This document shows, piece by piece, positions 1 through 64,000 of a stretch of DNA of 64,000 nt. Under the pieces are notes generated by a model that was not told where the DNA came from, made no database searches, and worked only from the letters and a program-made list of their open reading frames with translations. The translations under genes were made by a program, and so were the position numbers. Numbering within the stretch: the stretch's first letter is position 1; every line of letters starts with the position of its first letter. This stretch comes from Thiomicrorhabdus sp. GTDB lineage: Bacteria > Pseudomonadota > Gammaproteobacteria > Thiomicrospirales > Thiomicrospiraceae. The DNA lies in assembly GCA_033238645.1 (NCBI GenBank), contig BQXR01000010.1, positions 6,128 to 70,127 on the forward strand, in the 5' to 3' direction.

Positions 1-110
1 TCAATTTCACGCGGGCTAAAAACGCCCCATGTGGTTGCAAACGTAAGATCCTTACCCATTAATTGCGTTTTAATCTCTAAGTCTTGTTTTAGTTCGTCAA
101 TAGTGGCCAC
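1..110 (-). CDS. Class I SAM-dependent methyltransferase (RsmC/MTS-like), 5' part; runs off the left edge
   Basis: Not in the ORF track. Manual translation from GTG at 110 gives MATIDELKQDLEIKTQLMGKDLTFATTWGVFSPREID, which resembles the N-terminus of small-domain methyltransferases (TTWGxFSPxxID). Confidence 0.6.
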   Translation of the reverse strand, partial: MATIDELKQDLEIKTQLMGKDLTFATTWGVFSPREI

Positions 111-174
111 TTTTGTATTTTCCCAAAGTAATTTTGATGGTTTTGAATTATCATATTGTACCTTCTTTATTTAT

Positions 175-435
175 GGAGCCTCTCAACAAATCCTTTAATT
201 TCTGGCAACGCCAAATTTTTGTCATCAAGGCAGGTTTTTGCAATAGTATCTCGATACTACAAAACAATCTAATAATGAGGACTAAAACTTGGCTAAGCCC
301 CGAAGGGTGGGCCTTCAAGCAGCCCTCTCCTGCGTTATGATTCTTGATAGGGGAACAACCCCTATCTGCGAACCACGTCTTGAATAGAGCAACTTGAAGG
401 CTCACAGAATTTTAAAGGACTTGTTCAGAGGCTCC
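175..435. mobile_element. MITE-like non-autonomous element (261 bp) with ~30-bp terminal inverted repeats
   Basis: Left end 175-204 is GGAGCCTCTCAACAAATCCTTTAATTTCTG; the reverse complement of 405-435 is GGAGCCTCTGAACAAGTCCTTTAAAATTCTG. Flanks are TTAT and TTAA. Internal dyads lie at 244-259, 346-366 and 311-319/393-401. Confidence 0.7.
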
Positions 436-472
436 TTAACCACTTTGAAAACCGGTAAAACAATCAAACTAC

Positions 473-2506
473 ATGCATAGCTTAAACGAAAGACAACGCC
501 AAGCCGTTCTACACACGGAGACCCCCGCCCTAGTACTTGCAGGTGCAGGCTCTGGAAAAACCCGTGTTATTACCGAGAAGATCGCCTACCTAATCCGTAA
601 GTGCGATATCAAAGCACATAATATTTATGCTTTGACCTTTACCAATAAATCGGCCAAAGAGATGAAGGAGCGTGTTACTAAACTGCTTAGAGATGAAAAT
701 ACCAAAGGGCTAAATGTCTCTACCTTTCATAACCTCGGGTTAAATATTATTCGCCAAGAGTACAAACACTTAGGTTATAAATCTAACTTCTCAATTATGG
801 ATGCTGCTGATTCGGGGCAGATTTTGAAAGAGCTGATGCTTAAGCAGACGGTTGATCCAGAAGTGCTCGATGGTGTGCAGTGGGATATTTCTAGCTGGAA
901 AAATGATCGCGTGAGTCCGCAACAAGCCTTAGAACAGGCGGAGGATGCACAGCAACAAGCTCGTGCAATCTTATATCAAGCTTACGAGAAACAACTACAC
1001 GCCTACAATGCCGTGGACTTTGATGATTTGATTGGCTTGCCCGTTAGGCTCTTCGCTGAAAACCTAGACGCTCGTGAACGCTGGCAAAATAAAGTCCGTT
1101 ACCTATTGGTAGATGAGTATCAAGATACCAACGCCTCTCAGTATGCCTTAGTTAAATACCTTGTGGGTATTCGTGCCCGTTTTACCGTGGTTGGCGATGA
1201 TGATCAGTCTATCTATGCTTGGCGAGGTGCCCAGCCTGAAAATTTAGCGCTACTCAAAGAGGATTTTCCTGCACTTGAACTGATTAAGTTAGAGCAGAAC
1301 TACCGCTCGAGTAACCGAATTCTGCAAAGTGCCAACCAACTTATCTCTAATAACCCACACCTTTTCGAAAAAAAGTTGTGGAGTGATATGGGTCTAGGCG
1401 ACCCACTTAGAGTGATCGCTTGTGCTAATGAGAACCAAGAAGCCGAGCGTGTTGTCTCTGAGATCATTGTTCACAAGTTTAAAACACGCAGTAAAAACAA
1501 AGATTACGCCATCTTGTATCGTGGTAATCACCAATCTCGATTAATAGAACGTGCTCTACGTGAGCAGAATATTCAGTATGTTATCTCTGGCGGAAAATCA
1601 TTCTTTGACCATGCCGAGGTCAAAGATATCATGAGCTATCTTCGTCTGATTGTGAATCCTGATGATGATGCGGCCTTTTTAAGAATCGTCAACACACCGC
1701 GCAGAGAGATTGGCGCATCTACTTTAGAAAAACTCGCCACCTATGCAACAGGACGCGGCATTAGTCTATTTGATGCAACACAGGAATTTGGCATCACGAC
1801 CATTTTGTCAGAGAAGGCCCTCAAACGTGTCCAACACTTTGGCCAACAACTGCTTAAGTGGGCACAAGACGCCGATGCAGCCGAGGGTGAAGAGGTCACC
1901 TCATTTATTAAACAACTGATTGAAAATCTAGAGTATGACAATTGGATTCATGAAAATGCCAGCAATCCAAAAGCCGCAGAAAAACGCATTAACAATGTAC
2001 GAGAGCTCGTGACTTGGATTGAGCGTATTGTTAATAAGGCCAAAGAGGAAGATGGTGAAGATAAACGCCTAGAGACGATTGTCACCCATATGATGCTAAT
2101 GGATATGATGGAGCGCAATGAGTCTGAAAAAGAGCATGATATGGTTAGTCTAATGACCTTGCATGCCTCTAAAGGGCTAGAGTTCCCACATGTATTTTTA
2201 ATTGGCATGGAAGAAGAGCTTCTACCGCATAAGCAAAATATGGAGTCTCCAGGCTTAGAGGAAGAGCGTCGCCTTGCTTATGTCGGTATCACCCGAGCAA
2301 AAAGAACCATGACCATGACTTATGCAACAAAACGCCGTAAGTATGGTGAAGATATGGCCTGTGAGCCAAGCCGCTTTCTTGAAGAACTGCCAGAAGAGGC
2401 TTTAAAGTGGGAAGGAAAACCCGGTGTCGTTGTCAGTAAAGAAGAGCAAATGGATCATGGAAATGCACATCTTGCCAGCTTGAAGTCATTTCTAAAAAAG
2501 GATTAA
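473..2506 (+). CDS. rep: ATP-dependent DNA helicase Rep (UvrD family)
   Basis: LAGAGSGKT, DEYQD and EEERRLAYVGITRA motifs; 677 aa. Confidence 0.93.
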   Translation: MHSLNERQRQAVLHTETPALVLAGAGSGKTRVITEKIAYLIRKCDIKAHNIYALTFTNKSAKEMKERVTKLLRDENTKGLNVSTFHNLGLNIIRQEYKHLGYKSNFSIMDAADSGQILKELMLKQTVDPEVLDGVQWDISSWKNDRVSPQQALEQAEDAQQQARAILYQAYEKQLHAYNAVDFDDLIGLPVRLFAENLDARERWQNKVRYLLVDEYQDTNASQYALVKYLVGIRARFTVVGDDDQSIYAWRGAQPENLALLKEDFPALELIKLEQNYRSSNRILQSANQLISNNPHLFEKKLWSDMGLGDPLRVIACANENQEAERVVSEIIVHKFKTRSKNKDYAILYRGNHQSRLIERALREQNIQYVISGGKSFFDHAEVKDIMSYLRLIVNPDDDAAFLRIVNTPRREIGASTLEKLATYATGRGISLFDATQEFGITTILSEKALKRVQHFGQQLLKWAQDADAAEGEEVTSFIKQLIENLEYDNWIHENASNPKAAEKRINNVRELVTWIERIVNKAKEEDGEDKRLETIVTHMMLMDMMERNESEKEHDMVSLMTLHASKGLEFPHVFLIGMEEELLPHKQNMESPGLEEERRLAYVGITRAKRTMTMTYATKRRKYGEDMACEPSRFLEELPEEALKWEGKPGVVVSKEEQMDHGNAHLASLKSFLKKD

Positions 2507-2519
2507 ATTAGAGGTTTTT

Positions 2520-3734
2520 ATGTCTATTTCACCTAACAACACCAGCGAAAATATCAATCCTTTTCAGTTTGCCCCTATGCCTCACATCCATTTTGGTTGG
2601 GGCATAAGACAAAAGCTACTCGACTCTCTCTCCAAAGATTACACTGGGCATATCGTACTGATTACTGGAAAAAGTATTTCTGAGCAGGGGCTATTTGGTG
2701 AGACACTCCTACAACAGCTAAAAAAAACTGCCTCTAATGTTAAGCATTTCATTGTTTCTGGTGAGCCATCCCCCATGCTAGTTGATGAGATTGTTCAACA
2801 GTGTCATGTTGATAGCCAAGCAGTGATAGGACTAGGCGGAGGCAGTGTTTTAGATGCAGCTAAAGCCGTTGCAGGATTAATCCCTAGCCAGACTTCCGTA
2901 ATGGACTATTTAGAAGGGGTTGGTTTAGGCAAACCGTTTCACGTGGAAACCTGCCCTTTTATCGCGATTCCAACCACCGCAGGAACGGGCAGTGAAACAA
3001 CCAAAAATGCAGTCCTTACAGAAATAGGCACTTTCAAAAAGTCATTCCGCGATGAGCAGCTTCTCGCAAAACAGGCTTGGCTAGACCCAGAACTACTGAA
3101 AAGCTGCCCTTTAGAAGTACTTTATGCCACAGGACTAGATGCCTTTACTCAACTACTTGAGTCCTATACAACGATTAATGCTAATCCCATCACTGACAGC
3201 TTAGCATGGCAAGGAATGACGCTCTTCAATGGTGCTTTTGAGGATATCAATAGTAAAGACCTTGAGCATCAAAAACGGGGTTATGGCAATTTAATGCTCG
3301 CTGCATCACTTTCAGGAACAACCTTAGCAAACGCAGGCCTTGGTGCTGTACATGGTTTAGCAGGCCCCATAGGGGCTTTCTTTGAGGCACCACATGGTAT
3401 TGTTTGTGCCAAATTATTAAAACCAATTACCGAGTTAAATATTCAATCACTAAAGAAACAAAACTCATCTAGCGGGTTGTTAATTTTAGAAAAATACAGG
3501 CAAATTAGCTACCTATTTAACCCAAATATAGCTGATTCAGAAGCGCTATCAGCACTAATCCACACATTAGATAACCTGACAATAAACTATGCCCCTCAGG
3601 GACTCTCACAATATGGCCTGTCACAAAACAATATAGAAAAAGTTATTGCGAACTGCCGAGGTGGAAGCATGCTTGGCAACCCTGTTACTTTGAGTGATGA
3701 ACAGCTGATAGGTGCAATTGAATCATCCCTTTAA
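2520..3734 (+). CDS. Iron-containing alcohol dehydrogenase
   Basis: GGGSVLD and PTTAGTGSE motifs plus Fe-ADH histidines. Confidence 0.9.
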   Translation: MSISPNNTSENINPFQFAPMPHIHFGWGIRQKLLDSLSKDYTGHIVLITGKSISEQGLFGETLLQQLKKTASNVKHFIVSGEPSPMLVDEIVQQCHVDSQAVIGLGGGSVLDAAKAVAGLIPSQTSVMDYLEGVGLGKPFHVETCPFIAIPTTAGTGSETTKNAVLTEIGTFKKSFRDEQLLAKQAWLDPELLKSCPLEVLYATGLDAFTQLLESYTTINANPITDSLAWQGMTLFNGAFEDINSKDLEHQKRGYGNLMLAASLSGTTLANAGLGAVHGLAGPIGAFFEAPHGIVCAKLLKPITELNIQSLKKQNSSSGLLILEKYRQISYLFNPNIADSEALSALIHTLDNLTINYAPQGLSQYGLSQNNIEKVIANCRGGSMLGNPVTLSDEQLIGAIESSL

Positions 3735-3984
3735 CTAGGGGGGTTTCTAAATATGATGAAATCCCAACTATTTAGGTACTTTTCCCTAGGCACTAAAGGG
3801 TAAAAAAGAGTATCATTACTCCAATTACGGCCTTAATATAAAAGAAAATAGGCACTTTTTTATAAAAACAATTGTATTTAATGCATCATTCAATGGATAA
3901 ATCAGTCGTTTATTATAAATAGATAACAATCCTTTTGAACGCAAACACAACCCTTTTACTATCGCATTCAATCAAGAGCAACTT

Positions 3985-4911
3985 ATGAAAAACCTTAAAA
4001 TCATCTTAGCAACAAGCATCGTACTTATTGCTACCTTCCTTGCACCATCAATCCATGCAGAAAACCTTAGCCAAAATTTGACTCATGCAATGGAAAGTAT
4101 AGTGAGTAAAGATTATGAGATTGTCACGACTTACTATAAAGATTTAGACCAAGATGGTGTTAAAGATCAGTTTGATCACTGTCCAAACAGTTTTTATGGT
4201 ACCGAAGTTGATCAGTTAGGCTGTGAACTTGATAGTGATAGTGACGGAGTTGTTGATCGATTTGATAAGTGCACAAGCACACCATATGGTGCAGTGGTTA
4301 ACACTTTTGGTTGCCAGAACGATGAAGATGGTGATGGTGTATATGATAGCCAAGACTCTTGCCCAGGTACACCAAAGGGTGCGCGTGTTGACTTCAGAGG
4401 TTGTGCAATAGTTGAAGTCGATATTGATCAAGACCAAATTGATGATTCGGTTGATGAGTGTACAGATACGCCTTTCAGAACCAAAGTCAATGGCCTCGGA
4501 TGTGCACCTGTTGAAAGAATTCTGACTAACATTGTTTTTGATTCCTATGCTCATGACGTCCGAGAAGACCAGGCCAGTATTCTAAGACAGGATGCGGCTC
4601 ATTTAAGTGACTTAAATGATAATGAAGTAATCTTAATTACAGGCCACACTGATTACCAAGGCATGGAACCAATAAACTTGCGCCTCTCTTGGCGCCGTGC
4701 GAACAGTGCTAAACAATTCCTCATTAAAGAGCTTGGCCACAGCGAAGACCGTGTATATATTATGGGTAAGGGTGAAATGGAACCGATTGCTGACAACGAA
4801 ACTGAAGATGGTCGTCAGAAGAACCGTCGAATTGAGCTTAAAGTGATTACTGATGAAGCACTGCCTATCGATGCACAACTTAATATCCCTGAAGAGATGC
4901 TAAAGCGATAG
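3985..4911 (+). CDS. OmpA-family protein with thrombospondin type-3 Ca-binding repeats
   Basis: Signal peptide, four DxDxDGVxDxxDxCP-type repeats, and a C-terminal OmpA domain (GHTD...NLRLSWRRA...NRRIE). Confidence 0.88.
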   Translation: MKNLKIILATSIVLIATFLAPSIHAENLSQNLTHAMESIVSKDYEIVTTYYKDLDQDGVKDQFDHCPNSFYGTEVDQLGCELDSDSDGVVDRFDKCTSTPYGAVVNTFGCQNDEDGDGVYDSQDSCPGTPKGARVDFRGCAIVEVDIDQDQIDDSVDECTDTPFRTKVNGLGCAPVERILTNIVFDSYAHDVREDQASILRQDAAHLSDLNDNEVILITGHTDYQGMEPINLRLSWRRANSAKQFLIKELGHSEDRVYIMGKGEMEPIADNETEDGRQKNRRIELKVITDEALPIDAQLNIPEEMLKR

Positions 4912-4996
4912 AAAAGAATACCATCAAAATAATGGCTAAGCTCAAATTTAACGGTTTAGCATTGCCTTTATATTTAACCCTATATAAACTGTTGCC

Positions 4997-5659
4997 ATGA
5001 ATAAACAGTTTGGGTTAAATACTTTTGTTTTCTGCTTAATAACAGCGCTGGGCATTGCTTGGGTTACCGCTGGAGAAGCACCTCGTATGATCTCTGCACA
5101 AGAGATTCAATCTGCCATAAACACCTACGGCCCCCCTGCTGGAAAACGACTTCAAGCTTGGCAGAAATTAGTTGACGAAAACATTAACCTTCCTGAAGAG
5201 GAAAAACTCACCAACGTAAATAAGTTCTTTAATAAAGTTCGATTTATTTCTGACATACTGCACTGGAATAAAAAAGACTACTGGGCAACCCCTGTTGAGC
5301 TACTTTCAACCAATGGTGGAGACTGTGAAGACTATACTATTGCCAAATATTTCACGCTTAAAGCGCTCGGTGTTTCAGAAAAGAAACTCTACCTTACCTA
5401 TGTAAAAGCCATTCGTCTTAACCAGGCACACATGGTACTCACCTATTTTAAAACACCAAAATCAATTCCTGTTGTTTTAGACAATATCAATCCACGAATA
5501 CTCAAAGCAACTAAACGTAGAGACCTTGTACCTATATACAGCTTTAATGGTGATGGACTCTGGTTAGCTCGGCAACGAGGCAAAGGAAGGTCTGTTTCTG
5601 GTGGAACCAAAAAACTAAAAGCATGGAACAACCTACTTCAACGTCTTGATACCAATTAA
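4997..5659 (+). CDS. lapG: Transglutaminase-like cysteine protease (BTLCP), LapG type
   Basis: YWATP...GDCEDY, AHMVL and VLDN catalytic triad; adjacent to lapD. Confidence 0.92.
   Translation: MNKQFGLNTFVFCLITALGIAWVTAGEAPRMISAQEIQSAINTYGPPAGKRLQAWQKLVDENINLPEEEKLTNVNKFFNKVRFISDILHWNKKDYWATPVELLSTNGGDCEDYTIAKYFTLKALGVSEKKLYLTYVKAIRLNQAHMVLTYFKTPKSIPVVLDNINPRILKATKRRDLVPIYSFNGDGLWLARQRGKGRSVSGGTKKLKAWNNLLQRLDTN
5131..5140 (+). repeat. Polar C-run-TGCT motif copy (in lapG)
   Basis: CCCCCCTGCT, read in frame as Pro-Pro-Ala. Confidence 0.6.
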
Positions 5660-5746
5660 TATGCTAAACATGTTTTTTACTCAATACATTTTTTCGAATA
5701 CACTACTAACCACTGCTATCCGCACTTGTTACAAAGGACTTAGATT

Positions 5747-7693
5747 ATGAGCTTGAATAAACAGATGATTATTTTCATAGCATCACTGCTATGCATCTTG
5801 CTAATCGGAACCTTTGGCCTAAATCTAAATAACACTAAAAACTTCCTACAACAACAACTTAGCTCTCACGCGCAGGATACAGCGACCTCTCTAGGTCTTT
5901 CATTGAGTTCAATAGAAGATCCAGAAGACATCTCTAGTATGGAAACGATGATTAATGCGGTGTTTGATAGAGGTTATTATGCAACGATTGAACTGATTGA
6001 TATTGAAGGTGAAACAATTTATCGCAAAGATAATACGAGTGAAATGGAGGAAGTTCCCAGCCTATTTATTAATACAATTAAACTCTCTGCCCCCCCTGCT
6101 CAAGCCCTTGTACAATCTGGCTGGATGCCAATTGGCACGCTCACAGTTACAAGCCATACTGGCTATGCTTATATCGAACTTTGGAAGTCCGCAATCAATA
6201 TATTTTTATGGTTCTCAATTGCTGCTTTTGCTGCAATTATGATCATTATCTTCACGCTAAAAATCATTCTTAAACCTTTGAAAAAAATGGAAGCACAAGC
6301 GCAGGCTATTGTTAAAAAAGAGTATCTACTTCAGGAAGATCTACCTGCAACCATTGAGTTCCGCGAAGTTGTGTCGGCCATGAATGCGATGGTGACCAAA
6401 CTTAAAACCGTTTTTGAGCGAGACGCAAATACGGCTGAAAAATTACAGAAAATGGCCTTCCAAGACTCAGTCACCGAACTGAGTAACCGAACTCACTTTG
6501 AAATGATTATTGACTCATTACTTGATCCAAATAATGAGTCAGTACCAGGAACGATCCTTTTAATTCGGGTTCAAGAGTTAAAAGAGCTTAATGATAAATT
6601 TGGTTATCTTTCAGGTGATAAGCTTATGAAGTTACTTGCTGACAGCATGCTGGACAACCTTAATCATGGCGATAGTATCTTTGCACGATTAAACGGAACA
6701 GAGTTAGTTGCGGTATTACCAGGAACCCCCCCTGCTCAAATCAAACCACAGGCAGAAGCAATTACCCATAACATGGCTAATGTACTGAAAAGCATCTCTG
6801 CAGAAGGGGCGTCTACCTCTATCTCTATTGCCTATATGCACTATGAACCTGGGCAGAGAAGAGGCCCACTATTGGCAAGTTTAGATTTTGCAATTGAACA
6901 GGCTAATCAGCAAGGCAAAAATAGTGCCTACTACTACAAACAAACAGACGAAAATAATAATGAAACACAATCGTGGGAGAAGATGCTTACTGATGCTATC
7001 GATAATAAGCGCTTTGTACTTTTCCAACAGAGTGCTTACGATCATTCTAGAATGATACATGATCAAGAGATCTTAATTCGTATGCACGACCTAGATGGTA
7101 GCGTGAAGTCCGCAGGCTACTTTATGCCAGCTGTTGAACAGTTGAACAAGGTGGCTGAGATTGACCAACTAGTTATTGAGCTTGCTATTCAGTATCTAAA
7201 AACACAACCTGACAATCATCTACTGGCCATCAACCTCTCTAAGTCGATTATTGATAATGGTCAATTTAAAACTTGGTTATTTAAAGCTATTTCTGCACTT
7301 GGACCTCTTGCGAAGAACTTATCTTTTGAAATGCCTGAACGCCTTATATTTGAAGAAAAGGTTTCTGCTTGGCCACTAATAAATGAATTAAAAGCACAAG
7401 GGGTTAGGTTTGGTATTGACCACTTTGGTAGTCGATTAACTAATATGAGGTATCTACAAGACTTACGTCCAGATTACGTTAAGCTTGACGCCTCTTTCAG
7501 TAAAGTCATTGAAAATAATGAACAAACTAGAGACTATGTATCAAGCTTGTGCGAGTTAACCGATAGTTTAGATATCAAAGTGATTGCAATGGCCGTTGAA
7601 AATGAAGAACAGCAAAAAGCCTTCACTGATCTTGGTGTTGATTATTTCCAAGGCTATTTCTACGGGGCGCCAAGCCCAATTAATCAAACTTAA
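5747..7693 (+). CDS. lapD: LapD/MoxY c-di-GMP receptor (periplasmic-HAMP-degenerate GGDEF-EAL)
   Basis: QQQLSSHAQDTATSLGLSLS N-terminus, two TM segments, degenerate GGDEF (RLNGTEL) and EAL-like domain; follows lapG. Confidence 0.92.
   Translation: MSLNKQMIIFIASLLCILLIGTFGLNLNNTKNFLQQQLSSHAQDTATSLGLSLSSIEDPEDISSMETMINAVFDRGYYATIELIDIEGETIYRKDNTSEMEEVPSLFINTIKLSAPPAQALVQSGWMPIGTLTVTSHTGYAYIELWKSAINIFLWFSIAAFAAIMIIIFTLKIILKPLKKMEAQAQAIVKKEYLLQEDLPATIEFREVVSAMNAMVTKLKTVFERDANTAEKLQKMAFQDSVTELSNRTHFEMIIDSLLDPNNESVPGTILLIRVQELKELNDKFGYLSGDKLMKLLADSMLDNLNHGDSIFARLNGTELVAVLPGTPPAQIKPQAEAITHNMANVLKSISAEGASTSISIAYMHYEPGQRRGPLLASLDFAIEQANQQGKNSAYYYKQTDENNNETQSWEKMLTDAIDNKRFVLFQQSAYDHSRMIHDQEILIRMHDLDGSVKSAGYFMPAVEQLNKVAEIDQLVIELAIQYLKTQPDNHLLAINLSKSIIDNGQFKTWLFKAISALGPLAKNLSFEMPERLIFEEKVSAWPLINELKAQGVRFGIDHFGSRLTNMRYLQDLRPDYVKLDASFSKVIENNEQTRDYVSSLCELTDSLDIKVIAMAVENEEQQKAFTDLGVDYFQGYFYGAPSPINQT
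6090..6103 (+). repeat. Polar motif copy (in lapD)
   Basis: C7-TGCTCAA, encoding PPAQ. Confidence 0.7.
6726..6741 (+). repeat. Polar motif copy (in lapD)
   Basis: C7-TGCTCAAAT, encoding PPAQI. Confidence 0.75.
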
Positions 7694-7850
7694 CAGCATA
7701 CAACTTCGCTTCGGATATGATTAGACAAGCATTTAAAATACCCTAGAATACGCAGGGTATGCTAACATTTCACATGCTAGTTACCATACACTTGAAAATC
7801 ATGTCCAATATTACAAAAAATGACGAACCACAAGGCCTCTCAAAACAGAT

Positions 7851-10079
7851 ATGGAAAATAACAATCCAAGCAATAACGTTGAGCCAGCCGTGCAAGCCCC
7901 CAATACAGAATCAGAGAAAAACACCGATCCTGTTACTGAAACAAAGCATGACTCTACCTTTGACCTTCATAGCCCTCTACTAGACTGTTTAGTCATCTAT
8001 ACCAAATTAAATAGAACACCTTTTTCAAAAGAGTCTCTGATTGCGGGACTTCCAATAGACAAAGACATCATTTCGCCTGAAATATTTATACGTGCTGCTG
8101 ACCGAGCAAGTCTTGTTGCTAGCTTTAAAGAACGTTCACTAGAGAACATTTCAAACCTTGTTCTACCTTGTATTCTGACTCTTAAAAATAATCAAGCATG
8201 TATCCTAGAAAAAATTGATATCGAAGCTGGTAACGCGCGTATTATCATGCCTGAAGCTCCTGAGGGTACTGTAGAGGTTGACCTTTCAAAACTAAGTGAT
8301 GACTACACAGGCTTTACCATTTATTTAACCTCAAAAATCCATCATGACCAAAAATCTGAAGACTTAATGGGATTTGAAAAAGGTCATTGGTTTTGGAGTA
8401 CGCTTTGGTCATCAAAAGCAATCTATAGAGATGTATTAATTGCCTCCGTTGTGATTAATTTATTTATCTTGGCCAACCCTCTATTTGTCATGAATGTTTA
8501 TGATCGTATTGTTCCCAATAATGCTGTTGAATCTTTATGGGTTCTCGCAATTGGTGTCAGTGTCGTTTATATGTTCGATATTATTTTAAAATACTTACGA
8601 TCCTATTTTCTTGAGGTTGCAGGAAAGAAAAGTGATGTCATTATGTCTGCAAAAATTTTTGAACAGACTCTAGGTCTAACAATGGCGAATAGGGAGGGTT
8701 CAATAGGCTCGGTTGCTAACACTCTGAGAGAATTTGACAGTATCCGAAGCTTTTTTACCTCGGGAACCATTGCCTCAATCGTCGATCTTCCATTTACAAT
8801 TATATTTTTGCTTGTCATATTCTATGTTGCAGGAAACATTGTATTAGTCCCAATCGCTATTATCATAATCATTCTACTTTATAGCATCCTATTAAAAGGC
8901 CCTATAGAACGTAGCATTGAAACAACCTACGAGGCAAATAGCCGGAAAAATACTGTTCTAATTGAGACCCTAACTGCAATAGAAACAATTAAAGCATTAG
9001 GTGTTGAAGCTAGATCACAGTGGAAATGGGAACAAGCTATTGGAGAAATTGCTAGAGCAAGTATCCGATCTAAAATGTTACAAAGCTCTATCGGTCGAAT
9101 GACTGGATTTATGCAACAGATGAGCACCGTTGTGATTGTTCTAACAGGGGTCTACTTTATCCAAGAGGGTGACTTGACCATGGGGGGGTTGATTGCCACT
9201 GTAATGCTGAGCCAGCGTGCAATCGGCCCTATGGGACAACTTGCTAACTTGACATCAAGCTACTCACAAACTAAAACAGCCCTTGATTCACTAAATGCCT
9301 TAATGGAAAAAGAGATAGAGCGCCCTTCTGAGACCAGATTTATTCAGCATCCAAGATTTGAAGGCCGTATTGAGTTTAATAATGTTAGCTTCACCTACCC
9401 TGGTGAGACCAAACAAGCTTTAAATAGAGTAAGCTTTGTTATTACTCCTGGTGAAAAAGTTGGCATTATCGGACGAATAGGTTCTGGTAAGACCACTATT
9501 GAAAAACTGATACTTGGATTTTACAAGGTAGATGAAGGATCAATATTAATCGATGGAATTGATATTACTCAACTTGATCCTGCTGAATTAAGACGCAATG
9601 TAAATTATGTTCCTCAAGACGTAACCCTTTTCAGTGGAGATGTTCGAGACAATATTTCATATAAAGCGCCATACATTGAAGATGCAGCAATACTTAATGC
9701 TGCTCGTCTTGCTGGTGTAGATGATTTTATAAAGCATCACCCTTCAGGTTATAGTCTTAAAATCAATGAAGGCGGTACATCATTATCAGGTGGTCAGCGT
9801 CAAAGCATAGCCGTTGCCCGAGCACTACTACTGGAGTCACCAATATACTTATTTGATGAACCTACCAATGCGATGGATGCCAAAACTGAGCAGTTGATGA
9901 TTGATCGCCTAAAGCATGGTACGTTAAAAAGTACAACACTACTTGTAACGCATAAAATGAGCCTTCTACAACTTACTGAACGTCTAATGGTTATGGATAG
10001 CGGTAAAGTAATTGCAGATGGACCCAAAGAAACTGTATTAGAAGCCTTGAAAACCGGCAAAATAAGTAAGAAAAAATAA
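7851..10079 (+). CDS. lapB: Type I secretion ABC transporter permease/ATPase (LapB/LssB type)
   Basis: C39-like N-terminal domain, TM domain, GRIGSGKTT Walker A and LSGGQ signature. Confidence 0.9.
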   Translation: MENNNPSNNVEPAVQAPNTESEKNTDPVTETKHDSTFDLHSPLLDCLVIYTKLNRTPFSKESLIAGLPIDKDIISPEIFIRAADRASLVASFKERSLENISNLVLPCILTLKNNQACILEKIDIEAGNARIIMPEAPEGTVEVDLSKLSDDYTGFTIYLTSKIHHDQKSEDLMGFEKGHWFWSTLWSSKAIYRDVLIASVVINLFILANPLFVMNVYDRIVPNNAVESLWVLAIGVSVVYMFDIILKYLRSYFLEVAGKKSDVIMSAKIFEQTLGLTMANREGSIGSVANTLREFDSIRSFFTSGTIASIVDLPFTIIFLLVIFYVAGNIVLVPIAIIIIILLYSILLKGPIERSIETTYEANSRKNTVLIETLTAIETIKALGVEARSQWKWEQAIGEIARASIRSKMLQSSIGRMTGFMQQMSTVVIVLTGVYFIQEGDLTMGGLIATVMLSQRAIGPMGQLANLTSSYSQTKTALDSLNALMEKEIERPSETRFIQHPRFEGRIEFNNVSFTYPGETKQALNRVSFVITPGEKVGIIGRIGSGKTTIEKLILGFYKVDEGSILIDGIDITQLDPAELRRNVNYVPQDVTLFSGDVRDNISYKAPYIEDAAILNAARLAGVDDFIKHHPSGYSLKINEGGTSLSGGQRQSIAVARALLLESPIYLFDEPTNAMDAKTEQLMIDRLKHGTLKSTTLLVTHKMSLLQLTERLMVMDSGKVIADGPKETVLEALKTGKISKKK

Positions 10080-10082
10080 CTT

Positions 10083-11870
10083 ATGACTAGTGAACACAAA
10101 AATAAAGATCAAGCCAAAAGCCCTACTATAGACAAGCCAAAAGAGTCTATTCATACCGAGGGTAATCCGCCATCTAATCAGCAATTTTCGGAGCCATTAC
10201 AGAAGCTTAAAGATTCAATGAGTTTTGATCGTGATGTACAACCTATCACTGAAATTATGCCAGTACCTGAGGAACCATCAATTGCAAGCCCTCAGATGCC
10301 CGATGAAGATGCTCCTGAAAAAGTGGATAGTAAAATAATTAAGCTATTTTCAGCTATTAAACAATCATGCTCTTTAGAGCTTCCCGTTATCATTCAAGAG
10401 CCAGTGGAAGCACCTATCGGACCAGCTTCTCACAAGATAAGCCAGACATCTCAAGATACTGAAGAGGATAAAGCAGCTAAAAATACAGCTTCCGTTGAGG
10501 AGCCACAACCAGTAGAAGCTAAGCAAGCACCCGAAAAAACTCGCAAAGAACTGATTGAAGAGAGAGATATTGAATTTATGTCTAGCCTAAGTCAGGCTGC
10601 ACTTGAAAAACCAACTGCACGTTCTCAGTGGGTTGTTTGGATCATTTTGTTAATTATCATTTGGCTAATAACATGGGCTAATTATGCTGAGTTAGACAAA
10701 ATCATTCGTGGTGAAGGTAAGGTAGTTCCTTCTACAAAAATCCAAGTAATACAGAACCTTGAGGGGGGTATTGTAGAAGAGATATTTATCCACGCTGGGG
10801 ATAGTGTTAAAAAAGGTCAGACTATAATCAAGTTAGACAATACACAGTTCTCAAGTTCATTTGATGAAAGTGAAATTAAAGAAGCACAGTTAAATGCTCA
10901 GGTACAGCGCCTAAAAGCAGAGGCATTTAAACAACCCTTCAAAGTAAAAAAAGCTTCTCCGGATAAGAGGGTACAAGCACTTTATGATAGAGAATATGCA
11001 CTATATCAAGCTAGAAGAAAACAACACAAAACAAATGATAAAATCATTGTTGAACAAATTGAACAGAAAAAACTTGAACTTAATGATGCCACTAGCCAGA
11101 CCCAGCAACTTTCTCGCTCTCTTGAGTTACTAAGAGAAGAAGTCAACTTAATGCAACCACTAGTTAGACAAGGTATTGCATCTCAGGTAGATTTATTAAA
11201 GCTTAAACGTGAAGAAAATGACGCTTATTCGAAACTAAAATCAGTACAGTACTCGATTCCAAAAATTAAGTCTGTCATTACAGAGTATCGTGCTAAGCGA
11301 ATCGAATTTAAAGAAGTCTTTCAAAATGAAGCTCATGAAGAACTCAATCAAGTACTTGCCGAGATTAGCCAGTTAGAAAAGACTAAAATGGCACTTGCTG
11401 ATAGAGTTAAACGTACAGATATAAAATCACCCGTTAATGGTATAGTTAAACAGATATTTGTTAGCACCATTGGTGGTGTTGTCCAACCTGGTAGTGATAT
11501 TGTGGAGATTGTTCCAGATGATGATACCCTTGTATTGGAAACTAAGATATTACCTGCCGACATTGGATTTATCTATAAAGGCCTTACTGCAAAAGTTAAG
11601 TTCACAGCCTATGATTTTGCCATTTATGGTGGTTTAGATGGTACGGTTACTCAGTTGTCAGCGGATACTATCACTGATGAGGAAGGCAATAGTTTCTATA
11701 TTGCTAGAATAAAAACGGAAAGAAACCACTTAGGATCTCCAAGGGCTCCTTTGTACCTACTTCCGGGAATGACTGCAAGCGTTGATGTTATCGTTGGCAA
11801 GCACACGCTCCTTAATTATCTGCTCAAGCCGATTATTAAAGCAAGAGATTTGGCTCTAAGAGAATCTTAG
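10083..11870 (+). CDS. lapC: HlyD-family T1SS membrane fusion protein with long N-terminal extension (LapC type)
   Basis: GEGKVVPS...IQNLEGG and SPVNGIV...GGVVQPG HlyD motifs; about 155 extra N-terminal residues. Confidence 0.9.
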   Translation: MTSEHKNKDQAKSPTIDKPKESIHTEGNPPSNQQFSEPLQKLKDSMSFDRDVQPITEIMPVPEEPSIASPQMPDEDAPEKVDSKIIKLFSAIKQSCSLELPVIIQEPVEAPIGPASHKISQTSQDTEEDKAAKNTASVEEPQPVEAKQAPEKTRKELIEERDIEFMSSLSQAALEKPTARSQWVVWIILLIIIWLITWANYAELDKIIRGEGKVVPSTKIQVIQNLEGGIVEEIFIHAGDSVKKGQTIIKLDNTQFSSSFDESEIKEAQLNAQVQRLKAEAFKQPFKVKKASPDKRVQALYDREYALYQARRKQHKTNDKIIVEQIEQKKLELNDATSQTQQLSRSLELLREEVNLMQPLVRQGIASQVDLLKLKREENDAYSKLKSVQYSIPKIKSVITEYRAKRIEFKEVFQNEAHEELNQVLAEISQLEKTKMALADRVKRTDIKSPVNGIVKQIFVSTIGGVVQPGSDIVEIVPDDDTLVLETKILPADIGFIYKGLTAKVKFTAYDFAIYGGLDGTVTQLSADTITDEEGNSFYIARIKTERNHLGSPRAPLYLLPGMTASVDVIVGKHTLLNYLLKPIIKARDLALRES

Positions 11871-11995
11871 AGGAACTTTATACGTAATTTTATACAGGAT
11901 TTTGTATAATGACCGATACAATCAAATATGCGGTAAATTTAGGCTCAAAAGTAACTATAAAGCTAGGCTATTATATTGATGGGACGGATCAATAA

Positions 11996-12589
11996 ATGAA
12001 ACGTCCATTGATTTTTGTACAAGACCCTAATGCTTTAAAAAACTGGTTACTAGCCTGTGGCTCTGACTCTAAGATTCTTTATGACTTAGAAAATATTAAA
12101 GAACGATTTGATCCTTCAGAGGTAATTTTATTAGTTCAACTTTCTGAAAGGGTCTCTGAAAACAAAATTGCTGCCCTATCTGAACAGCAATTTGACATTT
12201 TACTCTTTAGTAATGAACCTTCGAATACCGAAGGATTAAATCTTTTCAAGACAGGCATAAAAGGCTACTTGAATACGTTTGCTACATCAGAGCGAATAAA
12301 ACAAGCTCTAATAACCGTAGATGCTGGCAGCATCTGGCTAGGTCAAACAATCATGAATGCAATGATTGGTGATTTAAGCAAACAAAAAAGCCCAAATAGT
12401 GACTGGGAAAAAGTACTCACTGATAGAGAACTACAAGTGGTCAACTTAGTACTTGAGTCCAAGAGCAATCGAGAGATTGCGCAAGAACTTGATATTACTG
12501 AACGTACTGTCAAATCGCATATGCACAATGTATTTGAAAAGCTGGAAGTTTCGGACCGTTTGGCATTAGCTTTAAAGATTAAAAACTGA
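11996..12589 (+). CDS. LuxR-family transcriptional regulator (degenerate receiver + HTH)
   Basis: C-terminal LTDRELQVV...SNREIAQELDITERTVKSH HTH. Confidence 0.88.
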   Translation: MKRPLIFVQDPNALKNWLLACGSDSKILYDLENIKERFDPSEVILLVQLSERVSENKIAALSEQQFDILLFSNEPSNTEGLNLFKTGIKGYLNTFATSERIKQALITVDAGSIWLGQTIMNAMIGDLSKQKSPNSDWEKVLTDRELQVVNLVLESKSNREIAQELDITERTVKSHMHNVFEKLEVSDRLALALKIKN

Positions 12590-12596
12590 GAAAACT

Positions 12597-13928
12597 ATGA
12601 AAATCCATCCAAAACATTCACTATATACTAGACTGATTAGCGGTCTCTTCGTTATGTTCAGTATTACCACCACCCAGGCAATGAATCTATCGTCAACTGT
12701 AGAAGATGCCATTATGCATAACCCTGAATTTAGAGAACAAATAAAGCTTTATCAGGGAATTGAATCTGATCTCAAAGGTGCTGAGGGAAGCTGGTATCCT
12801 AAAATCGATCTGACGACAGGCATGGGAATAGAAAACATTGATAGAGCTGGTACCAGTAAAACTAGCTTAACTCGGACTGAAGCAAGTGCTCGCCTTACAC
12901 AAAATTTATTTGAAGGTTATGGTACAGTCAATGAAATTTCTCGCCAAGAGGCAAGATTAGACTCTTCTGCACACTCTGCACAAGCTAAGGCTAATCAGAT
13001 TGCTTTAGATATGGTTACCGCTTATCTAAATCTGCTTAAAGAGCAAGAGCTTAAGCAATTGGCTATAGAAAGTAAGTCAACCCATGAGCGTATCCTTGAT
13101 CAAATTACGCAACGATCCCAAGCGGGTATTGGTAACCAAGTTGAAGTTGATCAGGCCAAGGGTAGACTTGCTCTATCAAACTCCAACCTAATGGCTGCAT
13201 ACAATAACTATAATGATGCATTAGCGCGCTTCCAACGCGTATTAGGTCGTATGCCTGATCACAGCCTTGTTAAACCAAACCTTGAAATTATTTTTCCAGA
13301 AACGATGGATGAAGCGATTAATATTGCTTTAATTTCACATCCAACGTTGCGTTCTGCAAATGCAGATATTGCACAGTCTCGTGCACAACACAAAGCAGCA
13401 AGTGGCTCTTTTTACCCTAGAGTTGATTTCGAGCTAGAGCAATCCTTTGATAACAATACCAATGGAATAGAAGGTAAAAACAACAACCTTCAAGCTATGT
13501 TTAGAATGCGATACAACCTATACAATGGTGGTAAAGACACCGCTAATCGTAATCGTACAGCAACAGGTGTACAGCAGGCAGCAGAGATAAGAAACAATTC
13601 ACGTCGTCAGATTATTGAAAACCTAAGCTATGCTTGGGCAGCAAAAACCTATATTGCAGAACAGCTTGAATATATTCATCAACACATTCAATTAACGCAT
13701 GAGACACTTATTGGTTATCGTAAGCAATTTACTCTTGGTCGACGCTCACTTCTTGACCTATTGAATACAGAAGATGAATACATTAGTGCCTTGATTTCAC
13801 TTGTGGAAAGTGAAGCTGACTATACCATTGCAGAGTACAGAATACTAAATGCAATGGGGAAGTTAAATGATGCACTTGGTGTCAATATTAAATATGCAAC
13901 CGTTAAGAATGACTATTCAAATGAGTAA
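12597..13928 (+). CDS. lapE: TolC-family outer membrane protein (LapE type)
   Basis: Signal peptide, outer-membrane efflux repeats and QFTLGRRSLLDLLNTE motif. Confidence 0.9.
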   Translation: MKIHPKHSLYTRLISGLFVMFSITTTQAMNLSSTVEDAIMHNPEFREQIKLYQGIESDLKGAEGSWYPKIDLTTGMGIENIDRAGTSKTSLTRTEASARLTQNLFEGYGTVNEISRQEARLDSSAHSAQAKANQIALDMVTAYLNLLKEQELKQLAIESKSTHERILDQITQRSQAGIGNQVEVDQAKGRLALSNSNLMAAYNNYNDALARFQRVLGRMPDHSLVKPNLEIIFPETMDEAINIALISHPTLRSANADIAQSRAQHKAASGSFYPRVDFELEQSFDNNTNGIEGKNNNLQAMFRMRYNLYNGGKDTANRNRTATGVQQAAEIRNNSRRQIIENLSYAWAAKTYIAEQLEYIHQHIQLTHETLIGYRKQFTLGRRSLLDLLNTEDEYISALISLVESEADYTIAEYRILNAMGKLNDALGVNIKYATVKNDYSNE

Positions 13929-13962
13929 GTTCGCTTAGCTAGAGTTTGTTATTAAAGGTTTT

Positions 13963-14649
13963 TTATACTTGAACACTCATCGCTAAAAAGATCTGCCATG
14001 CTCCCATAGCAACGACGCTTAAGCCTGCTATTTTTTTAACGATTACATTACGTGATAGCTTTGTAAAATAGAATGCAAACACACCAATAAATATAAGATT
14101 TGGTAAGGTACCTAATCCAAATGCTAGCATAACCAAAGCACCATTAACCGCACTACCAGCACTCATTGCCATAATAAGCATGCTATAGACTAATCCACAT
14201 GGCAACCACCCCCACAACAAGCCATAAAACCAAGCATGGCGGAGTGTTTTGACGGGAGTAATACTTTTGGTATAAGGGGATAGTTTTCCCCAAACTTTTT
14301 GACCGATTCTCTCTATTGCTACAATCCCAAACCACCAGCCTCCAAGATAGAGCCCAAGTGCAATCATGAAAACACCCGCAATCATCTGTAGAATTTGCTG
14401 CGCAGGCAGGAACACAGCAAGAGATCCAATCAGAGCACCAAGAGAACCAAAAATAGCACCTACAATGGCATAACTAGAGATTCTTCCTAAATTGTAGGCC
14501 AATTGATAAGGCAGCATACGCCACCAACTTGACTGAACCCGCGGCTCCAAACTAAAAGTCAACGCCCCTACTACACCGCCACACATTCCCAAACAATGAA
14601 CACCCCCAAGAAAACCAACCATGAGTGCTGTAATCAATATTGAATCCAT
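13963..14649 (-). CDS. DsbD_2 / TauE-SafE-like membrane protein
   Basis: HCLGMCGG and GWLPCGLVY motifs; multiple TM segments. Confidence 0.8.
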   Translation of the reverse strand: MDSILITALMVGFLGGVHCLGMCGGVVGALTFSLEPRVQSSWWRMLPYQLAYNLGRISSYAIVGAIFGSLGALIGSLAVFLPAQQILQMIAGVFMIALGLYLGGWWFGIVAIERIGQKVWGKLSPYTKSITPVKTLRHAWFYGLLWGWLPCGLVYSMLIMAMSAGSAVNGALVMLAFGLGTLPNLIFIGVFAFYFTKLSRNVIVKKIAGLSVVAMGAWQIFLAMSVQV

Positions 14650-14661
14650 TCCAAACCTTTA

Positions 14662-16188
14662 TTAAATTCTATCCAAAGAACGATAACCCAATGCTTCAGC
14701 AATATGCTGACTATTTACCCCTTCTAGACCTTCCATATCTGCCAATGTACGACTAATTCGTAGAATACGATGATATGCACGGGCAGATAAGCCAAGCTTA
14801 CTGACAGCCTGTTCTAGAAGTTTAGTGCAAGGCTCATCTAACGCGACTACCAAAGCAAGTTGCTTCGTTGTCAGCTCTCCATTTAAACAACCTTGACGAT
14901 CATATTGACGAACACGGCTTGAAACGACTCTCTTCTGTACCACATGGCTGCTCTCGCCACTGCTTGCATCTGACTGTAAGTCAGATATTTCGACAGCAGG
15001 CACCTCGATATGTAGATCTATACGGTCTAACAGAGGCCCTGATATCTTTTTTTGGTAGCGATGGATTTGATCAGGCGTATCTCGACATCGACCTAGAATA
15101 TCATCAGAAAAATATCCTGAAGGAGAGGGGTTCATTGCTGTCACCAATAGACAGTTAGCAGGATATTTGACCTGCTGATTCACTCTAGAAATTTCTACAT
15201 GCTTGGTTTCTAAGGGCTCCCTTAAGGCCTCCAATACCCCCCTGCCGAATTCCGGTAACTCATCAAGAAATAGCACTCCATTATGCGATAAAGAGACAGC
15301 CCCAGGTTTTGGATAAGTACCCCCTCCTACAATTGCCGCTGCAGAAGCCGTATGATGGGGAGAGATAAATGGACGATGGTAAAAACTTGCGCCTTCAATC
15401 TCTTTACCGCTAACAGATCTAATGGTCGCAGACTCTATCGCCTCCTGCTGACTTAAGGACGGCAACAAAGTGACTAACCTTGAAGCAAGCATGCTTTTAC
15501 CTGAACCAGGCGGGCCAACCATTATTAATGAGTGATGTCCACTGGCACAAATCTCCAACACTCGCTTAGCCTGAAACTGACCAACGACATCCGATAAATC
15601 AATAGGATAACAACAGGCATCAAGCCCAATAGGTCTATTTTCGGGACATGATCCAATGGTCTGTTCACCCATTAGAACTCGACAAACCTCTTTAAGATCT
15701 CTTACCAAAATAAAATGCGGTGATACCTGACTATCCAACAGGGATAACATAGCTTCATCTATATTCTCTTGCGGGAGAAGGCAGATATGCCCAGACTCTC
15801 TAGCAGCCAATAAACTAGGTAAAACACCTTTGATGGGTCTAATTCTGCCATTTAAAGCTAACTCACCCAGTAGTTCGAAACCTGAAATATCAACGGCTTC
15901 AAGCTGTCCAGTTGCAATTAGGATACCAATAGCTATTGAAAGGTCATAGCGCCCCCCTGACTTCGGTAGATCAGCAGGCGCTAAATTAACCGTAATTCTT
16001 TTCGGGGGAATGGTAAAACCAGAACTAAGAATGGCACTTCTAACCCTATCCTTACTCTCCTTAACAGACGTCTCAGGCAGCCCTACAATAGATAGCGAAG
16101 GTAGCCCATTACTTGCATGAACTTCCACCGAGACAATTGGTGACTCAATACCATTTAATGCACGACTTGTAACAGCAGCTAGATTCAT
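14662..16188 (-). CDS. comM: YifB/ComM Mg-chelatase-like AAA+ ATPase
   Basis: VNLAPADLPKSGGRYDL, GPPGSGKS and FLDELPEF motifs. Start moved to ATG 16188, which follows a GAGGAG RBS. Confidence 0.93.
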   Translation of the reverse strand: MNLAAVTSRALNGIESPIVSVEVHASNGLPSLSIVGLPETSVKESKDRVRSAILSSGFTIPPKRITVNLAPADLPKSGGRYDLSIAIGILIATGQLEAVDISGFELLGELALNGRIRPIKGVLPSLLAARESGHICLLPQENIDEAMLSLLDSQVSPHFILVRDLKEVCRVLMGEQTIGSCPENRPIGLDACCYPIDLSDVVGQFQAKRVLEICASGHHSLIMVGPPGSGKSMLASRLVTLLPSLSQQEAIESATIRSVSGKEIEGASFYHRPFISPHHTASAAAIVGGGTYPKPGAVSLSHNGVLFLDELPEFGRGVLEALREPLETKHVEISRVNQQVKYPANCLLVTAMNPSPSGYFSDDILGRCRDTPDQIHRYQKKISGPLLDRIDLHIEVPAVEISDLQSDASSGESSHVVQKRVVSSRVRQYDRQGCLNGELTTKQLALVVALDEPCTKLLEQAVSKLGLSARAYHRILRISRTLADMEGLEGVNSQHIAEALGYRSLDRI

Positions 16189-16224
16189 AGGTCTCCTCAA
16201 AGCATGCCATAGCAATAAAATTGA

Positions 16225-16479
16225 TTATTTTGAACTGCCGTCTCTAGACTCAAGTTCTGCAACAACCTTTTCTAAATCTTCTAACTTAGTACGTGTTTTA
16301 GCCAAGACCCCTGCTTGTATATCAAACTCTTGACGGCTTACTAAGTCCATCTTCTCGAAAGAACGCGAGAGAATTGCCTTAATCTGATCCTGCAAACCTA
16401 ATGGCATCTTGCCGATTCCCTGCGGGATATTATCTGCCAACTTTTTAGCAACCTCTTCCAACTGATTTACATTAAGCAT
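16225..16479 (-). CDS. ubiK: Ubiquinone biosynthesis accessory factor UbiK (YqiC)
   Basis: MDLVSRQEFDIQAGVLAKTRTKLEDLE motif; usual position next to comM. Confidence 0.88.
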   Translation of the reverse strand: MLNVNQLEEVAKKLADNIPQGIGKMPLGLQDQIKAILSRSFEKMDLVSRQEFDIQAGVLAKTRTKLEDLEKVVAELESRDGSSK

Positions 16480-16675
16480 TACGACTCCAAAATGATATTA
16501 AATAACAGCACAAACTATACCTTTTTATAGGCTTTTATTCCAGACATAGTAACAACCTAGCCACTAAGAACATTGATTCTCATTAATATAATAAAGGCTG
16601 ATATTTACAGTAAGCCACAATTTCATTCATGCTAAAATTAACTTACAAAATATTCGTAAGTAAGGGCTTCTCTTC

Positions 16676-17734
16676 ATGATCAAAACAAAAGATTCACCGC
16701 AAAAAGCACTTCAGATTTTCCAAATGCTTGCGGAAACATTTAAAGAGCACGATATTAGCCCCACTCCACTAAATTACTACGTTTTGTACGAATACCTTAA
16801 GGGAAACATTCCCCAACTACGTCAAGAACTTGATGCTGCCCTAAATAATCCATTTGGTTACAACGATCGCTTAGGAAAGCGACTATATGATACTTATTTA
16901 GTTGATGGTGACTCATCAAACTCTGAATTTGATCGAGCTTTTAAACGCTTAATTGATGTCATGGTTAAGAAGATGAATTTATGGAGTGATCGACTAGAAA
17001 CTCACACAGAAGAGCTTGATAAGTGCACTGAACAACTATCTGATCCTGATCTAAATAGTGATGAAATAAAGCGTATAACAAACTCTGTCATTAACACCGC
17101 CTCGTCAATGAAAGCAAGTTCTCAGGCCTTTCAAGAGGAGATGCTAAACAGTACTGATGCGATACATGAACTAAAACGCCAACTCATTGAGGCGCGCACT
17201 GAGGCGATGACAGATGAACTAACTGAGATAGGTAATAGAAAAGCTTTTAACCTCGCGCTTTCTGAACTAATGTTGGACGCTGAAGATAATCCAGGCAGCC
17301 TATGTTTAATGCTCAGTGATATTGATCACTTTAAGCTCTTCAATGACACATATGGACACCTAGTTGGCGATAGTGTATTGCGCTACTATGCAAGTATCAT
17401 GAAAAAAAGTAAAAAAGACAATGAAACTATATGCCGCTATGGCGGTGAAGAGTTTGCTGTTATATTTGCAGACTCGAGCCTTGACGAGGCAACAGTACGC
17501 TCTGAAGAGATTCGTCATGCTATCGAGACGGCACAACTTAAACGCAAAAACTCATCTGAACCACTGAGAACAATTACAGCTTCTTTTGGTATAGCGACTT
17601 TCAAAGGTAGCTCAGAGACTGAAAAAGAGTTGATTGAACGAGCAGATAAAGCACTCTATCTTGCTAAGAATCAGGGACGAAACCAGGTCGTTAATGAAAA
17701 TGAACTCGCAGAGAGCCTTAAAAAGGCTAAATAA
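16676..17734 (+). CDS. Diguanylate cyclase (GGEEF)
   Basis: DIDHFK...GH..GD and RYGGEEF motifs after a helical N-terminal region. Confidence 0.9.
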   Translation: MIKTKDSPQKALQIFQMLAETFKEHDISPTPLNYYVLYEYLKGNIPQLRQELDAALNNPFGYNDRLGKRLYDTYLVDGDSSNSEFDRAFKRLIDVMVKKMNLWSDRLETHTEELDKCTEQLSDPDLNSDEIKRITNSVINTASSMKASSQAFQEEMLNSTDAIHELKRQLIEARTEAMTDELTEIGNRKAFNLALSELMLDAEDNPGSLCLMLSDIDHFKLFNDTYGHLVGDSVLRYYASIMKKSKKDNETICRYGGEEFAVIFADSSLDEATVRSEEIRHAIETAQLKRKNSSEPLRTITASFGIATFKGSSETEKELIERADKALYLAKNQGRNQVVNENELAESLKKAK

Positions 17735-17747
17735 CTCTAATCTAAGA

Positions 17748-18443
17748 TTATTTATTACTATTATTTACTTGATCTGAGGATTTAACAGAAGCTTTTATCA
17801 ACAAGGTATCAACACCAAAACGGCGCAATTCATTTCTACGTTTATTCATCTGCAAACGATCCGTATATGGACCTGCCCGTAGACGGTAGTAGGTTCTACT
17901 ACCTTTATGTAACACTGACAGCTCCAATACCTGTCCTCGTCTAGCTAAACGCTTTAACTCTTGCTTAGCCACTGATTCTGAGCCAAATGAACCCGCCTGA
18001 ATATAGTAAGGGTGCTTCATTTGAACAGAAATTGGCTCGGCTTCAACCACAACCTCAGTTTGACTTAAACCTTGATAAAAAGAGAAGTTTTGCTTTAATT
18101 CAATAGGTGTTTTCTGTACTTGAGAGGTAGGTATAACGACCTCATTCACCAACTCAACTCTAGGCTGGAGCTGTTCTGAAATTTTCTCTATAGACTCTAT
18201 TGCAACCTGCTTGAGCTCAACAGTAGACTGAAAAACATCCGCATCGACAAGTTTAGATGGCGCAACGCTGTTAAAAGAGAAGTTCTGAAAGGTAAATAAC
18301 CCTACCAATAAGAGCGCTGAAAGAAAAAAACCAACACTCCAAACTAGAGAAACTGAGCGCTTCTCTTCCTCCGCCCCCCCCTGCTGAGATTTACGTTGAA
18401 AACCTTGCTTAGAAGCATGCCCATGACGGTAATCACGAGCCAT
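17748..18443 (-). CDS. SPOR-domain cell division protein (FtsN-like)
   Basis: MARDY start, one TM segment and C-terminal SPOR domain (YIQAGSF...YRLRAGPY); directly downstream of argS. Confidence 0.8.
   Translation of the reverse strand: MARDYRHGHASKQGFQRKSQQGGAEEEKRSVSLVWSVGFFLSALLLVGLFTFQNFSFNSVAPSKLVDADVFQSTVELKQVAIESIEKISEQLQPRVELVNEVVIPTSQVQKTPIELKQNFSFYQGLSQTEVVVEAEPISVQMKHPYYIQAGSFGSESVAKQELKRLARRGQVLELSVLHKGSRTYYRLRAGPYTDRLQMNKRRNELRRFGVDTLLIKASVKSSDQVNNSNK
18374..18390 (+). repeat. Polar motif copy (antisense in the SPOR gene)
   Basis: C8-TGCTGAGAT. Confidence 0.6.
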
Positions 18444-20207
18444 CTACATCTGCTCAGGGGCTGAAACACCAATAATTGCTAGTCCATTCTTTATTACTTG
18501 CTGTACAGCACAGATTAGCGTTAAACGAGCCTGACGAGTTGCATCATCCTCTACAATAAACTGGCTAGCATTGTAGTAAGAGTGTAAAGCATGCGCTAAA
18601 TTTTTCAGGTAGTAAGCAATTTGGTGAGGCTCATAGACTAACGCAGCACGTGCAACAATATCAGGATATTTTGCCAGCTCTGTCGCAATATGCGTCTCTT
18701 GATCACTTCCTAAACCATTTAAAGCCTCTAAGCCTGTATCAAGATCAAGTATATAACCCTTCTCTTCAGCCTGGGCTAAAACACGGCAAATTCGAGCATG
18801 TGCATACTGAATATAGTAAACAGGATTCTCATTTGATTTTGATACAGCAAGGTCTAAATCAAAATCCATGTGCTGTTCTGATTTACGTTGAACATAGAAG
18901 AAACGAGCCGCATCACAACCCACTTCTTCACGCAATTCACGCAAAGTAACAAATTGCCCACTACGAGTCGACATCGCTAGCTTTTCGCCACCTCGATACA
19001 AAATCGCAAACTGTACCAATATCACTTCTAAAGCCTCAGGATTAGTTCCCATCGCTGTCATAGCGGCTTTAACTCTCGGCACATAACCGTGGTGGTCAGA
19101 TCCCCAAATATCAATTAAGAGATCAAAACCACGCTCTAATTTATTGAAATGGTAAGCAATATCTGATGCAAAATACGTCTTTAAACCATTATCACGCACC
19201 ACTACACGATCTTTTTCATCACCATAATCAGTAGAGCGGAACCATAGAGCTCCGCCCTTCTCATAGATTTTATCTGCTGCTTGTAACTTTTCAATTGAAG
19301 CATCGATCACACCAGTATCCATCAATGCACGCTCAGAGAACCACTCTTCAAAAGTCACACCAAAACCTGCTAGATCCTGCTTAATATCAGCCAAAATAGA
19401 GTTTACTGCAGCGCTAAATACGGCTTCATAATGGGTAGCTCCCAGTAAATTTTTGGCCTTTACGATAAGGTCATCAATATGTTTCTCTTTATCCCCCCCC
19501 TCTTGACCTTCATCTGCACAAACACCCGCAAATACTTCAAGGGTAGTTCGCTTCAATGTCGAACCAAACTCAGCTTTCAGCGTTTCACTAATCTCATAGA
19601 TATAATCACCTTTATAGCCATTGCTTGGAAAAGTCACCTCTTCATCACACAGAGACAGATAACGCAACCAAACAGACGTTGCTAAAATATCCATCTGACG
19701 ACCTGCATCATTCACATAATATTCACGTGAAACCTTAAAACCAGCCACAGCCAATAAATTTGCAACACTCGCACCATAAGCCGCACCACGACCATGACCC
19801 ACATGCAGGGGCCCTGTTGGATTAGCTGAGACAAACTCAACCAATACCGACTTACCTTGACCAACATTACAGCAACCAAAATCAGATTTTTGCTTTAAGA
19901 CCGCTTCAACAATGGCAAACTTGGCTGAATCATTGACAAAGAAATTAATAAAACCAGGCCCAGCAATCTCAACTTTTTCAATGACCGCTTCTTCAGAAAC
20001 TAACTCAACGATCTTCTCAGCCAATATTCTTGGCGGCATGCCTGCAGCCTTAGTTAACATCATCGCCAAATTAGTCGCAAAATCACCATGCGATTTATCA
20101 CGTGTATTTTCAACATTGATGCGAGGACTTAAGTCTTCAGGAATAACCCCTTGAACTTTTAATTGTTGAATAACATCGGTCAAAATTTGTGCAATTTGCT
20201 GCTTCAT
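18444..20207 (-). CDS. argS: Arginine--tRNA ligase
   Basis: SANPTGPLHVGH (HIGH) and MSTRSG motifs. Confidence 0.97.
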   Translation of the reverse strand: MKQQIAQILTDVIQQLKVQGVIPEDLSPRINVENTRDKSHGDFATNLAMMLTKAAGMPPRILAEKIVELVSEEAVIEKVEIAGPGFINFFVNDSAKFAIVEAVLKQKSDFGCCNVGQGKSVLVEFVSANPTGPLHVGHGRGAAYGASVANLLAVAGFKVSREYYVNDAGRQMDILATSVWLRYLSLCDEEVTFPSNGYKGDYIYEISETLKAEFGSTLKRTTLEVFAGVCADEGQEGGDKEKHIDDLIVKAKNLLGATHYEAVFSAAVNSILADIKQDLAGFGVTFEEWFSERALMDTGVIDASIEKLQAADKIYEKGGALWFRSTDYGDEKDRVVVRDNGLKTYFASDIAYHFNKLERGFDLLIDIWGSDHHGYVPRVKAAMTAMGTNPEALEVILVQFAILYRGGEKLAMSTRSGQFVTLRELREEVGCDAARFFYVQRKSEQHMDFDLDLAVSKSNENPVYYIQYAHARICRVLAQAEEKGYILDLDTGLEALNGLGSDQETHIATELAKYPDIVARAALVYEPHQIAYYLKNLAHALHSYYNASQFIVEDDATRQARLTLICAVQQVIKNGLAIIGVSAPEQM

Positions 20208-20388
20208 GAGAAGGTCTCTTTACTTGAGAAAGGTTAGAAATGACACTTAGAGATAAAAATCAATCCAAAAAGCGACATATACAAAATATAGCCAGGTATT
20301 TTACTAAAAAATAGTGCTTCAAAAAATGATTTTTAATGAGAACAGGAGTGAACCTTTGAAATATTATCTAGATTCAAGATGGGCAATG

Positions 20389-20424
20389 AAAAAAGCCACC
20401 TAAAATCACTTTTAGATGGCTTTA
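20389..20424 (-). terminator. Probable intrinsic terminator downstream of topA
   Basis: Hairpin AAAGCCACCTAAAA-TCAC-TTTTAGATGGCTTT with A/T tracts, about 30 bp past the topA stop. Confidence 0.55.
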
Positions 20425-20452
20425 AAAAATAGTCAACTTGTATAGAACAATC

Positions 20453-23038
20453 CTAACTCTCTTTCGTCTCTTTTTTTACTACCGATTTCTTAACAACAGG
20501 CTTTTTAGTGGGTGCTTTTTCTGCTACTGACTTCTTCGTTGCTGCTTTCTTAGCTGGTGCCTTCTTCTTGACTGCGGCTTTTTTAGCCGGAGTCTTCTTA
20601 GCTACCGTTTTTTTAGCTGCCGCCTTTTTAGTGGATGCTTTCTTTGCAGCAGGCTTCTTAGCCGCAGCTTTTTTAGCCCCCGCTCGCCCACGTTTCTTAG
20701 GCTCAGGCGCCTCATCTAAACGCTTTTGACACTCTTCAAGATTTAGCTCAGAGAACTCTTCATCTTTAGCAATTTTGGCATTTTTCTTAGTGATTAAATC
20801 AGTAATATAAGGCCCCCAGCGGCCTTTTAAGATTTGTACATCTGTACCAGGGAATGTTTTAAGAATCTTATCTGCATCGGCTTGAATCTTAGTTTCAATC
20901 AACGCAATAGAGTCTTCTAGACTAATACTTAATGGATCAAACCCTTTCATCGGACAGTATTTTTTAACGCCGTATTCTAAATAGGGCCCAAAAGGCCCTT
21001 GCTTAGCAATAATGACCTGCCCTTTTTCAACTTCAAAAATAGAACCATCCACCGCTTTTGCTTGATAAGCCTCTGGCATTTCACCCACTTCTCTTGGCAG
21101 CTTAAAGAGCTCTAAAGCATCTTCAAGCTTCAACAGATCCATTTTCTGACCTGGCATCAAACTGGCAAAGGTTGGCTTTTCTTCATTTTCACCATCACCC
21201 GTTTGCACATAAGGCCCAAAACGACCAATTTTAACAAACATCGGTTTGCCACTCTCTGGGTGATTACCCAGCAATCGTGATTGCCCCGCTTCTTCACGTG
21301 AGACCTCTTCAGCCGCTTCAACACGTGGATGAAACTGCTTATAGAACTCATCCAGCATATCCTGCCACTGAAGCTTTCCTTTAGCAATCACATCAAATTT
21401 ACTTTCTACTTTTGCAGTAAATTGATAATCCAATACGTCACCAAAATGTTTGGTTAGAAAATTTGTAACAATACCTGCGATATCTGTTGGAAAGAGCTTG
21501 TTCTTCTCAGTTCCCGCCATCTCCGTCAATGTTTCAGCCGAAACAACACCGTTCTTAAGCGTTATTTGGCGATAGCTACGCTCCTTACCTTCACGGTCCT
21601 CTTTAACAACATAACCACGCTGCTGGACGGTATCGATTGTTGGCGCATAGGTTGAAGGACGACCAATACCCATCTCTTCTAAGGTACGAACCAAACTCGC
21701 TTCGTTATATCGAGCAGGGGGGCGGCTAAAACTCTGGCGAGAACCTAGCTCGCTAACCTGTACTGTTTGGCCAACAGTCATAGGTGGTAAGAGCCCAGAC
21801 TCATCACCTGAACCAAAGTCATATACCTTTAAGAAACCTTCAAAAGTAACTACTTCACCTTTGGCTGTTAACTTGTCACTAGGCAAAGATTCAATGCCAA
21901 CATCGACTGTCGTACGCTTCAATTTTGCATCTGACATCTGCGAGGCGATTGCACGGCGCCAGATCAGCTGATACAGACGCTGCTCATTACGCTCACCTTC
22001 AACTTTATCGGTACCAAATTCGGTTGGGCGGATCGCCTCGTGTGCCTCTTGGGCATCTGCATTTTTTGTTTTATATCGCCTTACTTCACTAAATTCTGCT
22101 CCATACTCACTGACAATCACCTGCTTAGCCTGCTCAATAGCTGTCTCAGACAAATTCAACGAGTCAGTACGCATATAGGTGATCTTTCCAGCTTCATATA
22201 AACGCTGTGCAACCATCATAGTTTGCTTCACCGAGAAGCCTAATTTTGAAGATGCCTCTTGCTGCAATGTTGACGTTGTAAATGGTGCTTTTGGGCTTCT
22301 TTTTGCAGGTTTCTCTTCTAATGAAATGACTGACAAATTTGTATTTGCAACGGCTTCTAAAAAAGCAGTTGCTTGCTCTTCTGACTCAAAAGATGCAGTG
22401 CGTTTAACATCCAGCTTTCCGACCACCTTTTGACTTTCATCCAGCAGCTCTAAAGCACCCTGAACACGGTAAACAAAACCCGCTTCATAAGCATCTACTT
22501 CTCTTTCTCGCTCTACAATTAAACGAACCGCTACAGATTGCACACGTCCTGCTGAAAGACCTGTACGAATTTTTTTCCATAGAACAGGAGAGAGTTCAAA
22601 ACCAACAATTCGATCTAATACTCGGCGAGCTTGCTGAGCATTAACGACGTTCATGTCAACGGTACGTGGCTCAGCAACTGCTTTTTGAATCGCAGGTTTG
22701 GTAATTTCATGAAAAACGATACGTTTTGTTGTTTTGATATCTAACTTAAGCGCTTCGGCAAGATGCCAGGCGATTGCTTCACCCTCGCGATCCTCATCCG
22801 TAGCCAACCATACGGTCTCAGCGGTTTTTGCAACCTTTCTTAATTCTGCAACGGTCTTCTTTTTATCGGGAGAGATTTCATAGGTTGGTTCAAATCGATT
22901 TTCTAAATCAATACCCATACCTTTTTTCTGCATATCACGAATATGTCCATAACTCGATAATACGGTAAAATCTTTACCTAAATACTTTTCAATGGTCTTA
23001 GCTTTTGCTGGAGACTCCACGATTACCAAGTTTGTCAT
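20453..23038 (-). CDS. topA: DNA topoisomerase I with C-terminal repeats and Lys/Ala-rich tail
   Basis: VIVESPAKAKTI, ATDEDREGEAI and ITYMRTDS motifs. No Cys4 zinc ribbons; GRFGPY/GPFGPY/GRWGPY repeats and a KKAAAKK tail. Confidence 0.96.
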   Translation of the reverse strand: MTNLVIVESPAKAKTIEKYLGKDFTVLSSYGHIRDMQKKGMGIDLENRFEPTYEISPDKKKTVAELRKVAKTAETVWLATDEDREGEAIAWHLAEALKLDIKTTKRIVFHEITKPAIQKAVAEPRTVDMNVVNAQQARRVLDRIVGFELSPVLWKKIRTGLSAGRVQSVAVRLIVEREREVDAYEAGFVYRVQGALELLDESQKVVGKLDVKRTASFESEEQATAFLEAVANTNLSVISLEEKPAKRSPKAPFTTSTLQQEASSKLGFSVKQTMMVAQRLYEAGKITYMRTDSLNLSETAIEQAKQVIVSEYGAEFSEVRRYKTKNADAQEAHEAIRPTEFGTDKVEGERNEQRLYQLIWRRAIASQMSDAKLKRTTVDVGIESLPSDKLTAKGEVVTFEGFLKVYDFGSGDESGLLPPMTVGQTVQVSELGSRQSFSRPPARYNEASLVRTLEEMGIGRPSTYAPTIDTVQQRGYVVKEDREGKERSYRQITLKNGVVSAETLTEMAGTEKNKLFPTDIAGIVTNFLTKHFGDVLDYQFTAKVESKFDVIAKGKLQWQDMLDEFYKQFHPRVEAAEEVSREEAGQSRLLGNHPESGKPMFVKIGRFGPYVQTGDGENEEKPTFASLMPGQKMDLLKLEDALELFKLPREVGEMPEAYQAKAVDGSIFEVEKGQVIIAKQGPFGPYLEYGVKKYCPMKGFDPLSISLEDSIALIETKIQADADKILKTFPGTDVQILKGRWGPYITDLITKKNAKIAKDEEFSELNLEECQKRLDEAPEPKKRGRAGAKKAAAKKPAAKKASTKKAAAKKTVAKKTPAKKAAVKKKAPAKKAATKKSVAEKAPTKKPVVKKSVVKKETKES
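21712..21722 (-). repeat. Single reverse-oriented motif copy (in topA)
   Basis: GAGCAGGGGGG on the + strand; falls in the conserved PPARY coding motif, so it may be incidental. Confidence 0.4.
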
Positions 23039-23330
23039 AACGTTTTACTACTCTATTTAATATAAAATTATCGGGACAACTATTTTAGGTACCAGGAAAG
23101 ACGACTGCAGCCTCCCGATTCTTTTTCCCTTTTTTAAGGGTGCAAAACTTTTCAACAATTTGCAAACACTTAATTCACTTTTGATTCAAAATTAACCTTT
23201 CCATCCCCAAAAACCGTATTACTACCCTAGTAACTATAGCTTATACCTACATAGAGGCAAAAGTTTTATATTACAATGACTTCATGCCATAATATCAATT
23301 CTAAAAGCCCTACTAAACCAAGGTTATGCC

Positions 23331-24257
23331 GTGTCTAATCCGACTCCAATAGCGCCAGAAAAACAGCTTGCCCCATCCCTGCTCATTATTGGATCAGATC
23401 AAGCTACCAAAGATTTTTTAGATACAGCTCTTACGCCAGAAAAATTTCAGTTAACCTTCGTTGATAACGCTAATCAAGCCAAGCAACTTATTTTTCAAGA
23501 CCATCCATCCTTTTATAGTGCCTATCTTTTTGATAATGATAATGAGCATGGCAACAATTTGGCATTGCTTAAAGCCCTCAAAACCAATACTGAGTACTCT
23601 GTTGTACCCGCTATTTTTCAGACAGATACTAAGCACCCAAAGCATATTGAGAAAGGGTTGGAAAACGGTGCTTACTTTTACTTATTAAAACCTTATACCA
23701 AATCACTACTACTCTCAGTCTTATACGCAGCAATTAACAGCTTCACAAATCATCGAGAACTCAATAAAGATGTTTCAAATATTTCTAATGCGCAATCAAG
23801 CCTACAAACCGCCTGTTTTCATATCAAGACCTTAGAAGATGCGCGAAGCCTCTCTTGCGTGCTTGCATTTACCACGCCAAAACCCAAAGAGACTGTTGTC
23901 GGCCTGTTTGAACTGATGATGAACGCTATTGAACATGGTAATTTAAAGATCAGCTACCAAGAGAAGTCCCAATTAATTCAGAAAAACCAACTCAACCAAG
24001 AGATCTCTAGGCGACAAGCTTTGTCAGAAAATAGAGATAAAATCGTCAAAGTGGACTTTGAAAGAAAGCAGAGTGAGTTTCAAATCACCATCAGTGATTC
24101 TGGTGAGGGCTTCGACTACCTACCATTTTTAGACTTTTCACTAGAACGTGCCATGGATAACCACGGACGAGGCATTATGATTGCTAACAAACTTAGCTTT
24201 GATGATTTACAGTATCAAAAGAATGGCACTACCGTTATTGGTCGAATCTTTATCTAG
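23331..24257 (+). CDS. Receiver domain + HATPase_c (anti-sigma/serine kinase-like) protein
   Basis: GTG start, REC-like N-terminus (GAYFYLLKPY), and ELMMNAIEHGN, SDSGEGF and GRGI boxes without a HisKA domain. Confidence 0.75.
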   Translation: MSNPTPIAPEKQLAPSLLIIGSDQATKDFLDTALTPEKFQLTFVDNANQAKQLIFQDHPSFYSAYLFDNDNEHGNNLALLKALKTNTEYSVVPAIFQTDTKHPKHIEKGLENGAYFYLLKPYTKSLLLSVLYAAINSFTNHRELNKDVSNISNAQSSLQTACFHIKTLEDARSLSCVLAFTTPKPKETVVGLFELMMNAIEHGNLKISYQEKSQLIQKNQLNQEISRRQALSENRDKIVKVDFERKQSEFQITISDSGEGFDYLPFLDFSLERAMDNHGRGIMIANKLSFDDLQYQKNGTTVIGRIFI

Positions 24258-25375
24258 TTAATTCGTCGCCAACGACCTGCCGATAAAGACTCTACAATAC
24301 CCTCCAATTCCAGCAGCATCAACTGGCTTTGAATATCATAGACAGGGCATTTGCTCAATACAACCAGTTCATCCAGACCAATTGCGTCATAACCAATATG
24401 TTTCAAAACAGGTGTTTTTACCAAGAATTCGTTTTGTTTTTTTGAACTCCTATCTAAAGAGAATGGGGCTGGTATTTGCGGTATTAAAGAGAGCTGAATC
24501 ATCGCAGAGAGCTCTTCAAAAATATCTTGCCCTGATTCAACCAATTTTGCTCCTTGCTTAATCAGCTGATGACAGCCTTTTGCCTGTGGGTTATTAATCG
24601 ATCCTGGTACTGCAAAAACCTCTCTACCTTGATTAATTGCCGTCCTCGCCGTAATTAAAGAGCCACTCTTCAGTGCTGCTTCAACCACTAAAGTCCCGAC
24701 ACTCAAGCCACTAATAATTCTATTTCGTCTCGGAAAATATCTCGCTAAGGGTTGAGTGCCCAAAGGAAACTCCGAAACCATCACGCCCTCTTCGGCAATC
24801 TGCCTGCCTAGCTTCTGATTAGAAGCAGGATAGATTCGATCCAAGCCCGTTGCGACAACAGCCACGGTTTTACCTATGCCTTGTAAAGCGCCTTCATGCG
24901 CAGCAGCATCAATCCCTAATGCCAAACCACTGGTAATGGTTAAACCCTGCTTGGAGAGATGCTGCGCAAAGTCTTTGGCTATATTAATCCCCTGCTTGGA
25001 AGCATGCCGACTGCCAACAATTGCCAGCTGAGGATCACTCAATAAATCAACACACCCCCTAACAGAGAGTAAAATGGGGGCATCATCAATGGCAGCTAAA
25101 AGATCAGGGTAACCACCCTCTTTAAAAGCCACAAAGCTCTGTCCCTCTTGCGCACCCCACTCCTGTGCCTGCTCAACTAGTTTGGGCAACTCCTCCCCCA
25201 GAATCATCGAACGCTGATAGTCATTGAGCACACCTAAAGCCCGCCAGTCTGACTCTTTAGCCTGCAAAGCCACTTTAAAACTGCCAAAATGAGCCAGAAT
25301 CTGCTCTGCCTGCTTCATAGAAACATGACTAATGTGAAAGGCTAACAGACTCGGTAAATCGGAAAAACTTGACAT
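24254..25375 (-). CDS. dprA: DNA-processing protein DprA
   Basis: AIVGSR, SGLALGIDAAAH and FPRRNRIISGLS motifs. Confidence 0.95.
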   Translation of the reverse strand: MSSFSDLPSLLAFHISHVSMKQAEQILAHFGSFKVALQAKESDWRALGVLNDYQRSMILGEELPKLVEQAQEWGAQEGQSFVAFKEGGYPDLLAAIDDAPILLSVRGCVDLLSDPQLAIVGSRHASKQGINIAKDFAQHLSKQGLTITSGLALGIDAAAHEGALQGIGKTVAVVATGLDRIYPASNQKLGRQIAEEGVMVSEFPLGTQPLARYFPRRNRIISGLSVGTLVVEAALKSGSLITARTAINQGREVFAVPGSINNPQAKGCHQLIKQGAKLVESGQDIFEELSAMIQLSLIPQIPAPFSLDRSSKKQNEFLVKTPVLKHIGYDAIGLDELVVLSKCPVYDIQSQLMLLELEGIVESLSAGRWRRIN

Positions 25376-25434
25376 AGTTCGCTATAATATAAGGATTGAT
25401 TAAATAAAGTATAACTGAAGCATAAAACGACACT

Positions 25435-25941
25435 ATGGAAAAACTCGATATTGTTCTCTATCCTGAAGCGGGCTTAAGAGAAATTTGTACCCCCATCCCA
25501 GAAATGAATGATGACTTAGATAAACTCATTGATGATATGTTGTACACCATGTATGACGCTCCAGGAATTGGTCTTGCAGCACCGCAAATTGCCGTACAAC
25601 AACGTCTTATTGTCGTTGATGTCTCTGAAAGCAATGACCAACCCATCACTCTCATGAACCCTGAAGTTATACAAAGTGCAGGAGAAATAAAGTGGGAAGA
25701 GGGCTGCCTCTCCCTTCCTGGCATCTTCGCTAATATCACTCGCCCAAGCGACATTATCGTTCGCGGAATGAATCGTGATGGCAAAATGGTTGAGCTTGAA
25801 GCAGATGGTTTACTTGCCGTCTGCATTCAACATGAAATTGATCACCTAAATGGCAAGATGTTTATTGATCACCTTTCAGGTATTAAACGCACACGTGCTC
25901 TGCAGCAATTTCGTAAACTGATGGATCAAAAAGAGCCTTAA
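25435..25941 (+). CDS. def: Peptide deformylase
   Basis: GLAAPQ, EGCLS and HEIDH motifs. Confidence 0.97.
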   Translation: MEKLDIVLYPEAGLREICTPIPEMNDDLDKLIDDMLYTMYDAPGIGLAAPQIAVQQRLIVVDVSESNDQPITLMNPEVIQSAGEIKWEEGCLSLPGIFANITRPSDIIVRGMNRDGKMVELEADGLLAVCIQHEIDHLNGKMFIDHLSGIKRTRALQQFRKLMDQKEP

Positions 25942-25948
25942 GCTAACC

Positions 25949-26908
25949 ATGCCAAACCAAACATCACCATTAAAAATTATTTTTGCTGGCACGCCAGTCT
26001 TCTCCGTTGCCCCACTACAAGCACTTTTAGATTCAGAACATGAAGTCATTGCCGTTTACACTCAGCCTGACCGCCCAGCAGGACGAGGCCGTAAACTCAC
26101 AGCTAGCCCTGTTAAAGAGCTGGCTCTACAGCATGATATTCCCGTCTATCAGCCCGAAACACTCAAAGATGAAACCGCACAAAGAGACCTATCAGCTCTC
26201 AATGCAGATGTGATGGTTGTAGTGGCTTATGGCCTGCTACTGCCTAAAGAAGTTTTAGACGCGCCTAAGCAAGGTTGTTTAAATATTCACGCTTCACTGC
26301 TGCCAAGATGGCGTGGTGCAGCCCCTTTGCAGAGAGCCATTGAATCTGGCGATGCCCAAAGTGGGGTGACCATTATGCAGATGGATATTGGTTTGGATAC
26401 AGGCGATATGCTGCATAAGGTTACGACTGAGATTACTGCTGACGATAATACTGCCAGCCTACATGACCGCTTAAGTACTTTAGGCTCAACCGCTTTAATG
26501 AACACGCTCAGCTCTCTACAGGCAGGAACACTAGCACCTGAAAAACAAGATGAGAGTTTAGTCACTTATGCTAAAAAACTGACTAAAGCAGAAGCGGAAA
26601 TTGATTGGACAGAGCCTGCAGAAACTATTGTGCGTAAGATTCAAGCTTTTAACCCTTGGCCTATTGCCTATACCCTCTTTCAAGATAAACCACTTCGTAT
26701 AGGTCAAGCAAGCTTGCTAATACCTGAAGATCCCCCCCCTGCTCAAAATCCTGCGGGATTGGTAATCGATATTACTAAAGACGGCATGGTGGTCACTACG
26801 GGCACTCAACCCATTCTGATACAGCAAGCACAGCCTTCTGGTAAAAAAATGATGTCAGCTTATGACTTTGCTCAATCAAGACAACTGCAAGGCGTTAGCT
26901 TCCTATGA
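25949..26908 (+). CDS. fmt: Methionyl-tRNA formyltransferase
   Basis: FAGTP, QPDRPAGRG and NIHASLLPRWRGAAP motifs. Confidence 0.97.
   Translation: MPNQTSPLKIIFAGTPVFSVAPLQALLDSEHEVIAVYTQPDRPAGRGRKLTASPVKELALQHDIPVYQPETLKDETAQRDLSALNADVMVVVAYGLLLPKEVLDAPKQGCLNIHASLLPRWRGAAPLQRAIESGDAQSGVTIMQMDIGLDTGDMLHKVTTEITADDNTASLHDRLSTLGSTALMNTLSSLQAGTLAPEKQDESLVTYAKKLTKAEAEIDWTEPAETIVRKIQAFNPWPIAYTLFQDKPLRIGQASLLIPEDPPPAQNPAGLVIDITKDGMVVTTGTQPILIQQAQPSGKKMMSAYDFAQSRQLQGVSFL
26732..26749 (+). repeat. Polar motif copy (in fmt)
   Basis: C8-TGCTCAAAAT, encoding PPPAQN. Confidence 0.8.
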
Positions 26909-28236
26909 GTCAATCTACCGATAATAACTCAGGCCTAAACACGCGTTTTATCGCACTTAAGATCTGTTTAACTGTGATCGAAAGTGGCCGCTCTTTAAGC
27001 CAAGCGTTACCTGAAGGCTTGGCACAATTTTCAGATCGCCGTGAACGCAACTTCACACAAAATATGGTACTCGGCACACTACGCTGGCAGGTTCGCCTAG
27101 AGGCCATTCGTGGTCATCTAGTTAAGAAAAAACTCAAAGCAAAAGATGAAGATATTAATCAGCTGATCTTATTGGGTTTGTATCAAATTTTGTATATGGA
27201 TACGCCAGAACATGCAGCCGTATCAGAGACCGTTGCCGTCATTCCTCGACTTAAAAAGCCTTGGGCTAAAGGTTTTATTAATGGTGTTTTACGTAACTTC
27301 TTACGCGATAAAGATAAAATTTGTGCCGAGGTAGATCTAAAGCCCGCCTATCGCTATGCCCACCCGCAATGGATGGTCAGAGAGTTACGCAAAGCCTACC
27401 CAGAGGACTGGGAAGCGGTACTGGCGGCCAATAATGAGATCGCACCACTGACACTACGCGTCAACACCATTCAACAAACGCGTGATACTTTTCTAGAGAA
27501 ACTAGCAACCGCTGAAATCAATGCAGAGAGTCACCCAACCGCACCACAAGGTGTTCTGCTAAAACAGAGTGTCGATATCTCAAGCCTACCTACTTATGAA
27601 GAGGGGGGGTTTAGTGTTCAAGATCCTGCGGCTCAGCAGGCAGCAAATATACTACTACCAAAGCCAGGCGAGCGTATTTTAGATGCCTGTGCAGCACCAG
27701 GGGGCAAAACCACTCATCTTTTAGAACTTTCCAATAATGAAGCCCGCGTGTTTGCTATTGAGAAAGAACCAGAGCGCCTAGAACGTCTAGCAGAAAACCT
27801 CTATCGCCTAGAACTTGAGGCGGAATACCAAGTGGGAGATGCCTCTCTACCTGACACTTGGTGGGATGGAGAGCAATTTGATAAAATCCTACTAGATGCC
27901 CCCTGCTCGGCAACGGGGATTATCCGCCGTCACCCCGATATTAAATGGCATAGAACTGAAGAGGATATTGAGGAGTTGGTTATTATCCAAGCGGCTATTT
28001 TAAAAGCCTTATGGCCTTTATTAAAATCCGGTGGAAAACTACTTTATGCAACCTGCTCTATCCTACCTCATGAGAATACTCGACAGATACAGGCATTTTT
28101 AGCAGAAGAGCCAAGTGCAAAAGAGATTGCCATCCATGCCAATTGGGGGCAAGCATCCGACACCCCTGGCAGACAGATATTTCCAGGCACAAATGGTATG
28201 GATGGTTTCTTCTACTGTTTATTAGAGAAAATCTAA
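26905..28236 (+). CDS. rsmB: 16S rRNA m5C967 methyltransferase RsmB
   Basis: NusB-like N-terminal domain plus DACAAPGGKT, DAPCSATG and YATCS motifs. Confidence 0.95.
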   Translation: MSQSTDNNSGLNTRFIALKICLTVIESGRSLSQALPEGLAQFSDRRERNFTQNMVLGTLRWQVRLEAIRGHLVKKKLKAKDEDINQLILLGLYQILYMDTPEHAAVSETVAVIPRLKKPWAKGFINGVLRNFLRDKDKICAEVDLKPAYRYAHPQWMVRELRKAYPEDWEAVLAANNEIAPLTLRVNTIQQTRDTFLEKLATAEINAESHPTAPQGVLLKQSVDISSLPTYEEGGFSVQDPAAQQAANILLPKPGERILDACAAPGGKTTHLLELSNNEARVFAIEKEPERLERLAENLYRLELEAEYQVGDASLPDTWWDGEQFDKILLDAPCSATGIIRRHPDIKWHRTEEDIEELVIIQAAILKALWPLLKSGGKLLYATCSILPHENTRQIQAFLAEEPSAKEIAIHANWGQASDTPGRQIFPGTNGMDGFFYCLLEKI

Positions 28237-28239
28237 TCC

Positions 28240-28899
28240 ATGAAAGCCAGCTCGCGAACAAGAAGGATTCATTATCCCACCAAGACTTCGCCTGATAACT
28301 GGCTAGCAATGCTTAGCTATATGGCCATTTTTATCGCTCTACCCATCTGTAGCGCGCCTGCTAAAGCAGAAGTAAAAATAGAGCCACAAAGCATTACCAT
28401 CCAAAACCTCTACAGCCTTCAACAAGAAAAGTACCTCGTATTAGACAGTAATATCAGCTTCAATTTACCAGAGAGTGTTGTTTCTGCTATTGAGCATGAA
28501 ATCCAAATTAGCTTTAAAACTGAGATCAAACTCACAGAGAAAATCTCAATATTAGGCCTCTCTTTTACCCGTGTCAGAAAGACCGTTGAATACCATACAA
28601 AGATCACGACGCAAGGCGTTAATCAACACTTTGTGCTCTACAATACACGTAACCTAAAGCGTCAGACCTTCCCGACACTCGTATCCGCTCTGCAAACATT
28701 AGGCACGCTTAGAGCTTTCCCTTTCATTGAACTCTCGGAGCTTCATCCAGAGCAGCGCTATCATATTAAAATGCAAGTATCCCTAGATCACTGGCAACTC
28801 CCTGCCCCCTTAGTGATAGACTCACTATTTGATGACAATTGGCAACTCAATAGTGGCTGGTTTGGTATTGATTTAGAAACCCCTAAAAGTTGGATGTAG
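28240..28899 (+). CDS. DUF4390 domain protein
   Basis: Conserved position between rsmB and the ntrY-like kinase; LPAPL...W motif near the C-terminus. Confidence 0.7.
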   Translation: MKASSRTRRIHYPTKTSPDNWLAMLSYMAIFIALPICSAPAKAEVKIEPQSITIQNLYSLQQEKYLVLDSNISFNLPESVVSAIEHEIQISFKTEIKLTEKISILGLSFTRVRKTVEYHTKITTQGVNQHFVLYNTRNLKRQTFPTLVSALQTLGTLRAFPFIELSELHPEQRYHIKMQVSLDHWQLPAPLVIDSLFDDNWQLNSGWFGIDLETPKSWM

Positions 28900-28955
28900 A
28901 TCATGGCACAATCAATGACTCAATCTCTATCACCTGCTAAAAGTGGCCGCCTTTT

Positions 28956-31133
28956 ATGAGTACAGGATTTTGGAAAGTTTTTAGACAATATGGCTGGATA
29001 ACCCTTATATCAGGCGTACTATTAATTGCGCTGATTATTATGAGTCAGATTTTGCAAAAAGCCTCAAGTTTCGCTGACTCCTACTCTGCTCTACTCTTCT
29101 TCACCTTTGCAGGGGTCGTGCTACTTTTTATAATCCTCCTCAAAACTATTTGGACATTAAGAGAGCAATACAAAAAGGGCACGCCGGGAATTAAAATCAC
29201 CATTCGTTTAACAACCGTTTCAACGCTGATGATCGGTATTCCTACGGCCATTATCTTCTACTTTTCTTTGACCTTTATTCAACAAGGGATTAACCAATGG
29301 TTTGATATTAAAACTGAAACAGCACTGAAAGATGCCTCTGATTTAGTCCGAATGACGCTGGATAATAAAACACGTGATCGACTGAACTTGACCCTTGCGA
29401 CCGTTAACGAGAAAGGTATATTGCTGGCCACCTCACCCGTAATGGAGGTCAGCCGTTTAAGAAGCTTATTAAATGCACAAGAGGTTTCACTCTATCACTC
29501 AAACCAACAGCTCATTGCTTTTAGTAGTTCAGATATTGGTGCCATTGTTCCTGAGCCCCCAGGCGATAATCTCTTCCAACAAATTCGTCAGAAAAAAACC
29601 TATGCCGCGGTTGAAACACGCCCTGGAGTAACATCACCAGATCAGATCATTCGCATTGTCATCCCCTTTTCAGATTTTGACTTAGCCAGTAATTATGCAC
29701 TACAGGTCATTTTTAGTATCCCAAGCAATATGACGCAACTAGCAGAATCGGTGGCTGCGGCCTCTGGTCAATATAAAGAACTCTCCTATCTAAAAGGCCC
29801 TTTAACAGCCAGCTTTATCATGATTCTATCAACTGCATTGCTACTCACGCTCGTCACCGCTGTGCTTTTTACTATTAAAGCAGTACAAAACTTTACCAAA
29901 CCGATCAGAACCTTAGCACGGGGAACTCGCGCCGTCTCTAAAGGGGATTACAGCGTTAAAATGCCTGTTAATAAGAGCGATGAATTTGGGGATTTAACCC
30001 AGTCTTTCAACGATATGATTCAACGAATCTCACAAGCACGTAATGAGATCAAGCTCGGAAATCAACAAACAGAAGTGCAGAAGCTTTATCTGCAAGCGAT
30101 TATCAAAAACCTCAACAGTGGTGTTTTAACACTCGATATGAATCAGCGTATTAGAACCACCAATGATGCCGCTAAAAATATCCTCAATACTGATCTCGTA
30201 CCTCATACGGGCAGATACATTAAAGAGGTCATTAAAAATGCCAACTGCCCAAGTCATCTTGCAGAAATATTCAACCTTATTCTCTCTGAGCTTGAGAAAG
30301 GTGCAAAACCATGGAACTTGCAACACAAATTTTCTGATCAATTTGGTCAAAAAATCTTAATGATTCATGGCTCTACACTACCCAGTTTAGATAAAAAAAT
30401 CGGTGGATATGTCATCGTCATCGATGATATTACCGAGTTAGTTCAAGCGCAGCTGAATGCGGCTTGGAGTGATGTGGCTCGCCGTTTAGCCCACGAAATC
30501 AAAAACCCATTAATGCCTATTCAGCTCTCCGCAGAGCGTTTAAACTTTAAATTACATGACAAACTTGCTGATCAAGATCAGCAGCTACTCAACCGTATGA
30601 CGCAGACAATTATTGAACAAGTGTCAACGATGCAAACATTGGTACAAGCCTTCTCTGACTATGCAAATACGCCTAAAGTGCTATTAGCAGAAACGGATAT
30701 TAACCCATTAATCAGCCGTATTACGGAGATGTATAATGATCCTAATGCACGCTGGACACTGACTAATGAACTCACAGATAACAACCCAATAGTATTGGCG
30801 GATGCAGCTCGTCTACGCCAACTATTTCACAACCTAATTAAGAATGCCATTGAGGCAACTGAGAATACAATACTCCCGCAAATTAAGATCACTACCCTCT
30901 GCCAAGAGCAAGACCGTTTAACCATTCAAATTTGTGACAATGGGCCTGGGATCGCGGATGAGGCACAAAACTGGATTTTTGAGCCTTATGCCACAGACAA
31001 ACCAAAAGGTTCTGGATTAGGACTGGCGATTGTTCGTAAAATTGTTGAAGAACATAACGGACAAATTTCGTTGAATTCTGCCCCTAATTTAGGAACCTGT
31101 TTTATAATCCATTTACCAATGATAATTAACTAA
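28956..31133 (+). CDS. NtrY-like HAMP/PAS sensor histidine kinase
   Basis: AWSDVARRLAHEIKNPL H-box, DNGPG and KPKGSGLGL motifs. Confidence 0.9.
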   Translation: MSTGFWKVFRQYGWITLISGVLLIALIIMSQILQKASSFADSYSALLFFTFAGVVLLFIILLKTIWTLREQYKKGTPGIKITIRLTTVSTLMIGIPTAIIFYFSLTFIQQGINQWFDIKTETALKDASDLVRMTLDNKTRDRLNLTLATVNEKGILLATSPVMEVSRLRSLLNAQEVSLYHSNQQLIAFSSSDIGAIVPEPPGDNLFQQIRQKKTYAAVETRPGVTSPDQIIRIVIPFSDFDLASNYALQVIFSIPSNMTQLAESVAAASGQYKELSYLKGPLTASFIMILSTALLLTLVTAVLFTIKAVQNFTKPIRTLARGTRAVSKGDYSVKMPVNKSDEFGDLTQSFNDMIQRISQARNEIKLGNQQTEVQKLYLQAIIKNLNSGVLTLDMNQRIRTTNDAAKNILNTDLVPHTGRYIKEVIKNANCPSHLAEIFNLILSELEKGAKPWNLQHKFSDQFGQKILMIHGSTLPSLDKKIGGYVIVIDDITELVQAQLNAAWSDVARRLAHEIKNPLMPIQLSAERLNFKLHDKLADQDQQLLNRMTQTIIEQVSTMQTLVQAFSDYANTPKVLLAETDINPLISRITEMYNDPNARWTLTNELTDNNPIVLADAARLRQLFHNLIKNAIEATENTILPQIKITTLCQEQDRLTIQICDNGPGIADEAQNWIFEPYATDKPKGSGLGLAIVRKIVEEHNGQISLNSAPNLGTCFIIHLPMIIN

Positions 31134-31182
31134 CTGTTTTACAATAATCTTAACGAACACCTGTCGATACCAAGGCGCTTTA

Positions 31183-32523
31183 ATGAAACCAGGCAAGCTA
31201 TTAATTGTGGATGATGAAAAAAACATCCGAGATTTAATGCAAGAAATTTTTGAAGAAGAGGGCTATCAAGTAGAGACGGCTGGTAATGGCGTACAAGCCA
31301 AAAATGCGTGGGAAAAAATGCTGCCAGATGTTATCTTTTTAGATATTTGGATGCCTGACATTGATGGTATTACGCTTTTAAAAGAGCTACAAGACACCCC
31401 AATTCTTGAACACGCTAAAGTCATTATGATGTCTGGTCACGGCACCATTGAAACAGCAATTGAAGCGACAAAGCTCGGTGCTTATGACTTTCTTGAAAAG
31501 CCGATCTCTTTAGCAAAACTGGTTGTCTCAGCTGAAAGAGCCATTGAGCATATCCGTCTGCATCAAGAAAACCGTCAGCTTAAACAGATGCAACCTGAAT
31601 CATTTCTACCCGTTGGTAAAAGTAAAAGTGTTGTTCAGTTGAGAGACACCATTGAACGCCTCTCTAAATTTACTATGCCGATTCTAATTTCGGGTGAGTC
31701 TGGCACTGGCAAACACTTTATTGCCAAGGCACTGCATAAAACCAGTCACCGTAAAGAGTTTCCTCTCGTTGAGATTTCATCAATTGATTTCAACCGTATG
31801 GTAGAAGAAAGTGAGCAAACCCTATTAAATAGCTTATTGCGTGAAGCGGATAATGGTACCTTAATACTCTCTCATTTAGAGCAGCTCATCCCCCCTGCTC
31901 AAAATATTTTAATGGATTTAATTCATCACCAAACATACCAATCCAGTAGCTCTACCGAGGTCATTTCACGAGATATACGTGTCATTGCGCTTACAAAAGA
32001 TGATTTAGAGGGTGCCGTTTTACACAACACATTCCGTGAAGATCTCTTTCAGCGTTTAAACGTGATGCCAATACAACTGCCAGCACTGAGACAGCATACT
32101 GAAGATATCCCTGATCTTGTTGATTTTTTTGTCAATCACTTTGTTACTCGTGAGGGCTTGGAGTATCGACATTTTAGTGTGCCTGCGCAGAATATCATGC
32201 GCCAGTATGGCTGGCCTGGCAACTTAAAAGAGTTACAGAACTTAGTTCAACGCCTACTCATTTTAGGCAATGAAGATGTGACTGATACTGAAATAAAAGC
32301 AGCCTTAATAAAAACAGAAAGTACTGCTGAACAAGGCGCTACAATAGATACGACTATTATCCTTAAAGAGGCTAAAGATCGTCTAGAAGGTGCTTATTTA
32401 AGCCAGCTACTGCGTGAAACTGGGGGGAATGTCTCTGAAACCGCAAAACGCTCAGGCATAGATAGAACCAATCTATACCGAAAGTTGAAAGCACTCGGTA
32501 TAGATCCTAAAAATCCCGTTTAA
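31183..32523 (+). CDS. NtrX-like response regulator (REC-degenerate AAA-Fis HTH)
   Basis: LDIWMPD receiver, GESGTGK, WPGNLKEL and C-terminal HTH; no GAFTGA motif. Confidence 0.88.
   Translation: MKPGKLLIVDDEKNIRDLMQEIFEEEGYQVETAGNGVQAKNAWEKMLPDVIFLDIWMPDIDGITLLKELQDTPILEHAKVIMMSGHGTIETAIEATKLGAYDFLEKPISLAKLVVSAERAIEHIRLHQENRQLKQMQPESFLPVGKSKSVVQLRDTIERLSKFTMPILISGESGTGKHFIAKALHKTSHRKEFPLVEISSIDFNRMVEESEQTLLNSLLREADNGTLILSHLEQLIPPAQNILMDLIHHQTYQSSSSTEVISRDIRVIALTKDDLEGAVLHNTFREDLFQRLNVMPIQLPALRQHTEDIPDLVDFFVNHFVTREGLEYRHFSVPAQNIMRQYGWPGNLKELQNLVQRLLILGNEDVTDTEIKAALIKTESTAEQGATIDTTIILKEAKDRLEGAYLSQLLRETGGNVSETAKRSGIDRTNLYRKLKALGIDPKNPV
31890..31905 (+). repeat. Polar motif copy (in ntrX-like gene)
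   Basis: C6-TGCTCAAAAT(ATTT), encoding PPAQNI. Confidence 0.8.
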
Positions 32524-32595
32524 CCCGCTAAGGTAGTGATGACTGTTCAGTATGTTTAGATTTGACTATAACCCGAATATAGAAGAGATTAGCCT

Positions 32596-33993
32596 ATGAA
32601 TATAGTAATCCTAGGGGCAGGACAAGTAGGTTCTTCTCTTGCAGAGCTACTTGCGCATGAGAACCATGACGTAACAGTCGTTGATATCAATAGCCTACAG
32701 CTACAGAGACTGCAAGACCGCTTAGATATTAGAACGATTTGCGGACACGCCTCCCATCCAGATATTCTGGCACAAACAGGTTTAGAAGAAGCAGATATGC
32801 TCATTGCCGCCACGCAGAATGATGAAACCAACATTCTTGCCTGCCAATTTGCCCACATCATGCATAAAACTGGGACTAAAATTGCCCGCGTACGTAGCCG
32901 CTCTTATTTAGATCACCCTGAGTTATTTAACAACGATCAAGGCACGGGAACCGTCCCTATTGATGTACTCATTAGTCCAGAGAGCCTAGTAACTGACTAT
33001 ATTATGCAGCTCATCGAATACCCTGGTTCACTTCAAGTCATTGACTTCTCCAAAGGCCGCGTGCGTTTGGTCGCCGTCCGTGCAGAGATTGATGGCCTAT
33101 TAGTTAATAAAGAGATTCGCTCACTAAAAGAGCATCTACCAGAAGATATCAAGACACGAATTGTTGCTATCTACCGCAGTGAAGAGATCGTGATGCCTAC
33201 TGGTGAAACCGTTATCAAAGCGGGTGATGAGGTCTTTTTCTTAGCCGAATCCCAGCATATATCAACCATCGTATCGGAATTACGCTGCCGAAAAGACAAG
33301 CCCTCCCGTAACATCATGATTGCGGGTGGGGGTAATATTGGTTTTAGCCTTGCACAAGCACTTGAAGATGATCACCAAGTAAAACTGATTGATCACAACA
33401 TTCAGCAGGCAAGAATCGTTGCTGAGACCTTAGACCATACAATTATTATTCATGGAGATGTCTCAGATAAAGATCTTTTATTAGAAGAGAATGTTGATGA
33501 TATTGATCTGTTTATTGCGGTCACCAACAGTGATGAGGCAAATATTATCTCTGGTATGTTGGCTAAAAAGCTCGGGGTTAAACGTGTCATTGCACTAGTA
33601 AATAACCAATCATATGTTGAGTTAATTCAACGTAACAGTATTGATATTGCGATCTCTGCAGATAGTATCACCACCAGCAACCTACTGCATTACATGCGTA
33701 TGGGTGATACGGTTAAAGCGGTTACTCTACGCCGCGGCGCAGCAGAAGCAATGGAAGTGATTGCACACGGTAGTGAGAATAGCTCACAGATTATTGGTAA
33801 AAAAATTGGTGATATTGAGTGGCCTGCAGATATTACCATCGGTTGCGTTATCAGAGAGGACGAGGTGATTATCGCCCATCAACAGCTCGAAATTGAGGCC
33901 GAAGACCACGTAATTCTCTTTTTATCTGAACGAAATAGTGCCGATGAGATTGCCAAGCTCTTCTCTCCTAAAGTAAAAAAGAAATGGTTCTAG
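32596..33993 (+). CDS. trkA: Trk system potassium transporter NAD-binding subunit
   Basis: Two RCK pairs (GAGQVG, GGGNIG); 465 aa. Confidence 0.95.
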   Translation: MNIVILGAGQVGSSLAELLAHENHDVTVVDINSLQLQRLQDRLDIRTICGHASHPDILAQTGLEEADMLIAATQNDETNILACQFAHIMHKTGTKIARVRSRSYLDHPELFNNDQGTGTVPIDVLISPESLVTDYIMQLIEYPGSLQVIDFSKGRVRLVAVRAEIDGLLVNKEIRSLKEHLPEDIKTRIVAIYRSEEIVMPTGETVIKAGDEVFFLAESQHISTIVSELRCRKDKPSRNIMIAGGGNIGFSLAQALEDDHQVKLIDHNIQQARIVAETLDHTIIIHGDVSDKDLLLEENVDDIDLFIAVTNSDEANIISGMLAKKLGVKRVIALVNNQSYVELIQRNSIDIAISADSITTSNLLHYMRMGDTVKAVTLRRGAAEAMEVIAHGSENSSQIIGKKIGDIEWPADITIGCVIREDEVIIAHQQLEIEAEDHVILFLSERNSADEIAKLFSPKVKKKWF

Positions 33994-34041
33994 CCAAGTT
34001 AGATTTTACAACCCCGCTAGATAAAGGATCAGTGCAGACTC

Positions 34042-35493
34042 ATGCATTCTAAAATAATTATAAAAGTGCTCGGCCTATTATTGATGGTATTCAGCTTAAG
34101 CTTGGTGCCACCGGTGTTAGTCGCCTTGTACTATCAAGATGGTGCACTCATTGCCTTTACGGATGTGCTTGTCGGCGTACTCGTATTAGGCCTACTACTC
34201 TGGTACCCCGTTCGTAAACACAAACAAGATTTAAAAATACGCGATGGTTTTCTGATTGTTGTCATGTTCTGGACGGTGCTGGGTTTTGTTGGGGCGCTGC
34301 CTTTTTATATCGAAAAAGAGATCCCGCTTAGCCTAACCGATGCTATCTTCGAATCGTTCTCTGGGCTAACCACCACAGGGGCAACCATTCTCAGTAATTT
34401 AGACACACTCCCACACTCAATTCTCTGGTATCGCCAACAACTGCAGTGGATGGGTGGAATGGGAATTATCGTTCTGGCCGTTGCCATCCTTCCAATGTTA
34501 GGCGTGGGAGGCATGCAACTATACAAGGCGGAGACACCTGGCCCCGTTAAAGATTCAAAAATTGCCCCTAGAATTTCAGAAACGGCTAAAGCGCTCTGGT
34601 ATATCTACGCGGGTTTAACACTCGCTTGTGCAATTGCATACTGGTGGGCGGGTATGGGTTGGTTTGATGCCTTTAGCCACAGTTTTTCAACCGTTGCTAT
34701 TGGTGGTTTCTCAACGCATGATGCCAGTATTGGTTATTTTGACAGTGTACATATTGAAGGGGTTGCAATCTTGTTCATGTTTCTTTCAGGCATTAACTTT
34801 GCACTGCACTTTTCTGCATTTAGACAGCTAAATGGCTTTGCATATTTTTGCGATCCAGAGTTTAAGGCCTACTTATTTATTCTAATTGCAGGCATCATTG
34901 TTGCTGTTAGTTATCTCTATCTACAGCAGATCTATCCAACCATTGAAGAGGCTATTCGTTATGGTTTGTTTCAAACTGTCTCCATAGCGACCACGACGGG
35001 CTTTGCTAATACCGACTTCTCTGTATGGCCAAGTTTTCTACCAATCATGCTTATCCTGATGAGCTTTGTGGGGGGCTGTGCGGGTTCAACGGCAGGCGGC
35101 ATGAAAACCATTCGTTTTGTTCTGCTCTTTAAGCAGGGAATGCGTGAAATTAAAGGCCTGCTACACCCCAATGCGATATTGCCCGTCAAACTCAATGGTA
35201 AGTCTATTCCTGAAAAAATCATGACCGCTGTTTGGGGCTTCTTCTCTATCTATATCTTTACCTTCGCCATCTTAATGTTAATGATCATGGCATTGGGTGT
35301 AGATCAAGTAACTGCCTTCTCTTCGATTGCCGCCATGATGAATAACCTCGGCCCTGGTTTAGGGGAGGTTGCAGCTAACTATCAATCGATGAGTGACCCT
35401 GTTAAATGGATTTTAACCTTCGCCATGTTATTAGGCCGTCTAGAAATATTTACCTTACTCGTTCTCTTTACTGCTGCTTTCTGGCGTAAATAG
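34042..35493 (+). CDS. trkH: Trk system potassium uptake membrane protein
   Basis: SGLTTTG, TTTGF and GGCAGST pore motifs. Confidence 0.95.
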   Translation: MHSKIIIKVLGLLLMVFSLSLVPPVLVALYYQDGALIAFTDVLVGVLVLGLLLWYPVRKHKQDLKIRDGFLIVVMFWTVLGFVGALPFYIEKEIPLSLTDAIFESFSGLTTTGATILSNLDTLPHSILWYRQQLQWMGGMGIIVLAVAILPMLGVGGMQLYKAETPGPVKDSKIAPRISETAKALWYIYAGLTLACAIAYWWAGMGWFDAFSHSFSTVAIGGFSTHDASIGYFDSVHIEGVAILFMFLSGINFALHFSAFRQLNGFAYFCDPEFKAYLFILIAGIIVAVSYLYLQQIYPTIEEAIRYGLFQTVSIATTTGFANTDFSVWPSFLPIMLILMSFVGGCAGSTAGGMKTIRFVLLFKQGMREIKGLLHPNAILPVKLNGKSIPEKIMTAVWGFFSIYIFTFAILMLMIMALGVDQVTAFSSIAAMMNNLGPGLGEVAANYQSMSDPVKWILTFAMLLGRLEIFTLLVLFTAAFWRK

Positions 35494-35518
35494 ACATTGG
35501 AATCTTGAACCACTATTT

Positions 35519-36106
35519 ATGAGCACTACAACCGCACAAAAATGGGATGCTAAATATCAGTCAGCCGCCCTACAGACCCCTGCCAATCCATGTTATGTTC
35601 TTAAACAACATAGTCGCCTTCTACCTTTTAAAGGCCAAGCCCTTGAGCTTGCTTGTGGCTTGGGCGGCAATGCCCGCTTTTTAGCACAGTGTGGTTTCAA
35701 AACCCATGCTTGGGATATCTCCGATAATGCCTTAACTATTTTGAATAACTGGGCAAATCTAAACCAACTACCGATAGAACCACTTATTACAGATTTGGAG
35801 CAGATGATTCTGCCTTATCAACAGTTTGATGTGATTGTCATTAGCCGATATTTAGATCGTAGCCTTTTTGCGGATATTGAGAACGCTCTGAAACCCAACG
35901 GCCTACTTTTCTATCAAACCTTTTTAGGCCCTGTGCAAGACAACGCCCCAAGCAACCCAAGTTTTTACAGTCAAACGGGTGAGTTCAATCATGCGTGGCC
36001 AAAACTAAAGACGGAGATCTATGGCGAGGGCTGGTTAACAGGTGAAAATGACAGTGCCTCTAGTAACAAACACCGTTACGCTTGGTACGTTGGCCGTAAA
36101 TTTTAA
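35519..36106 (+). CDS. Class I SAM-dependent methyltransferase (TehB-like)
   Basis: LELACGLGGNA motif I and AWDIS. Confidence 0.8.
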   Translation: MSTTTAQKWDAKYQSAALQTPANPCYVLKQHSRLLPFKGQALELACGLGGNARFLAQCGFKTHAWDISDNALTILNNWANLNQLPIEPLITDLEQMILPYQQFDVIVISRYLDRSLFADIENALKPNGLLFYQTFLGPVQDNAPSNPSFYSQTGEFNHAWPKLKTEIYGEGWLTGENDSASSNKHRYAWYVGRKF

Positions 36107-37039
36107 ATGATCCAATCCTTAAAGCAGCACCCTTACGCAATGGGTTTTCTACTCGCCATAATCGGTACCGCGCTCTTCTCTCTAAAATCTATCTTTATCA
36201 AACTCGCTTATATTGAAGGGTTAAATGCCGACAGTGTTTTAATGGTGCGTATGGCTATCGCGCTACCGATCTATCTGGTGATTCTAGCCTGGTTGATAAA
36301 AACCAAACCGATACCAGAGTGCCTCTCTTCTAAACTACTCAAGATCACTCTGTTAGGCTTTATCGGCTACTACCTTAGTTCATGGCTCGATCTTAAAGGA
36401 TTGGAGATGATCTCTGCACAGCTAGAGCGATTGACCCTTTTCACCTATCCCATACTGGTGGCAATTTTAGGGGCACTGTTTTTCAATACGCCTTTAACCC
36501 GAAAAATCATTCTAGCGTTGATTGTGACTTATGTAGGGCTGGTAATTGTCTTTATGCAGGAGTTATCACTCTCAGGAGAGAATGTGCCCCTAGGAATACT
36601 ACTGGTCTTCTTAGCAGCCTTAAGCTTCTCTTTCTATGTGCTATTTGGTAAAAACCTGATACAGCAGATCGGTAGCCTCTGGTTTACCAGTCTCGCTATG
36701 AGTGTATCCAGTGCGTTTGTGCTTATTCATTTTGCTATCATTGGTGATTTTGACAATCTGCATATCAGCAACCTAGCATGGCTGTGGCTAGTACTGCTAG
36801 CAGTTGTCAGTACCGTAATTCCCAGCTTTATGATCAGTGAAGCCATTCACAGAATAGGCCCTGCGCAGACGGGTATTATTGGTATTCTTGGACCCATAAT
36901 GACCATGGGACTTGCCATCTATCTATTGAATGAAGTCTTTACCATTTGGCATCTATTAGGTATGTGTCTAGTGATTGGTGGCGTGGCGATTCTGACTATT
37001 AAGAAGAATCCTTTTCACTACCTTAAAAAGATCAAATAA
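36107..37039 (+). CDS. DMT/EamA family transporter
   Basis: Ten TM segments in two EamA repeats. Confidence 0.88.
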   Translation: MIQSLKQHPYAMGFLLAIIGTALFSLKSIFIKLAYIEGLNADSVLMVRMAIALPIYLVILAWLIKTKPIPECLSSKLLKITLLGFIGYYLSSWLDLKGLEMISAQLERLTLFTYPILVAILGALFFNTPLTRKIILALIVTYVGLVIVFMQELSLSGENVPLGILLVFLAALSFSFYVLFGKNLIQQIGSLWFTSLAMSVSSAFVLIHFAIIGDFDNLHISNLAWLWLVLLAVVSTVIPSFMISEAIHRIGPAQTGIIGILGPIMTMGLAIYLLNEVFTIWHLLGMCLVIGGVAILTIKKNPFHYLKKIK

Positions 37040-37044
37040 AGTTT

Positions 37045-37064
37045 CCCCCCCCCCTGCTCAAAAT
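37045..37064 (+). repeat. Polar motif copy (intergenic, after eamA)
   Basis: C10-TGCTCAAAAT(ATTT); 20 bp are identical to the coding copy at 31890. Confidence 0.8.
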
Positions 37065-37181
37065 ATTTGATGGGGTTTTGAATGCTTATTAAATACTTCA
37101 AAACAGGGTGAAAGCGGGATAAATAGTGAAATAGGCCGTATTTTCTTGTTAGATCCTATGAAAGGGGGATAGAGAGAAGAG

Positions 37182-38114
37182 TTATTTAGCTTTATAGATG
37201 TCTTCGACACCTGCTGGTGGATGACGGTAGCGTTTGTAAGCCCAAAGATATTGTTCAGTTGCCAACTCAATACAAGACTGTACCCCACTGTTCAAAGCCG
37301 TTGTCGCTTGCAGCTCATCTTCACTCGCAATATCTGGGTCTGCTGGCAGGTAGTGCACACAGAAACCTTGCACATCAGGCAGACGTTTGACCACCATAAA
37401 GAGAAACGCACAATCTGTCTTTTGAATTAACTTGCTGACCAAGGTCATGGTTCTAGCAGGACGGTTATAGAATGGCGCAAAAACACCACCAGACTCACCA
37501 GGATCTTGATCAGGAAGAATCACCGTCACCTCTCTATTTTTTAGTGCTTTGATCAAGGTGCGCACACCTCGAATATCGGTTGGAGCCAACTTTCCACCAA
37601 AACGAGAACGTGCTTTAACCATAAAAGATTCTACCGAGGGTACATTCGGCGGTCTATAGAGAAAAGAGGATGGGTACTGAGTTGAGATCACTGGCACGGC
37701 CATCTCCCAATTGCCCATATGCGGTACTAGAAAGATGATACCTTTGTTTTTTGCCAAAGCCTCGTCAACCAGCTCTTGACCCTTAACCTCTTTGATTAAA
37801 CCATTTAATTCACTCTGTCTCCAGCACCAGACAGGGCCAAACTCAGCGGTCGTTTTACCTGACTCAAGCAGTGTCTGCTTAACCAACTGATTCTGTTCAG
37901 CCAAGCTTAGGTTGGGATAAACCGCTTGTAGGTTCTTTTTAACGATAGACTTGGTACTACTTGGCAACCAATACAGCAGGTAGCCAATTGCTATACCAAC
38001 CACCTGAACCATTCGATAAGGCATCCAGCTAAATATCTGTACCAAACCTTTTAGCAGAGCACCCGCCCAAACTTGTTGATTCTCTTGCTCTACTTGTGGA
38101 CTCTTCTTGCTCAC
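37182..38114 (-). CDS. lpxL: Lipid A biosynthesis acyltransferase (LpxL/HtrB family)
   Basis: PHMGNWE, LPDQDP, APFY and QYLWAYKRY motifs. Confidence 0.85.
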   Translation of the reverse strand: MSKKSPQVEQENQQVWAGALLKGLVQIFSWMPYRMVQVVGIAIGYLLYWLPSSTKSIVKKNLQAVYPNLSLAEQNQLVKQTLLESGKTTAEFGPVWCWRQSELNGLIKEVKGQELVDEALAKNKGIIFLVPHMGNWEMAVPVISTQYPSSFLYRPPNVPSVESFMVKARSRFGGKLAPTDIRGVRTLIKALKNREVTVILPDQDPGESGGVFAPFYNRPARTMTLVSKLIQKTDCAFLFMVVKRLPDVQGFCVHYLPADPDIASEDELQATTALNSGVQSCIELATEQYLWAYKRYRHPPAGVEDIYKAK

Positions 38115-38126
38115 AAAAAACCTGCT

Positions 38127-38660
38127 TTATTTACTTTTTGGCTCGGCATAAGGGTTATTGGTAAAGGTAATCTCGATCACTTTGCCTAAGTTAGTTGAAG
38201 ATACCTCAGCCTCTTCATACTCATAAGCCTTAGCTTCACCTGAACGATCGATTTTTAAATCAGTAAAATTAAATAGTTTAGGATCACACAACTGACTTGG
38301 TGCAATATCCTTCATAGAGCCAAAGATATTCTCAACACGTCCAGGGGTATCCTCATCCCACTCACTCACTCAACATTGCTTTAACATTTTGTCTTTGTAA
38401 GTTGTCTTGAGAACCACAAAGGTTACAAGGGATAATTGGAAAGTCGTTCATACTTGCATAAGCAGCAATATCTTTTTCACAGCAATTGGCCAGCGGACGA
38501 ATTATGATATTACGCTTGTCATCACTGGGTAACTTTGGCGGCATGGCTTTTAATTTACTGTTGAAAAACATACTCAAAAAAGTGTTTCGACAATATCATC
38601 CATATGATGACCTAGTGCAATTTTAATTGCACCAATCTTCTCCGCAAAAGAGTACAAAGT
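38127..38660 (-). pseudogene. ttcA: 3' remnant of ttcA with two frameshifts
   Basis: Begins mid-gene at [22 protein letters not shown]. One T is missing in the run at 38576-38581 and there is an extra GAGT unit at 38360-38372. ORF-track ORFs 38362-38577 and 38127-38369 are its pieces. Confidence 0.92.
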
Positions 38661-38671
38661 TATTTAGATGA

Positions 38672-39580
38672 CTATTCTTTATTAATGACTGGAATATTAA
38701 CACCAACTTCATAGGAATTTGAAAAGTTCGTTGTTGAAATCACTGCATCCTCGTACTCATATACCTTTGCTTCACCAGTTCTATCAATCTTTAAGTTTTT
38801 AAAATCAAACAATTCTGTATCACATAATTGACTAGGAGCCACATTCCTTAGGCTATTAAAAATAGTTTCTATTCGCCCAGGTGAGGTTCTATCCCATTCA
38901 CTAATCATTGCCTTAACATTTTGCCTTTGGAGATTATCTTGAGAGCCGCACAAATTGCAAGGAATAATCGGAAACTCCTTAACTTCTGCATATTGAACAA
39001 TAGCCTTTTCCCTGCAATAAGCTAAAGGCCTGATCACAACATTACGCTTATCATCACTTAATAGTTTCGGAGGCATTGATTTTAGCTTGCCGTTAAAGAA
39101 CATTGACAAAAATAGAGTTTCAACTATGTCATCCATATGATGACCTAATGCAATTTTCGTTGCACCAATCTTTTCAGCAAATCCATAAAGGGTTCCTCTA
39201 CGTAGCCTTGAACACAATCCACAAGTTGTTTTACCCTCAGGCACTTTTTCTTTTACTACAGAGTATGTATCTTTATCAATAATGTAATAAGGAACACCAA
39301 GCTTTTCTAAATAATTTGGTAAAATTTCTTCGGGAAATCCAGGTTGCTTTTGGTCGAGATTTACAGCAATAACTTCAAAGTTAATGGGGGCTGTTTGTTT
39401 AAAATAAAGAAGAATGTCGAGCATTGCAAAACTATCTTTTCCACCACTCAAACATGTCATCACGACATCACCATCTTCAATCATAGAATAATCAGCAATC
39501 GCCTTACCCACACTACCCCTAATTTTTTTTCTTAATCGATTGAATGTGTAATCAACTTGATCAAATCCTTTTTCGCCCAT
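38672..39580 (-). CDS. ttcA: tRNA 2-thiocytidine(32) synthetase TtcA (intact)
   Basis: SGGKDS PP-loop, CGLC, GHHMDD and CNLC motifs. Confidence 0.96.
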
Positions 39581-39689
39581 TATTACTCTACTCTATAAAT
39601 ATTTGAAGCCAACTATTATCTCACATGTCCATAAAGTATAAACAAAGTTAATTTTAGAATTGTCAATCGCTATTAATTTTATTCACTCA

Positions 39690-40130
39690 GGCGCACCATC
39701 AATAAAAGCTTTATATAATCCAACATCTAATCTAGGACTCGATGAGAAACAGTTTTACGCTTTAGAATCATTGGTTTTTTATGCATGATCTCTACTACGT
39801 CATCACGATAAGGTAGCTTATCAGTAAATAGATAGATTGAGATTAACTTTTTAACCTTCTATTGATCAAGACCAAAATCAGAAACAATCGAATTGAGTCC
39901 ATCTCCTCTACTTGCACGGAAGGCAACACCACCAGTGCTGCTTGACCATAAGAACGCGTTAAACGACCCGCACCTAACTTAATGCCTCCAATAAAGTTGC
40001 TAAAAAAGAACATGCTGCCATCCCCAATACATTGGCACTTAACATGCGAATTCAAACACTATAAAACGTCCTCTTTTTATTAAAAAATCGGTGGTTTTTA
40101 ATCAGAGAAAAGGTTCGAGTACTTGGGAGG
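39690..40130 (-). pseudogene. yigZ: Degenerate YigZ/IMPACT-family gene
   Basis: Fragments in different frames: LIKRGRFIVF (cf. IKKSRFI), GGIKLGAGRLTRSYG (cf. GGIKLGxGGLVRAY) and DFGLDQ*KVKKLI...YRDDVVEI. Ends are approximate. Confidence 0.6.
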
Positions 40131-40224
40131 AAAAAATTCTTTCTGAACTTCTTATTTATTCAACTAAGGCATAGTAATAAGTAGATCTGCCAGCCGCTGC
40201 TATTCAGACCAAAGTTTGCGGCAA

Positions 40225-40450
40225 ATGTTAGACAGAGTTACAAATTGTGGTCAGTGTTTTTTTGAAAATCTAGGTTTAGATAAGTTATTAAGGTTTTTTC
40301 GGTACCTTTTTGTTTCTGTACTTTTATTTACATGACTGATTATTTCTTCGGTTGCCTTTCAGCAAAGTTAAAATTCCGTTGTGGTGGATTAAGTCACGAG
40401 TATTTATGACGAAGATACATTTCGAGTCACAATCAAAGGTTGCTCTTCTA
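40225..40450 (+). pseudogene. Truncated secreted thermonuclease (SNase-like) remnant
   Basis: One frame reads a hydrophobic signal-like stretch and then SVVVD*VTSIYDEDTFRVTIKG (40393-40440), resembling the SNase N-terminal YDxDT motif. It has in-frame stops and ends just before merA. Confidence 0.45.
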
Positions 40451-40483
40451 ATTATAGGGCAACGAGTTTACATTAAAAAAATA

Positions 40484-41911
40484 TTAACCTGCACAACAAG
40501 AAAGCTGAGAAACGTCCTGTGAAAAAGTTTGGGCACAAAGCTTTAACCCTTCCACTTGAGTTAAATAAGGAAAAAGTGTATCCGCTAAATCCGTAATTGT
40601 CATTTTCTGTGCAACAGCAATCGCTGCAGTTTGTATCATTTCGCTAGCAACATCAGCAACGATTTGAGCACCAATTAATTGTTCAGTACTCTCATTCGCA
40701 ACCAATTGTATAAACCCTGTCGTATTAAAATTTGCTAAGGAACGAGGCACATGCTCTAAATCCAGCTTACGTGAAATAACAGATATCCCTTGTTTTTCTG
40801 CCTGTTTAACAGTTAAACCGACAGTTGCCACCTGTGGATCTGTAAAGACTACGGAGGGTAACGTTGTTAAATCTAAGACAGCATTACCTCCTACCATATT
40901 TTTCCCAGCACGGGTACCTGCCGCTGCTGCGACATAAACAAATTGAGGTAACTGAGTACAATCGCCCGCAGCATAGACATTTTCCTGACTCGTCTGAAGG
41001 TCTTTGCCAACAACAATCCGCCCTTGATTATCTGTATCAATATTGGTTTCCTGTAAATTGAGTTGATCCGTATTGGCTTGTCTTCCTGTCGCAATTAAAA
41101 CCTGCTCTGATTCCAATTCATCACCAGATGTCGTAGTACATTTGAACTGGTTATTTATATAACAAACTGACTCAAGTTCGCTGTGAGTAAGGACATTCAT
41201 CCCCTCAGATTCCAAGGTAGCCATTAACAACTCACCAATTGCAGAATCTTCGTTAGATAATAGAGTCGTGCGAGCGATTAAAGTAACTTGTGACCCCAAA
41301 CGTAAGAGTGCTTGTGCAATTTCTAAAGCAACCATAGAAGCACCTATAATAACCAGACTTTTCGGTGTTGTTTCTGTAAACAACGCTTCCGTGGATGTCC
41401 AATAAGGCGCATCCTTTAATCCATTAATGGGAGGAATATTCGCCCTAGCCCCTGTGGCGATCAATATTTTATCCGGCGATAAACGTAACGTACCACCGTC
41501 ATTTAATTCAACCTGTAATTCATTTGAATTATGAAATTTTGCACACCCTTCAATCAATTCAATAAGAGGGTTTTCTTCAAGAAGATTTTCATATTTGGCC
41601 GCACGTAGCTCATCGACACGTTGATGTATTTGCTTTGCAAGCATTGAACGGTTCAAGTCAAAAAACTTAATATGTAACGAAGGAAAGGCTGTTTGCTCTG
41701 TCTCGTGAGCAACTTTTGCTGCTTGAATGAGTATTTTGGACGGAACACACCCCACATTTACACAAGTGCCGCCTATCATTTTATTCGCTTCAATAATAGA
41801 GACCTTTGCACCCGACTTAGTGGCTTGAATTGCTGCTGCAAATGCGGCCGAACCAGAGCCAATAATGGCAACATGAAGAGGTCTGTTTTGATCTATACAA
41901 CAATCGTTCAT
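40484..41911 (-). CDS. merA: Mercuric reductase (short form lacking the NmerA domain)
   Basis: GSGSAA FAD motif, GGTCVNVGCVPSK redox disulfide and C-terminal SCCAG. Confidence 0.96.
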   Translation of the reverse strand: MNDCCIDQNRPLHVAIIGSGSAAFAAAIQATKSGAKVSIIEANKMIGGTCVNVGCVPSKILIQAAKVAHETEQTAFPSLHIKFFDLNRSMLAKQIHQRVDELRAAKYENLLEENPLIELIEGCAKFHNSNELQVELNDGGTLRLSPDKILIATGARANIPPINGLKDAPYWTSTEALFTETTPKSLVIIGASMVALEIAQALLRLGSQVTLIARTTLLSNEDSAIGELLMATLESEGMNVLTHSELESVCYINNQFKCTTTSGDELESEQVLIATGRQANTDQLNLQETNIDTDNQGRIVVGKDLQTSQENVYAAGDCTQLPQFVYVAAAAGTRAGKNMVGGNAVLDLTTLPSVVFTDPQVATVGLTVKQAEKQGISVISRKLDLEHVPRSLANFNTTGFIQLVANESTEQLIGAQIVADVASEMIQTAAIAVAQKMTITDLADTLFPYLTQVEGLKLCAQTFSQDVSQLSCCAG

Positions 41912-41920
41912 ATCACATTC

Positions 41921-42193
41921 CTATTTCTTTAATGTTGAAGGATAACCGGCATTCTCAGTGGTAAAAGTTAAATCCTCAACTTCTACAGCCTGATCATCAA
42001 ATATCACAATGGCCGTTTTATCTTTTAATGACGTTTTTACCACTTGAACACCCTCTACTTTCAATAAAGATTTTTTTACTGTAATCGGACAGGTTGGGCA
42101 GAACATGCCTGGAACATCGAGTATGATCGTTTTTTCAGCTGCCAAGGCATTAAAAGAAATGAATAAACTGAATATTAAAGTTATTGTTTTCAT
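41921..42193 (-). CDS. merP: Periplasmic mercury-binding protein
   Basis: Signal peptide and GMFCPTCPITV HMA motif. Confidence 0.92.
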   Translation of the reverse strand: MKTITLIFSLFISFNALAAEKTIILDVPGMFCPTCPITVKKSLLKVEGVQVVKTSLKDKTAIVIFDDQAVEVEDLTFTTENAGYPSTLKK

Positions 42194-42232
42194 GATGATT
42201 TCCTTATAGATATTTTAAAGAACATTTATTTT

Positions 42233-42595
42233 TTAATATAACCACGATTCTGGAAGCAGAGGAATCCACCAGGTAGAAGTCACTAAGATTGTTGCTAGAA
42301 CTAAGGCTGCCCAGAATAATCGACGACGATTGATTTGAACCTTAGGAATTGAACACGCTTCACCTGCTTGGCAAGACTGCTGTGGTTTATAAAGCCCCCA
42401 ACCAGTCCAGATGAATAAGATTATTGTCACAAGGATAAAATAGGGTTTGAAGGGTGCAAAAATCACAAGGCCAGATATCCATGAACCACTGACACCTAAC
42501 AAAATTAGAACCAAAGGCCCTGCACAGCACAAACTTGCACCAATGGCTGTGGTGATTGCTCCAATCAATGGTAATTTAGAGTTTTGAATAGACAT
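42233..42595 (-). CDS. merT: Mercuric ion transporter
   Basis: SLCCAGPLVL and CQAGEACSIP cysteine pairs. Confidence 0.94.
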   Translation of the reverse strand: MSIQNSKLPLIGAITTAIGASLCCAGPLVLILLGVSGSWISGLVIFAPFKPYFILVTIILFIWTGWGLYKPQQSCQAGEACSIPKVQINRRRLFWAALVLATILVTSTWWIPLLPESWLY

Positions 42596-42634
42596 ATAAC
42601 ACCTCTTTTAATTGAACTTTTTCTTTCATTTAAA

Positions 42635-42665
42635 ATCATACCTCCGTACCTAGGTACGGAAGTAA
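42635..42665 (-). promoter_or_regulatory. MerR operator/promoter of merTPA
   Basis: Perfect dyad TCCGTACCTAGGTACGGA (42643-42660) lies between -35 TTACTT (42665-42660) and -10 TATGAT (42640-42635) with a 19-bp spacer, as in Tn21/Tn501 mer promoters. Confidence 0.9.
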
Positions 42666-42748
42666 GAGGAAAAAAACAATCAAATTAAAAAAAATAATAA
42701 TTAAAGGAGGGTAATTTGCTTAATAATAGATATAAGCATTTAATTGAA

Positions 42749-43174
42749 TTAATCTTTGTATAAATTAGAAATTATGGGGCAAGAGATACTTGTATCTTCT
42801 GTAAGAGTACAAGTTATTGTGAGCTCATCTAAAACTCGTTCCAAACGAGAAAGTTCGTCTATCTTTGCTCGAACATCAAGTAATTTATTTTGTGCAAGAC
42901 TTCTAACTTCAGCACAACAGTGCGACCCATCTTCCAAAGCTAACAAACTTGCAATTTCATCCAGACTAAAACCTAATCCTTGAGCAGATTTAATAAACTT
43001 AACTCTCTTAACATCTGTTAAGTCATATTTTCGTATACCACCATAAGGTTTAACAGGCTCATTCAGTAGCTTTTTTCTTTGATAGAAACGAATTGTCTCA
43101 ACTGACACGCCAGATATCTTTGCAAACGTACCGATAGTCAGGCTCTTCAAATTATCATTAAGATTTTTGTCCAT
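42749..43174 (-). CDS. merR: Hg(II)-responsive regulator MerR
   Basis: [22 protein letters not shown] and Hg-binding Cys in GSHCC and C...CPII. Start set at ATG 43174 behind an AGGA RBS. Confidence 0.94.
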
Positions 43175-43281
43175 AAGATCATTCCTATAAATAACCACTA
43201 AAAAACGTAATGACAGCTATTAATCTATAGTTTTTTTGCTATTTTATGACTGCGTTTTTACAGAGGCTACTTACTAAAAGC

Positions 43282-44256
43282 TCAATTCCTAGATTTGATT
43301 TTTCTTCTAGGGTAAATAGATGGGATCAGTCGAATATAGAACAACTCCCCAACAAGTTCTACCATTGTTTGAGTAACAATTATGGCGGCCGCTAATATCC
43401 AGCCCTCTGGTAAAGCCAAAGCCAAAGGAAGAACCACCAGTGAATTACGAGTACCTGCACTAAAAAGCAAAGCTCTACCAGCTCCAACGTTCAAGTGAAA
43501 AGCACAAGCCGTTAACTTAGCAAGTAAGGGCATAATTACCATAAAAGCAACATAGACAGGAATAACCAACCAAACCATACTAAGCTCTTCTTCTACTCTA
43601 CCTATTTGAGACGCCACTACAAAAAATAGAACAAAGGCCATTAAGGGAACCGGTAGCCAAGTAATTCCATTAAGCCAAGTTACACCAATTGATTGTTTCT
43701 TAGCCCATAATTCGGTTATAAACGCCAATACTAAAGGCAAAGCAATCAAAAGAAAAAATGCTTCAATGAAGGGAGCTGCACTCATAACGTGTGTAACCAC
43801 ATCCCCCATGAAAAGCCATAGATAAATAGGTAGAAATATAATCTGAGCGATTAATAGTAGAGGAGTTGATGCAAGTAGAAGTTTAGAATCCCCTTTTCCC
43901 ATGTGAGTAAAAACAATAACATAGTCAATACATGGCGTGAGAAGAACAAGGTAGAAGCCGAGAAGTAGCACGGGGTCTTCGGGCAGAAAAAGCGACAATA
44001 ACCATACTAATATTGGAGCAATAATAAAATTAATTGTAAATAAAGCGGCATTAAACCTTATGTTAGAAAATGCTTCTCTCAGTTTTAAGAAAGGAACTAG
44101 AGTAAACATACTATAAAGTAAAGCAGCTAAAATAGGAGAAATTAATACTTCTAAACTTGTACCAATATTTGGGTTCACCAGCCCAATATACAACCCAAAA
44201 CCTAAGCTTAAAGTATAAATCCAGATTTGGTTTTTTTCCAGTTGTCCCCTAGACAT
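43282..44256 (-). CDS. Acr3/bile acid:Na+ symporter-family arsenic resistance protein
   Basis: LEKNQIWIY start, N(F)IIAP, LLTPCIDY and TRNSLVVLPLAL motifs; about 10 TM segments; ars context. Confidence 0.8.
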   Translation of the reverse strand: MSRGQLEKNQIWIYTLSLGFGLYIGLVNPNIGTSLEVLISPILAALLYSMFTLVPFLKLREAFSNIRFNAALFTINFIIAPILVWLLSLFLPEDPVLLLGFYLVLLTPCIDYVIVFTHMGKGDSKLLLASTPLLLIAQIIFLPIYLWLFMGDVVTHVMSAAPFIEAFFLLIALPLVLAFITELWAKKQSIGVTWLNGITWLPVPLMAFVLFFVVASQIGRVEEELSMVWLVIPVYVAFMVIMPLLAKLTACAFHLNVGAGRALLFSAGTRNSLVVLPLALALPEGWILAAAIIVTQTMVELVGELFYIRLIPSIYPRRKIKSRN

Positions 44257-44304
44257 ACCGTCTTCCTTTAAGTGACCTGTAAGACCTGAATCGTAACTTA
44301 AAAC

Positions 44305-44783
44305 CTAAATACTATTTAGACCAATCTCGTCTAACTCTTGTTGTAGTTTAACTCTGCTAAGCTTCTTATGTGGTAACAGAGTAAATAAGTTAATACGAGT
44401 ACTGAGTATTCTAAGTACATCTTTGTATTCTTTTAGGTCGCCATCGTCTGAATGAGGGTCTTCGACACCCCAGTGAGCATTAATAGGTTGTCCAGGCCAA
44501 ATTGGACATTGCTCACCATTAGCTTTGTCACAAACGGTAATAACAAAGTCTATTTTAGAAGCTCCGTCTTTAGCAAACTCATCCCAACTTTTTGGTTCTA
44601 AATCCTCTGGAAGAGCGATTTTGGCATCATTCAACACTTTAATAACACTTGGGTTAACCTCCTCTTTAGGATGGCTTCCTGCACTGTAGGCTTTAAAACA
44701 CCCTTTACCCCAGTGGTTTAAAAGGCTTCGGCCATAATGCTTCTTTTTGAATTCCCAGTGCATAGAAACAATACGTTATACAT
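44305..44783 (-). pseudogene. arsC: Thioredoxin-dependent arsenate reductase (LMW-PTP fold), frameshifted
   Basis: AGGAGG RBS, then ATG 44783 reads MYNVLFLCTGNSKRSIMAEAF and stops at 44720-44718. The rest (LNHW...SAGSHP...TVCD...CPIWPG...HWGVEDP) continues in the -1 frame. Confidence 0.85.
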
Positions 44784-44801
44784 AGCTTTTAACCTCCTAA
44801 G

Positions 44802-45821
44802 TTAAGCATCAAGCTCTTGATTAGCTTTACCTACTTTCATCGTCAACTCCATCATGCGTTGCATATAGCCAATTTCATTGTCGTACCATGCTAAAACTTT
44901 AACGTGAGTATTATTAACTACACGGGTTGATTGAGCATCAATGACTGATGAGCACGTTTCGCCCTCATAATCTACTGACACCAATGGCAATTCCTCATAA
45001 CCCAAGATGTCTTTTAGGTAGGTTTCAGAGGCTTCTTTAAATAGACTATTGACCTCTACTACCGAGGTTGGTCGCTGCATTTCCATGACCAAATCCGTCA
45101 AAGAAGCATTCATAAACGGTACACGAACTGCAATGCCATCCAAGCGCCCGTTTAGCTCTGGAAAGATGGAGCCAATCGCGGTGGCAGAACCAGTTGACGT
45201 TGGAATCAATGATTCAAAGCTTGAACGTGCACGTCGCCAATCTTTATGACCATGATCCACCACTTTTTGGGTATTGGTGCGGTCGTGCATGGTGGTAATT
45301 GAGCCGTGCGAAATCCCGATTTTTTCATGTAACACTTTTATAACAGGAGCAATACAGTTAGTTGTACAAGAGGCAGCTGTAATCAGACAGTCTTCACCAG
45401 CCACAAAAATATCATCATTAATGCCCATGACAATGTTTTTCACGCCTTCTTTAAAGGGGGCGGCGACAATCACTTGTTTAACGCCTTGGTCAAAATAAGG
45501 CTGTACATCTGCACGTGTGCGGAATTTACCGGTGCATTCTAGAACTACATCAATATCAAGCGCACCCCAATCAAAATCCTCTAGAGCATTTCGAGAGCTG
45601 TAACCAATTTGTTTTTCATGAATCACAATCTGACCATTTTCTTCACTCGCTTTATTATGCCAGCGACCATGGGCTGAATCGTAATTTAAAAGATGAGCAG
45701 AACCTGCTGCATCCGTGGCAATTTCATTGATATGCACAAACTCAATGCCTTCCCAGTCAAATGCCTGACGTAAACCTAAACGCCCCATACGCCCAAAACC
45801 ATTTATTGCTACACGAATCAT
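44802..45821 (-). CDS. gap: Arsenic-associated (ArsJ-type) glyceraldehyde-3-phosphate dehydrogenase
   Basis: INGFGRMGRL, ASCTTNC and WYDNE motifs; ars-operon context. Confidence 0.9.
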   Translation of the reverse strand: MIRVAINGFGRMGRLGLRQAFDWEGIEFVHINEIATDAAGSAHLLNYDSAHGRWHNKASEENGQIVIHEKQIGYSSRNALEDFDWGALDIDVVLECTGKFRTRADVQPYFDQGVKQVIVAAPFKEGVKNIVMGINDDIFVAGEDCLITAASCTTNCIAPVIKVLHEKIGISHGSITTMHDRTNTQKVVDHGHKDWRRARSSFESLIPTSTGSATAIGSIFPELNGRLDGIAVRVPFMNASLTDLVMEMQRPTSVVEVNSLFKEASETYLKDILGYEELPLVSVDYEGETCSSVIDAQSTRVVNNTHVKVLAWYDNEIGYMQRMMELTMKVGKANQELDA

Positions 45822-45864
45822 CTTGACCCCTTATAATTACATTTGGAAAAAATAAAATAAACTG

Positions 45865-45888
45865 TATATACGCATATACGGATTAATC
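45865..45888. promoter_or_regulatory. ArsR-type operator 1 (between gap and arsR)
   Basis: TATATACGCATATACGGATTAATC, an imperfect dyad in the divergent gap/arsR spacer; 21 of 24 bases match the site at 49589. Confidence 0.7.
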
Positions 45889-45926
45889 CATTATACAAAA
45901 ATTAATTAAAGTACAATAAAAGTTTT

Positions 45927-46298
45927 ATGACAAATTTAGATGATTTAAAAGCTTTAGAAGAACACGCTCAATTTCACAAAGCATTTGCCGAACCAGTAAG
46001 GCTCAGAATCTTAGCGTTGCTAAGAACCAGAGAATCACTTTGTGTATGTGATTTAGTATCTGTACTGGAACTTTCACAAAGCACTGTTTCAAGGCATCTT
46101 GCCTATCTTAAAAATCAAGGGATCGTAAACTCGTGGCGTGAGGGAACCTGGATACACTACTCATTGGATAAAAATCATCCCGCTTCTGAGGTTCTTTTGC
46201 CAAGCTTGGCGTTTTTAGGCACGCTAGAGCAGGCAAAAAATGACTGCTTAGCTTTGAAAAGATATGAGAAATCACCCAGGCAGTGTAAAGCTAATTAA
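45927..46298 (+). CDS. arsR: ArsR/SmtB-family metalloregulator
   Basis: RLRIL...LCVCDL...SQSTVSRHLAYLK...REGTWIHYSL. Confidence 0.93.
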   Translation: MTNLDDLKALEEHAQFHKAFAEPVRLRILALLRTRESLCVCDLVSVLELSQSTVSRHLAYLKNQGIVNSWREGTWIHYSLDKNHPASEVLLPSLAFLGTLEQAKNDCLALKRYEKSPRQCKAN

Positions 46299-46523
46299 TT
46301 TTCAAACCTAAAACCCATCTCGGTTTAAAGCCCAAGTTAAAGGCAACGTAGGTACTGGTAAACTCAGCAACCAGTTAGAATTGCCAGCATTGAAAGACTT
46401 CTGCCAAAGGCGGTATTTTTATGGTTAAAATTTATATTCAAGGGAGCTGTCAACCTAACTTCAGTCTCGCTACAAAAGTCATATTTTAAACTCCTAGCAG
46501 TGGTTCTTTGCATCCAAGACTTT

Positions 46524-46900
46524 TTAGACATCTCGTAAACAGCATTTACCTGAAGGATTACATGAACATTTTTTTAGCTTTGTCTGTTTTGTGACATAGT
46601 CTTTTATTTCTGGGCTATCTATATAGTTTTGCTAGGTCACACCAAACAATAGCAAACTTAACGGTCAGGATTTGCAGATATTATTCCAAACATTTGTCTT
46701 AATTGACCATTTTCGTTGACCAAACAATCTCTTGTAAAATAAACCAGCTCGTATTTCGAGTCATCGCAAAAATAAAATTATTTTTCTGATAAACCCAACA
46801 ACTAGGGTTGCTTAGAATACGAAGGAGAGTGGCAACAGGACTGCGACAAACAACAAGATGACATTGATGCTTTCCTTTGATCGTATCTTTAGAGGTACCG
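46524..46900 (-). pseudogene. Decayed zf_CopZ-like Zn/[2Fe-2S] metallochaperone
   Basis: Fragments KHQC..., YFCDDSKYELVYF (46774 onward), VCYC(F)GV (46654-46646, one T lost) and CSCNPSGKCCLRDV* (46568-46524). It carries stops and frameshifts and is absent from the ORF track. Confidence 0.75.
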
Positions 46901-46950
46901 ATTTAGTAAATTCCGATACCTTTAGTTTTTTAACGGATTATTGCTTGCAA

Positions 46951-47886
46951 TCACATTGAAGATTCTAATTTTAAGTAAGTACGATTCAGGTTTTGTTTGT
47001 GCCATGAATCATAGTGCTCAAGGTGTTTGAATTCAAGCCAGTCTTTGTTCTCTGAGACCGCCGTATCCACACCAGCCATATTTTCAGCTTTTTCTTTCAT
47101 GGATTCATTCAGCTTTTTCAAATAGTCACCTGTTTCAGCATCGGCCTGTTTCCAATCAGAAACTTTACCGTGACCAGGTACAATGAACTCGGCTGGTAAT
47201 TGACGCATTAGCTGATAAGCCTCATTCCAGGTTATCGGATTAGACCAAGGGTGAACCCCTAGCATACGATCTAAATAAATGATGTCACCCGTAAACAAGA
47301 CTTTTTGTTTTGGTAGCCATAGAGCACTATCGCCAGGAAAATGAGCATCACCATAGAAATTTAGATGCATTTCAACGCCGCCAATATTCAGTGTATTGGA
47401 TTCTTTTTCCAATACCACGTCTGCGGTTTTCATTTTCACGCCCTTCAAGGCGGGAACTTTTTTGACCAAGCCCTCTACCTCTTGGTTAAACATCGATGAC
47501 TGGATTTTAACACTGCCTTTGTAGGCATAGATTTTTGCACCGTGCTTGGAAAAATAATCATTGCCTAACCAGCGGTGGTCTTGGCTACCGATATTAATCA
47601 CCGCCACAATAGGCTGGTCTTTAATGCCTTTGGCAATGGCCACCAGTTTTTTGGCAGCGGCATCACCCGAACCGGAGTCAACCAGTACCCAACCATCAGC
47701 TGTATCAATAAAACCAATATTATTGTTAAGTCCTAGGTTTTCAGGCGTACGGTCGGTAATTGGTCCGACATAAGCATAAACACCATCAGTCACCTTTTGA
47801 GCTTTGAAGTCCATGGCTTGAGTTGAAAAAGACACAACGGCCAAAGCAGTAGTTGCAACCAGTCCCAAGAAAGTACGTCTTTTCAT
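46951..47886 (-). CDS. Tat-exported metallo-beta-lactamase-fold hydrolase (SoxH-like)
   Basis: MKRRTFLG twin-arginine signal plus VLVDSG, GSQDHRWLGN, AHFPGD, FTGD and VPGHG motifs. Confidence 0.8.
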   Translation of the reverse strand: MKRRTFLGLVATTALAVVSFSTQAMDFKAQKVTDGVYAYVGPITDRTPENLGLNNNIGFIDTADGWVLVDSGSGDAAAKKLVAIAKGIKDQPIVAVINIGSQDHRWLGNDYFSKHGAKIYAYKGSVKIQSSMFNQEVEGLVKKVPALKGVKMKTADVVLEKESNTLNIGGVEMHLNFYGDAHFPGDSALWLPKQKVLFTGDIIYLDRMLGVHPWSNPITWNEAYQLMRQLPAEFIVPGHGKVSDWKQADAETGDYLKKLNESMKEKAENMAGVDTAVSENKDWLEFKHLEHYDSWHKQNLNRTYLKLESSM

Positions 47887-47931
47887 ATTCAATTTTCCTT
47901 TTGGTAAGTGCAACAAGTGATGAGTGTGCGC

Positions 47932-48576
47932 TTACGACAACCACTCGATAATCATCTTTTTATTTGGCATTCCGCCTGAATGAACAACTTGATCGTTAAT
48001 GACGATGCCAGGAGTGCTCATAATGCCATAAGCAGCAATCTCAGTAATCTCTTCGATTTTAATGACCTTCACCTCTACCCCAAGTTCTTGAGCAGTAGAC
48101 TCAATCAGCTTCATAGTATTTGTACAGGTTGCACAGCCTGTACCGAGAACTTTAATTTCAAGTGCGCCACTACCATAGTAGCCAGTGGTAGAAGGCGAAT
48201 CTTTACCACCACAACAAGGGGTTTCTTTTTCACTTATTGCTTCGAGTTCTGAACTACAACAGCCATCTTGAGGCTTAATTTCACCAGGCTGAGCAGTCGG
48301 ACTACAACAACTTGTTGTTTCTTTAGCTTGTGCTTTTGGCTTTGTTCCACAAGCACCGCCAGGACAGCATTCACCCGTTTTAGATAGCTTGCCGACCAAT
48401 TCCGCAGGACACCAACCTGTAAAAGTAGCCTGAAACCCCATAAATGCAGGCAAAGTTGCCAACCACAGCCAGTTGAGAGTTAGTAAATTTGTTTGACCTG
48501 AAAAATGTGCCAAACCAATGCCAATCAAAATCATTGCTGTCATTAAACGAATCATTAAATTGTCTTTCATTATCAT
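47932..48576 (-). CDS. DUF2892 membrane domain + Cys-rich linker + small thioredoxin-like (CxxC) fusion
   Basis: Two TM segments ending in FTGWCP, four CC pairs, then IKVLGTGCATC...YGIMSTPGIVIN. The start may be ATG 48570. Confidence 0.8.
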   Translation of the reverse strand: MIMKDNLMIRLMTAMILIGIGLAHFSGQTNLLTLNWLWLATLPAFMGFQATFTGWCPAELVGKLSKTGECCPGGACGTKPKAQAKETTSCCSPTAQPGEIKPQDGCCSSELEAISEKETPCCGGKDSPSTTGYYGSGALEIKVLGTGCATCTNTMKLIESTAQELGVEVKVIKIEEITEIAAYGIMSTPGIVINDQVVHSGGMPNKKMIIEWLS

Positions 48577-48591
48577 TTCCCCTTGAAAGAT

Positions 48592-49554
48592 TTATGAATA
48601 TAAAAAATTAAATAAATAGCCTACTAAGATAAACGCAACAGTTAATACGCCAACAAACACTGCCAATGCTGGCCAACGAATCACTTTACGAAGAATTAAC
48701 AATTCAGGTAATGATAAAGCAGCAATACTCATCATCAAAGCAAGGCTCGTTCCTAGTGGAACACCTTTACCCAGCATCGCTTCGATAAAAGGAATTACAC
48801 CTGTTGCATTTGAATAGAGAGGCACACCGACTACTACTGCCGCTGGTACACTCCACCAGCTAGACGAATCACTTAAATAGGTAGTGACCCAAGCTTCAGG
48901 CACGAACCCGTGAAAAGCAGCACCTAAAGCAATCCCAATGAAAATCCAATACCAGATGCGTTTTACAATGACTTTGACTTCATTCCAAGCAAAATCATGA
49001 CGCTTGGAAAAACTCCCTGTATGAGCTTGCTGTTCTTGTTGCTGACGCATTTTAATATCCCAGACGTAGGACTCTACCCAGCGCTCAGGTTTAAACCATT
49101 CCATAATGATAGAACCAAAATATGCTACTGTGATTCCAGCCAAAACATATAACAAGGCCACTTCCCATCCTAATAGAGTGGCCAAAAGTATTACTGCAAC
49201 CTCATTAATCATAGGGCTGGCGATAAGAAAGGCAAAAGTAATCCCCAAAGGAATTCGTGCTTCAACAAATCCGATAAACAGAGGCACAGAAGAACAAGAG
49301 CAAAAGGGTGTCACGCCGCCTAAAGTAATGGCTAAAGACCTAGCCTGCCATTTTGGGCGACCAGCCACGATTTGGCGAACTCTTTCAGTAGAAATAAACG
49401 CGCGTAACAGTCCCATGACATAAATAATGACGACCAGTAAGAAAAATATCTTTATGGTATCCATTATAAAAAACTGAATGGCCGTGCCTAAGTGGCTCTG
49501 AGAGCTTAACTCTAAAAGATCAAACGCAACCCAATTACCGATTTGCTCAAACAT
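48592..49554 (-). CDS. arsP: ArsP/DUF318-family permease
   Basis: TPFCSCSSVPLF, FLIASPMINE, GVPLYSNA and ALSLPE motifs. Confidence 0.85.
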   Translation of the reverse strand: MFEQIGNWVAFDLLELSSQSHLGTAIQFFIMDTIKIFFLLVVIIYVMGLLRAFISTERVRQIVAGRPKWQARSLAITLGGVTPFCSCSSVPLFIGFVEARIPLGITFAFLIASPMINEVAVILLATLLGWEVALLYVLAGITVAYFGSIIMEWFKPERWVESYVWDIKMRQQQEQQAHTGSFSKRHDFAWNEVKVIVKRIWYWIFIGIALGAAFHGFVPEAWVTTYLSDSSSWWSVPAAVVVGVPLYSNATGVIPFIEAMLGKGVPLGTSLALMMSIAALSLPELLILRKVIRWPALAVFVGVLTVAFILVGYLFNFLYS

Positions 49555-49588
49555 AGATACTCCATGGAAAAATAAGAATTGAAACCAT

Positions 49589-49612
49589 TATATCCGCATA
49601 AGCGGATTAATC
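49589..49612. promoter_or_regulatory. ArsR-type operator 2 (upstream of arsP)
   Basis: TATATCCGCATAAGCGGATTAATC with dyad ATCCGC-N4-GCGGAT, 35 bp upstream of the permease start. Confidence 0.7.
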
Positions 49613-50000
49613 AAAATATTTTTTAGAGTTGTATATAAGAAATGACTTGGATACCGTTCCAAGAATGGATGCTTACTGAAGTAATTGATGGGGAATTTAA
49701 AATCGTAAAAGGTGGTTCTAATAGTACAATAAAACACTGTGAATCTAAACGTTAATACTCAGAGAAGAGGTTTTAGCTTCCTTTGGTAGCTCGAAGTATA
49801 AGAAGAGTCTCCATTGAGTTGGAGAATATCGTTTACAAAACCCGAATTGGCCAGTTAGAGGCGAATAATTAACCTTTGTGTACGAAATGGTGTTGCCATT
49901 CCAGCTATCTTAAACAGCCTGAGCTGCTTATTTTATATTCGTTTTGTACAACCCTATGTATTAAGGCTGTGATTTATATGAGACCTTTTCATCTTTTTAA

Positions 50001-50675
50001 TTAGTCAATCTCTCTGCGACTGATCAACTGACTAATTGCTGTCTGCCATGATTTGGATAAGGCGGGATGATTAACCACTGCTTGCAGTGATGACCAATAC
50101 TGATCTGTTTGGTGAAACTGCTTCGCTAAAAAGAGTGCTTCTATGCTAATTTTGTAAGGTGTTTTAGCCTGATCATCATCTCGAGTTAACCAAGTAACAG
50201 GTAAGTCCGCTTTAAGCTCGCCTTCCGCCAAGACTCGACAGTAAAATCCAACCCGTCCACTCTCTGAATAGGTCTTTAAAAAATCTGTTGCTGACCAGTC
50301 ACCCAGACTCTCTGCCTGTGCGCCTAATTTCCAACAAGGTGAACGAGGTTGAGTCACTTCCAACAGAACATTACCAATTTGGAAACGATCCCCCAAACAA
50401 ACTTGACTTTCATCCAAGCCAGAAATTGTCAGGTTTTCACCTAAAAAGCCAAATGGTTGTCCAATTTTAAAAAGATCGTAGCTACTTTCAGGCATTACAA
50501 AAACAGCTTTATCTTCACCACCATGGTTTTTGCGATCCGCTTGCTCATCTCCTGCTAAACCTTGTTTTCCAACAGAGACCACTTCAGCAACAGCCTGTTT
50601 ATGCAAACCGCTTAAAGTACCGTCTCGCCAAGGTTGAGCTTGGATTTTCCCAATATTTACTGATACCAACTTCAT
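50001..50675 (-). CDS. MOSC domain protein (YiiM-like)
   Basis: HGGEDKAV, GENLT, QPRSPCWK and GFYCRVL motifs. Confidence 0.9.
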   Translation of the reverse strand: MKLVSVNIGKIQAQPWRDGTLSGLHKQAVAEVVSVGKQGLAGDEQADRKNHGGEDKAVFVMPESSYDLFKIGQPFGFLGENLTISGLDESQVCLGDRFQIGNVLLEVTQPRSPCWKLGAQAESLGDWSATDFLKTYSESGRVGFYCRVLAEGELKADLPVTWLTRDDDQAKTPYKISIEALFLAKQFHQTDQYWSSLQAVVNHPALSKSWQTAISQLISRREID

Positions 50676-50710
50676 GACAAAACCTTTTAAATCAACTTTT
50701 TAGGAGGCTA

Positions 50711-50727
50711 CCCCCCCAGCTCAAAAT
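50711..50727 (+). repeat. Polar motif variant (intergenic)
   Basis: C7-AGCTCAAAAT. Confidence 0.7.
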
Positions 50728-50759
50728 CTACAACAACTATTTAATCGCTAAGAAAAACC

Positions 50760-51527
50760 CTAGATAACTACCTGTAAATGCTCATAAAAAATAAACAGCC
50801 CCATTAAGACCAAAAAGATGGCGAACCCCTGTTTTAGATGCGTTTGGTTTACTTCACTGCTTAATTTATGACCTAACCAACCACCTAAAATACCAATAAT
50901 AGAGAAGATAAAAATAATGTACCAATCAACGCTTAAATTCAGTGCATCCAATACCGTTAAATAGCCTAAAAAACCTGCAAAGGATTTAAAGGCAATAATG
51001 ACCAAACTGGTTCCAACGGCAAGTCTCATTGATAAACCACCCAGTAGAACAAGTGCTGGAATGATTAAAAAGCCACCCCCTACACCTACAATTCCTGTTA
51101 TAAAACCGACAACTAATCCATCAGCCATTATCTTGTGAATTGCACGTTCAGAACGCTCTTTATCTGCACCCACCAAATTAACAGGCTTAAACATTAAGTA
51201 AGAGGCAATCAATAGTAGTGCAGCAAAAATCAACATCTGAACGGAATCACTGATAAAGTGTGCCACCCTAGCACCCGCAATAGCCCCTGCCATTCCTGGA
51301 ATTCCAAACAAAAATACCGTTCGCCATTTAACTTGGTTTTGACGTGCATAAGGGATGGCAGCAAAAACACTGATCACACCCACAATCATCAAAGAGCCTG
51401 CAATAGCAACCTTTACCTCTTGACCCACCAGATAAGTCAGTACTGGCACGGTTAAAATAGAACCACCTGAGCCAAGCAGCCCCAAAGTAACCCCAATTAA
51501 CAGTGCGCCAATCCAAGCTAAGATCAT
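50760..51527 (-). CDS. TauE/SafE-family sulfite/sulfur-compound exporter
   Basis: [13 protein letters not shown] and [13 protein letters not shown] repeats. Confidence 0.88.
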
Positions 51528-52612
51528 ATAATTTTTCTTTTTAAGAAAACACCGCTCTCAATATGATGTGTATAGGGGAATTGATCAAACAGGGCTGATT
51601 CAATAATCTCATGAGTCTTCTCTATCGTAATCAAATCTCTAGCCAGTGTTTCTGGATTACATGAGATATAGATAATTCGATCAAACTCACTGACCATTCT
51701 GCGCGTTAAATCATCTAGGCCTGAACGAGGTGGATCAACAAAGATTGTACTGAAGTTATAGGTTTTTAGATCGACATCTTTCATTCGAAAAAACTCTTGA
51801 CCTTGTAGCGCTTGAGAGATCTCTTCAGCCGCCATTTTAACTACTGTTAAATTTTTAACCTCATTCGCTTTAATATTAAACTGTGCTGATTTAACCGATG
51901 TTTTTGATATCTCAGTTGCTAAAACTTGACCATAATATTCAGACAGCGCAATCGAGAAGTTACCATTTCCGCAATAAAGTTCAACCAAATCACCCGTTGC
52001 ATCCTGTGAAACCTTTCTTGCCCAGTGCAGCATCTTTTGCGCAACTACAGCATTGGGCTGAGTAAATGAGTTCTCAACCTGCTGAAAGGTGAAACACCGA
52101 TTATCTACGTTTAGCTTCTCAACTACATAATCCTGCTCTAATAAAATTTTCTGCTTACGGGCACGACCAATAATATGAGTGATTGGTAGCATCTCTTTCA
52201 GACGGTTTGCTGCTTCCAACCAGTCTTGATCCCCTTCTATCGCTCGACGATAGATCAAGGTCACCAGCATCTGTCCACTTAACGTGGATAGAAAATCTAT
52301 TTGGAACAGTCTCTGCCTTAGGACGGCATTAGCGACGATCTCGGCCATTAACTGAGGCATTAGCTCTTCAATCGCCTTACTTGCCATAGGACAGTGCTTA
52401 ATCTTTACCTTCTCTTTGGTCTCTTGATTAAACATAATGTAATCAGACTCATCACCCTCATGCCAAATACGAAACTCTGCTCTAGCACGATAGTTTGCCG
52501 GATTAGAAGCAAACACCGTTAGGTGGTGAAGAGAAGGAATCAAAGCTTGTAGACGTTGAGTTTTCTCATCTAACTGAGCTTGATATTGTTCGGGAAAAAC
52601 TTGGCAGAGCAT
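51524..52612 (-). CDS. trmA: tRNA (uridine-54-C5)-methyltransferase
   Basis: [26 protein letters not shown] and YISCNP motifs. Confidence 0.95.
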
Positions 52613-52891
52613 TTAAACCATCCAGCATAAAATTGATATTAACAGTGAGTGCTTTTTATTGGCGCACTCTAAGCCGTGCATTATACCAACTCTACAACTT
52701 AATATCAGATTGCGAATCAACAGACCCTCATGCACTTTTAATACTTTAGCGTCTATATTTCAAAGACTTAATACCCATTAAATATTTTAGCTTCAAATCT
52801 TATAAATTCACCATCAGTTTTAAGTATACTGTCTACAGGAATACTAAGCTAACTGCCTTTTATACCAATTAAACGGGTTAAATTATCTACT

Positions 52892-54136
52892 ATGAATAAT
52901 GATGCTTTTCTAATTATCGAAGATCAAAAATCGATGTCGCTGTTACTGCAAAATGAACTGCAGAAACTCACTAAACTGCCTGTTCATATTTGCCACACGC
53001 TAGCAGATGCCAAAGCTTTATTAGAGAGTAACGTTACTATTGTTGCCTGCTTAAGTGATTTAACCCTGCCTGATGCCAGCCAAGGAGAAGCTGTAGAGCT
53101 TCTACAAAGCATGCATATTACAACGGTTGTTCTCACCGCTTCTTATAGCGAGAAAACACGACAGGCGATGTTTAAGCAAAAAGTCGCTGACTACGTTATC
53201 AAAGATGGACCATCCTCTATTCGCTATGCCGTTCAAACGGCTTATAAGCTCTATAAAAATAGAGATAGGCAAGTCTTTATTCTTAACGCAGGTTCAAAAG
53301 AGGTTCCTAAGTTACTGGGGCTACTGCGTATCCATCGCTACCCTGTATCACTCTTTGATAGCTTTCATGAGCTGGAGCAAGAGCTCGATAAGTCAACACC
53401 CGACCTGATTTTACTGGATAGTGCAGATCTTTTTGAGGGTCATGAAATCTATAGTTTCGTAAACACTGTTCGTCAAAGATACTCTGCCAATCAGCTGCCC
53501 TTAATGGCCTGTGAAACCAGCGCACATATTTCATCAGCCATTAAATTAATGAAATATGGTGTCAATGATTTTTTCAACACAGGCTTTACCGCTGAAGAAT
53601 TTTACGCACGAATCAACCAAAATATTGAACAGGCAGAAGCCTTTAGACAGATTGAACACATCTCTCAAACAGATGCACTCACGGGTATCTACAACCGTAG
53701 ATACTTCTTTGAACAAGGTAGCGCTCTTTTTAACCAATTGAAAGAGAGTCAAAAGTACTTTTTTGCCATTATGGCGGATATCGATCACTTTAAGTTGGTC
53801 AATGATAACCACGGGCATCAAAAGGGTGATGAGGCCATCATCTTCACTGCGCAGCTGATCCAAAAAACGTTTGCTGATTCAATTGTTGCCCGCTTTGGTG
53901 GTGAGGAGTTTTGTGTTTTTGGCGAAGTCGCTGATGCCGCTGAAGTTGAAGCGCTATGTGAAACATTGCGAGAGAATATTCAAGACCAATCAGAGTCTGA
54001 GACGGGTATTAAGTTCACCATCAGCTTGGGACTTACCTACTCTGGGAGTAACTTAGACGATGCCATCTCCAAATCTGACATTGCACTCTATCGTTCAAAA
54101 GAGTCTGGTAGAAATATGCTCTCTATTGGCTTCTAA
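52892..54136 (+). CDS. Response-regulator diguanylate cyclase (REC-REC-GGEEF)
   Basis: Two receiver-like domains, DIDHFK and RFGGEEF. Confidence 0.88.
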   Translation: MNNDAFLIIEDQKSMSLLLQNELQKLTKLPVHICHTLADAKALLESNVTIVACLSDLTLPDASQGEAVELLQSMHITTVVLTASYSEKTRQAMFKQKVADYVIKDGPSSIRYAVQTAYKLYKNRDRQVFILNAGSKEVPKLLGLLRIHRYPVSLFDSFHELEQELDKSTPDLILLDSADLFEGHEIYSFVNTVRQRYSANQLPLMACETSAHISSAIKLMKYGVNDFFNTGFTAEEFYARINQNIEQAEAFRQIEHISQTDALTGIYNRRYFFEQGSALFNQLKESQKYFFAIMADIDHFKLVNDNHGHQKGDEAIIFTAQLIQKTFADSIVARFGGEEFCVFGEVADAAEVEALCETLRENIQDQSESETGIKFTISLGLTYSGSNLDDAISKSDIALYRSKESGRNMLSIGF

Positions 54137-54185
54137 CAAAACACCCTTCATGTAAAAACCACATTTCTTTACACAGACCTTTAAT

Positions 54186-54210
54186 AGCCCGAATCTTATC
54201 GGGCTTTTTT
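54186..54210 (+). terminator. Intrinsic terminator after the diguanylate cyclase
   Basis: AGCCCGA-ATCTTA-TCGGGCT followed by a T tract. Confidence 0.75.
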
Positions 54211-54323
54211 ATATGCTCAATAAAAGAGTTCCAATTCAACACCACAACACACGTTTCTTTAACACCTATTAACAACAATCGGTTAAAATATTGGGTTAAC
54301 CATTTAAAAATGATGAATCTGCA

Positions 54324-57300
54324 ATGATACAAAGAGCACAACGCTTAGCCGCTTTAAAATCCCTACTAAAAGAAAGAGTTATGATTTTAGATGGCGCCAT
54401 GGGCACCATGGTGCAAAACCAAAATCTAACCGAAGAAGATTTTAGGGGTGAACGTTTTGCCGACTATCATATGGATATCAAAGGCAACAACGATATCCTT
54501 GTCATTACCAAACCAGACATCATTCGAGACATCCATGTAGAGTTTCTGCACAAGGGTGTAGATATTCTAGAGACCAACTCTTTCAATGCCACAACAATTG
54601 CACAAGCTGATTACGACATGGAAGACTATGTTGTAGAGATCAACTTAGAGTCTGCCAAAGTCGCACGCGAAGCTTGTAATATTGCAGAAGCCGAAGATGG
54701 ACGCCCTCGCTTTGTCGCAGGTGTTTTAGGGCCAACAAATCGTACAGCCTCTATCTCGCCTGATGTAAACGATCCAGGCTACCGTAACACCTCTTTTGAT
54801 GAACTAGTGATTACCTTCAAGCAGGCGACTCATGCCCTTCTAGAAGGGGGGGTAGACACTATTCTAATCGAGACTGTATTTGATACGCTAAATGCTAAAG
54901 CCGCAATTTTTGCTGTGAAAGAAGTTGAAGATGAAGTCGGTTATGAAGTCCCTATTATGCTATCAGGCACCATCACAGATGCTTCTGGCCGAACCTTATC
55001 TGGCCAAACTACTGAAGCTTTTTACAATGCCGTCGCACACGCCCAGCCACTTTCTATCGGTCTAAACTGTGCATTAGGCCCGCAAGAGCTTCGCCCTTAT
55101 GTTGAAGAGCTCAGTCGTGTTTGTCAGACTTATGTATCCATCCACCCTAATGCGGGTCTACCAAATGAGTTTGGTGAATACGATGAGACCCCGGAAGAGA
55201 TGGCCGATGAGATTAGCATCTGGGCTAAAAAGGGCTGGATCAATATAATTGGTGGTTGCTGTGGAACGACACCCGACCATGTTCAAGCCATGGCTGATGC
55301 AGCACAGAAACATCCTCGCCGTGAACTACCGAATATTAAGCCTGCTTGCCGTCTGTCAGGGTTAGAGCCGCTAAATATTGATGAGACCAGTCTTTTTGTC
55401 AATGTCGGTGAGCGTAATAATGTCACAGGTTCTGCTAAATTCAAACGCCTGATTATCGAAGACAACTACGAAGAAGCCATTGAGATCGCTGTTAAGCAGG
55501 TTCAAGAGGGTGCACAGATCATCGATGTGAATATGGATGAGGGCATGCTGGATGCAAAAGCCTGCATGACTAAATTCGTTAATCTACTGGCCTCTGAACC
55601 AGAAGCGTCACGAGTACCAATCATGATCGACTCCTCAAAATGGGAAGCGGTTGAGGCAGGTCTGAAATGTATTCAAGGTAAAGGAATTGTTAACTCTATC
55701 TCTCTAAAAGAGGGTGAAGAATCCTTTATACAATATGCAAAGCTTGTGAAGAAATATGGGGCTGCTGCCATTGTAATGGCCTTTGACGAAGACGGTCAAG
55801 CAGATACCTTTAAACGTAAAATTGAGATCTGTAAACGCTCGTACGATGTTCTTACACAAAAAGTCGGTTTCCTGCCACAGGATATTATTTTTGACCCTAA
55901 TATCTTTGCTGTTGCAACAGGGATTGAAGAGCATAATAACTACGGTTTAGATTTTATTAATGCCGTTACCTGGATCAAAGCCAACCTGCCGCACGCAAAA
56001 ATCTCTGGTGGTGTCTCTAACGTCTCTTTCTCATTCCGTGGAAATAACCCAGTTCGAGAAGCGATTCACTCAGTATTTTTATACCATGCGATTAAAGAAG
56101 GCATGGATATGGGGATTGTTAACGCAGGTCAAATGGCTATTTATGATGACCTTCCTGAAAAACTTCGTCTAGCTGTTGAAGACGTTATTAACAACACCGA
56201 TCCAGAAGCGGGTGAACGTCTTTTAGAGGTCGCAGCTGAGTTCCGTGGTGATGGTTCTGCAGCAACAAAAGAAGCAGATCTGTCTTGGCGAGAAATGTCT
56301 GTTGAGCAACGTATTGAACATGCTTTAGTGCGCGGTGTCACAGACTTTATTGAAGATGATACTGAAGAAGCACGTCAAAATTTAGGTGCACCGATCAATG
56401 TGATCGAAGGCCCTCTAATGGATGGTATGAATGTTGTGGGAGACCTATTTGGTGCGGGGAAAATGTTCCTGCCACAGGTCGTAAAATCAGCTCGCGTCAT
56501 GAAACGTGCAGTGGCTTACCTTGATCCTTTTTTAGCAGCAGAAAAAGATGCCAACCATACACGTGGTAAGATCATTATGGCCACGGTTAAAGGTGATGTA
56601 CACGACATAGGTAAAAATATTGTTGGTGTTGTATTGCAGTGTAATAACTTTGATGTCATTGATTTGGGCGTGATGGTGCCTGCTGAAAAAATCCTCGATA
56701 CCGCTGTTGCAGAAGAGGCAAACGTGATCGGCCTTTCAGGGCTAATCACCCCTTCTCTAGAAGAGATGGTCAATGTCGCTAAACTAATGAAAGAACGTGG
56801 TTTAAACTTACCGCTATTAATTGGTGGGGCAACGACCTCAAAAGCCCACACGGCAGTCAAAATAGAACCACAATATGATTGCCCTGTCGTTTACGTTAAA
56901 GATGCATCACGTGCTGTAGGTGTCACACAGAGTTTAATCTCTAATGACCTAAAAGCCGACTTTGCAGCCAAGATTCGTGCTGAATATGAGCAAGTGCGTG
57001 AAGAACGCAAAGCTCGTGCAAAACAAGTTAGACGTGTTCCTCTCAATAAAGCCCGCGAGAACATAGCCATAGACGACCAATCCTGGGCTAACTTCACTCC
57101 TGTTAAACCAAGCTTCTTAGGTAGTAAAGTCATTGAGGACTTCTCTTTAGAGACCTTAGTTGAACGTTTTGACTGGTCACCTTTCTTCCAGTCTTGGGAG
57201 CTACACGGACTTTATCCACGCATCTTAAATGACAAGGTTGTGGGAGAAGAGGCGAAAAAAGTCTTTGCTGATGCGCAAGTCATGCTGAAACAGATCATTG

Positions 57301-58049
57301 ATGAAAAGTGGTTAACGGCTAAAGCGGTTTACGGTTTCTACCCTGCTAACCGTGTCGGTGATGATATTGAGATCTATGCAGATGAGTCACGTACTGAAGT
57401 AATTTATCGCTTCCATCACTTACGCCAACAAGCTGAGAAAAAACGGGGTGGTGCTAATAACTGTTTATCAGACTTTATTGCCCCTAAAGAGATTGCTGGT
57501 GTGGCAAGCGGTATTAATGACTATATTGGTTTCTTTGCGGTCACAGCGGGCATTGGTATTGATGAACATATCGATCGTTTTGAAGCAGACCTAAATGATT
57601 ATGACTCGATTATGCTAAAAGCCTTGGCAGATCGTTTTGCAGAAGCTTTTGCTGAGACACTGCATGAGATAGTTCGTACCAGCGACTGGGGTTATGTTTC
57701 AAATGAAGATTTAAGCAATGAAGACCTAATTAAGGAACGTTATCAAGGTATTCGCCCAGCAGCGGGTTACCCTGCTTGCCCAGATCACACCGAAAAGGGC
57801 ACGCTTTGGGATCTATTGAAACCTGATGAAGCCATCGGTTTAGAGATTACCGAAAGTTTTGCAATGACACCCACTGCCGCAGTCTCAGGTACTTATTTTG
57901 CACACCCTGATGCACGCTACTTTGGGGTTGGCTCAATTGGTCGTGACCAAGCAGAAGATTATGCAGAACGTAAAGGCTGGACAATCGAAAAGGCCGAAAC
58001 ATGGTTAGCACCAAACTTAGGTTATGATCCAGAAGATTTTGCTAGTTAA
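54324..58049 (+). CDS. metH: B12-dependent methionine synthase
   Basis: [28 protein letters not shown] cobalamin motif and activation domain. Confidence 0.98.
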
Positions 58050-58064
58050 AGCTAAACTCTTTTA

Positions 58065-58082
58065 CCCCCCCCTGCTTGAAAT
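58065..58082 (+). repeat. Polar motif copy (intergenic, after metH)
   Basis: C8-TGCTTGAAAT. Confidence 0.75.
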
Positions 58083-58092
58083 AAATGGACAT

Positions 58093-58123
58093 TAATTAAG
58101 TGCTTATATATAGCGCTTAATTA
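58093..58123. promoter_or_regulatory. Inverted repeat upstream of the YeeE pair (possible operator)
   Basis: TAATTAAGTGCT-N7-AGCGCTTAATTA, with 12-bp arms and one mismatch. Confidence 0.35.
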
Positions 58124-58200
58124 TTAAATATTAACGTTATCGCTCCCAAACTACGTTAATTACAATAGACACTTAAATAAGTTTTTATAAAGGAAACTGT

Positions 58201-58692
58201 ATGGAAGTCACAGTTTGGTCTGGATGGCTGGCTGGCATAGCACTCGGCCTTTTTGTTGTGCTACATTTTTGGATTATGGGTAGACCTGCGGGCTGCTCAA
58301 CTGGGTACGGTAATATCTGCGGCATCATTAATAAAAAAGTGCCCTACTATCAAAAAGGGGATTTCAAGGATCACTATAACTTTAAACTTTGGTTCCTTGT
58401 TGGTATACCGCTTGGAGGGTTAATCAGCGGTTTAACCTCTGCAGAACCTTGGGAGTTTAGCTTTGATATGGGCGTGTATGAAAGTGTTTTACCAGAATCA
58501 GACATTGGTAAAGCCCTATGGTTACTCCTTGGTGGCGCCTTATTAGGTTTTGGATCACGACTCGCTGGCGCCTGTATGACAGGTCATGCACTGGTTGGAA
58601 GCTCTATGTTGAACCCTGCAAGCTTGCTTGCTGGCGCAATCTTCTTTGTAAGCGCATTAGTGACCACCCAACTCCTATTTAATTTCATATAG
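58201..58692 (+). CDS. YeeE/YedE-family thiosulfate/sulfur transporter subunit A
   Basis: GCSTGY and GFGSRLAGACMTGH motifs; four TM segments. Confidence 0.85.
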   Translation: MEVTVWSGWLAGIALGLFVVLHFWIMGRPAGCSTGYGNICGIINKKVPYYQKGDFKDHYNFKLWFLVGIPLGGLISGLTSAEPWEFSFDMGVYESVLPESDIGKALWLLLGGALLGFGSRLAGACMTGHALVGSSMLNPASLLAGAIFFVSALVTTQLLFNFI

Positions 58693-58703
58693 AGAAACGA
58701 TTG

Positions 58704-59156
58704 ATGTCACAGGCCTACAATTTCTATAAAAAAAATCAAATTAACATCTTTAGCCTACTGCTAGGGTCACTCTTTGGTTTCCTAATGAGCCGTGCTGGCG
58801 CAACAACGTTTGATTACCATGCTGCACTATTTCTATTTGAAGACCTTCAACTCTTAAAGGTATTTGGTACAGCAGTTACCGTGGGTGTCATTGGTGTTTT
58901 GTTACTAAAGAAGTATCAAGTCAGTGCCGTTGTCACTGGTCAGCCTATCAACTTCATCACAAAACCCTATAAACAGGGATTAGCTGCAGGCGCACTTATA
59001 TTTGGAATTGGCTGGGGGTTGACGGCGTCATGCCCTGGTTCTGTACCCATTATGATTGGTGAAGGTAAAGTTGGCGCATACTTTACCCTAATTGGTTTAG
59101 TACTAGGTACACTGGTTTACGGCATGATCCAGAGTAAATATAGCAAAAAACATTAA
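58704..59156 (+). CDS. YeeE/YedE-family transporter subunit B
   Basis: FGFLMSRAG and FGIGWGLTASCPG motifs. Confidence 0.85.
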   Translation: MSQAYNFYKKNQINIFSLLLGSLFGFLMSRAGATTFDYHAALFLFEDLQLLKVFGTAVTVGVIGVLLLKKYQVSAVVTGQPINFITKPYKQGLAAGALIFGIGWGLTASCPGSVPIMIGEGKVGAYFTLIGLVLGTLVYGMIQSKYSKKH

Positions 59157-59201
59157 ATAACCAATGGGTTAGCCAGCACACCATTGACTAAACTAGCAAT
59201 A

Positions 59202-59211
59202 CCCCCCTGCT
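59202..59211 (+). repeat. Polar motif copy (intergenic)
   Basis: C6-TGCT. Confidence 0.6.
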
Positions 59212-59466
59212 TTTATAGCCCTTGTGGGTACAAAACACGCTCATTGTTAGTCACTGTTTTTAGTATAAATTGGAGCTGGCAACATTTTAATTTAATGCAT
59301 ATTGAGCAACCATCAGCCACTCCATGAAACTAAATCCACCATTAAGCTATCAATTCCTCTCGATTTCATTATAATACCTTCTTTTTCAATTCCTTAGCGC
59401 TGAACCACTTCTCAAAAGAACTGGTAAGACTTGGATACGATTCGTAAATTTAGAGAGCATTAATCC

Positions 59467-61287
59467 ATGACAACTCAACATATTCGCAATATCGCAATTA
59501 TTGCCCACGTTGACCACGGTAAAACAACCTTGGTAGACCAACTTTTAAAACAGTCTGGAACGTTGGATATCCGTAAAGACACGGGTGAGCGATTAATGGA
59601 TTCAAACGATCTTGAAAAAGAGCGTGGAATCACAATCCTTTCTAAAAACACAGCCGTTAAGTGGAAAGACTACCGTATCAATATCGTAGATACTCCTGGC
59701 CACGCCGATTTTGGTGGTGAGGTAGAACGTATCCTATCTATGGTTGATTCTGTTTTATTACTTGTTGATGCCGTTGAAGGCCCAATGCCTCAGACACGTT
59801 TTGTAACAGAGAAAGCATTAGCACAAGGGCTTAAGCCAATCGTTGTTATCAATAAGATTGACCGTCCTGGCGCACGTCCTGACTGGGTATTAGATCAGAC
59901 TTTCGATCTATTTGACCGTCTAGGTGCAACAGATGAGCAGATGGACTTCAATGTTATCTACGCTTCAGGTCTAAACGGATTCTCTGGGTTTGATGAAGAT
60001 GTTCGCGAAGGTGATATGGAGCCTATCTTCCAGACTATCGTCGATAAAGTATCCGCACCTGAAGTAGATCTTGGTGGACCATTCCAGCTTCAGTGTATCT
60101 CTCTTGATTATGATACTTATAAAGGTGTTATCGGAACTGGACGTATCAAACGTGGTTCTGTACAAGTAGGTATGCAAGTACGTATCGTTGATAACGAAGG
60201 CAACATCCGTAACGGAAAAATGGGTGAGTTATTTGGTTATCACGGTCTAGAGCGTATTAGCGTTCAAGAAGCACATGCAGGTGAAATTGTTGCATTCGCT
60301 GGTTTTGATCCATTAAACATCTCAGAAACAATTTGTGATCCTAACCACCCAGAAGCGCTACCAGCGGTAAGCATTGATGAGCCGACTGTAAGTATGACTT
60401 TCCAAGTTAACAACTCACCTTTCGTTGGTAAAGAGGGTAAGTTATTAACATCTCGTCAGATTCGTGAGCGTCTAGACAAAGAGCTACTAACAAACGTTGC
60501 TTTACGTGTTGAAGACACTGAAGATGCGAATAAGTTCCGTGTTTCGGGTCGTGGTGAGCTTCACCTTTCAGTATTGATCGAAACAATGCGTCGTGAAGGA
60601 TTTGAGATGGGAATCTCTCGTCCAGAAGTTATCTTCCGTGAGATCGATGGTGAAACTCAAGAGCCTTATGAGAACCTAACCGTTGATGTTCCTGAAGAGT
60701 CTCAAGGTGCGATCATGGAAAAGCTAGGTGAGCGTAAAGCTGAGATGCAAGATATGGTTCCAGACGGACACGGTCGTGTACGTATTGATTTCATTATCCC
60801 TTCACGTGGGTTGATTGGTTTCCGTACAGAGTTCATGACAGCCACTCAGGGTAACGGTCTATTGTTCTCTAGTTTCTCTCACTACGGACCTAAGTTCTCA
60901 GGTACTTTAGGTGACAGAAATAATGGTGTATTGATCTCTATCGGTCAAGGTAAAGCATTAGCATTTGGTCTATTCGGCCTTCAGGATCGTGGTCGTTTAT
61001 ATATTGGACACGGTGAAGAGTGTTATGAAGGGATGATTATCGGTCTTCATAGTCGCCAGAATGACTTAACTGTAAACCCGTTAAAAGGTAAGCAGTTAAC
61101 AAACATGCGTGCATCTGGTACAGATGAAGCACTAACGCTGACTCCACCAATTCGTTTCTCACTTGAGCAAGCACTTGAATTCATCGATGATGATGAGCTA
61201 GTTGAAGTAACTCCAGAAAGCGTACGTATTCGTAAGAAGATCCTTACTGAAAATGGACGTAAGCAAGCTGGACGCTCTAAAAAATAG
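59467..61287 (+). CDS. typA: Translational GTPase TypA/BipA
   Basis: [23 protein letters not shown] and NKID motifs; BipA C-terminus. Confidence 0.98.
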
Positions 61288-61332
61288 AGTCTTCTTAGTT
61301 AGAAGCTAGCCTTAGCTTCATGAAGATCCATT

Positions 61333-61362
61333 AAAAAAAAACCGGCTTTTGTCGGTTTTTTT
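61333..61362. terminator. Intrinsic terminator after typA
   Basis: A9-CCGGC-TTTT-GTCGG-T7. Confidence 0.75.
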
Positions 61363-61429
61363 GTGCCCGCTATTTTTCAAATCAATAATTTCAGTTACAC
61401 TGTTAAACATCTTATTACAGGTAACAACT

Positions 61430-62395
61430 ATGCTGCTTAAATCCATACTATACCCTCCTATTACACCCTATTCTCAACACAGTCTACAAGTAGATAGCAC
61501 TCACACATTACATATAGAAGAGTGCGGCAATCCCATGGGAATTCCTGTAGTATTTATTCACGGTGGACCAGGTAGTGGCTATAGCGCCATTCATCGACAG
61601 TTCTTTGACCCGCTCGCCTACCGTATCATTTTGTTTGATCAGCGAGGTTGTGGTCAGTCAAAACCGCATGCTTGTCTAACCAATAACACCACGGCTCACC
61701 TAATTGAAGATCTCGATAAAATCCGTCGTCACCTCAATATTGATAAATGGGTACTGTTTGGCGGATCATGGGGCTCCACGCTCTCTCTACTCTATGCACA
61801 GTCCTATCCAGAGCGTGTATTTGGGTTGATTCTTCGCGGAATTTTTCTTTGTCGAAAGCAGGATGTAGACTGGTTTTATCAGTCGGGTGCTGACCGTTTC
61901 TATCCTGAATATTGGGATGATTATATTGCCCCCATTAAGGCCGAAAATAGATCAGATATGATCACCAGTTACTACAACCTATTGACAAGTGATAACGAAA
62001 TTGAGCGCATGCGTGCTGCAGAGTCTTGGTCGGTCTGGGAGGGCAGAACGTCTACCCTGCAAACTGATCCCAATATCGTTAATCACTTTAGCGACCCCTT
62101 CCATGCACTGGCAATGGCACGTATTGAGTGCCACTACTTTTACCACAATGCCTTTATTGAGGACAATCAGATCCTCAACAATACCAAAGTGATTGAACAT
62201 CTACCTGTCAGCATTATTCAGGGGCGTTATGATATGGTTTGCCCAATCAACCAAGCCATTGAGTTAGATGATAAGCTGCCACTCTCTCAGCTAACCGTTT
62301 GTAGCCATGCAGGGCACTCTGCCATGGAGCTTGAGATTGCACAGGCTTTAGTGAACAGCACCAACCTATTTGTCGAGAAACTTGATGCAGTTTAA
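61430..62395 (+). CDS. pip: Proline iminopeptidase
   Basis: HGGPG, DQRGCG and GGSWG motifs. The likely start is ATG 61430 because the longer ORF overlaps the typA terminator. Confidence 0.95.
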   Translation: MLLKSILYPPITPYSQHSLQVDSTHTLHIEECGNPMGIPVVFIHGGPGSGYSAIHRQFFDPLAYRIILFDQRGCGQSKPHACLTNNTTAHLIEDLDKIRRHLNIDKWVLFGGSWGSTLSLLYAQSYPERVFGLILRGIFLCRKQDVDWFYQSGADRFYPEYWDDYIAPIKAENRSDMITSYYNLLTSDNEIERMRAAESWSVWEGRTSTLQTDPNIVNHFSDPFHALAMARIECHYFYHNAFIEDNQILNNTKVIEHLPVSIIQGRYDMVCPINQAIELDDKLPLSQLTVCSHAGHSAMELEIAQALVNSTNLFVEKLDAV

Positions 62396-62404
62396 AAACA
62401 ACCT

Positions 62405-62848
62405 ATGATCTGCTTAATTCAACGAGTCACTCAGGGTAAAGTCGAGGTTGATCAGCAGACCATCGGAGAAATTCAGTCTGGACTGGTGGTATTAACCGCT
62501 TTTCAGCCAAAAGATACTGAAGTAGAGATCACTAAAATGGTTAATAAACTGCTTCACTATCGTCTATTTTCTGACGACAATGACAAGATGAATTTAAATG
62601 TACAGCAAGTTGAAGGAGGTCTTTTACTTGTGCCACAATTCACCTTGGCAGCGGATACCAACAAAGGTCTTAGGCCGAGCTTTTCAAGCAGTGCCAAACC
62701 CGAGATCGCTACCCTGCTATTTGACCAATTTGTTCAAAAGATACAGTCAAACACTCAAAGCTTACCTATTCAGACAGGCCGTTTTGGTGCGGACATGCAA
62801 GTCTCTCTTACCAATGATGGCCCCGTTACCTTCTGGTTAGAGGTGTAA
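62405..62848 (+). CDS. dtd: D-aminoacyl-tRNA deacylase
   Basis: IQRV, QFTLAA and NDGPVTF motifs. Confidence 0.96.
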   Translation: MICLIQRVTQGKVEVDQQTIGEIQSGLVVLTAFQPKDTEVEITKMVNKLLHYRLFSDDNDKMNLNVQQVEGGLLLVPQFTLAADTNKGLRPSFSSSAKPEIATLLFDQFVQKIQSNTQSLPIQTGRFGADMQVSLTNDGPVTFWLEV

Positions 62849-62895
62849 GACTCAAAGTACAAGAGTTCAATTGTAAATTTTAATAATGACTCTTA

Positions 62896-62913
62896 CCCCC
62901 CCCTGCTCAAAAT
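62896..62913 (+). repeat. Polar motif copy (intergenic, after dtd)
   Basis: C8-TGCTCAAAAT. Confidence 0.8.
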
Positions 62914-62984
62914 TCTAATTGTATTTAATTCGTAAGCCTTTAAACTAACCCATCATCCTAAAAATACGACCGTAGAAGCCAGCT

Positions 62985-64000
62985 ATGACGCCAGAAACCA
63001 AAACCCTTATTGTTGTTGTAATTGCAGACGACGTTATACGTTCAACTGCAATCAATGAACTTAAGGGTTCTGGTTTCGAAACCATTGAGACTAAGAGTGG
63101 CTCTCAAGGCCTTTCTGCCTATATGGAATACAATCCTGACTTGATATTAATGGATATATCTATCCCGCTTAATGAAGGCTACGAGGTGATTCAAGCTATA
63201 CGCAGCTTTAAACAAAATCAGGCCATTCCAATCCTGATAATGACCGAAGAAAGTAATCTTAGCGCGATGGATCATGCCTTTAATGTCGGGGCAACTGATT
63301 TTATAATTAAATCACCCCGTTTAGAACACCTCTCTCAACGGGCTAAATATGTATTAATTACCTCACAAACAACCCAAAAGCTTATAGACAAGCAGGAGAA
63401 GTATGACCAAGCACAGAAACTCGCCAAACTGGGTTACTGGGAGTGGGATGCTCTTAAGAATGAGGTGACTGGTTCACAAATGACATTTAGCCTTTTTGGT
63501 ATCCCGATGCAATCAGGAATTACTTTAGAGCAGTTTCTAAGTCATGTGTTACCCAAAGATATGCCACTAATACATCAAGCCATTTCAGAAGCTAATCAGG
63601 GACAATCTCGGATAGAGATCAATTTTAGAGCCTCTCAACTAAATAATAATCCAATCCATATAGAGTGCTTAGCACAGGCGCAATTTTCTGAGAATGGAAA
63701 CTTAATCAAAATCAGTGGCTCTGTTCAGGATATTACGCGTTTACATAAAGATACATCGCAGATCCAGTACCAAAATCAGTTTGACTCCTTGACCCTGCTA
63801 CCCAACAGAAATCGCTTTTATCAAACCTTAACAGAGTTCATCTCCGACCAGAAAAAGCCATCAATGAGCGCGGTGATTATATTTGATATTGATCGCTTTA
63901 AGCAGGTTAACATTACTCTTGGTCAAGAGAGTGGTGATAACTTACTGCGCTCCATCGCACAACGTCTATCAAGGGTTATCAGGGAGGCGGACTATGCTGC
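62985..64000 (+). CDS. REC-PAS-GGDEF signalling protein, 5' part; runs off the right edge
   Basis: Manual translation: PDLILMDISIP receiver, LGYWEWD...SVQDIT PAS/PAC, and DSLTLLPNR...DIDRFK GGDEF start. Confidence 0.85.
   Translation, partial: MTPETKTLIVVVIADDVIRSTAINELKGSGFETIETKSGSQGLSAYMEYNPDLILMDISIPLNEGYEVIQAIRSFKQNQAIPILIMTEESNLSAMDHAFNVGATDFIIKSPRLEHLSQRAKYVLITSQTTQKLIDKQEKYDQAQKLAKLGYWEWDALKNEVTGSQMTFSLFGIPMQSGITLEQFLSHVLPKDMPLIHQAISEANQGQSRIEINFRASQLNNNPIHIECLAQAQFSENGNLIKISGSVQDITRLHKDTSQIQYQNQFDSLTLLPNRNRFYQTLTEFISDQKKPSMSAVIIFDIDRFKQVNITLGQESGDNLLRSIAQRLSRVIREADYA

Follow-up and report, generated by a model that had tools for sequence, protein, structure and literature searches.

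An apparently foreign ttcA beside a 3' remnant of the resident gene: probable xenologous displacement at the lpxL locus of a Thiomicrorhabdus genome

In situ xenologous displacement of genes has reportedly been described in mosaic operons. Displacement by a foreign homologue is usually deduced from conflicting trees when the event is long past. The gene ttcA has a described history of another kind. In E. coli K-12 the attL of the 23-kb prophage Rac, which bears an integrase, lies within the first ~50 bp of ttcA; the working gene there is a hybrid in which four N-terminal residues are changed, and the relic ttcC, a 51-bp 5' piece, lies at the far end of the prophage, 23 kb away (PMC4632033). 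An earlier note on the DNA studied here had pointed out that Rac leaves a ttcA remnant. For the T6SS effector modules of Vibrio cholerae, sequential displacement is attributed to homology-facilitated illegitimate recombination (PMC5361080), and the mechanism is summarized for naturally transformable bacteria in PMC3240628. In this study we describe a locus of Thiomicrorhabdus sp., a marine bacterium that oxidizes sulfur, where the back half of a resident ttcA adjoins its apparent invader. The window is the whole 64,000-nucleotide stretch of DNA that was analysed, and the features of the locus are collected in Table 1.

TtcA, the tRNA 2-thiocytidine(32) synthetase, carries out the 2-thiolation of C32 in tRNA (s2C32). 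The intact gene in the window scores 463.9 bits against the NCBIfam TtcA model NF007972 (cut-off 272 bits), with residues 9-272 covered, and its translation contains the PP-loop motif LSGGKDS and the cysteine motifs CGLC and CNLC. A PP-loop SGGKDS and the CxxC cysteines of an Fe-S cluster are reportedly the features that define the TtcA family. The intact copy is a full-length member of this family, and s2C32 synthesis is predicted for it. A promoter-like site was found upstream of the gene by its match to the consensus; the number of such promoter-like sites is no higher than in shuffled sequence.

Table 1. Coordinates of features at the ttcA-lpxL locus (positions in the window)
Feature	Position	Strand	Basis and remarks
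lpxL-type lipid A acyltransferase gene, native right flank	37182..38114	-	NCBIfam matches; ttcA-lpxL adjacency conserved in relatives
Putative native ttcA remnant (clade B), predicted pseudogene without PP-loop	38127..38660	-	Codon 130 to end; homology and trees
Frameshift 2 (+4) in remnant	38360..38371	-	(GAGT)3 here, (GAGT)2 in relatives; alignment
Frameshift 1 (-1) in remnant	38576..38581	-	T run: T6 here, T7 in relatives; alignment
11-bp spacer, foreign stop codon to native remnant	38661..38671		Apparently non-homologous junction at 38660/38661
Intact ttcA, putative xenologue (clade A)	38672..39580	-	302-aa ORF; NF007972, trees of both halves, composition
Promoter-like site upstream of intact ttcA	39615..39642	-	TTTATA-16-GATAAT with TG; consensus match only
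Relic of hsdR (type I restriction), last ~68 codons	39686..39888	-	Internal stops and frameshift; 80% nt identity to hsdR 3' ends of G022 and G010; tblastn
IS3-family transposase gene relic	39991..40035	+	45 nt; 93% nt identity to G000 contig C23 (IS3-type transposase fragment)
merR-merT-merP-merA operon	40484..43198	-	NCBIfam; 86% nt identity to G041:C2
Arsenic-type modules and upstream operator region	43282..49623		NCBIfam, Pfam; 77-78% nt identity to a cluster elsewhere in G044
Interval with left boundary of insert	49624..50000		No match to relatives' MOSC-ttcA spacer; left boundary placed within 377 bp
MOSC-domain gene, native left flank	50001..50675	-	Sister to L156 MOSC gene (99/95)

As the earlier note had described, the intact ttcA is followed after 11 bp by a second copy, which begins abruptly at the residues TLYSFAEK, corresponding to codon 130 of the intact copy, and ends in a stop codon 12 bp before the start of lpxL (38114). 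This remnant comprises 176 codons in three frame pieces, and alignment to relatives located both of the frameshifts that had been claimed for it (Table 1); the one in the T run could be a sequencing error. Among the substitutions specific to the remnant at conserved sites are Y59N and R61C, which together account for the change from AYCRE to ANCCE seen at first reading, as well as L45P and T12I. The change from FNGK to FNSK had likewise been taken as decay, but FNSK is what the remnant's own clade normally has, and it is also present in P0003 and P0004, two TtcA proteins of the other clade described below. The substitutions unique to the remnant's lineage comprise 10 nonsynonymous and 20 synonymous changes, the same ratio as in intact orthologues (9/18, 6/18 and 5/10), indicating that most of this branch evolved under selection and that the decay is young. 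In practice, the remnant is to be annotated as a pseudogene.

We compared the locus with six species genomes of the same genus that have a classical ttcA, four of which have contigs spanning the whole locus. The genomes G047, G001, G048 and G018 share the island-free order trmA-TauE-MOSC-ttcA-lpxL, facing EamA-TehB-TrkH-TrkA, and three metagenomic contigs (L156, L157 and L158) have the same order and no insert. These three contigs are closer relatives than the four genomes, with an lpxL 78-79% identical in amino acids to that of the window, and L156 is the closest on the flanks (lpxL 79%; MOSC genes sister, Table 1). They show the order that would have preceded the event, and the remnant groups with their ttcA. 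The MOSC gene lies directly upstream of ttcA in the island-free relatives, and the order MOSC ... ttcA-lpxL is also conserved in another contig, L150. The spacer between MOSC and ttcA is variable and contains an MHYT gene in L150, 1.1 kb in G007 and ORFan genes in L153. L150 was also considered as a close relative of the type-2 genome G054 (type-2 genes are described below); at only 66-81% nucleotide identity, it was not used as such.

Trees built separately from the 5' half, the 3' half and remnant sequence kept the two copies apart. In the 3'-half protein tree the remnant groups with P0014, P0008 and P0005, the proteins of L156-L158 (support 97/94), with the G047 group as their sister; the partner of the intact copy is P0002 (95/82), and both belong with P0003 and P0004 to a separate clade (100/91). 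The 3'-half DNA tree gives the same split (98/99 and 99/98) and places the remnant with L156-L158 at 98/99. The 5'-half tree again makes P0002 the sister of the intact copy (97/85), outside the native clade (98/96). Neither half of the intact gene falls within the native clade and each has P0002 as its partner, which makes the gene foreign along its whole length. Signatures in the C-terminal tail agree with the trees, the remnant having that of the L156-L158 ttcA. Over all 176 codons the remnant is 87.5% identical in amino acids and 80-82% in nucleotides to the ttcA of L156, L157 and L158, in line with the identity of the flanking genes; for the intact copy, identity to the same ttcA genes drops to 74-77%. 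P0002 is 84% identical in amino acids to the intact copy, yet the lpxL of its host is only 57% identical to that of the window. Taken with the trees, these values indicate that the remnant is the host's own gene.

A local tandem duplication of ttcA, after which one copy diverged and decayed, would fit the head-to-tail arrangement and the very short spacer. However, the copies are only 71% identical in nucleotides (73% in amino acids), fall into different clades and differ in composition, and each is closer to the ttcA of other organisms (87.5% and 84% in amino acids for remnant and intact copy, respectively). When the copies were forced together as sisters, as the recent duplication considered in the earlier note would have them, the grouping was rejected by the AU test (p = 0.0015 for protein and 2.5e-5 for DNA). 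We therefore give this origin of the tandem next to no credence.

The composition of the two copies was recounted and gave the figures first reported. AGA and AGG make up 10 of the 14 Arg codons of the intact copy (4/6 and 6/8 in its two halves), as compared with 22.3% of Arg codons genome-wide (binomial p = 1.2e-4), and the GC content of the gene, 35.4%, lies at the 1.7th percentile among 1333 long ORFs of the genome. The intact copy is a compositional outlier. In the remnant, CGT accounts for four of five Arg codons. Trees, AU tests and composition all support the proposal that a foreign intact copy stands beside a host remnant. It is extremely unlikely that the polarity is reversed, with the intact copy inherited vertically and the 3' fragment imported. 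Such a reading draws on the mutual discordance of local gene trees in the genus and on the AU test, which, with an alignment of only 176 codons, does not formally reject a tree that has the remnant constrained to the base of the foreign clade (p = 0.18 for protein and 0.07 for DNA). Against it, the remnant is as close to its nearest relatives as the flanking genes are and sits at the exact position relative to lpxL, whereas the intact copy lies at the edge of an insert, is the outlier in composition and has its nearest relatives in hosts with more distant flanks.

The closest matches to the intact copy are 84% identical in amino acids and 77% in nucleotides. A donor search of proteins gave 84% as its best identity, and a donor scan of genome contigs gave at best 72% outside the genus among the matches listed; no closer copy was found in the 99 genomes of the family. 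For the native gene, a metagenome scan for closer relatives with the last 78 codons of the remnant returned only partial matches of 62-66%. The intact gene should not serve as a vertical phylogenetic marker for this organism.

At the join between the two copies, sequence that extends 11 bp beyond the stop codon of the foreign gene meets the native gene at its middle. DNA homology to the native ttcA of relatives begins exactly at this point, and the 11 bp of spacer match nothing native; by these alignments the join appears to be non-homologous. It had been claimed that the copies are most alike at the start of the remnant. This holds as an observation, with 80% identity between the copies over the first 66 nt of the remnant and 86% over a 73-nt repeat there, but not as a special signal. 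Every clade-B orthologue is 76-85% identical to the intact copy across these 66 nt, indicating that the similarity is ordinary ttcA conservation, and the join lies outside the most conserved stretch of ttcA. We rejected gene conversion or an att core at the start of the remnant, as the identity there is the same as to any orthologue. A 19-nt similarity of the junction to the region of the lpxL stop was taken to be fortuitous. The native spacer and the first 129 codons of the native ttcA were not found anywhere in the genome, and no other ttcA or type-2 gene is present elsewhere in it.

The junction is known from a single draft assembly (2.26 Mb, 23 contigs, 99.99% completeness, 0% contamination). 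In a draft of 23 contigs, reads of two strains or species might be joined as a false tandem. Here, though, the longest exact word common to the copies has 19 nt and is found ~60 nt into the remnant, away from the join, and the 15- and 21-mers across the join are all unique in the genome. A mis-join in the assembly graph would yield a hybrid at a shared word, not a join from the end of one copy to the middle of the other. The completeness and contamination values, the frameshifts that the remnant has of its own, and the presence of a tandem of the same kind in the relative L153 and in the independently assembled L154 and L155 also speak against an artefact, which we consider very unlikely.

The foreign DNA extends well beyond ttcA. 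The insert separates the MOSC gene from codon 130 of the native ttcA and runs from 38661 to a point within 49624-50000. Two relics, one of hsdR and one of an IS3-family transposase gene, lie in the 900-bp 'non-coding' stretch upstream of the intact ttcA, on the way to the mer operon. The G022 gene matched by the hsdR relic carries HsdR Pfam domains, and protein-level traces of the IS3 relic may reach from ~39890 to 40040. Beyond the mer operon lie arsenic-type modules, consisting of an SBF/Acr3-like transporter, ArsC-like, ArsJ-type GAPDH, ArsR, a SoxH-like MBL, a thioredoxin-like protein and a permease; the similarity to G044 covers the GAPDH-ArsR-MBL-thioredoxin-permease modules. A 78-bp dispersed repeat is found at 49833-49910, inside the interval with the left boundary. 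The differing nearest relatives of the insert parts, together with the relics, point to several events, and the region upstream of the intact gene has no match to those of L150 and L153. ttcA may or may not have arrived together with the metal genes. No integrase gene was found among the ORFs of 38661-50000, no att-type direct repeats or inverted ends were found flanking the insert, and no tRNA or known RNA that might serve as an integration target is present in the 64-kb window or, within it, in 37000-51000. The insert is a mosaic without an integrase.

These features bear on the other reading offered in the earlier note, a Rac-like site-specific integration at an att site in ttcA by an element that carried a replacement gene end and whose body was later deleted. 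In its favour, prophage integration into ttcA is known from E. coli (PMC4632033), and the two copies are most similar next to the junction. An event of this kind, however, would give a hybrid gene, native in its 5' part and supplied by the element in its 3' part, whereas both halves of the intact gene are foreign. The element body would be expected between the copies; instead, these are 11 bp apart and the insert lies upstream of the intact gene, on its other side. In addition, there is neither an integrase gene nor a flanking direct repeat, the junction-side similarity is the same as between any two ttcA lineages, and no native 5' fragment exists in the genome. The att-type reading, which the 5'-half tree contradicts, was abandoned as highly improbable.

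The arrangement very probably arose by xenologous displacement, with the native ttcA replaced in its own chromosomal slot. The intact gene occupies the same slot as the resident, its tree is discordant with the flanks and with the resident, and the resident is inactivated. The ancestor would have had the order trmA-TauE-MOSC-ttcA-lpxL, and ~11 kb of mosaic foreign DNA would then have come to lie between MOSC and codon 130. At its lpxL-proximal end the insert carries a complete ttcA, which would stem from another lineage within the same genus-level gene pool. The native promoter and spacer are gone, as are the first 129 codons with the ATP-binding PP-loop, and this leaves the foreign gene as the only possible source of TtcA activity. 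The native 3' half is a dead relic that has started to gather frameshifts.

Two routes to this state seem plausible. A two-step route, addition followed by deletion, is slightly favoured, though by itself we would put it at somewhat less than an even chance. The foreign DNA would have entered the variable MOSC-ttcA spacer, giving two complete copies, and a deletion would then have run from just behind the foreign gene into the redundant native one, stopping short of lpxL; such a deletion would be confined to the stretch between the foreign gene and lpxL. The two-step route predicts a genome with two complete copies, and none was seen. A one-step route, which we hold to be possible but a shade less probable, would consist of the integration of linear DNA with an illegitimate end-join inside the native gene, and it resembles homology-facilitated illegitimate recombination. 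For this route no homologous anchor tract was found, the 377 bp at the left boundary being unalignable to any relative. A recombinant MOSC flank was considered as the homologous anchor and rejected, as the MOSC genes of the window and of L156 are sisters. With neither an anchor tract nor a two-copy intermediate, neither route is strongly favoured. In consensus scans, the stretch from the intact ttcA to lpxL had no terminator-like site and the minus (coding) strand of the relic had no promoter-like site for lpxL, suggesting that lpxL is probably now transcribed by read-through across the relic.

A second case of the same kind is found in the metagenomic contig L153 and also in L154 and L155, which come from other samples. 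Here the order is a clade-A ttcA, 195 bp, a truncated type-2 TtcA-like gene and lpxL. The clade-A ttcA of L153 is 79-81% identical in amino acids to the intact copy of the window. The type-2 TtcA-like protein is 36% identical to classical TtcA, and a full-length example scores 207 bits on NF007972, below the cut-off of 272. In L153 the type-2 gene is cut inside the SGGKDS motif; the rest is 96% identical in amino acids to the full-length gene of G007 and contains no frameshifts. The type-2 gene is present in 88 of 99 species genomes of the family, in all seven genera, and adjoins lpxL wherever checked within this genus. Classical ttcA is present in only seven of the 99, all in this genus, and the type-2 gene is absent from exactly those seven and from four others.

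On this distribution, the occupant of the slot next to lpxL appears to have changed at least three times: from type-2 to classical ttcA in the lineage or lineages of the seven genomes, from type-2 to clade A in L153, and from clade B to clade A in the window. As the local gene trees (MetH, MOSC and lpxL) disagree on the relations among these lineages, the count of displacement events is given as a minimum. A broader reading would make the slot a recurrent site, through which 'classical' ttcA spreads among species of the genus and replaces either the type-2 gene, which is vertical in the family, or an earlier classical allele, with different upstream cargo each time. A complete housekeeping gene would serve as the landing end of islands without an integrase, and the 3' part of the resident would be spared since deletions cannot enter lpxL or its expression signals. 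We regard this reading as speculative and rather unlikely. On this reading the upstream cargo would be metal and restriction genes in the window, three ORFan genes in L153 and an MHYT gene in L150.

The locus brings together a before state, represented by the island-free relatives, the window, where the back half of the resident still adjoins the invader, and a second lineage with a different resident, and so forms a small natural series. This series bears on how replacements form, by one illegitimate join or by addition and then deletion, and on why a non-essential tRNA-modification gene is repeatedly replaced at one locus.

The known systems resemble the locus in different respects. Like homology-facilitated illegitimate recombination as summarized in PMC3240628, the arrangement has one homology-free end-join, which puts foreign DNA at an arbitrary point of the resident and is accompanied by deletion of resident sequence; unlike it, the locus has a native MOSC flank on the other side, where the defining anchor was not found. 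At the Vibrio T6SS loci (PMC5361080), modules likewise enter a conserved locus, displace the resident and leave downstream resident material as a record. The leftovers described there are selected immunity genes, whereas here the leftover is a fragment of a housekeeping gene with no evident function. Rac involves the same gene, and there too a ttcA fragment remains after the arrival of foreign DNA; the two cases nevertheless differ in all their structural features, since here the working gene is wholly foreign and a 534-bp 3' relic abuts it, with no integrase or att repeats. The locus fits xenologous displacement in situ, in which a foreign homologue takes the slot and the function between conserved neighbours and its tree is discordant with the flanks. 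Such displacements are usually inferred from trees alone, the resident being already lost. In the window, by contrast, the foreign copy still has 534 bp of the displaced resident beside it, and a relative provides a second, independent intermediate.

In most members of the family there is a TtcA-like gene with only 36% identity to classical TtcA (type 2; an example and the other features discussed here are listed in the table). It scores 207 bits on the NCBIfam TtcA model, below the cut-off of 272 bits, and at every place checked within the genus it adjoins lpxL. The distributions of the type-2 gene and classical ttcA are complementary, suggesting that the two genes may have the same function. 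Several type-2 genes of the species genomes, including those of G023 and G049, are interrupted by one in-frame stop codon each (TAG, TAA or TGA), and these may be pseudogenes or sequencing errors.

The genes around the locus have discordant affinities. In a tree of the window MOSC gene and its relatives, the window lineage groups with the type-2 genomes G022, G057 and G041; its lpxL and native ttcA are nearer to the G047 group of island-free congeners, and its MetH is equidistant. Recombination around the ttcA-lpxL locus seems to be common. The MOSC gene of a further genome, G007, may be frameshifted; one of its matching pieces covers residues 1-156 at 74% identity and is followed by 76 amino acids at 49%.

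The mer operon of the insert shares 86% nucleotide identity with that of the congener G041, and identity for the other genes of this congener is about 65-70%, suggesting that the operon was exchanged within the genus fairly recently. Two gene relics, from hsdR and from an IS3 transposase gene, lie inside the 900-bp gap upstream of the intact ttcA. The two copies of a 24-nt palindromic site are 88% identical to each other, and a stretch matching this site is also found upstream of the permease gene in the family genome G044. Near the insert's left boundary is a 78-bp sequence with copies on contigs C2 and C5 of the source genome (86-93% identity), partial copies on contigs C9, C3 and C4, and further copies in G047, G001, G048 and G057. 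Because a tRNA identity was ruled out and an Rfam search of the sequence gave no match, it appears to be a small repeat dispersed in this genus.

Features of the window and of related genomes and loci
Feature	Coordinates	Remark
Broken hsdR 3' end	window 39686-39888	in the 900-bp gap
Short IS3 transposase relic	window 39991-40035	in the 900-bp gap
mer operon	window 40488-43279; G041:C2:127342-130112
24-nt palindromic site, two copies	window 45865-45888, 49589-49612	each upstream of an arsenic-type operon
78-bp sequence	window 49833-49910	copies elsewhere in source genome G000 and congeners
MOSC gene	window 50001-50675
MOSC gene of G007	G007:C95:364-1018	two overlapping matching pieces
Type-2 gene, example	L029:1435-2259 (G010)
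Type-2 gene with in-frame stop	G023:C1:274677-275471
Type-2 gene with in-frame stop	G049:C17:130745-131539
Classical ttcA, truncated type-2 gene, lpxL	L153:3479-6191; also L154, L155	metagenomic relative

A tandem of classical ttcA, truncated type-2 gene and lpxL is found in the metagenomic locus L153, and also in L154 and L155. There the type-2 gene is cut within its own PP-loop; in L153 its reading frame is still open, and it shares 96% identity with the full-length gene of G007.

What the first reader, a model, noticed from the sequence alone, without database searches (positions are those of the whole stretch)
46524..49554. Candidate undescribed arsenic-sulfur detoxification operon: ArsP permease, DUF2892-Cys-thioredoxin fusion, Tat-exported SoxH-like hydrolase and zf_CopZ-like Fe-S protein
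Seen: four tightly spaced co-directional genes (gaps of about 15 bp between the intact ones) behind an ArsR-type operator. Known: ArsP exports trivalent organoarsenicals and is often paired with a small CxxC redox protein. DUF2892/YgaP domains associate with sulfurtransferases, and SoxH-like MBL proteins occur in sulfur-oxidation clusters. I do not recognise this combination as a characterised ars pathway. Inference: in a sulfur oxidiser exposed to sulfide and arsenic, the module could process thioarsenicals, with periplasmic desulfuration, membrane thiol relay and efflux.
Basis: inference. Interest (0 to 1): 0.8.

Follow-up and report, generated by a model that had tools for sequence, protein, structure and literature searches.

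The report
Arsenic operon with periplasmic SoxH-like enzyme
A sulfur-oxidising marine bacterium carries an arsenic-controlled operon in which a known type of arsenical export pump and its thioredoxin partner travel with an exported, SoxH-like metallo-enzyme of unknown function, a partnership that recurs across many sulfur oxidisers and could mark an undescribed step linking arsenic and sulfur chemistry.

Summary
On the minus strand lie an ArsP_1 permease (49554-48592), a membrane-hairpin/Cys-rich/ArsE-type thioredoxin fusion (48570-47932) and an exported SoxH-like MBL-fold protein (47886-46951). They sit behind a sigma-70-like promoter that overlaps a palindromic operator, and that operator is repeated at the arsR/gap promoter.

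The fourth "gene" (46864-46524) is a frameshifted relic of a CopZ_Nterm_CC protein. It recurs in none of about 100 related loci.

The three-gene core does recur. About half of the 80 fetched MBL loci lie within 3.5 kb of ars genes, in at least six gene orders. These come from Thiomicrospiraceae, Halothiobacillus, Thiobacillus, Chromatiales and Rhodocyclales, and from two alphaproteobacterial plasmids (ArsR-permease-Trx-MBL-OsmC). The same operator sits directly upstream of the MBL in five relatives, including two stand-alone copies.

The MBL is 27% identical to Paracoccus SoxH. It has GSQDHRW in place of HxHxDH, and some congeners carry it just after soxAX.

The permease-thioredoxin pair is already known. 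The ArsR-controlled periplasmic SoxH-like partner was not found in the searchable literature. A thioarsenical (As-S) role is plausible but untested. The scan had not noted this on other DNA.

The parts
49587..49614 (-). Promoter-like site (TTGATT, 16 nt, TATAAT) overlapping the palindromic ArsR-type operator ATCCGC-TTAT-GCGGAT (element 49589-49612)
   Evidence: The operator is conserved at ars promoters of relatives.
48592..49554 (-). ArsP_1-family permease, 320 aa, with VTPFCSCSS cysteine motif
   Evidence: PF03773 at 232 bits, full length. 68-86% identical to the copies of relatives. dN/dS about 0.05 against L033.
47932..48570 (-). Membrane-tethered ArsE/MTH895-type thioredoxin: YgaP-like 2-TM hairpin, linker with four Cys-Cys pairs, Thioredoxin_3 domain with CxxC (GCATC)
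46951..47886 (-). Exported (twin-arginine signal) SoxH-like MBL-fold protein, 311 aa, with GSQDHRW in place of HxHxDH
46524..46864 (-). Pseudogene of a CopZ_Nterm_CC (putative Fe-S-binding metallochaperone) gene, with at least three frame breaks or stops
   Evidence: NF047645, 36.5 bits on a read-through. No Pfam hit. Not found in related loci.
45927..46298 (+). ArsR/SmtB repressor with the LCVCDL As(III)-site motif
   Evidence: HTH_5 63 bits, NF033788 92 bits. Sequence.
45865..45888 (.). Second copy of the operator element, in the arsR/gap divergent intergenic region
   Evidence: 21 of 24 identical to 49589-49612.
44802..45821 (-). ArsJ-associated-type GAPDH, first gene of the second ArsR-controlled operon (context, not part of the module)
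   Evidence: NF033735 at 514 bits, cut-off 450.
44305..44801 (-). arsC (thioredoxin-type, LMW-PTP fold) interrupted by a frameshift after MYNVLFLCTGNSKRSIMAEAF (context)

Best explanation
This is an ArsR-repressed, arsenite-inducible three-gene operon of a Thiomicrorhabdus-like sulfur oxidiser, followed by a dead fourth gene.

Proposed mechanism:
1. As(III) binds the Cys-Val-Cys site of ArsR. ArsR then leaves the palindromic operator that overlaps the promoter.
2. In the cytoplasm, the membrane-anchored thioredoxin fusion captures trivalent arsenicals on its vicinal Cys-Cys linker, in the manner of ArsD. It either keeps the permease's cysteine pair reduced or passes the arsenical to it.
3. The ArsP-type permease exports the arsenical.
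4. In the periplasm, where these bacteria handle sulfide, sulfane sulfur and thiosulfate, the SoxH-like mononuclear metallo-enzyme acts on arsenic-sulfur species. These would be thioarsenicals or arsenic adducts on sulfur-carrier thiols. The arsenic then leaves as an oxyanion and the sulfur re-enters sulfur oxidation.

Shown or predicted from sequence: gene content, order, intactness, purifying selection, the shared operator, the predicted export signal, and recurrence of the triad.

Inferred: induction by As(III), the direction of thiol hand-off, and above all the chemistry of the MBL.

My odds: about 0.8 that the MBL is a genuine member of the ArsR regulon with an arsenic-related role, and about 0.25-0.3 that the role is cleavage or processing of As-S bonds.
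For: Regulation:
- The operator is shared by both ars promoters and overlaps the best -35/-10 match.
- ArsR carries LCVCDL.
- The same palindrome lies directly upstream of the MBL gene in L025, L030 (Hydrogenovibrio crunogenus) and L048.
- It also precedes stand-alone MBL genes, behind a terminator-like hairpin, in L042 and L043.

Synteny:
- In the 80-locus survey, 38 loci had ars genes within 3.5 kb of the MBL, 20 had ArsP_1, and 18 had the full triad.
- A wider count over 93 MBL copies in 98 loci gave ars or ars+sox context in 48, and ArsP_1 within 5 kb in 29.
- I counted at least six distinct gene orders, including MBL embedded as ArsR-ArsC-MBL-Acr3-ArsP-Trx and as ArsC-ArsC-Acr3-MBL-ArsP-Trx.
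- Ars-linked copies occur in almost every clade of the MBL tree.
- Alphaproteobacterial plasmids carry ArsR(HCVCEL)-permease-Trx-MBL-OsmC, one of them next to aioA.
- In the nearest relative, L033, the permease is directly followed by the MBL.

Function retained: dN/dS about 0.05 for the permease and the MBL. D103, H104, H182, D201 and H239 are invariant.

Sulfur link:
- Homology to SoxH.
- soxA-soxX immediately upstream of the MBL in L035, L036, L041, L050.
- A periplasmic rhodanese gene upstream in L042, L043 and within about 2.3 kb in L109.
- Rhodanese fused to SoxH-type MBLs.
- Nearly all hosts are sulfur oxidisers.

[quoted passage not shown] Thioarsenate resistance is 'yet to be verified' (PMC6205960).
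Against: - There are no expression data.
- There is no biochemical precedent for any SoxH-family activity.
- About 18 of the informative loci show no ars or sox neighbours. Examples are Thioalkalivibrio and Guyparkeria, where the gene sits among housekeeping genes.
- In close relatives the window's MBL clade also lies after soxAX (L035, L036). Thiomicrorhabdus marina (L041, L016) has the same overall order as the window but with a 7.5-kb TCS/soxAX module between the thioredoxin and the MBL. The adjacency here may therefore come from a deletion.
- The alphaproteobacterial cassettes are followed by CDF or P-type metal pumps, so the substrate might be another thiophilic element.
- The island is decaying: arsC is frameshifted and the CopZ-like gene is dead.
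- PDB neighbours give no substrate clue. They are an uncharacterised Burkholderia MBL, chlorothalonil dehalogenase, alkylsulfatases and B2 carbapenemases.
Confidence: 0.45

Rival explanations
1. The MBL is simply the lineage's SoxH, an accessory of periplasmic sulfur oxidation with no arsenic role. It lies next to ars genes because sox/TCS and ars modules share a rearrangement-prone neighbourhood in Thiomicrospiraceae. In this window, a deletion brought it next to the thioredoxin gene.
For: 27% identity to Paracoccus SoxH. soxA-soxX-MBL order in L035, L036, L041, L050. T. marina has permease-Trx-[PhnD-like, porin, HK, RR, SoxA, SoxX]-MBL-ArsR. The window's MBL is 80-83% identical to those sox-context copies.
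Against: The ArsR palindrome lies directly upstream of the MBL in five relatives, including stand-alone copies. The MBL is embedded inside co-directional ars operons of Thiobacillus, Halothiobacillus, Chromatiales and Rhodocyclales, and on alphaproteobacterial plasmids, with no sox genes nearby. The sox/TCS context is confined to one family.
Confidence: 0.13
2. The triad detoxifies organoarsenicals, as ArsP and ArsEFG do. The thioredoxin reduces or conditions methyl- or aryl-arsenicals. The permease exports the trivalent form. The periplasmic MBL then hydrolyses or oxidises the exported compound, with no sulfur involved.
For: PF03773 is the ArsP family. ArsP exports MAs(III) and trivalent roxarsone but not arsenite (PMC6205960). 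The thioredoxin belongs to the 'MTH895/ArsE' family. The MBL's fold neighbours include a hydrolytic dehalogenase of an aromatic compound and alkylsulfatases.
Against: This does not explain why the MBL partner is essentially confined to sulfur oxidisers, why it is a SoxH homologue, or why it neighbours soxAX and rhodanese genes. No ArsF-type partner was detected among the neighbours scanned. I could not read the ArsEFG paper.
Confidence: 0.15
3. The permease-thioredoxin-MBL cassette handles another thiophilic metal or a sulfur stress (Zn/Cd/Cu, persulfide or sulfite). ArsR-family control and ars neighbours reflect general metal-island clustering.
For: The nearest NCBIfam permease models are SaoE and the SO_0444 Cu/Zn efflux family, both far below cut-off. 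The plasmid cassettes are followed by a CDF transporter or a P-type ATPase plus OsmC. CDF genes lie near the MBL in four loci. A mer operon adjoins the island here.
Against: The ArsR proteins carry the CVC motif, both here and on the plasmids. That this motif marks As(III)/Sb(III)-type sensors is from my memory. The commonest neighbours are specifically arsenic genes: ArsC, Acr3, ArsJ-type GAPDH and ArsJ. One plasmid cassette lies beside aioA.
Confidence: 0.1
4. In this genome the cluster is a decaying remnant of an imported Hg/As island and no longer functions.
For: The CopZ-like gene is dead and arsC is frameshifted. No arsJ follows the ArsJ-type GAPDH. One Cys-Cys pair of the linker is replaced by Tyr-Tyr relative to the nearest homologue.
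Against: The three genes are intact with good ribosome-binding sites, an intact promoter/operator and an intact ArsR. dN/dS is about 0.05 against the nearest relative.
Confidence: 0.05

Closest known systems
ArsP (Campylobacter jejuni methylarsenite/roxarsone(III) efflux permease; Pfam PF03773 ArsP_1)
   Same: Full-length PF03773 match, located in an ArsR-controlled ars locus, with a cysteine pair in a TPFCSCS-like motif.
   Different: Substrate untested. It is paired with a tethered thioredoxin and a periplasmic enzyme. The nearest curated NCBIfam models (SaoE, SO_0444) are far below cut-off, so the subfamily is unnamed.
Redox-active disulfide protein 2 / MTH895/ArsE-family thioredoxin-like proteins in ars operons (Castillo and Saier 2010; ArsE of the Shewanella ArsEFG system)
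   Same: Thioredoxin_3 domain above the TIGR00412 cut-off, a CxxC motif, and a position immediately after the permease gene.
   Different: Here, and only in Thiomicrospiraceae (84 database clusters), it is fused to a YgaP-like 2-TM hairpin and a variable linker with 2-5 Cys-Cys pairs. No ArsF-type partner was seen. Nitro-reduction of aromatic arsenicals is not implied.
SoxH of the Paracoccus sox cluster (periplasmic MBL-fold protein of unknown function)
   Same: Homologous over the full length (27%, E 8e-36). Exported. The HxHxDH motif is degenerate in the same way (NGQGH against GSQDH). Some close relatives of the window's copy lie directly after soxAX.
   Different: A distinct clade with an invariant GSQDHRW motif. 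It is mostly found in ars operons and preceded by an ArsR operator. It falls below the cut-offs of the SoxH-related TIGR04558 and TIGR04559 models.
ArsD arsenic metallochaperone
   Same: Vicinal cysteine pairs that could bind As(III) and hand it to a transporter. This is a functional analogy for the linker.
   Different: No sequence homology was tested or claimed. ArsD is soluble and serves the ArsAB ATPase.
Persulfide dioxygenase-rhodanese systems under ArsR-family control (BigR/Blh, CstB)
   Same: An MBL fold with a mononuclear His/Asp site, association with rhodanese domains, an ArsR-family regulator, and TauE genes nearby.
   Different: Those enzymes are cytoplasmic and keep HxHxDH, and their regulators sense persulfide. 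The BigR model scores only 37.8 bits here against a cut-off of 155.

Membership tests
ArsP (PF03773 / methylarsenite efflux permease) | Full-length PF03773 domain above the gathering score | tested here: met
   232.2 bits against 32.3, profile positions 1-294 of 294.
ArsP (PF03773 / methylarsenite efflux permease) | Encoded in an ArsR-controlled arsenic locus | tested here: met
   Shared operator at both ars promoters, with ArsR, GAPDH and arsC alongside.
ArsP (PF03773 / methylarsenite efflux permease) | Conserved membrane cysteine pair (TPFCSCS-type motif) | tested here: met
   VTPFCSCSS is present. That this pair is the substrate site of C. jejuni ArsP is from my memory; the paper could not be read.
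ArsP (PF03773 / methylarsenite efflux permease) | Exports trivalent organoarsenicals but not arsenite | not testable with these tools
   Needs transport assays.
MTH895/ArsE thioredoxin-like family (TIGR00412) | Score above the curated cut-off and a CxxC motif | tested here: met
   84.9 bits against 62. GTGCATC is conserved in 18 of 18 aligned homologues.
MTH895/ArsE thioredoxin-like family (TIGR00412) | Small stand-alone protein of about 75-80 aa | tested here: not met
   212-aa fusion with a 2-TM hairpin and a Cys-rich linker.
ArsEFG nitro-aromatic arsenical system | ArsF partner next to ArsE and the permease | tested here: not met
   No ArsF-named NCBIfam hit for any neighbour or for the N-terminal part of the fusion. 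The system's definition is from memory; the paper is not held.
SoxH | Homology to the MBL encoded at the soxH position of the Paracoccus sox cluster | tested here: met
   27% identity over 317 columns, E 8e-36.
SoxH | Exported to the periplasm | tested here: met
   MKRRTFLG...TQA signal. 112 of 117 homologues have a signal-like N-terminus. This is a prediction only.
SoxH | Encoded within a sox gene cluster | tested here: not met
   No SoxA or SoxX in the window. It is met in relatives L035, L036, L041, L050.
SoxH-related quinoprotein relay hydrolases (TIGR04558/TIGR04559) | Score above the curated cut-off | tested here: not met
   113-116 bits against cut-offs of 300 and 280.
Canonical binuclear-zinc metallo-beta-lactamase | HxHxDH motif supplying the first zinc site | tested here: not met
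   GSQDHRW in 115 of 117 homologues. Aligned to B1 enzymes, H116 becomes G, H118 becomes Q and D120 becomes H, while the H196, 221 and H263 equivalents are kept.
Canonical binuclear-zinc metallo-beta-lactamase | MBL alpha-beta/beta-alpha fold | tested here: met
   AF2 model with pLDDT 92.5. Foldseek probability 1.0 to 8d2z, 6uxu and CphA.
CopZ_Nterm_CC putative Fe-S metallochaperone (NF047645) | Intact reading frame scoring above the cut-off | tested here: not met
   At least three frame breaks. The read-through scores 36.5 bits against 100.
As(III)-responsive ArsR (type-1 site) | ArsR/SmtB winged helix with a Cys-Val-Cys site in the DNA-binding region | tested here: met
   NF033788 at 92.4 bits against 55. 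SLCVCDL is present. As(III) binding itself was not tested.

The most novel reading that the evidence does not exclude
The GSQDHRW clade of SoxH-like proteins is a so-far unnamed periplasmic ars enzyme of sulfur-oxidising bacteria. It would cleave arsenic-sulfur bonds, in thioarsenates, methylated thioarsenicals or arsenic adducts on Sox carrier thiols. That would make it the missing enzymatic link between the Sox pathway and arsenic detoxification, and the first function assigned to any SoxH-family protein.
Probability: 0.22. Interest if true: 0.85.

Novelty: new variant of a known kind. Interest (0 to 1): 0.62.

Why it matters
Ars operons have repeatedly yielded new enzymes, and as far as I recall the named ones act in the cytoplasm or as membrane pumps. 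An exported enzyme under ArsR control would be a new kind of component. It is conserved in ars operons of dozens of sulfur-oxidising species and on plasmids.

It also bears on an open question. Sulfur oxidisers are known to transform thioarsenates, the dominant arsenic species in sulfidic alkaline and hydrothermal waters, but no enzyme has been identified (PMC6620896, PMC6205960). SoxH itself has no known function.

The family is now defined by a motif, a confident model, an operator and cultured carriers such as Hydrogenovibrio crunogenus, Halothiobacillus and Ectothiorhodospira. The hypothesis can therefore be tested directly at the bench.

Tried and rejected
1. The four-gene module. A regex scan of six-frame translations of about 100 related loci found no intact or broken CopZ_Nterm_CC gene outside this genome. 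A word-based homologue search and a plasmid tblastn search with the read-through also found nothing. The fourth gene was dropped from the module.

2. AioXSR reading of the neighbouring two-component system. I first read the PhnD-like, HK and sigma-54 RR genes next to some MBLs as arsenite-sensing AioXSR. NCBIfam gave only generic hits, and the adjacent cytochromes are SoxA and SoxX. I therefore treat this module as sox-related and claim no arsenic link from it.

3. MOSC and TauE genes upstream of the permease. They have no counterparts next to the cluster in 16 loci from related genomes, so they are flanking genes.

4. Thioalkalivibrio arsenite transcriptome supplements (PMC6620896). 'MBL fold' genes are listed, but I could not map which one is the homologue. 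The rows shown were not significantly changed. Inconclusive.

5. Papers on ArsP, ArsEFG, ArsU and ArsZ are not held. The features of those systems are from memory.

There was therefore no whole-genome inventory of sox, arsJ or a second MBL in this genome, and no read-based test of co-transcription.


Full report
**What is there**

The window belongs to a 2.26-Mb genome. Its closest protein matches come from Thiomicrorhabdus and other Thiomicrospiraceae. Between 49554 and 46524 the minus strand carries four elements.

1. A 320-aa permease. It matches Pfam ArsP_1 at full length, 232 bits, and contains VTPFCSCSS.

2. A 212-214-aa fusion protein.
   - It has a weak YgaP-like two-helix membrane hairpin.
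   - A linker follows with four Cys-Cys pairs.
   - It ends in a C-terminal Thioredoxin_3 domain. This domain passes the cut-off of TIGR00412, which NCBI now calls the 'MTH895/ArsE family'.

3. A 311-aa MBL-fold protein with a twin-arginine signal (MKRRTFLG). Its best curated hits are the SoxH-related models, far below their cut-offs.

4. A 340-nt relic.
   - It starts MSSCCLSQSCC and is broken at least three times.
   - Read through, it aligns end to end with NCBIfam CopZ_Nterm_CC at only 36.5 bits.

Ribosome-binding sites and database homologues place the real starts at 48570 and 47886. The intergenic gaps are then 21 and 45 nt. No terminator-like site separates the genes.

**Regulation**

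The best sigma-70-like match of the region is TTGATT-16-TATAAT, just upstream of the permease. A perfect palindrome, ATCCGC-TTAT-GCGGAT, fills its spacer. A 24-nt element including this palindrome recurs at 21 of 24 bases in the divergent arsR/gap intergenic region. The ArsR encoded there has the SLCVCDL motif. From memory, the two cysteines of this motif are the ones that bind As(III) in the classical R773 repressor.

The palindrome is not a local coincidence. With up to four mismatches it occurs 20 times in 1.54 Mb of window plus fetched loci, some of which overlap one another. My own arithmetic expects about 0.1 by chance. Those I located lie at ars-type promoters.

**Does the cluster recur?**

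The permease/thioredoxin-fusion pair is present in 21 of 24 congeners searched. It usually lies beside ArsR and an ArsJ-type GAPDH.

The MBL joins the pair in several Thiomicrorhabdus genomes, in Hydrogenovibrio crunogenus and in Ectothiorhodospira mobilis.

A pattern scan of one genome per species found more than 571 loci encoding the family. Nearly all are in sulfur oxidisers.

Of the 80 best loci:
- 38 have ars genes within 3.5 kb.
- The ars neighbours counted were ArsP_1 in 20, Trx in 21, ArsR in 17, Acr3 in 17, GAPDH in 14, ArsJ in 13 and ArsC in 11.
- 18 carry the full triad.

Gene orders differ between lineages:
- ArsR and MBL divergent, then MBL-ArsP-Trx-GAPDH-ArsJ.
- ArsP-Trx-MBL, as in the window.
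- ArsR-ArsC-MBL-Acr3-ArsP-Trx.
- ArsC-ArsC-Acr3-MBL-ArsP-Trx.
- MBL-Acr3-GAPDH-ArsJ.

On a tree of 90 MBL sequences the ars-linked copies appear in almost every clade.

Two alphaproteobacterial plasmids carry ArsR(HCVCEL)-permease-Trx-MBL-OsmC, with overlapping stop and start codons. One of them lies a few genes from an arsenite-oxidase large subunit.

The operator sits directly in front of the MBL gene in L025, L030 and L048. It also sits in front of MBL genes that stand alone behind a terminator-like hairpin in L042 and L043. In the nearest relative (L033) the permease is followed directly by the MBL, with no thioredoxin gene between them.

The fourth gene is different. No CopZ_Nterm_CC-like sequence exists in any of the related loci.

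**What the MBL is**

The family is highly conserved. D103, H104, H182, D201 and H239 are invariant, and 115 of 117 homologues have GSQDHRW. It is under strong purifying selection, with dN/dS about 0.05 against L033. The permease gives the same value.

Aligned with B1 enzymes:
- The first-site histidines H116 and H118 are Gly and Gln.
- Position 120 is His.
- The equivalents of H196, residue 221 (Asp here) and H263 are kept.

This pattern suggests a mononuclear His/Asp/His site.

A confident model (pLDDT 92.5) most resembles the following PDB entries:
- an uncharacterised Burkholderia MBL (8d2z);
- chlorothalonil dehalogenase;
- alkylsulfatases;
- mono-zinc B2 carbapenemases.

None of these gives a substrate clue.

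The protein is 27% identical over its whole length (E 8e-36) to the second MBL of the Paracoccus sox cluster, the soxH position. That protein has the same kind of degenerate motif, NGQGH.

Further sulfur links:
- Several close relatives of the window's copy lie immediately after soxA-soxX (TIGR04484 at 248 bits, TIGR04485 at 92 bits). Upstream of these are a sigma-54 two-component system, a PhnD-like binding protein and a porin.
- A periplasmic double-rhodanese gene precedes the MBL in L042 and L043 and lies within about 2.3 kb of it in L109.
- Rhodanese is fused to SoxH-type MBLs in three representative clusters.
- Export is conserved across the family, but the Tat motif is not.

**The thioredoxin fusion**

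The fusion is confined to Thiomicrospiraceae, with 84 database clusters. The hairpin, a GECCPG motif and the CxxC are conserved. The linker varies in length and holds 2-5 Cys-Cys pairs. In the window's copy one pair reads Tyr-Tyr.

Lys and Arg residues flank the hairpin on both the N- and C-terminal sides. By the positive-inside rule, the linker and thioredoxin domain should therefore face the cytoplasm.

The pairing of PF03773 permeases with 'redox-active disulfide protein 2' in ars operons was reported in 2010 (PMC2963123).

**Interpretation**

The descriptive part is secure. This is an ArsR-regulon operon built on the known permease-thioredoxin pair, plus a conserved exported SoxH-like enzyme, followed by a dead gene.

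How the enzyme works is inference. The best-supported reading is that it handles arsenic-sulfur species in the periplasm of bacteria that fill that compartment with reactive sulfur. The grounds are:
- restriction to sulfur oxidisers;
- kinship with SoxH;
- rhodanese and soxAX links;
- ArsR control.

The literature leaves room for this reading. [quoted passage not shown] Thioarsenate resistance mechanisms are 'yet to be verified' (PMC6205960).

**Caveats**
- About a quarter of the informative loci show no ars or sox context. Examples are Thioalkalivibrio and Guyparkeria.
- In T. marina a 7.5-kb TCS/soxAX module separates the thioredoxin gene from the MBL, in an otherwise identical order. The tight adjacency here may therefore be secondary.
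- The plasmid cassettes are followed by metal pumps.
- The island is decaying. arsC is frameshifted, and no arsJ or canonical Acr3 lies in the window.

**Novelty and limits**

No paper in the searchable library links SoxH or any MBL to ars operons. NCBIfam (June 2026) has no Ars-named model that hits the protein. I could not read the ArsP, ArsEFG, ArsU or ArsZ papers.

There was therefore no transcript evidence and no whole-genome inventory.

The scan's earlier notes concern only this same stretch.

Noticed in passing
window 44718-44801 and 44305-44763 (minus strand): arsC is split by a one-base frameshift in a T/A run. MYNVLFLCTGNSKRSIMAEAF, which contains the catalytic loop, ends at a stop, and the rest of the protein continues in another frame. 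This is either a real pseudogene or a homopolymer assembly error.
   Followed up: partly
window 43282-45821: An ArsJ-associated-type GAPDH (NF033735, 514 bits) is not followed by arsJ. After the broken arsC comes an SBF-family transporter that scores only 35.6 bits on the ACR3 model (cut-off 283). Acr3 queries from relatives do not hit it.
   Followed up: partly
L028:8482-9201 (same genome, another contig): A paralogue of the fusion protein, 239 aa. It has the hairpin and a long Cys-Cys-rich linker, but the thioredoxin CxxC is replaced (GADKEKS) and a C-terminal GCCGSCS tail is added. It stands alone between a murein transglycosylase gene and a PP2C/kinase gene.
   Followed up: no
L041 / L016 (Thiomicrorhabdus marina 6S2-11): The overall order is the same as in the window (permease, Trx fusion, MBL, ArsR, GAPDH). 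A 7.5-kb block lies between the Trx fusion and the MBL: PhnD-like protein, porin, histidine kinase, sigma-54 regulator, SoxA and SoxX. This is an insertion there or a deletion here.
   Followed up: partly
L114 (Pseudosulfitobacter plasmid NZ_CP054604) and L116 (Hoeflea plasmid NZ_CP011480): A portable cassette, ArsR-permease-Trx-MBL-OsmC, followed by a CDF transporter or a P-type ATPase. On the first plasmid it lies near TauE, a nitroreductase and the arsenite oxidase large subunit.
   Followed up: partly
P0230, P0254, P0263 (metagenomic representatives): Exported proteins that fuse an N-terminal rhodanese domain to a SoxH-type MBL (motif ENxQxHA). This domain fusion ties the SoxH family to sulfane-sulfur transfer.
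   Followed up: partly
L042:6877-7791, and the same in L043; also L109: A signal-peptide-bearing double-rhodanese gene lies immediately upstream of the operator-preceded MBL in L042 and L043. A homologue lies within about 2.3 kb of the MBL in L109.
   Followed up: no
window 40484-43198: A mercury operon (merR, merT, merA) directly adjoins the ars genes on the same strand. The whole 38.7-50 kb stretch looks like a composite metal-resistance island.
   Followed up: no
L030, L042-L044, L046, L048 and other Thiomicrospiraceae loci: FolE2-type GTP cyclohydrolase, CobW-like and Mqo-like oxidoreductase genes recur beside ArsR and the MBL (10 loci). This recalls the reported folE arsenic-resistance determinant (PMC9144182).
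   Followed up: no

Follow-up and report, generated by a model that had tools for sequence, protein, structure and literature searches.

Why would a membrane hairpin, an array of cysteine pairs and a thioredoxin-like domain be carried on one small polypeptide, encoded directly behind an arsenic permease? This question is raised by a gene in the window, the 64,000-nucleotide stretch of a Thiomicrorhabdus sp. contig (BQXR01000010.1) that was analyzed here. The initial annotation had described its product as a three-part fusion of a DUF2892 membrane segment, a linker with four vicinal Cys–Cys pairs and a CxxC thioredoxin-like domain, and had proposed that it is a tethered arsenic chaperone/reductase that captures As(III) on the linker and hands it to the adjacent permease. 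The gene is divided as follows.

47932..48576, minus strand: fusion ORF of 214 aa when read from the first ATG, comprising hairpin, Cys-pair linker and Trx_3 domain.
48406..48558, minus strand: YgaP/DUF2892-type two-helix hairpin, ending in GWCP at residues 54–57 (from PF11127, AlphaFold2 and the alignment).
48163..48405, minus strand: disordered, predicted cytoplasmic linker, residues 58–138 (pLDDT below 50; Cys pairs kept).
48349..48369, minus strand: juxtamembrane Cys cluster CCPGGAC, residues 70–76, with the ArsD-like pattern CC-x-x-G-x-C (from the homologue alignment).
48175..48180, minus strand: YY (TAC TAT), residues 133–134, at a fifth Cys-pair position (from homologue codons and alignment columns).
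47938..48162, minus strand: MTH895/ArsE-type thioredoxin-fold domain, residues 139–213 (from Pfam, NCBIfam, AlphaFold2 and Foldseek).

Translation likely begins at the second ATG (48570), for a protein of 212 aa, because homologues and the database entry P0001 begin MKDN or MKGN and because its spacing to an AAGGGG Shine–Dalgarno sequence is better. All motifs listed by the initial annotation are found in the translation: TGWCP at residues 53–57, ECCPGGAC at 69–76, SCCS at 89–92, GCCS at 105–108, PCCG at 120–123, GYYG at 132–135 and GTGCATC at 145–151. The three-part architecture is likewise borne out by Pfam, NCBIfam, the homologue alignment and an AlphaFold2 model built with 64 homologues. 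A domain search and a structure prediction had been suggested as checks; the former returned Thioredoxin_3, TIGR00412 and a sub-cutoff YgaP-like_TM match, and the latter gave two helices, a disordered arm and a thioredoxin fold. A Foldseek-type fold search with the full fusion model found thioredoxins only, with no match to the hairpin or the linker. The gene is real and conserved, and encodes what is by prediction a small inner-membrane protein.

By score, predicted fold and CxxC motif, the C-terminal domain is a member of the MTH895/ArsE family. Pfam Thioredoxin_3 (PF13192) matches residues 140–213 with an E-value of 2.4e-24 (85.6 bits against a cutoff of 24.8), and NCBIfam TIGR00412 (MTH895/ArsE) scores 84.9 bits against a cutoff of 62. 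The thioredoxin fold is modeled across residues 139–213 with pLDDT above 90, and the best PDB match is MTH895 itself (1ILO; Foldseek TM 0.79 by target, rmsd 2.3). The CATC motif (residues 148–151, positions 48124–48135) lies at the start of helix 1 and is accompanied by a cis-Pro motif, TPG (STPG). Both of its cysteines, C148 and C151, are invariant in 64 of 64 homologues, and the domain has a dN/dS of 0.064.

The family has already been named automatically by NCBI (MTH895/ArsE); the membrane hairpin and the Cys-pair arm are the new addition. Known members (TIGR00412, Thioredoxin_3, 'redox-active disulfide protein 2') stand alone at about 75–80 aa, whereas the fusion gains a conserved hairpin and an arm of ~80 residues. 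Close Trx_3 relatives are fused to the ArsA ATPase and to ArsR, and in one conserved subfamily of paralogues the CxxC motif has been lost but six Cys pairs and the hairpin remain. In ars operons, small MTH895/ArsE-type proteins have been described as neighbors of ArsP-type permeases (PMC2963123; 10.1101/2022.10.17.512643). Our literature search on MTH895/ArsE members found no demonstrated mechanism, ArsE appearing largely in reference-list mentions.

In YgaP, a hairpin of this type follows a cytoplasmic rhodanese domain and has both ends in the cytoplasm. The hairpin of the fusion shares the two-helix form and the closing G-x-C-P, and differs in being joined to a thioredoxin fold rather than to a rhodanese. 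Its helices span residues 7–25 and 36–53 in the AlphaFold2 model, and the YgaP-like_TM profile (PF11127) matches residues 8–64 with 20.6 bits, below the Pfam gathering cutoff of 25.3. Relatives score 28–36 bits with this profile (28.3 for the paralogue and 33–36 for forms with a swapped domain order, described below), and a neighboring gene that encodes DUF2892 only scores 28.5 bits. R10, W38, Q49, G54 and C56 are invariant in the 64-sequence alignment, H24 and P57 are near-invariant, and dN/dS is 0.016. Because this conservation far exceeds the needs of a plain anchor, the hairpin probably packs against the permease. Both of its ends would be cytoplasmic, since the swapped-order relatives lack a signal peptide and open directly with the thioredoxin domain. 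A literature search found no paper pairing DUF2892 with arsenic.

The linker is rich in Ser, Gly, Glu, Lys and Thr, and the stretch from residue 64 to 135 is predicted to be disordered (pLDDT below 50 in the AlphaFold2 model). Its mean identity among homologues is 18%, yet the CC pairs, which in the fusion occupy residues 70–71, 90–91, 106–107 and 121–122, are retained; they persist while the linker evolves at a dN/dS of 0.74. This pairing is not chance, because four or more CC dipeptides arise with P of about 3e-4 in shuffles of the 81-residue linker, and because the linkers of 64 homologues hold 258 CC runs versus 71 single cysteines. The juxtamembrane cluster takes the form CC-x4-C in 46–47 of the 64 homologues, CC-x7-CC in 13 and C-x2-C-x3-C in 4. 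The earlier reading of the two tyrosines as a mutated CC pair agrees with the homologues: the closest, 80% identical, carries the cysteine codons TGC TGT exactly where the window has TAC TAT, and CC stands in these two columns in 70–72% of them. The number of pairs ranges from 2 to 7 among homologues. With this variation, and with one pair lost without obvious harm, buffering fits as well as a relay.

The genes and sites around the fusion place it in an arsenic context.

48592..49554, minus strand: ArsP_1-family permease, 15 bp upstream of the fusion in the same operon (from PF03773 and synteny).
49587..49614, minus strand: best match to a sigma-70-like promoter, TTGATT-16-TATAAT (predicted).
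49589–49612, minus strand: ArsR-type operator-like 24-bp palindrome overlapping this promoter (sequence match).
45865..45888, minus strand: second operator-like 24-mer, 21 of 24 positions identical, in the arsR/gap intergenic region (sequence match).
45927..46298, plus strand: ArsR/SmtB regulator with an LCVCDL motif, the only arsR of the window (profile match).
46951..47886, minus strand: SoxH-like metallo-beta-lactamase-fold protein, the last gene of the operon (profile match).

By its profile score (232 bits for PF03773), the permease is an ArsP_1 family member with a conserved Cys motif, in an operon predicted to be controlled by ArsR. It has two cysteines only, both inside the motif TPFCSCS, which is invariant in 18 sequences. 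The operator-like 24-mer has exactly two matches in the window and none in shuffles; each of the two ars operons has one. ArsP_1 lies directly upstream of the fusion in 39 of 39 distinct loci from two phyla, with at most one small gene between them, and ArsC adjoins the fusion in only about 8–10 of these. A typical locus in relatives has a divergent ArsR and GAPDH/ArsJ, often with ArsC. The ArsJ-type GAPDH scores 513.8 bits against a cutoff of 450, and the relatives' loci carry MFS/ArsJ and LMWP ArsC. The SoxH-like protein bears a twin-arginine signal (MKRRTFLG), and its gene is found in the same operon, upstream or downstream, in about a dozen relatives.

In the window itself, arsC is frameshifted and the island shows decay, which makes the current use of the gene in this strain uncertain. 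The interval 46300–46950 holds no intact ORF on either strand, only short Cys-containing fragments. A separate and complete merR-T-P-A operon, controlled by MerR, lies next door. No ArsD was found in the strain's own genome, and ArsA searches there gave only weak partial P-loop matches (best 41 bits). In four relatives that bear the operon, neither ArsB nor an Acr3 scoring above cutoff was found, so that the candidate route out of the cell for the product of ArsC is ArsP_1; the ArsB negative is soft, as the control search missed E. coli.

We propose that the fusion may be a dedicated partner of the upstream ArsP_1 permease, acting as a membrane-tethered thiol chaperone or relay similar to ArsD, a proposal that we would put at roughly even chances of being right from the sequence comparisons. 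Support comes from the upstream ArsP_1 (39/39), the ArsD-like motifs, the fusions of Trx_3 domains to ArsA and ArsR, and the ArsR-type operator over the promoter. Of the role suggested by the initial annotation, this comparative evidence upholds the arsenic context and a thiol-rich, tethered helper that serves the adjacent permease, and speaks neither way on the reductase half. The substrate is perhaps of the methylarsenite type, instead of or besides As(III), because ArsI and MAs(III)-selective ArsR use vicinal pairs to bind trivalent organoarsenicals, MAs(III) (PMC6514093), and because the ArsP of C. jejuni exports MAs(III) and Rox(III) and not As(III) (PMC6205960).

In such a mechanism, a trivalent arsenical would cause ArsR to leave the operator that overlaps the arsP promoter. 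The hairpin would anchor the fusion in the inner membrane with both ends cytoplasmic, probably packed on the permease. The ~80-residue arm, with its four vicinal Cys pairs (ancestrally five), would bind trivalent arsenicals such as As(III), or more likely methylarsenite-type species as well, which need only two thiols. Through ligand exchange, the cargo could move from the arm to the membrane surface, where Cys56 and the CC-x4-C cluster would receive it, then to the CSC motif of the permease, and so be exported. The CxxC head might act as the first acceptor, as does the equivalent site of ArsD, or might keep the thiols of the arm in the reduced state.

How far does the likeness to ArsD extend? 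ArsD is an As(III) chaperone (PMC6205960). The fusion resembles it in its thioredoxin-type fold, its vicinal Cys pairs and a gene position adjoining the arsenic exporter that is served. ArsD sequences have LCCSTGVCG in the N-terminal part and GGCCSGGSCC in the C-terminal part, compared with GECCPGGACG in the fusion and GGCCSGGSCS in the swapped forms. The Pfam ArsD profile (PF06953) gives 26–27.2 bits on the swapped-order forms against a cutoff of 27 (ArsD positions 55–123), and the fusion of the window has no match to it even at E up to 5. Several differences are also apparent. ArsD (known from E. coli R773) is soluble and about 120 aa long, whereas the fusion is predicted to be membrane-tethered. 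ArsD has its As(III)-binding CC-x4-C site (Cys12-Cys13-Cys18) inside the fold where the fusion has CxxC, and the conserved CC-x-x-G-x-C of the fusion sits outside the thioredoxin fold, in the juxtamembrane linker. ArsD delivers to the ArsA ATPase, whereas the neighbor of the fusion is a secondary permease, ArsP_1.

The C-terminal vicinal pairs of ArsD are dispensable for its chaperone activity, so the Cys-pair arm of the fusion need not be the transfer path. Binding of As(III) by vicinal pairs had been ascribed at the outset to both ArsD and ArsA; this holds for ArsD, which such pairs characterize, but the metalloid site of ArsA consists of three distant cysteines (113, 172 and 422). A further parallel is offered by the mer system, in which a toxic soft metal is handed on by ligand exchange between Cys pairs carried by flexible segments and by a membrane protein (MerP, MerT, NmerA and the C-terminal CC pair of MerA). 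The relay proposed for the fusion follows this logic without homology, and the mer relay runs in the opposite direction, as import to a reductase.

The cysteines could instead carry electrons. As a dedicated redox protein, the fusion would use its CxxC head to feed electrons to LMWP ArsC, a thioredoxin-coupled arsenate reductase, or to a CcdA/thioredoxin envelope relay, and the Cys pairs would form an electron or disulfide relay. [quoted passage not shown] The invariant CxxC motif (64/64) fits this reading, as do the CcdA and extra thioredoxins of Campylobacterota loci and the several relatives in which ArsC directly follows the fusion with its Trx-type Cys trio kept. We nevertheless consider it unlikely: ArsC is adjacent in only about 8–10 of 39 loci and ArsP_1 in all, and the fusion is retained with no working ArsC next to it both in the swapped-order operons and in the window. 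The paralogue subfamily without CxxC still has six Cys pairs and the hairpin, and a redox role leaves the membrane tether and the ArsD-like motifs unexplained.

Could the fusion and the permease handle another thiophilic cargo, such as Hg(II), Cu(I), Cd/Zn, Sb(III), or sulfur or arsenic–sulfur species (thioarsenicals, persulfides)? Among curated models, those nearest to the permease describe metal exporters (SaoE and the SO_0444 Cu/Zn exporter), although both lie far below cutoff, and CC/CU motifs of the SAO system have been interpreted as ligands of heavy metals (10.1101/2022.07.06.499078). Another cargo would also suit the rhodanese to which DUF2892 is typically fused (P0151), the Tat-exported SoxH-like hydrolase in the same operon, and the rhodanese, TauE and SoxA genes nearby in Sulfurovum, as well as the carriers found (Thiomicrospiraceae, Sulfurovum and Sulfurimonas), all of which are sulfur oxidizers (sulfide-oxidizing vent bacteria). 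However, the conserved partners are arsenic-specific (ArsR with a CVC motif, ArsJ-type GAPDH, ArsJ-like MFS and ArsC), and mercury has its own MerR-controlled mer operon in the window. The ArsD-like motifs and the ArsA and ArsR fusions of the Trx_3 clade also indicate arsenic, and we give another cargo a low probability.

Poorer still are the prospects of an ArsE-type enzyme, by which pentavalent or nitro-aromatic arsenicals would be reduced at the membrane and the trivalent product exported by ArsP. NCBIfam does assign the domain to the 'MTH895/ArsE family', and Chen, Zhang and Rosen (2019, Environ Sci Technol) reportedly found that roxarsone and nitarsone are acted on by ArsE of Shewanella putrefaciens together with ArsF and ArsG. 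A PF13192 protein beside ArsP is labeled 'organoarsenical resistance protein ArsE' in a preprint (10.1101/2022.10.17.512643). Against this very unlikely reading, no ArsF-like partner was found in these operons, a thioredoxin fold of ~75 residues is without a cofactor for nitro reduction, and the CxxC-less paralogue argues for the arm having a function of its own.

The chaperone reading can be taken further, in a form that we regard as possible but doubtful. The fusion might be the first known metallochaperone for a secondary (non-ATPase) arsenic exporter: an anchored 'fishing line' beside ArsP, whose two-thiol array would pass cargo to the surface Cys cluster and on to CSC, with the thioredoxin head resetting the thiols and the hairpin serving as a specific docking or gating subunit and not just as an anchor. 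The cargo may then include methylated or thiolated arsenicals, which are common in sulfidic vents. Few arsenic exporters are as widespread as the ArsP-type permeases, which have small 'ArsE' thioredoxin-like neighbors in many phyla; in the fusion, such a thioredoxin domain is physically tied both to the membrane and to a Cys array like that of ArsD. The fusion offers a compact model for how a secondary transporter receives a thiol-bound toxic metalloid, as well as for the function of DUF2892 and the recurrence of vicinal Cys pairs around ArsP, and is relevant to arsenic handling by sulfide-oxidizing vent bacteria.

The full-length fusion is present in about 45 of 99 family genomes (Thiomicrorhabdus/Hydrogenovibrio relatives; the order-level set consists of the same 99 genomes), and its homologues form 72 protein-database clusters, with many metagenomes included. 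The same module order recurs in more than 110 clusters of a distinct Campylobacterota lineage (Sulfurovum/Sulfurimonas). An artefact, in which a DUF2892 ORF and a small thioredoxin ORF were joined by a sequencing or assembly error, is of negligible probability: split versions occur naturally (a copy in genome G034 has an in-frame TAA) and stand-alone DUF2892–CC genes adjoin some fusions, but the frame is uninterrupted in about 45 independent genomes and many metagenomes, and strong purifying selection acts on the hairpin and the Trx domain, on both sides of the junction, so this doubt, raised with the first description, is answered by the comparison of genomes.

In one genus, all 12 of 12 genomes have the swapped order (Trx_3, CCSGGxC linker, hairpin, ...SCC), also behind ArsP_1. 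In a tree of the Trx domain (78 columns, midpoint root), the three groups with a hairpin fall into different supported clades, which suggests that the association of hairpin and Trx domain arose repeatedly. The clade of the swapped forms also holds stand-alone and ArsA-fused domains. The occurrence of the fusion in two orders and at least three lineages is strong comparative evidence that the Trx partner, the Cys-pair arrays and the DUF2892 hairpin cooperate at the permease. Circular permutation by tandem duplication was considered as the origin of the swapped order and rejected, as the tree places these forms in a different supported clade. Separately, a direct fusion of ArsP_1 to Trx_3 (P0184) is known from a lone truncated metagenome fragment and carries little weight. 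The swapped forms end in ...KKSCC, which can be aligned to the beginning of the juxtamembrane motif, a hint of such a permutation.

Residues are numbered on the 214-residue version of the fusion protein, which begins at the first ATG. Because homologues and database entry P0001 begin at the third codon of the window ORF (MKDN/MKGN), and the AAGGGG Shine-Dalgarno sequence is better spaced for that start, the protein is probably 212 aa and begins at ATG 48570. Every motif listed in the initial annotation is found in it.

Fusion ORF and motifs of its product
47932–48576, minus strand: fusion ORF, 214 aa from the first ATG
Residues 53–57: TGWCP
Residues 69–76: ECCPGGAC
Residues 89–92: SCCS
Residues 105–108: GCCS
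Residues 120–123: PCCG
Residues 132–135: GYYG
Residues 145–151: GTGCATC

The three-part architecture proposed there, a YgaP-like_TM/DUF2892 region, a disordered linker and a thioredoxin fold, also stands after domain searches and structure prediction. Pfam places Thioredoxin_3 at residues 140–213 (E 2.4e-24) and YgaP-like_TM/DUF2892 at residues 8–64 (20.6 bits, under the 25.3 cutoff), while NCBIfam assigns the C-terminal domain to TIGR00412, 'MTH895/ArsE family thioredoxin-like protein' (84.9 bits versus a cutoff of 62). An AlphaFold2 prediction from a 64-sequence alignment has helices at 7–25 and 36–53, disorder at 64–135 and a confident thioredoxin fold at 139–213; the nearest solved relative, in sequence and fold alike, is MTH895 (1ILO).

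A word-indexed search returned 72 full-length relatives, the named ones being Thiomicrorhabdus, Hydrogenovibrio or Thiomicrospira. Across the 99 species genomes of the window's bacterial family, some match occurs in 78 and a full-length copy in about 45, including that of Thiomicrorhabdus immobilis AP024202 (G049, genome of locus L001), a member of the window's genus. Judged by these sequences, the fusion is a conserved family and no error.

Regional conservation of the fusion (mean identity to the window protein; dN/dS versus an 80%-identical homologue)
Hairpin: identity 64%
Juxtamembrane segment, residues 58–78: identity 66%
Hairpin and juxtamembrane segment jointly: dN/dS 0.016
Rest of the linker: identity 18%, dN/dS 0.74
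Thioredoxin domain: identity 64%, dN/dS 0.064

The sharp regional differences in identity and dN/dS indicate that the hairpin is constrained far more strongly than an anchor would need, and that the linker, cysteine pairs excepted, drifts nearly freely. In one relative (L011, G034:C68:4533-5192), an in-frame TAA interrupts the linker, so that the hairpin with its Cys part (115 aa) and the thioredoxin (77 aa) are separate; the gene is either naturally split or a pseudogene.

Cysteine pairing in the linker is far from chance. Given the composition of the window linker, at least four CC dipeptides have P ~3e-4, and the linkers of 64 homologues hold 258 CC runs versus 71 single cysteines, with two to seven pairs per copy. 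The GYYG motif had been read as two G-to-A changes away from a further pair, correctly, since the closest homologue has TGC TGT where the window has TAC TAT, with the same third bases. CC occupies this position (alignment columns 133–134) in 70–72% of homologues; Tyr elsewhere accounts for 0.2% of linker residues.

The gene for the ArsP_1 permease lies directly upstream of the fusion, on the same strand, in all 39 distinct loci with upstream DNA (the window, genomes and metagenome contigs of its family, and three Campylobacterota contigs), separated by at most one small gene encoding a DUF2892-only protein or DUF6428. The permease is the invariant partner of the fusion, as ArsC adjoins it in only about 8–10 loci. 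The usual family operon comprises a divergent arsR, sometimes a SoxH-like hydrolase gene, arsP, the fusion, sometimes an LMWP arsC, and genes for an ArsJ-type GAPDH and an ArsJ-like MFS protein. Among family members the permeases are 65–91% identical where the fusions are 40–80%, and the permeases' only cysteines lie in an invariant TPFCSCS motif. In the window this set is divided into two operons, arsP-fusion-hydrolase and gap-arsC-(Acr3-like), each with a single copy of a 24-bp palindromic site ahead of it. This site has just two matches in the window and no match in shuffled sequence, and its copy ahead of arsP overlaps the best −35/−10 match. The window's single ArsR has the metalloid-sensing motif LCVCDL, and a complete merR-T-P-A operon with its own regulator adjoins.

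The same modules occur in swapped order in 12 of 12 genomes of one family genus (g2), with Trx_3 from residue 1 and no signal peptide, followed by a GGCCSGGxC linker, the hairpin and a C-terminal ...SCC. This form also follows ArsP_1 and precedes the same hydrolase and GAPDH, in arsR-arsP-fusion-hydrolase-GAPDH operons.

Swapped-order fusions of genus g2, with C-terminus ...KKSCC
L023:4003-4578
L024:4015-4596
L026:3854-4525

A third group has the window's module order with a more typical DUF2892 hairpin; it comprises over 110 clusters (90% identity) from Sulfurovum, Sulfurimonas and other Campylobacterota. Here too the fusion follows ArsP_1, with ArsC, CcdA and additional thioredoxins in the neighbourhood. 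In a thioredoxin-domain tree of low resolution (78 columns), the three hairpin-bearing groups form three separately supported clades, with stand-alone, soluble Cys-rich and ArsA-fused domains placed between them, which indicates that hairpin, Cys array and Trx_3 came together more than once. Such recurrence is good evidence that the three work together. Since the swapped form begins with its thioredoxin domain and has no signal peptide, that domain and its Cys linker should be cytoplasmic; the hairpin brings the chain back to the same side, so those of the window protein would be cytoplasmic as well. The charge pattern agrees, with K4 and R10 ahead of helix 1, an uncharged inter-helix loop and lysines after helix 2.

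We compared these proteins with known arsenic proteins. Real ArsD sequences, taken from a sample of the taxonomic class, carry LCCSTGVCG near the N-terminus and tails such as GGCCSGGSCC, which may be set against GECCPGGACG in the window's juxtamembrane segment and GGCCSGGSCS in swapped forms. Some swapped-order relatives reach the gathering score of the Pfam ArsD model (27.2 bits) over ArsD positions 55–123, the second half of the fold and the Cys tail. The window protein has no match to that model, and its fold has CxxC at the place of ArsD's CC-x4-C; we reject it as an ArsD family member on these grounds, and it would be ArsD-like in its working at most. In several clusters an ArsA ATPase is fused to a thioredoxin domain that shares 55–57% identity with the swapped-form domains.

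Database entries joining an MTH895/ArsE-type domain to an arsenic protein
P0145, P0142, P0144, P0147: thioredoxin domain at the N-terminus of an ArsA ATPase
P0243: Trx_3 domain at the C-terminus of ArsR

In one truncated fragment, P0184, the end of an ArsP_1 permease is apparently joined directly to such a domain. Neither ArsD nor a true ArsA was found in the window's own genome. Four operon-bearing relatives yielded no Acr3 above cutoff and no ArsB (a soft search that missed its E. coli control); if this negative holds, ArsP_1 is the sole candidate exit for ArsC-made As(III) in those four genomes.

Architecture, conservation pattern, invariant synteny, arsenic regulon context and ArsD-like motifs, all observed, together with the cytoplasmic location argued for here, suggest a thiol chaperone or relay that is tethered to the membrane, works like ArsD and serves the ArsP_1 permease, a reading to which we give about an even chance. 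The Cys pairs would bind trivalent arsenicals and hand them on, first to the CC-x4-C/Cys56 cluster and from there to the CSC motif of the permease; the CxxC head would either accept them first or be a reductase that resets the thiols. Two-thiol sites beside an ArsP-type pump would be no less suited to organoarsenicals than to inorganic arsenite, because vicinal pairs are the MAs(III) binding sites in ArsI and MAs(III)-selective ArsR (PMC6514093) and the ArsP of C. jejuni is an exporter of MAs(III) and Rox(III) that does not export As(III) (PMC6205960). The three-Cys cluster would fit As(III). ArsA, offered in the initial annotation as an example of As(III) binding by vicinal pairs, was wrong in detail, as its site consists of three distant cysteines.

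The fusion could instead serve specifically to supply electrons to ArsC or to a CcdA relay, a role suggested for 'redox-active disulfide protein 2' by Castillo and Saier (2010; PMC2963123). This is unlikely, given that the neighbourhood often lacks ArsC, that the window's arsC is frameshifted, and that a conserved subfamily of paralogues, to which a second copy in the window's genome belongs, has lost CxxC while keeping the hairpin and six Cys pairs. Just as doubtful is another thiophilic substrate (Hg, Cu, Cd, or thioarsenic or sulfur species): the carriers are distributed among sulfur oxidisers, a SoxH-like Tat-exported hydrolase is in the operon and rhodanese is the usual partner of DUF2892, but the conserved partners are arsenic-specific. 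An ArsE-type transforming enzyme is less probable still, and an artefact is excluded in practice.

These proteins already carry NCBI names based on their thioredoxin domain, and in many members Pfam detects both domains. Small Trx_3 proteins paired with ArsP permeases are in the literature (PMC2963123; 10.1101/2022.10.17.512643), and the related pairing SaoE/SaoT has been discussed (10.1101/2022.07.06.499078); our searches turned up no publication that deals with the membrane-tethered three-part form or places DUF2892 in an arsenic context.

The second copy of the architecture in the window's genome (G000:C7:74478-75146, plus strand, equivalent to L022:6482-7201; 239 aa, 38–41% identical) contains six Cys pairs, carries CCGSCS at its C-terminus and has lost both CxxC (KVLGADKEKS) and the cis-Pro motif. 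It lies outside an ars context, beside a transglycosylase-like gene and a Ser/Thr kinase gene, and its relatives P0156, which has also lost CxxC, and P0153, which retains it, place it in a conserved subfamily. In the representative library, the thioredoxin part of the profile matches the 1741-residue protein P0158 at 12 separate places.

Further features of the window's ars operons
46951–47886, minus strand: SoxH-like metallo-beta-lactamase-fold protein, twin-arginine signal (MKRRTFLG), same operon as the fusion
44802–45821, minus strand: ArsJ-type GAPDH
44305–44763, minus strand: LMWP-type arsC, frameshifted, break region 44700–44800
43282–44256, minus strand: transporter, end of the gap-arsC operon

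About a dozen relatives have a homologue of the SoxH-like protein (43–71% identical) either upstream or downstream of arsP-fusion; the presence of a periplasmic hydrolase in an arsenic efflux operon is puzzling. Between its gene and arsR (46300–46950), neither strand holds an intact ORF, only short stop-to-stop pieces, and the piece containing KKCSCNPSGKCC may be a gene relic. The GAPDH shares 89% identity with its genus g2 counterpart (L023:5634-6653) and only 70–82% with those of the other family members compared (74% in same-genus Thiomicrorhabdus), whereas ArsP_1 has the reverse pattern (83% versus 45%), so the window's two ars operons seem to differ in origin. On the acr3 model, whose cutoff is 282.8 bits, the transporter reaches only 35.6 and is rejected as a bona fide Acr3; with 52.7 bits on SBF, it is by sequence an SBF-family protein, in the place of the relatives' ArsJ-like MFS gene. 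In arsC, MYNVLFLCTGNSKRSIMAEA, including the catalytic P-loop Cys, is in one frame followed by a stop, and the remainder (…LLNHWGKG… to the end) is in another, so the listed 152-aa ORF lacks the catalytic cysteine; two other LMWPc genes occur elsewhere in the window's genome. The ArsC of T. immobilis (L001:6694-7164) reads LFIDTENATRS versus LFLCTGNSxRS in relatives, with Asp for the catalytic Cys and two distal cysteines retained.
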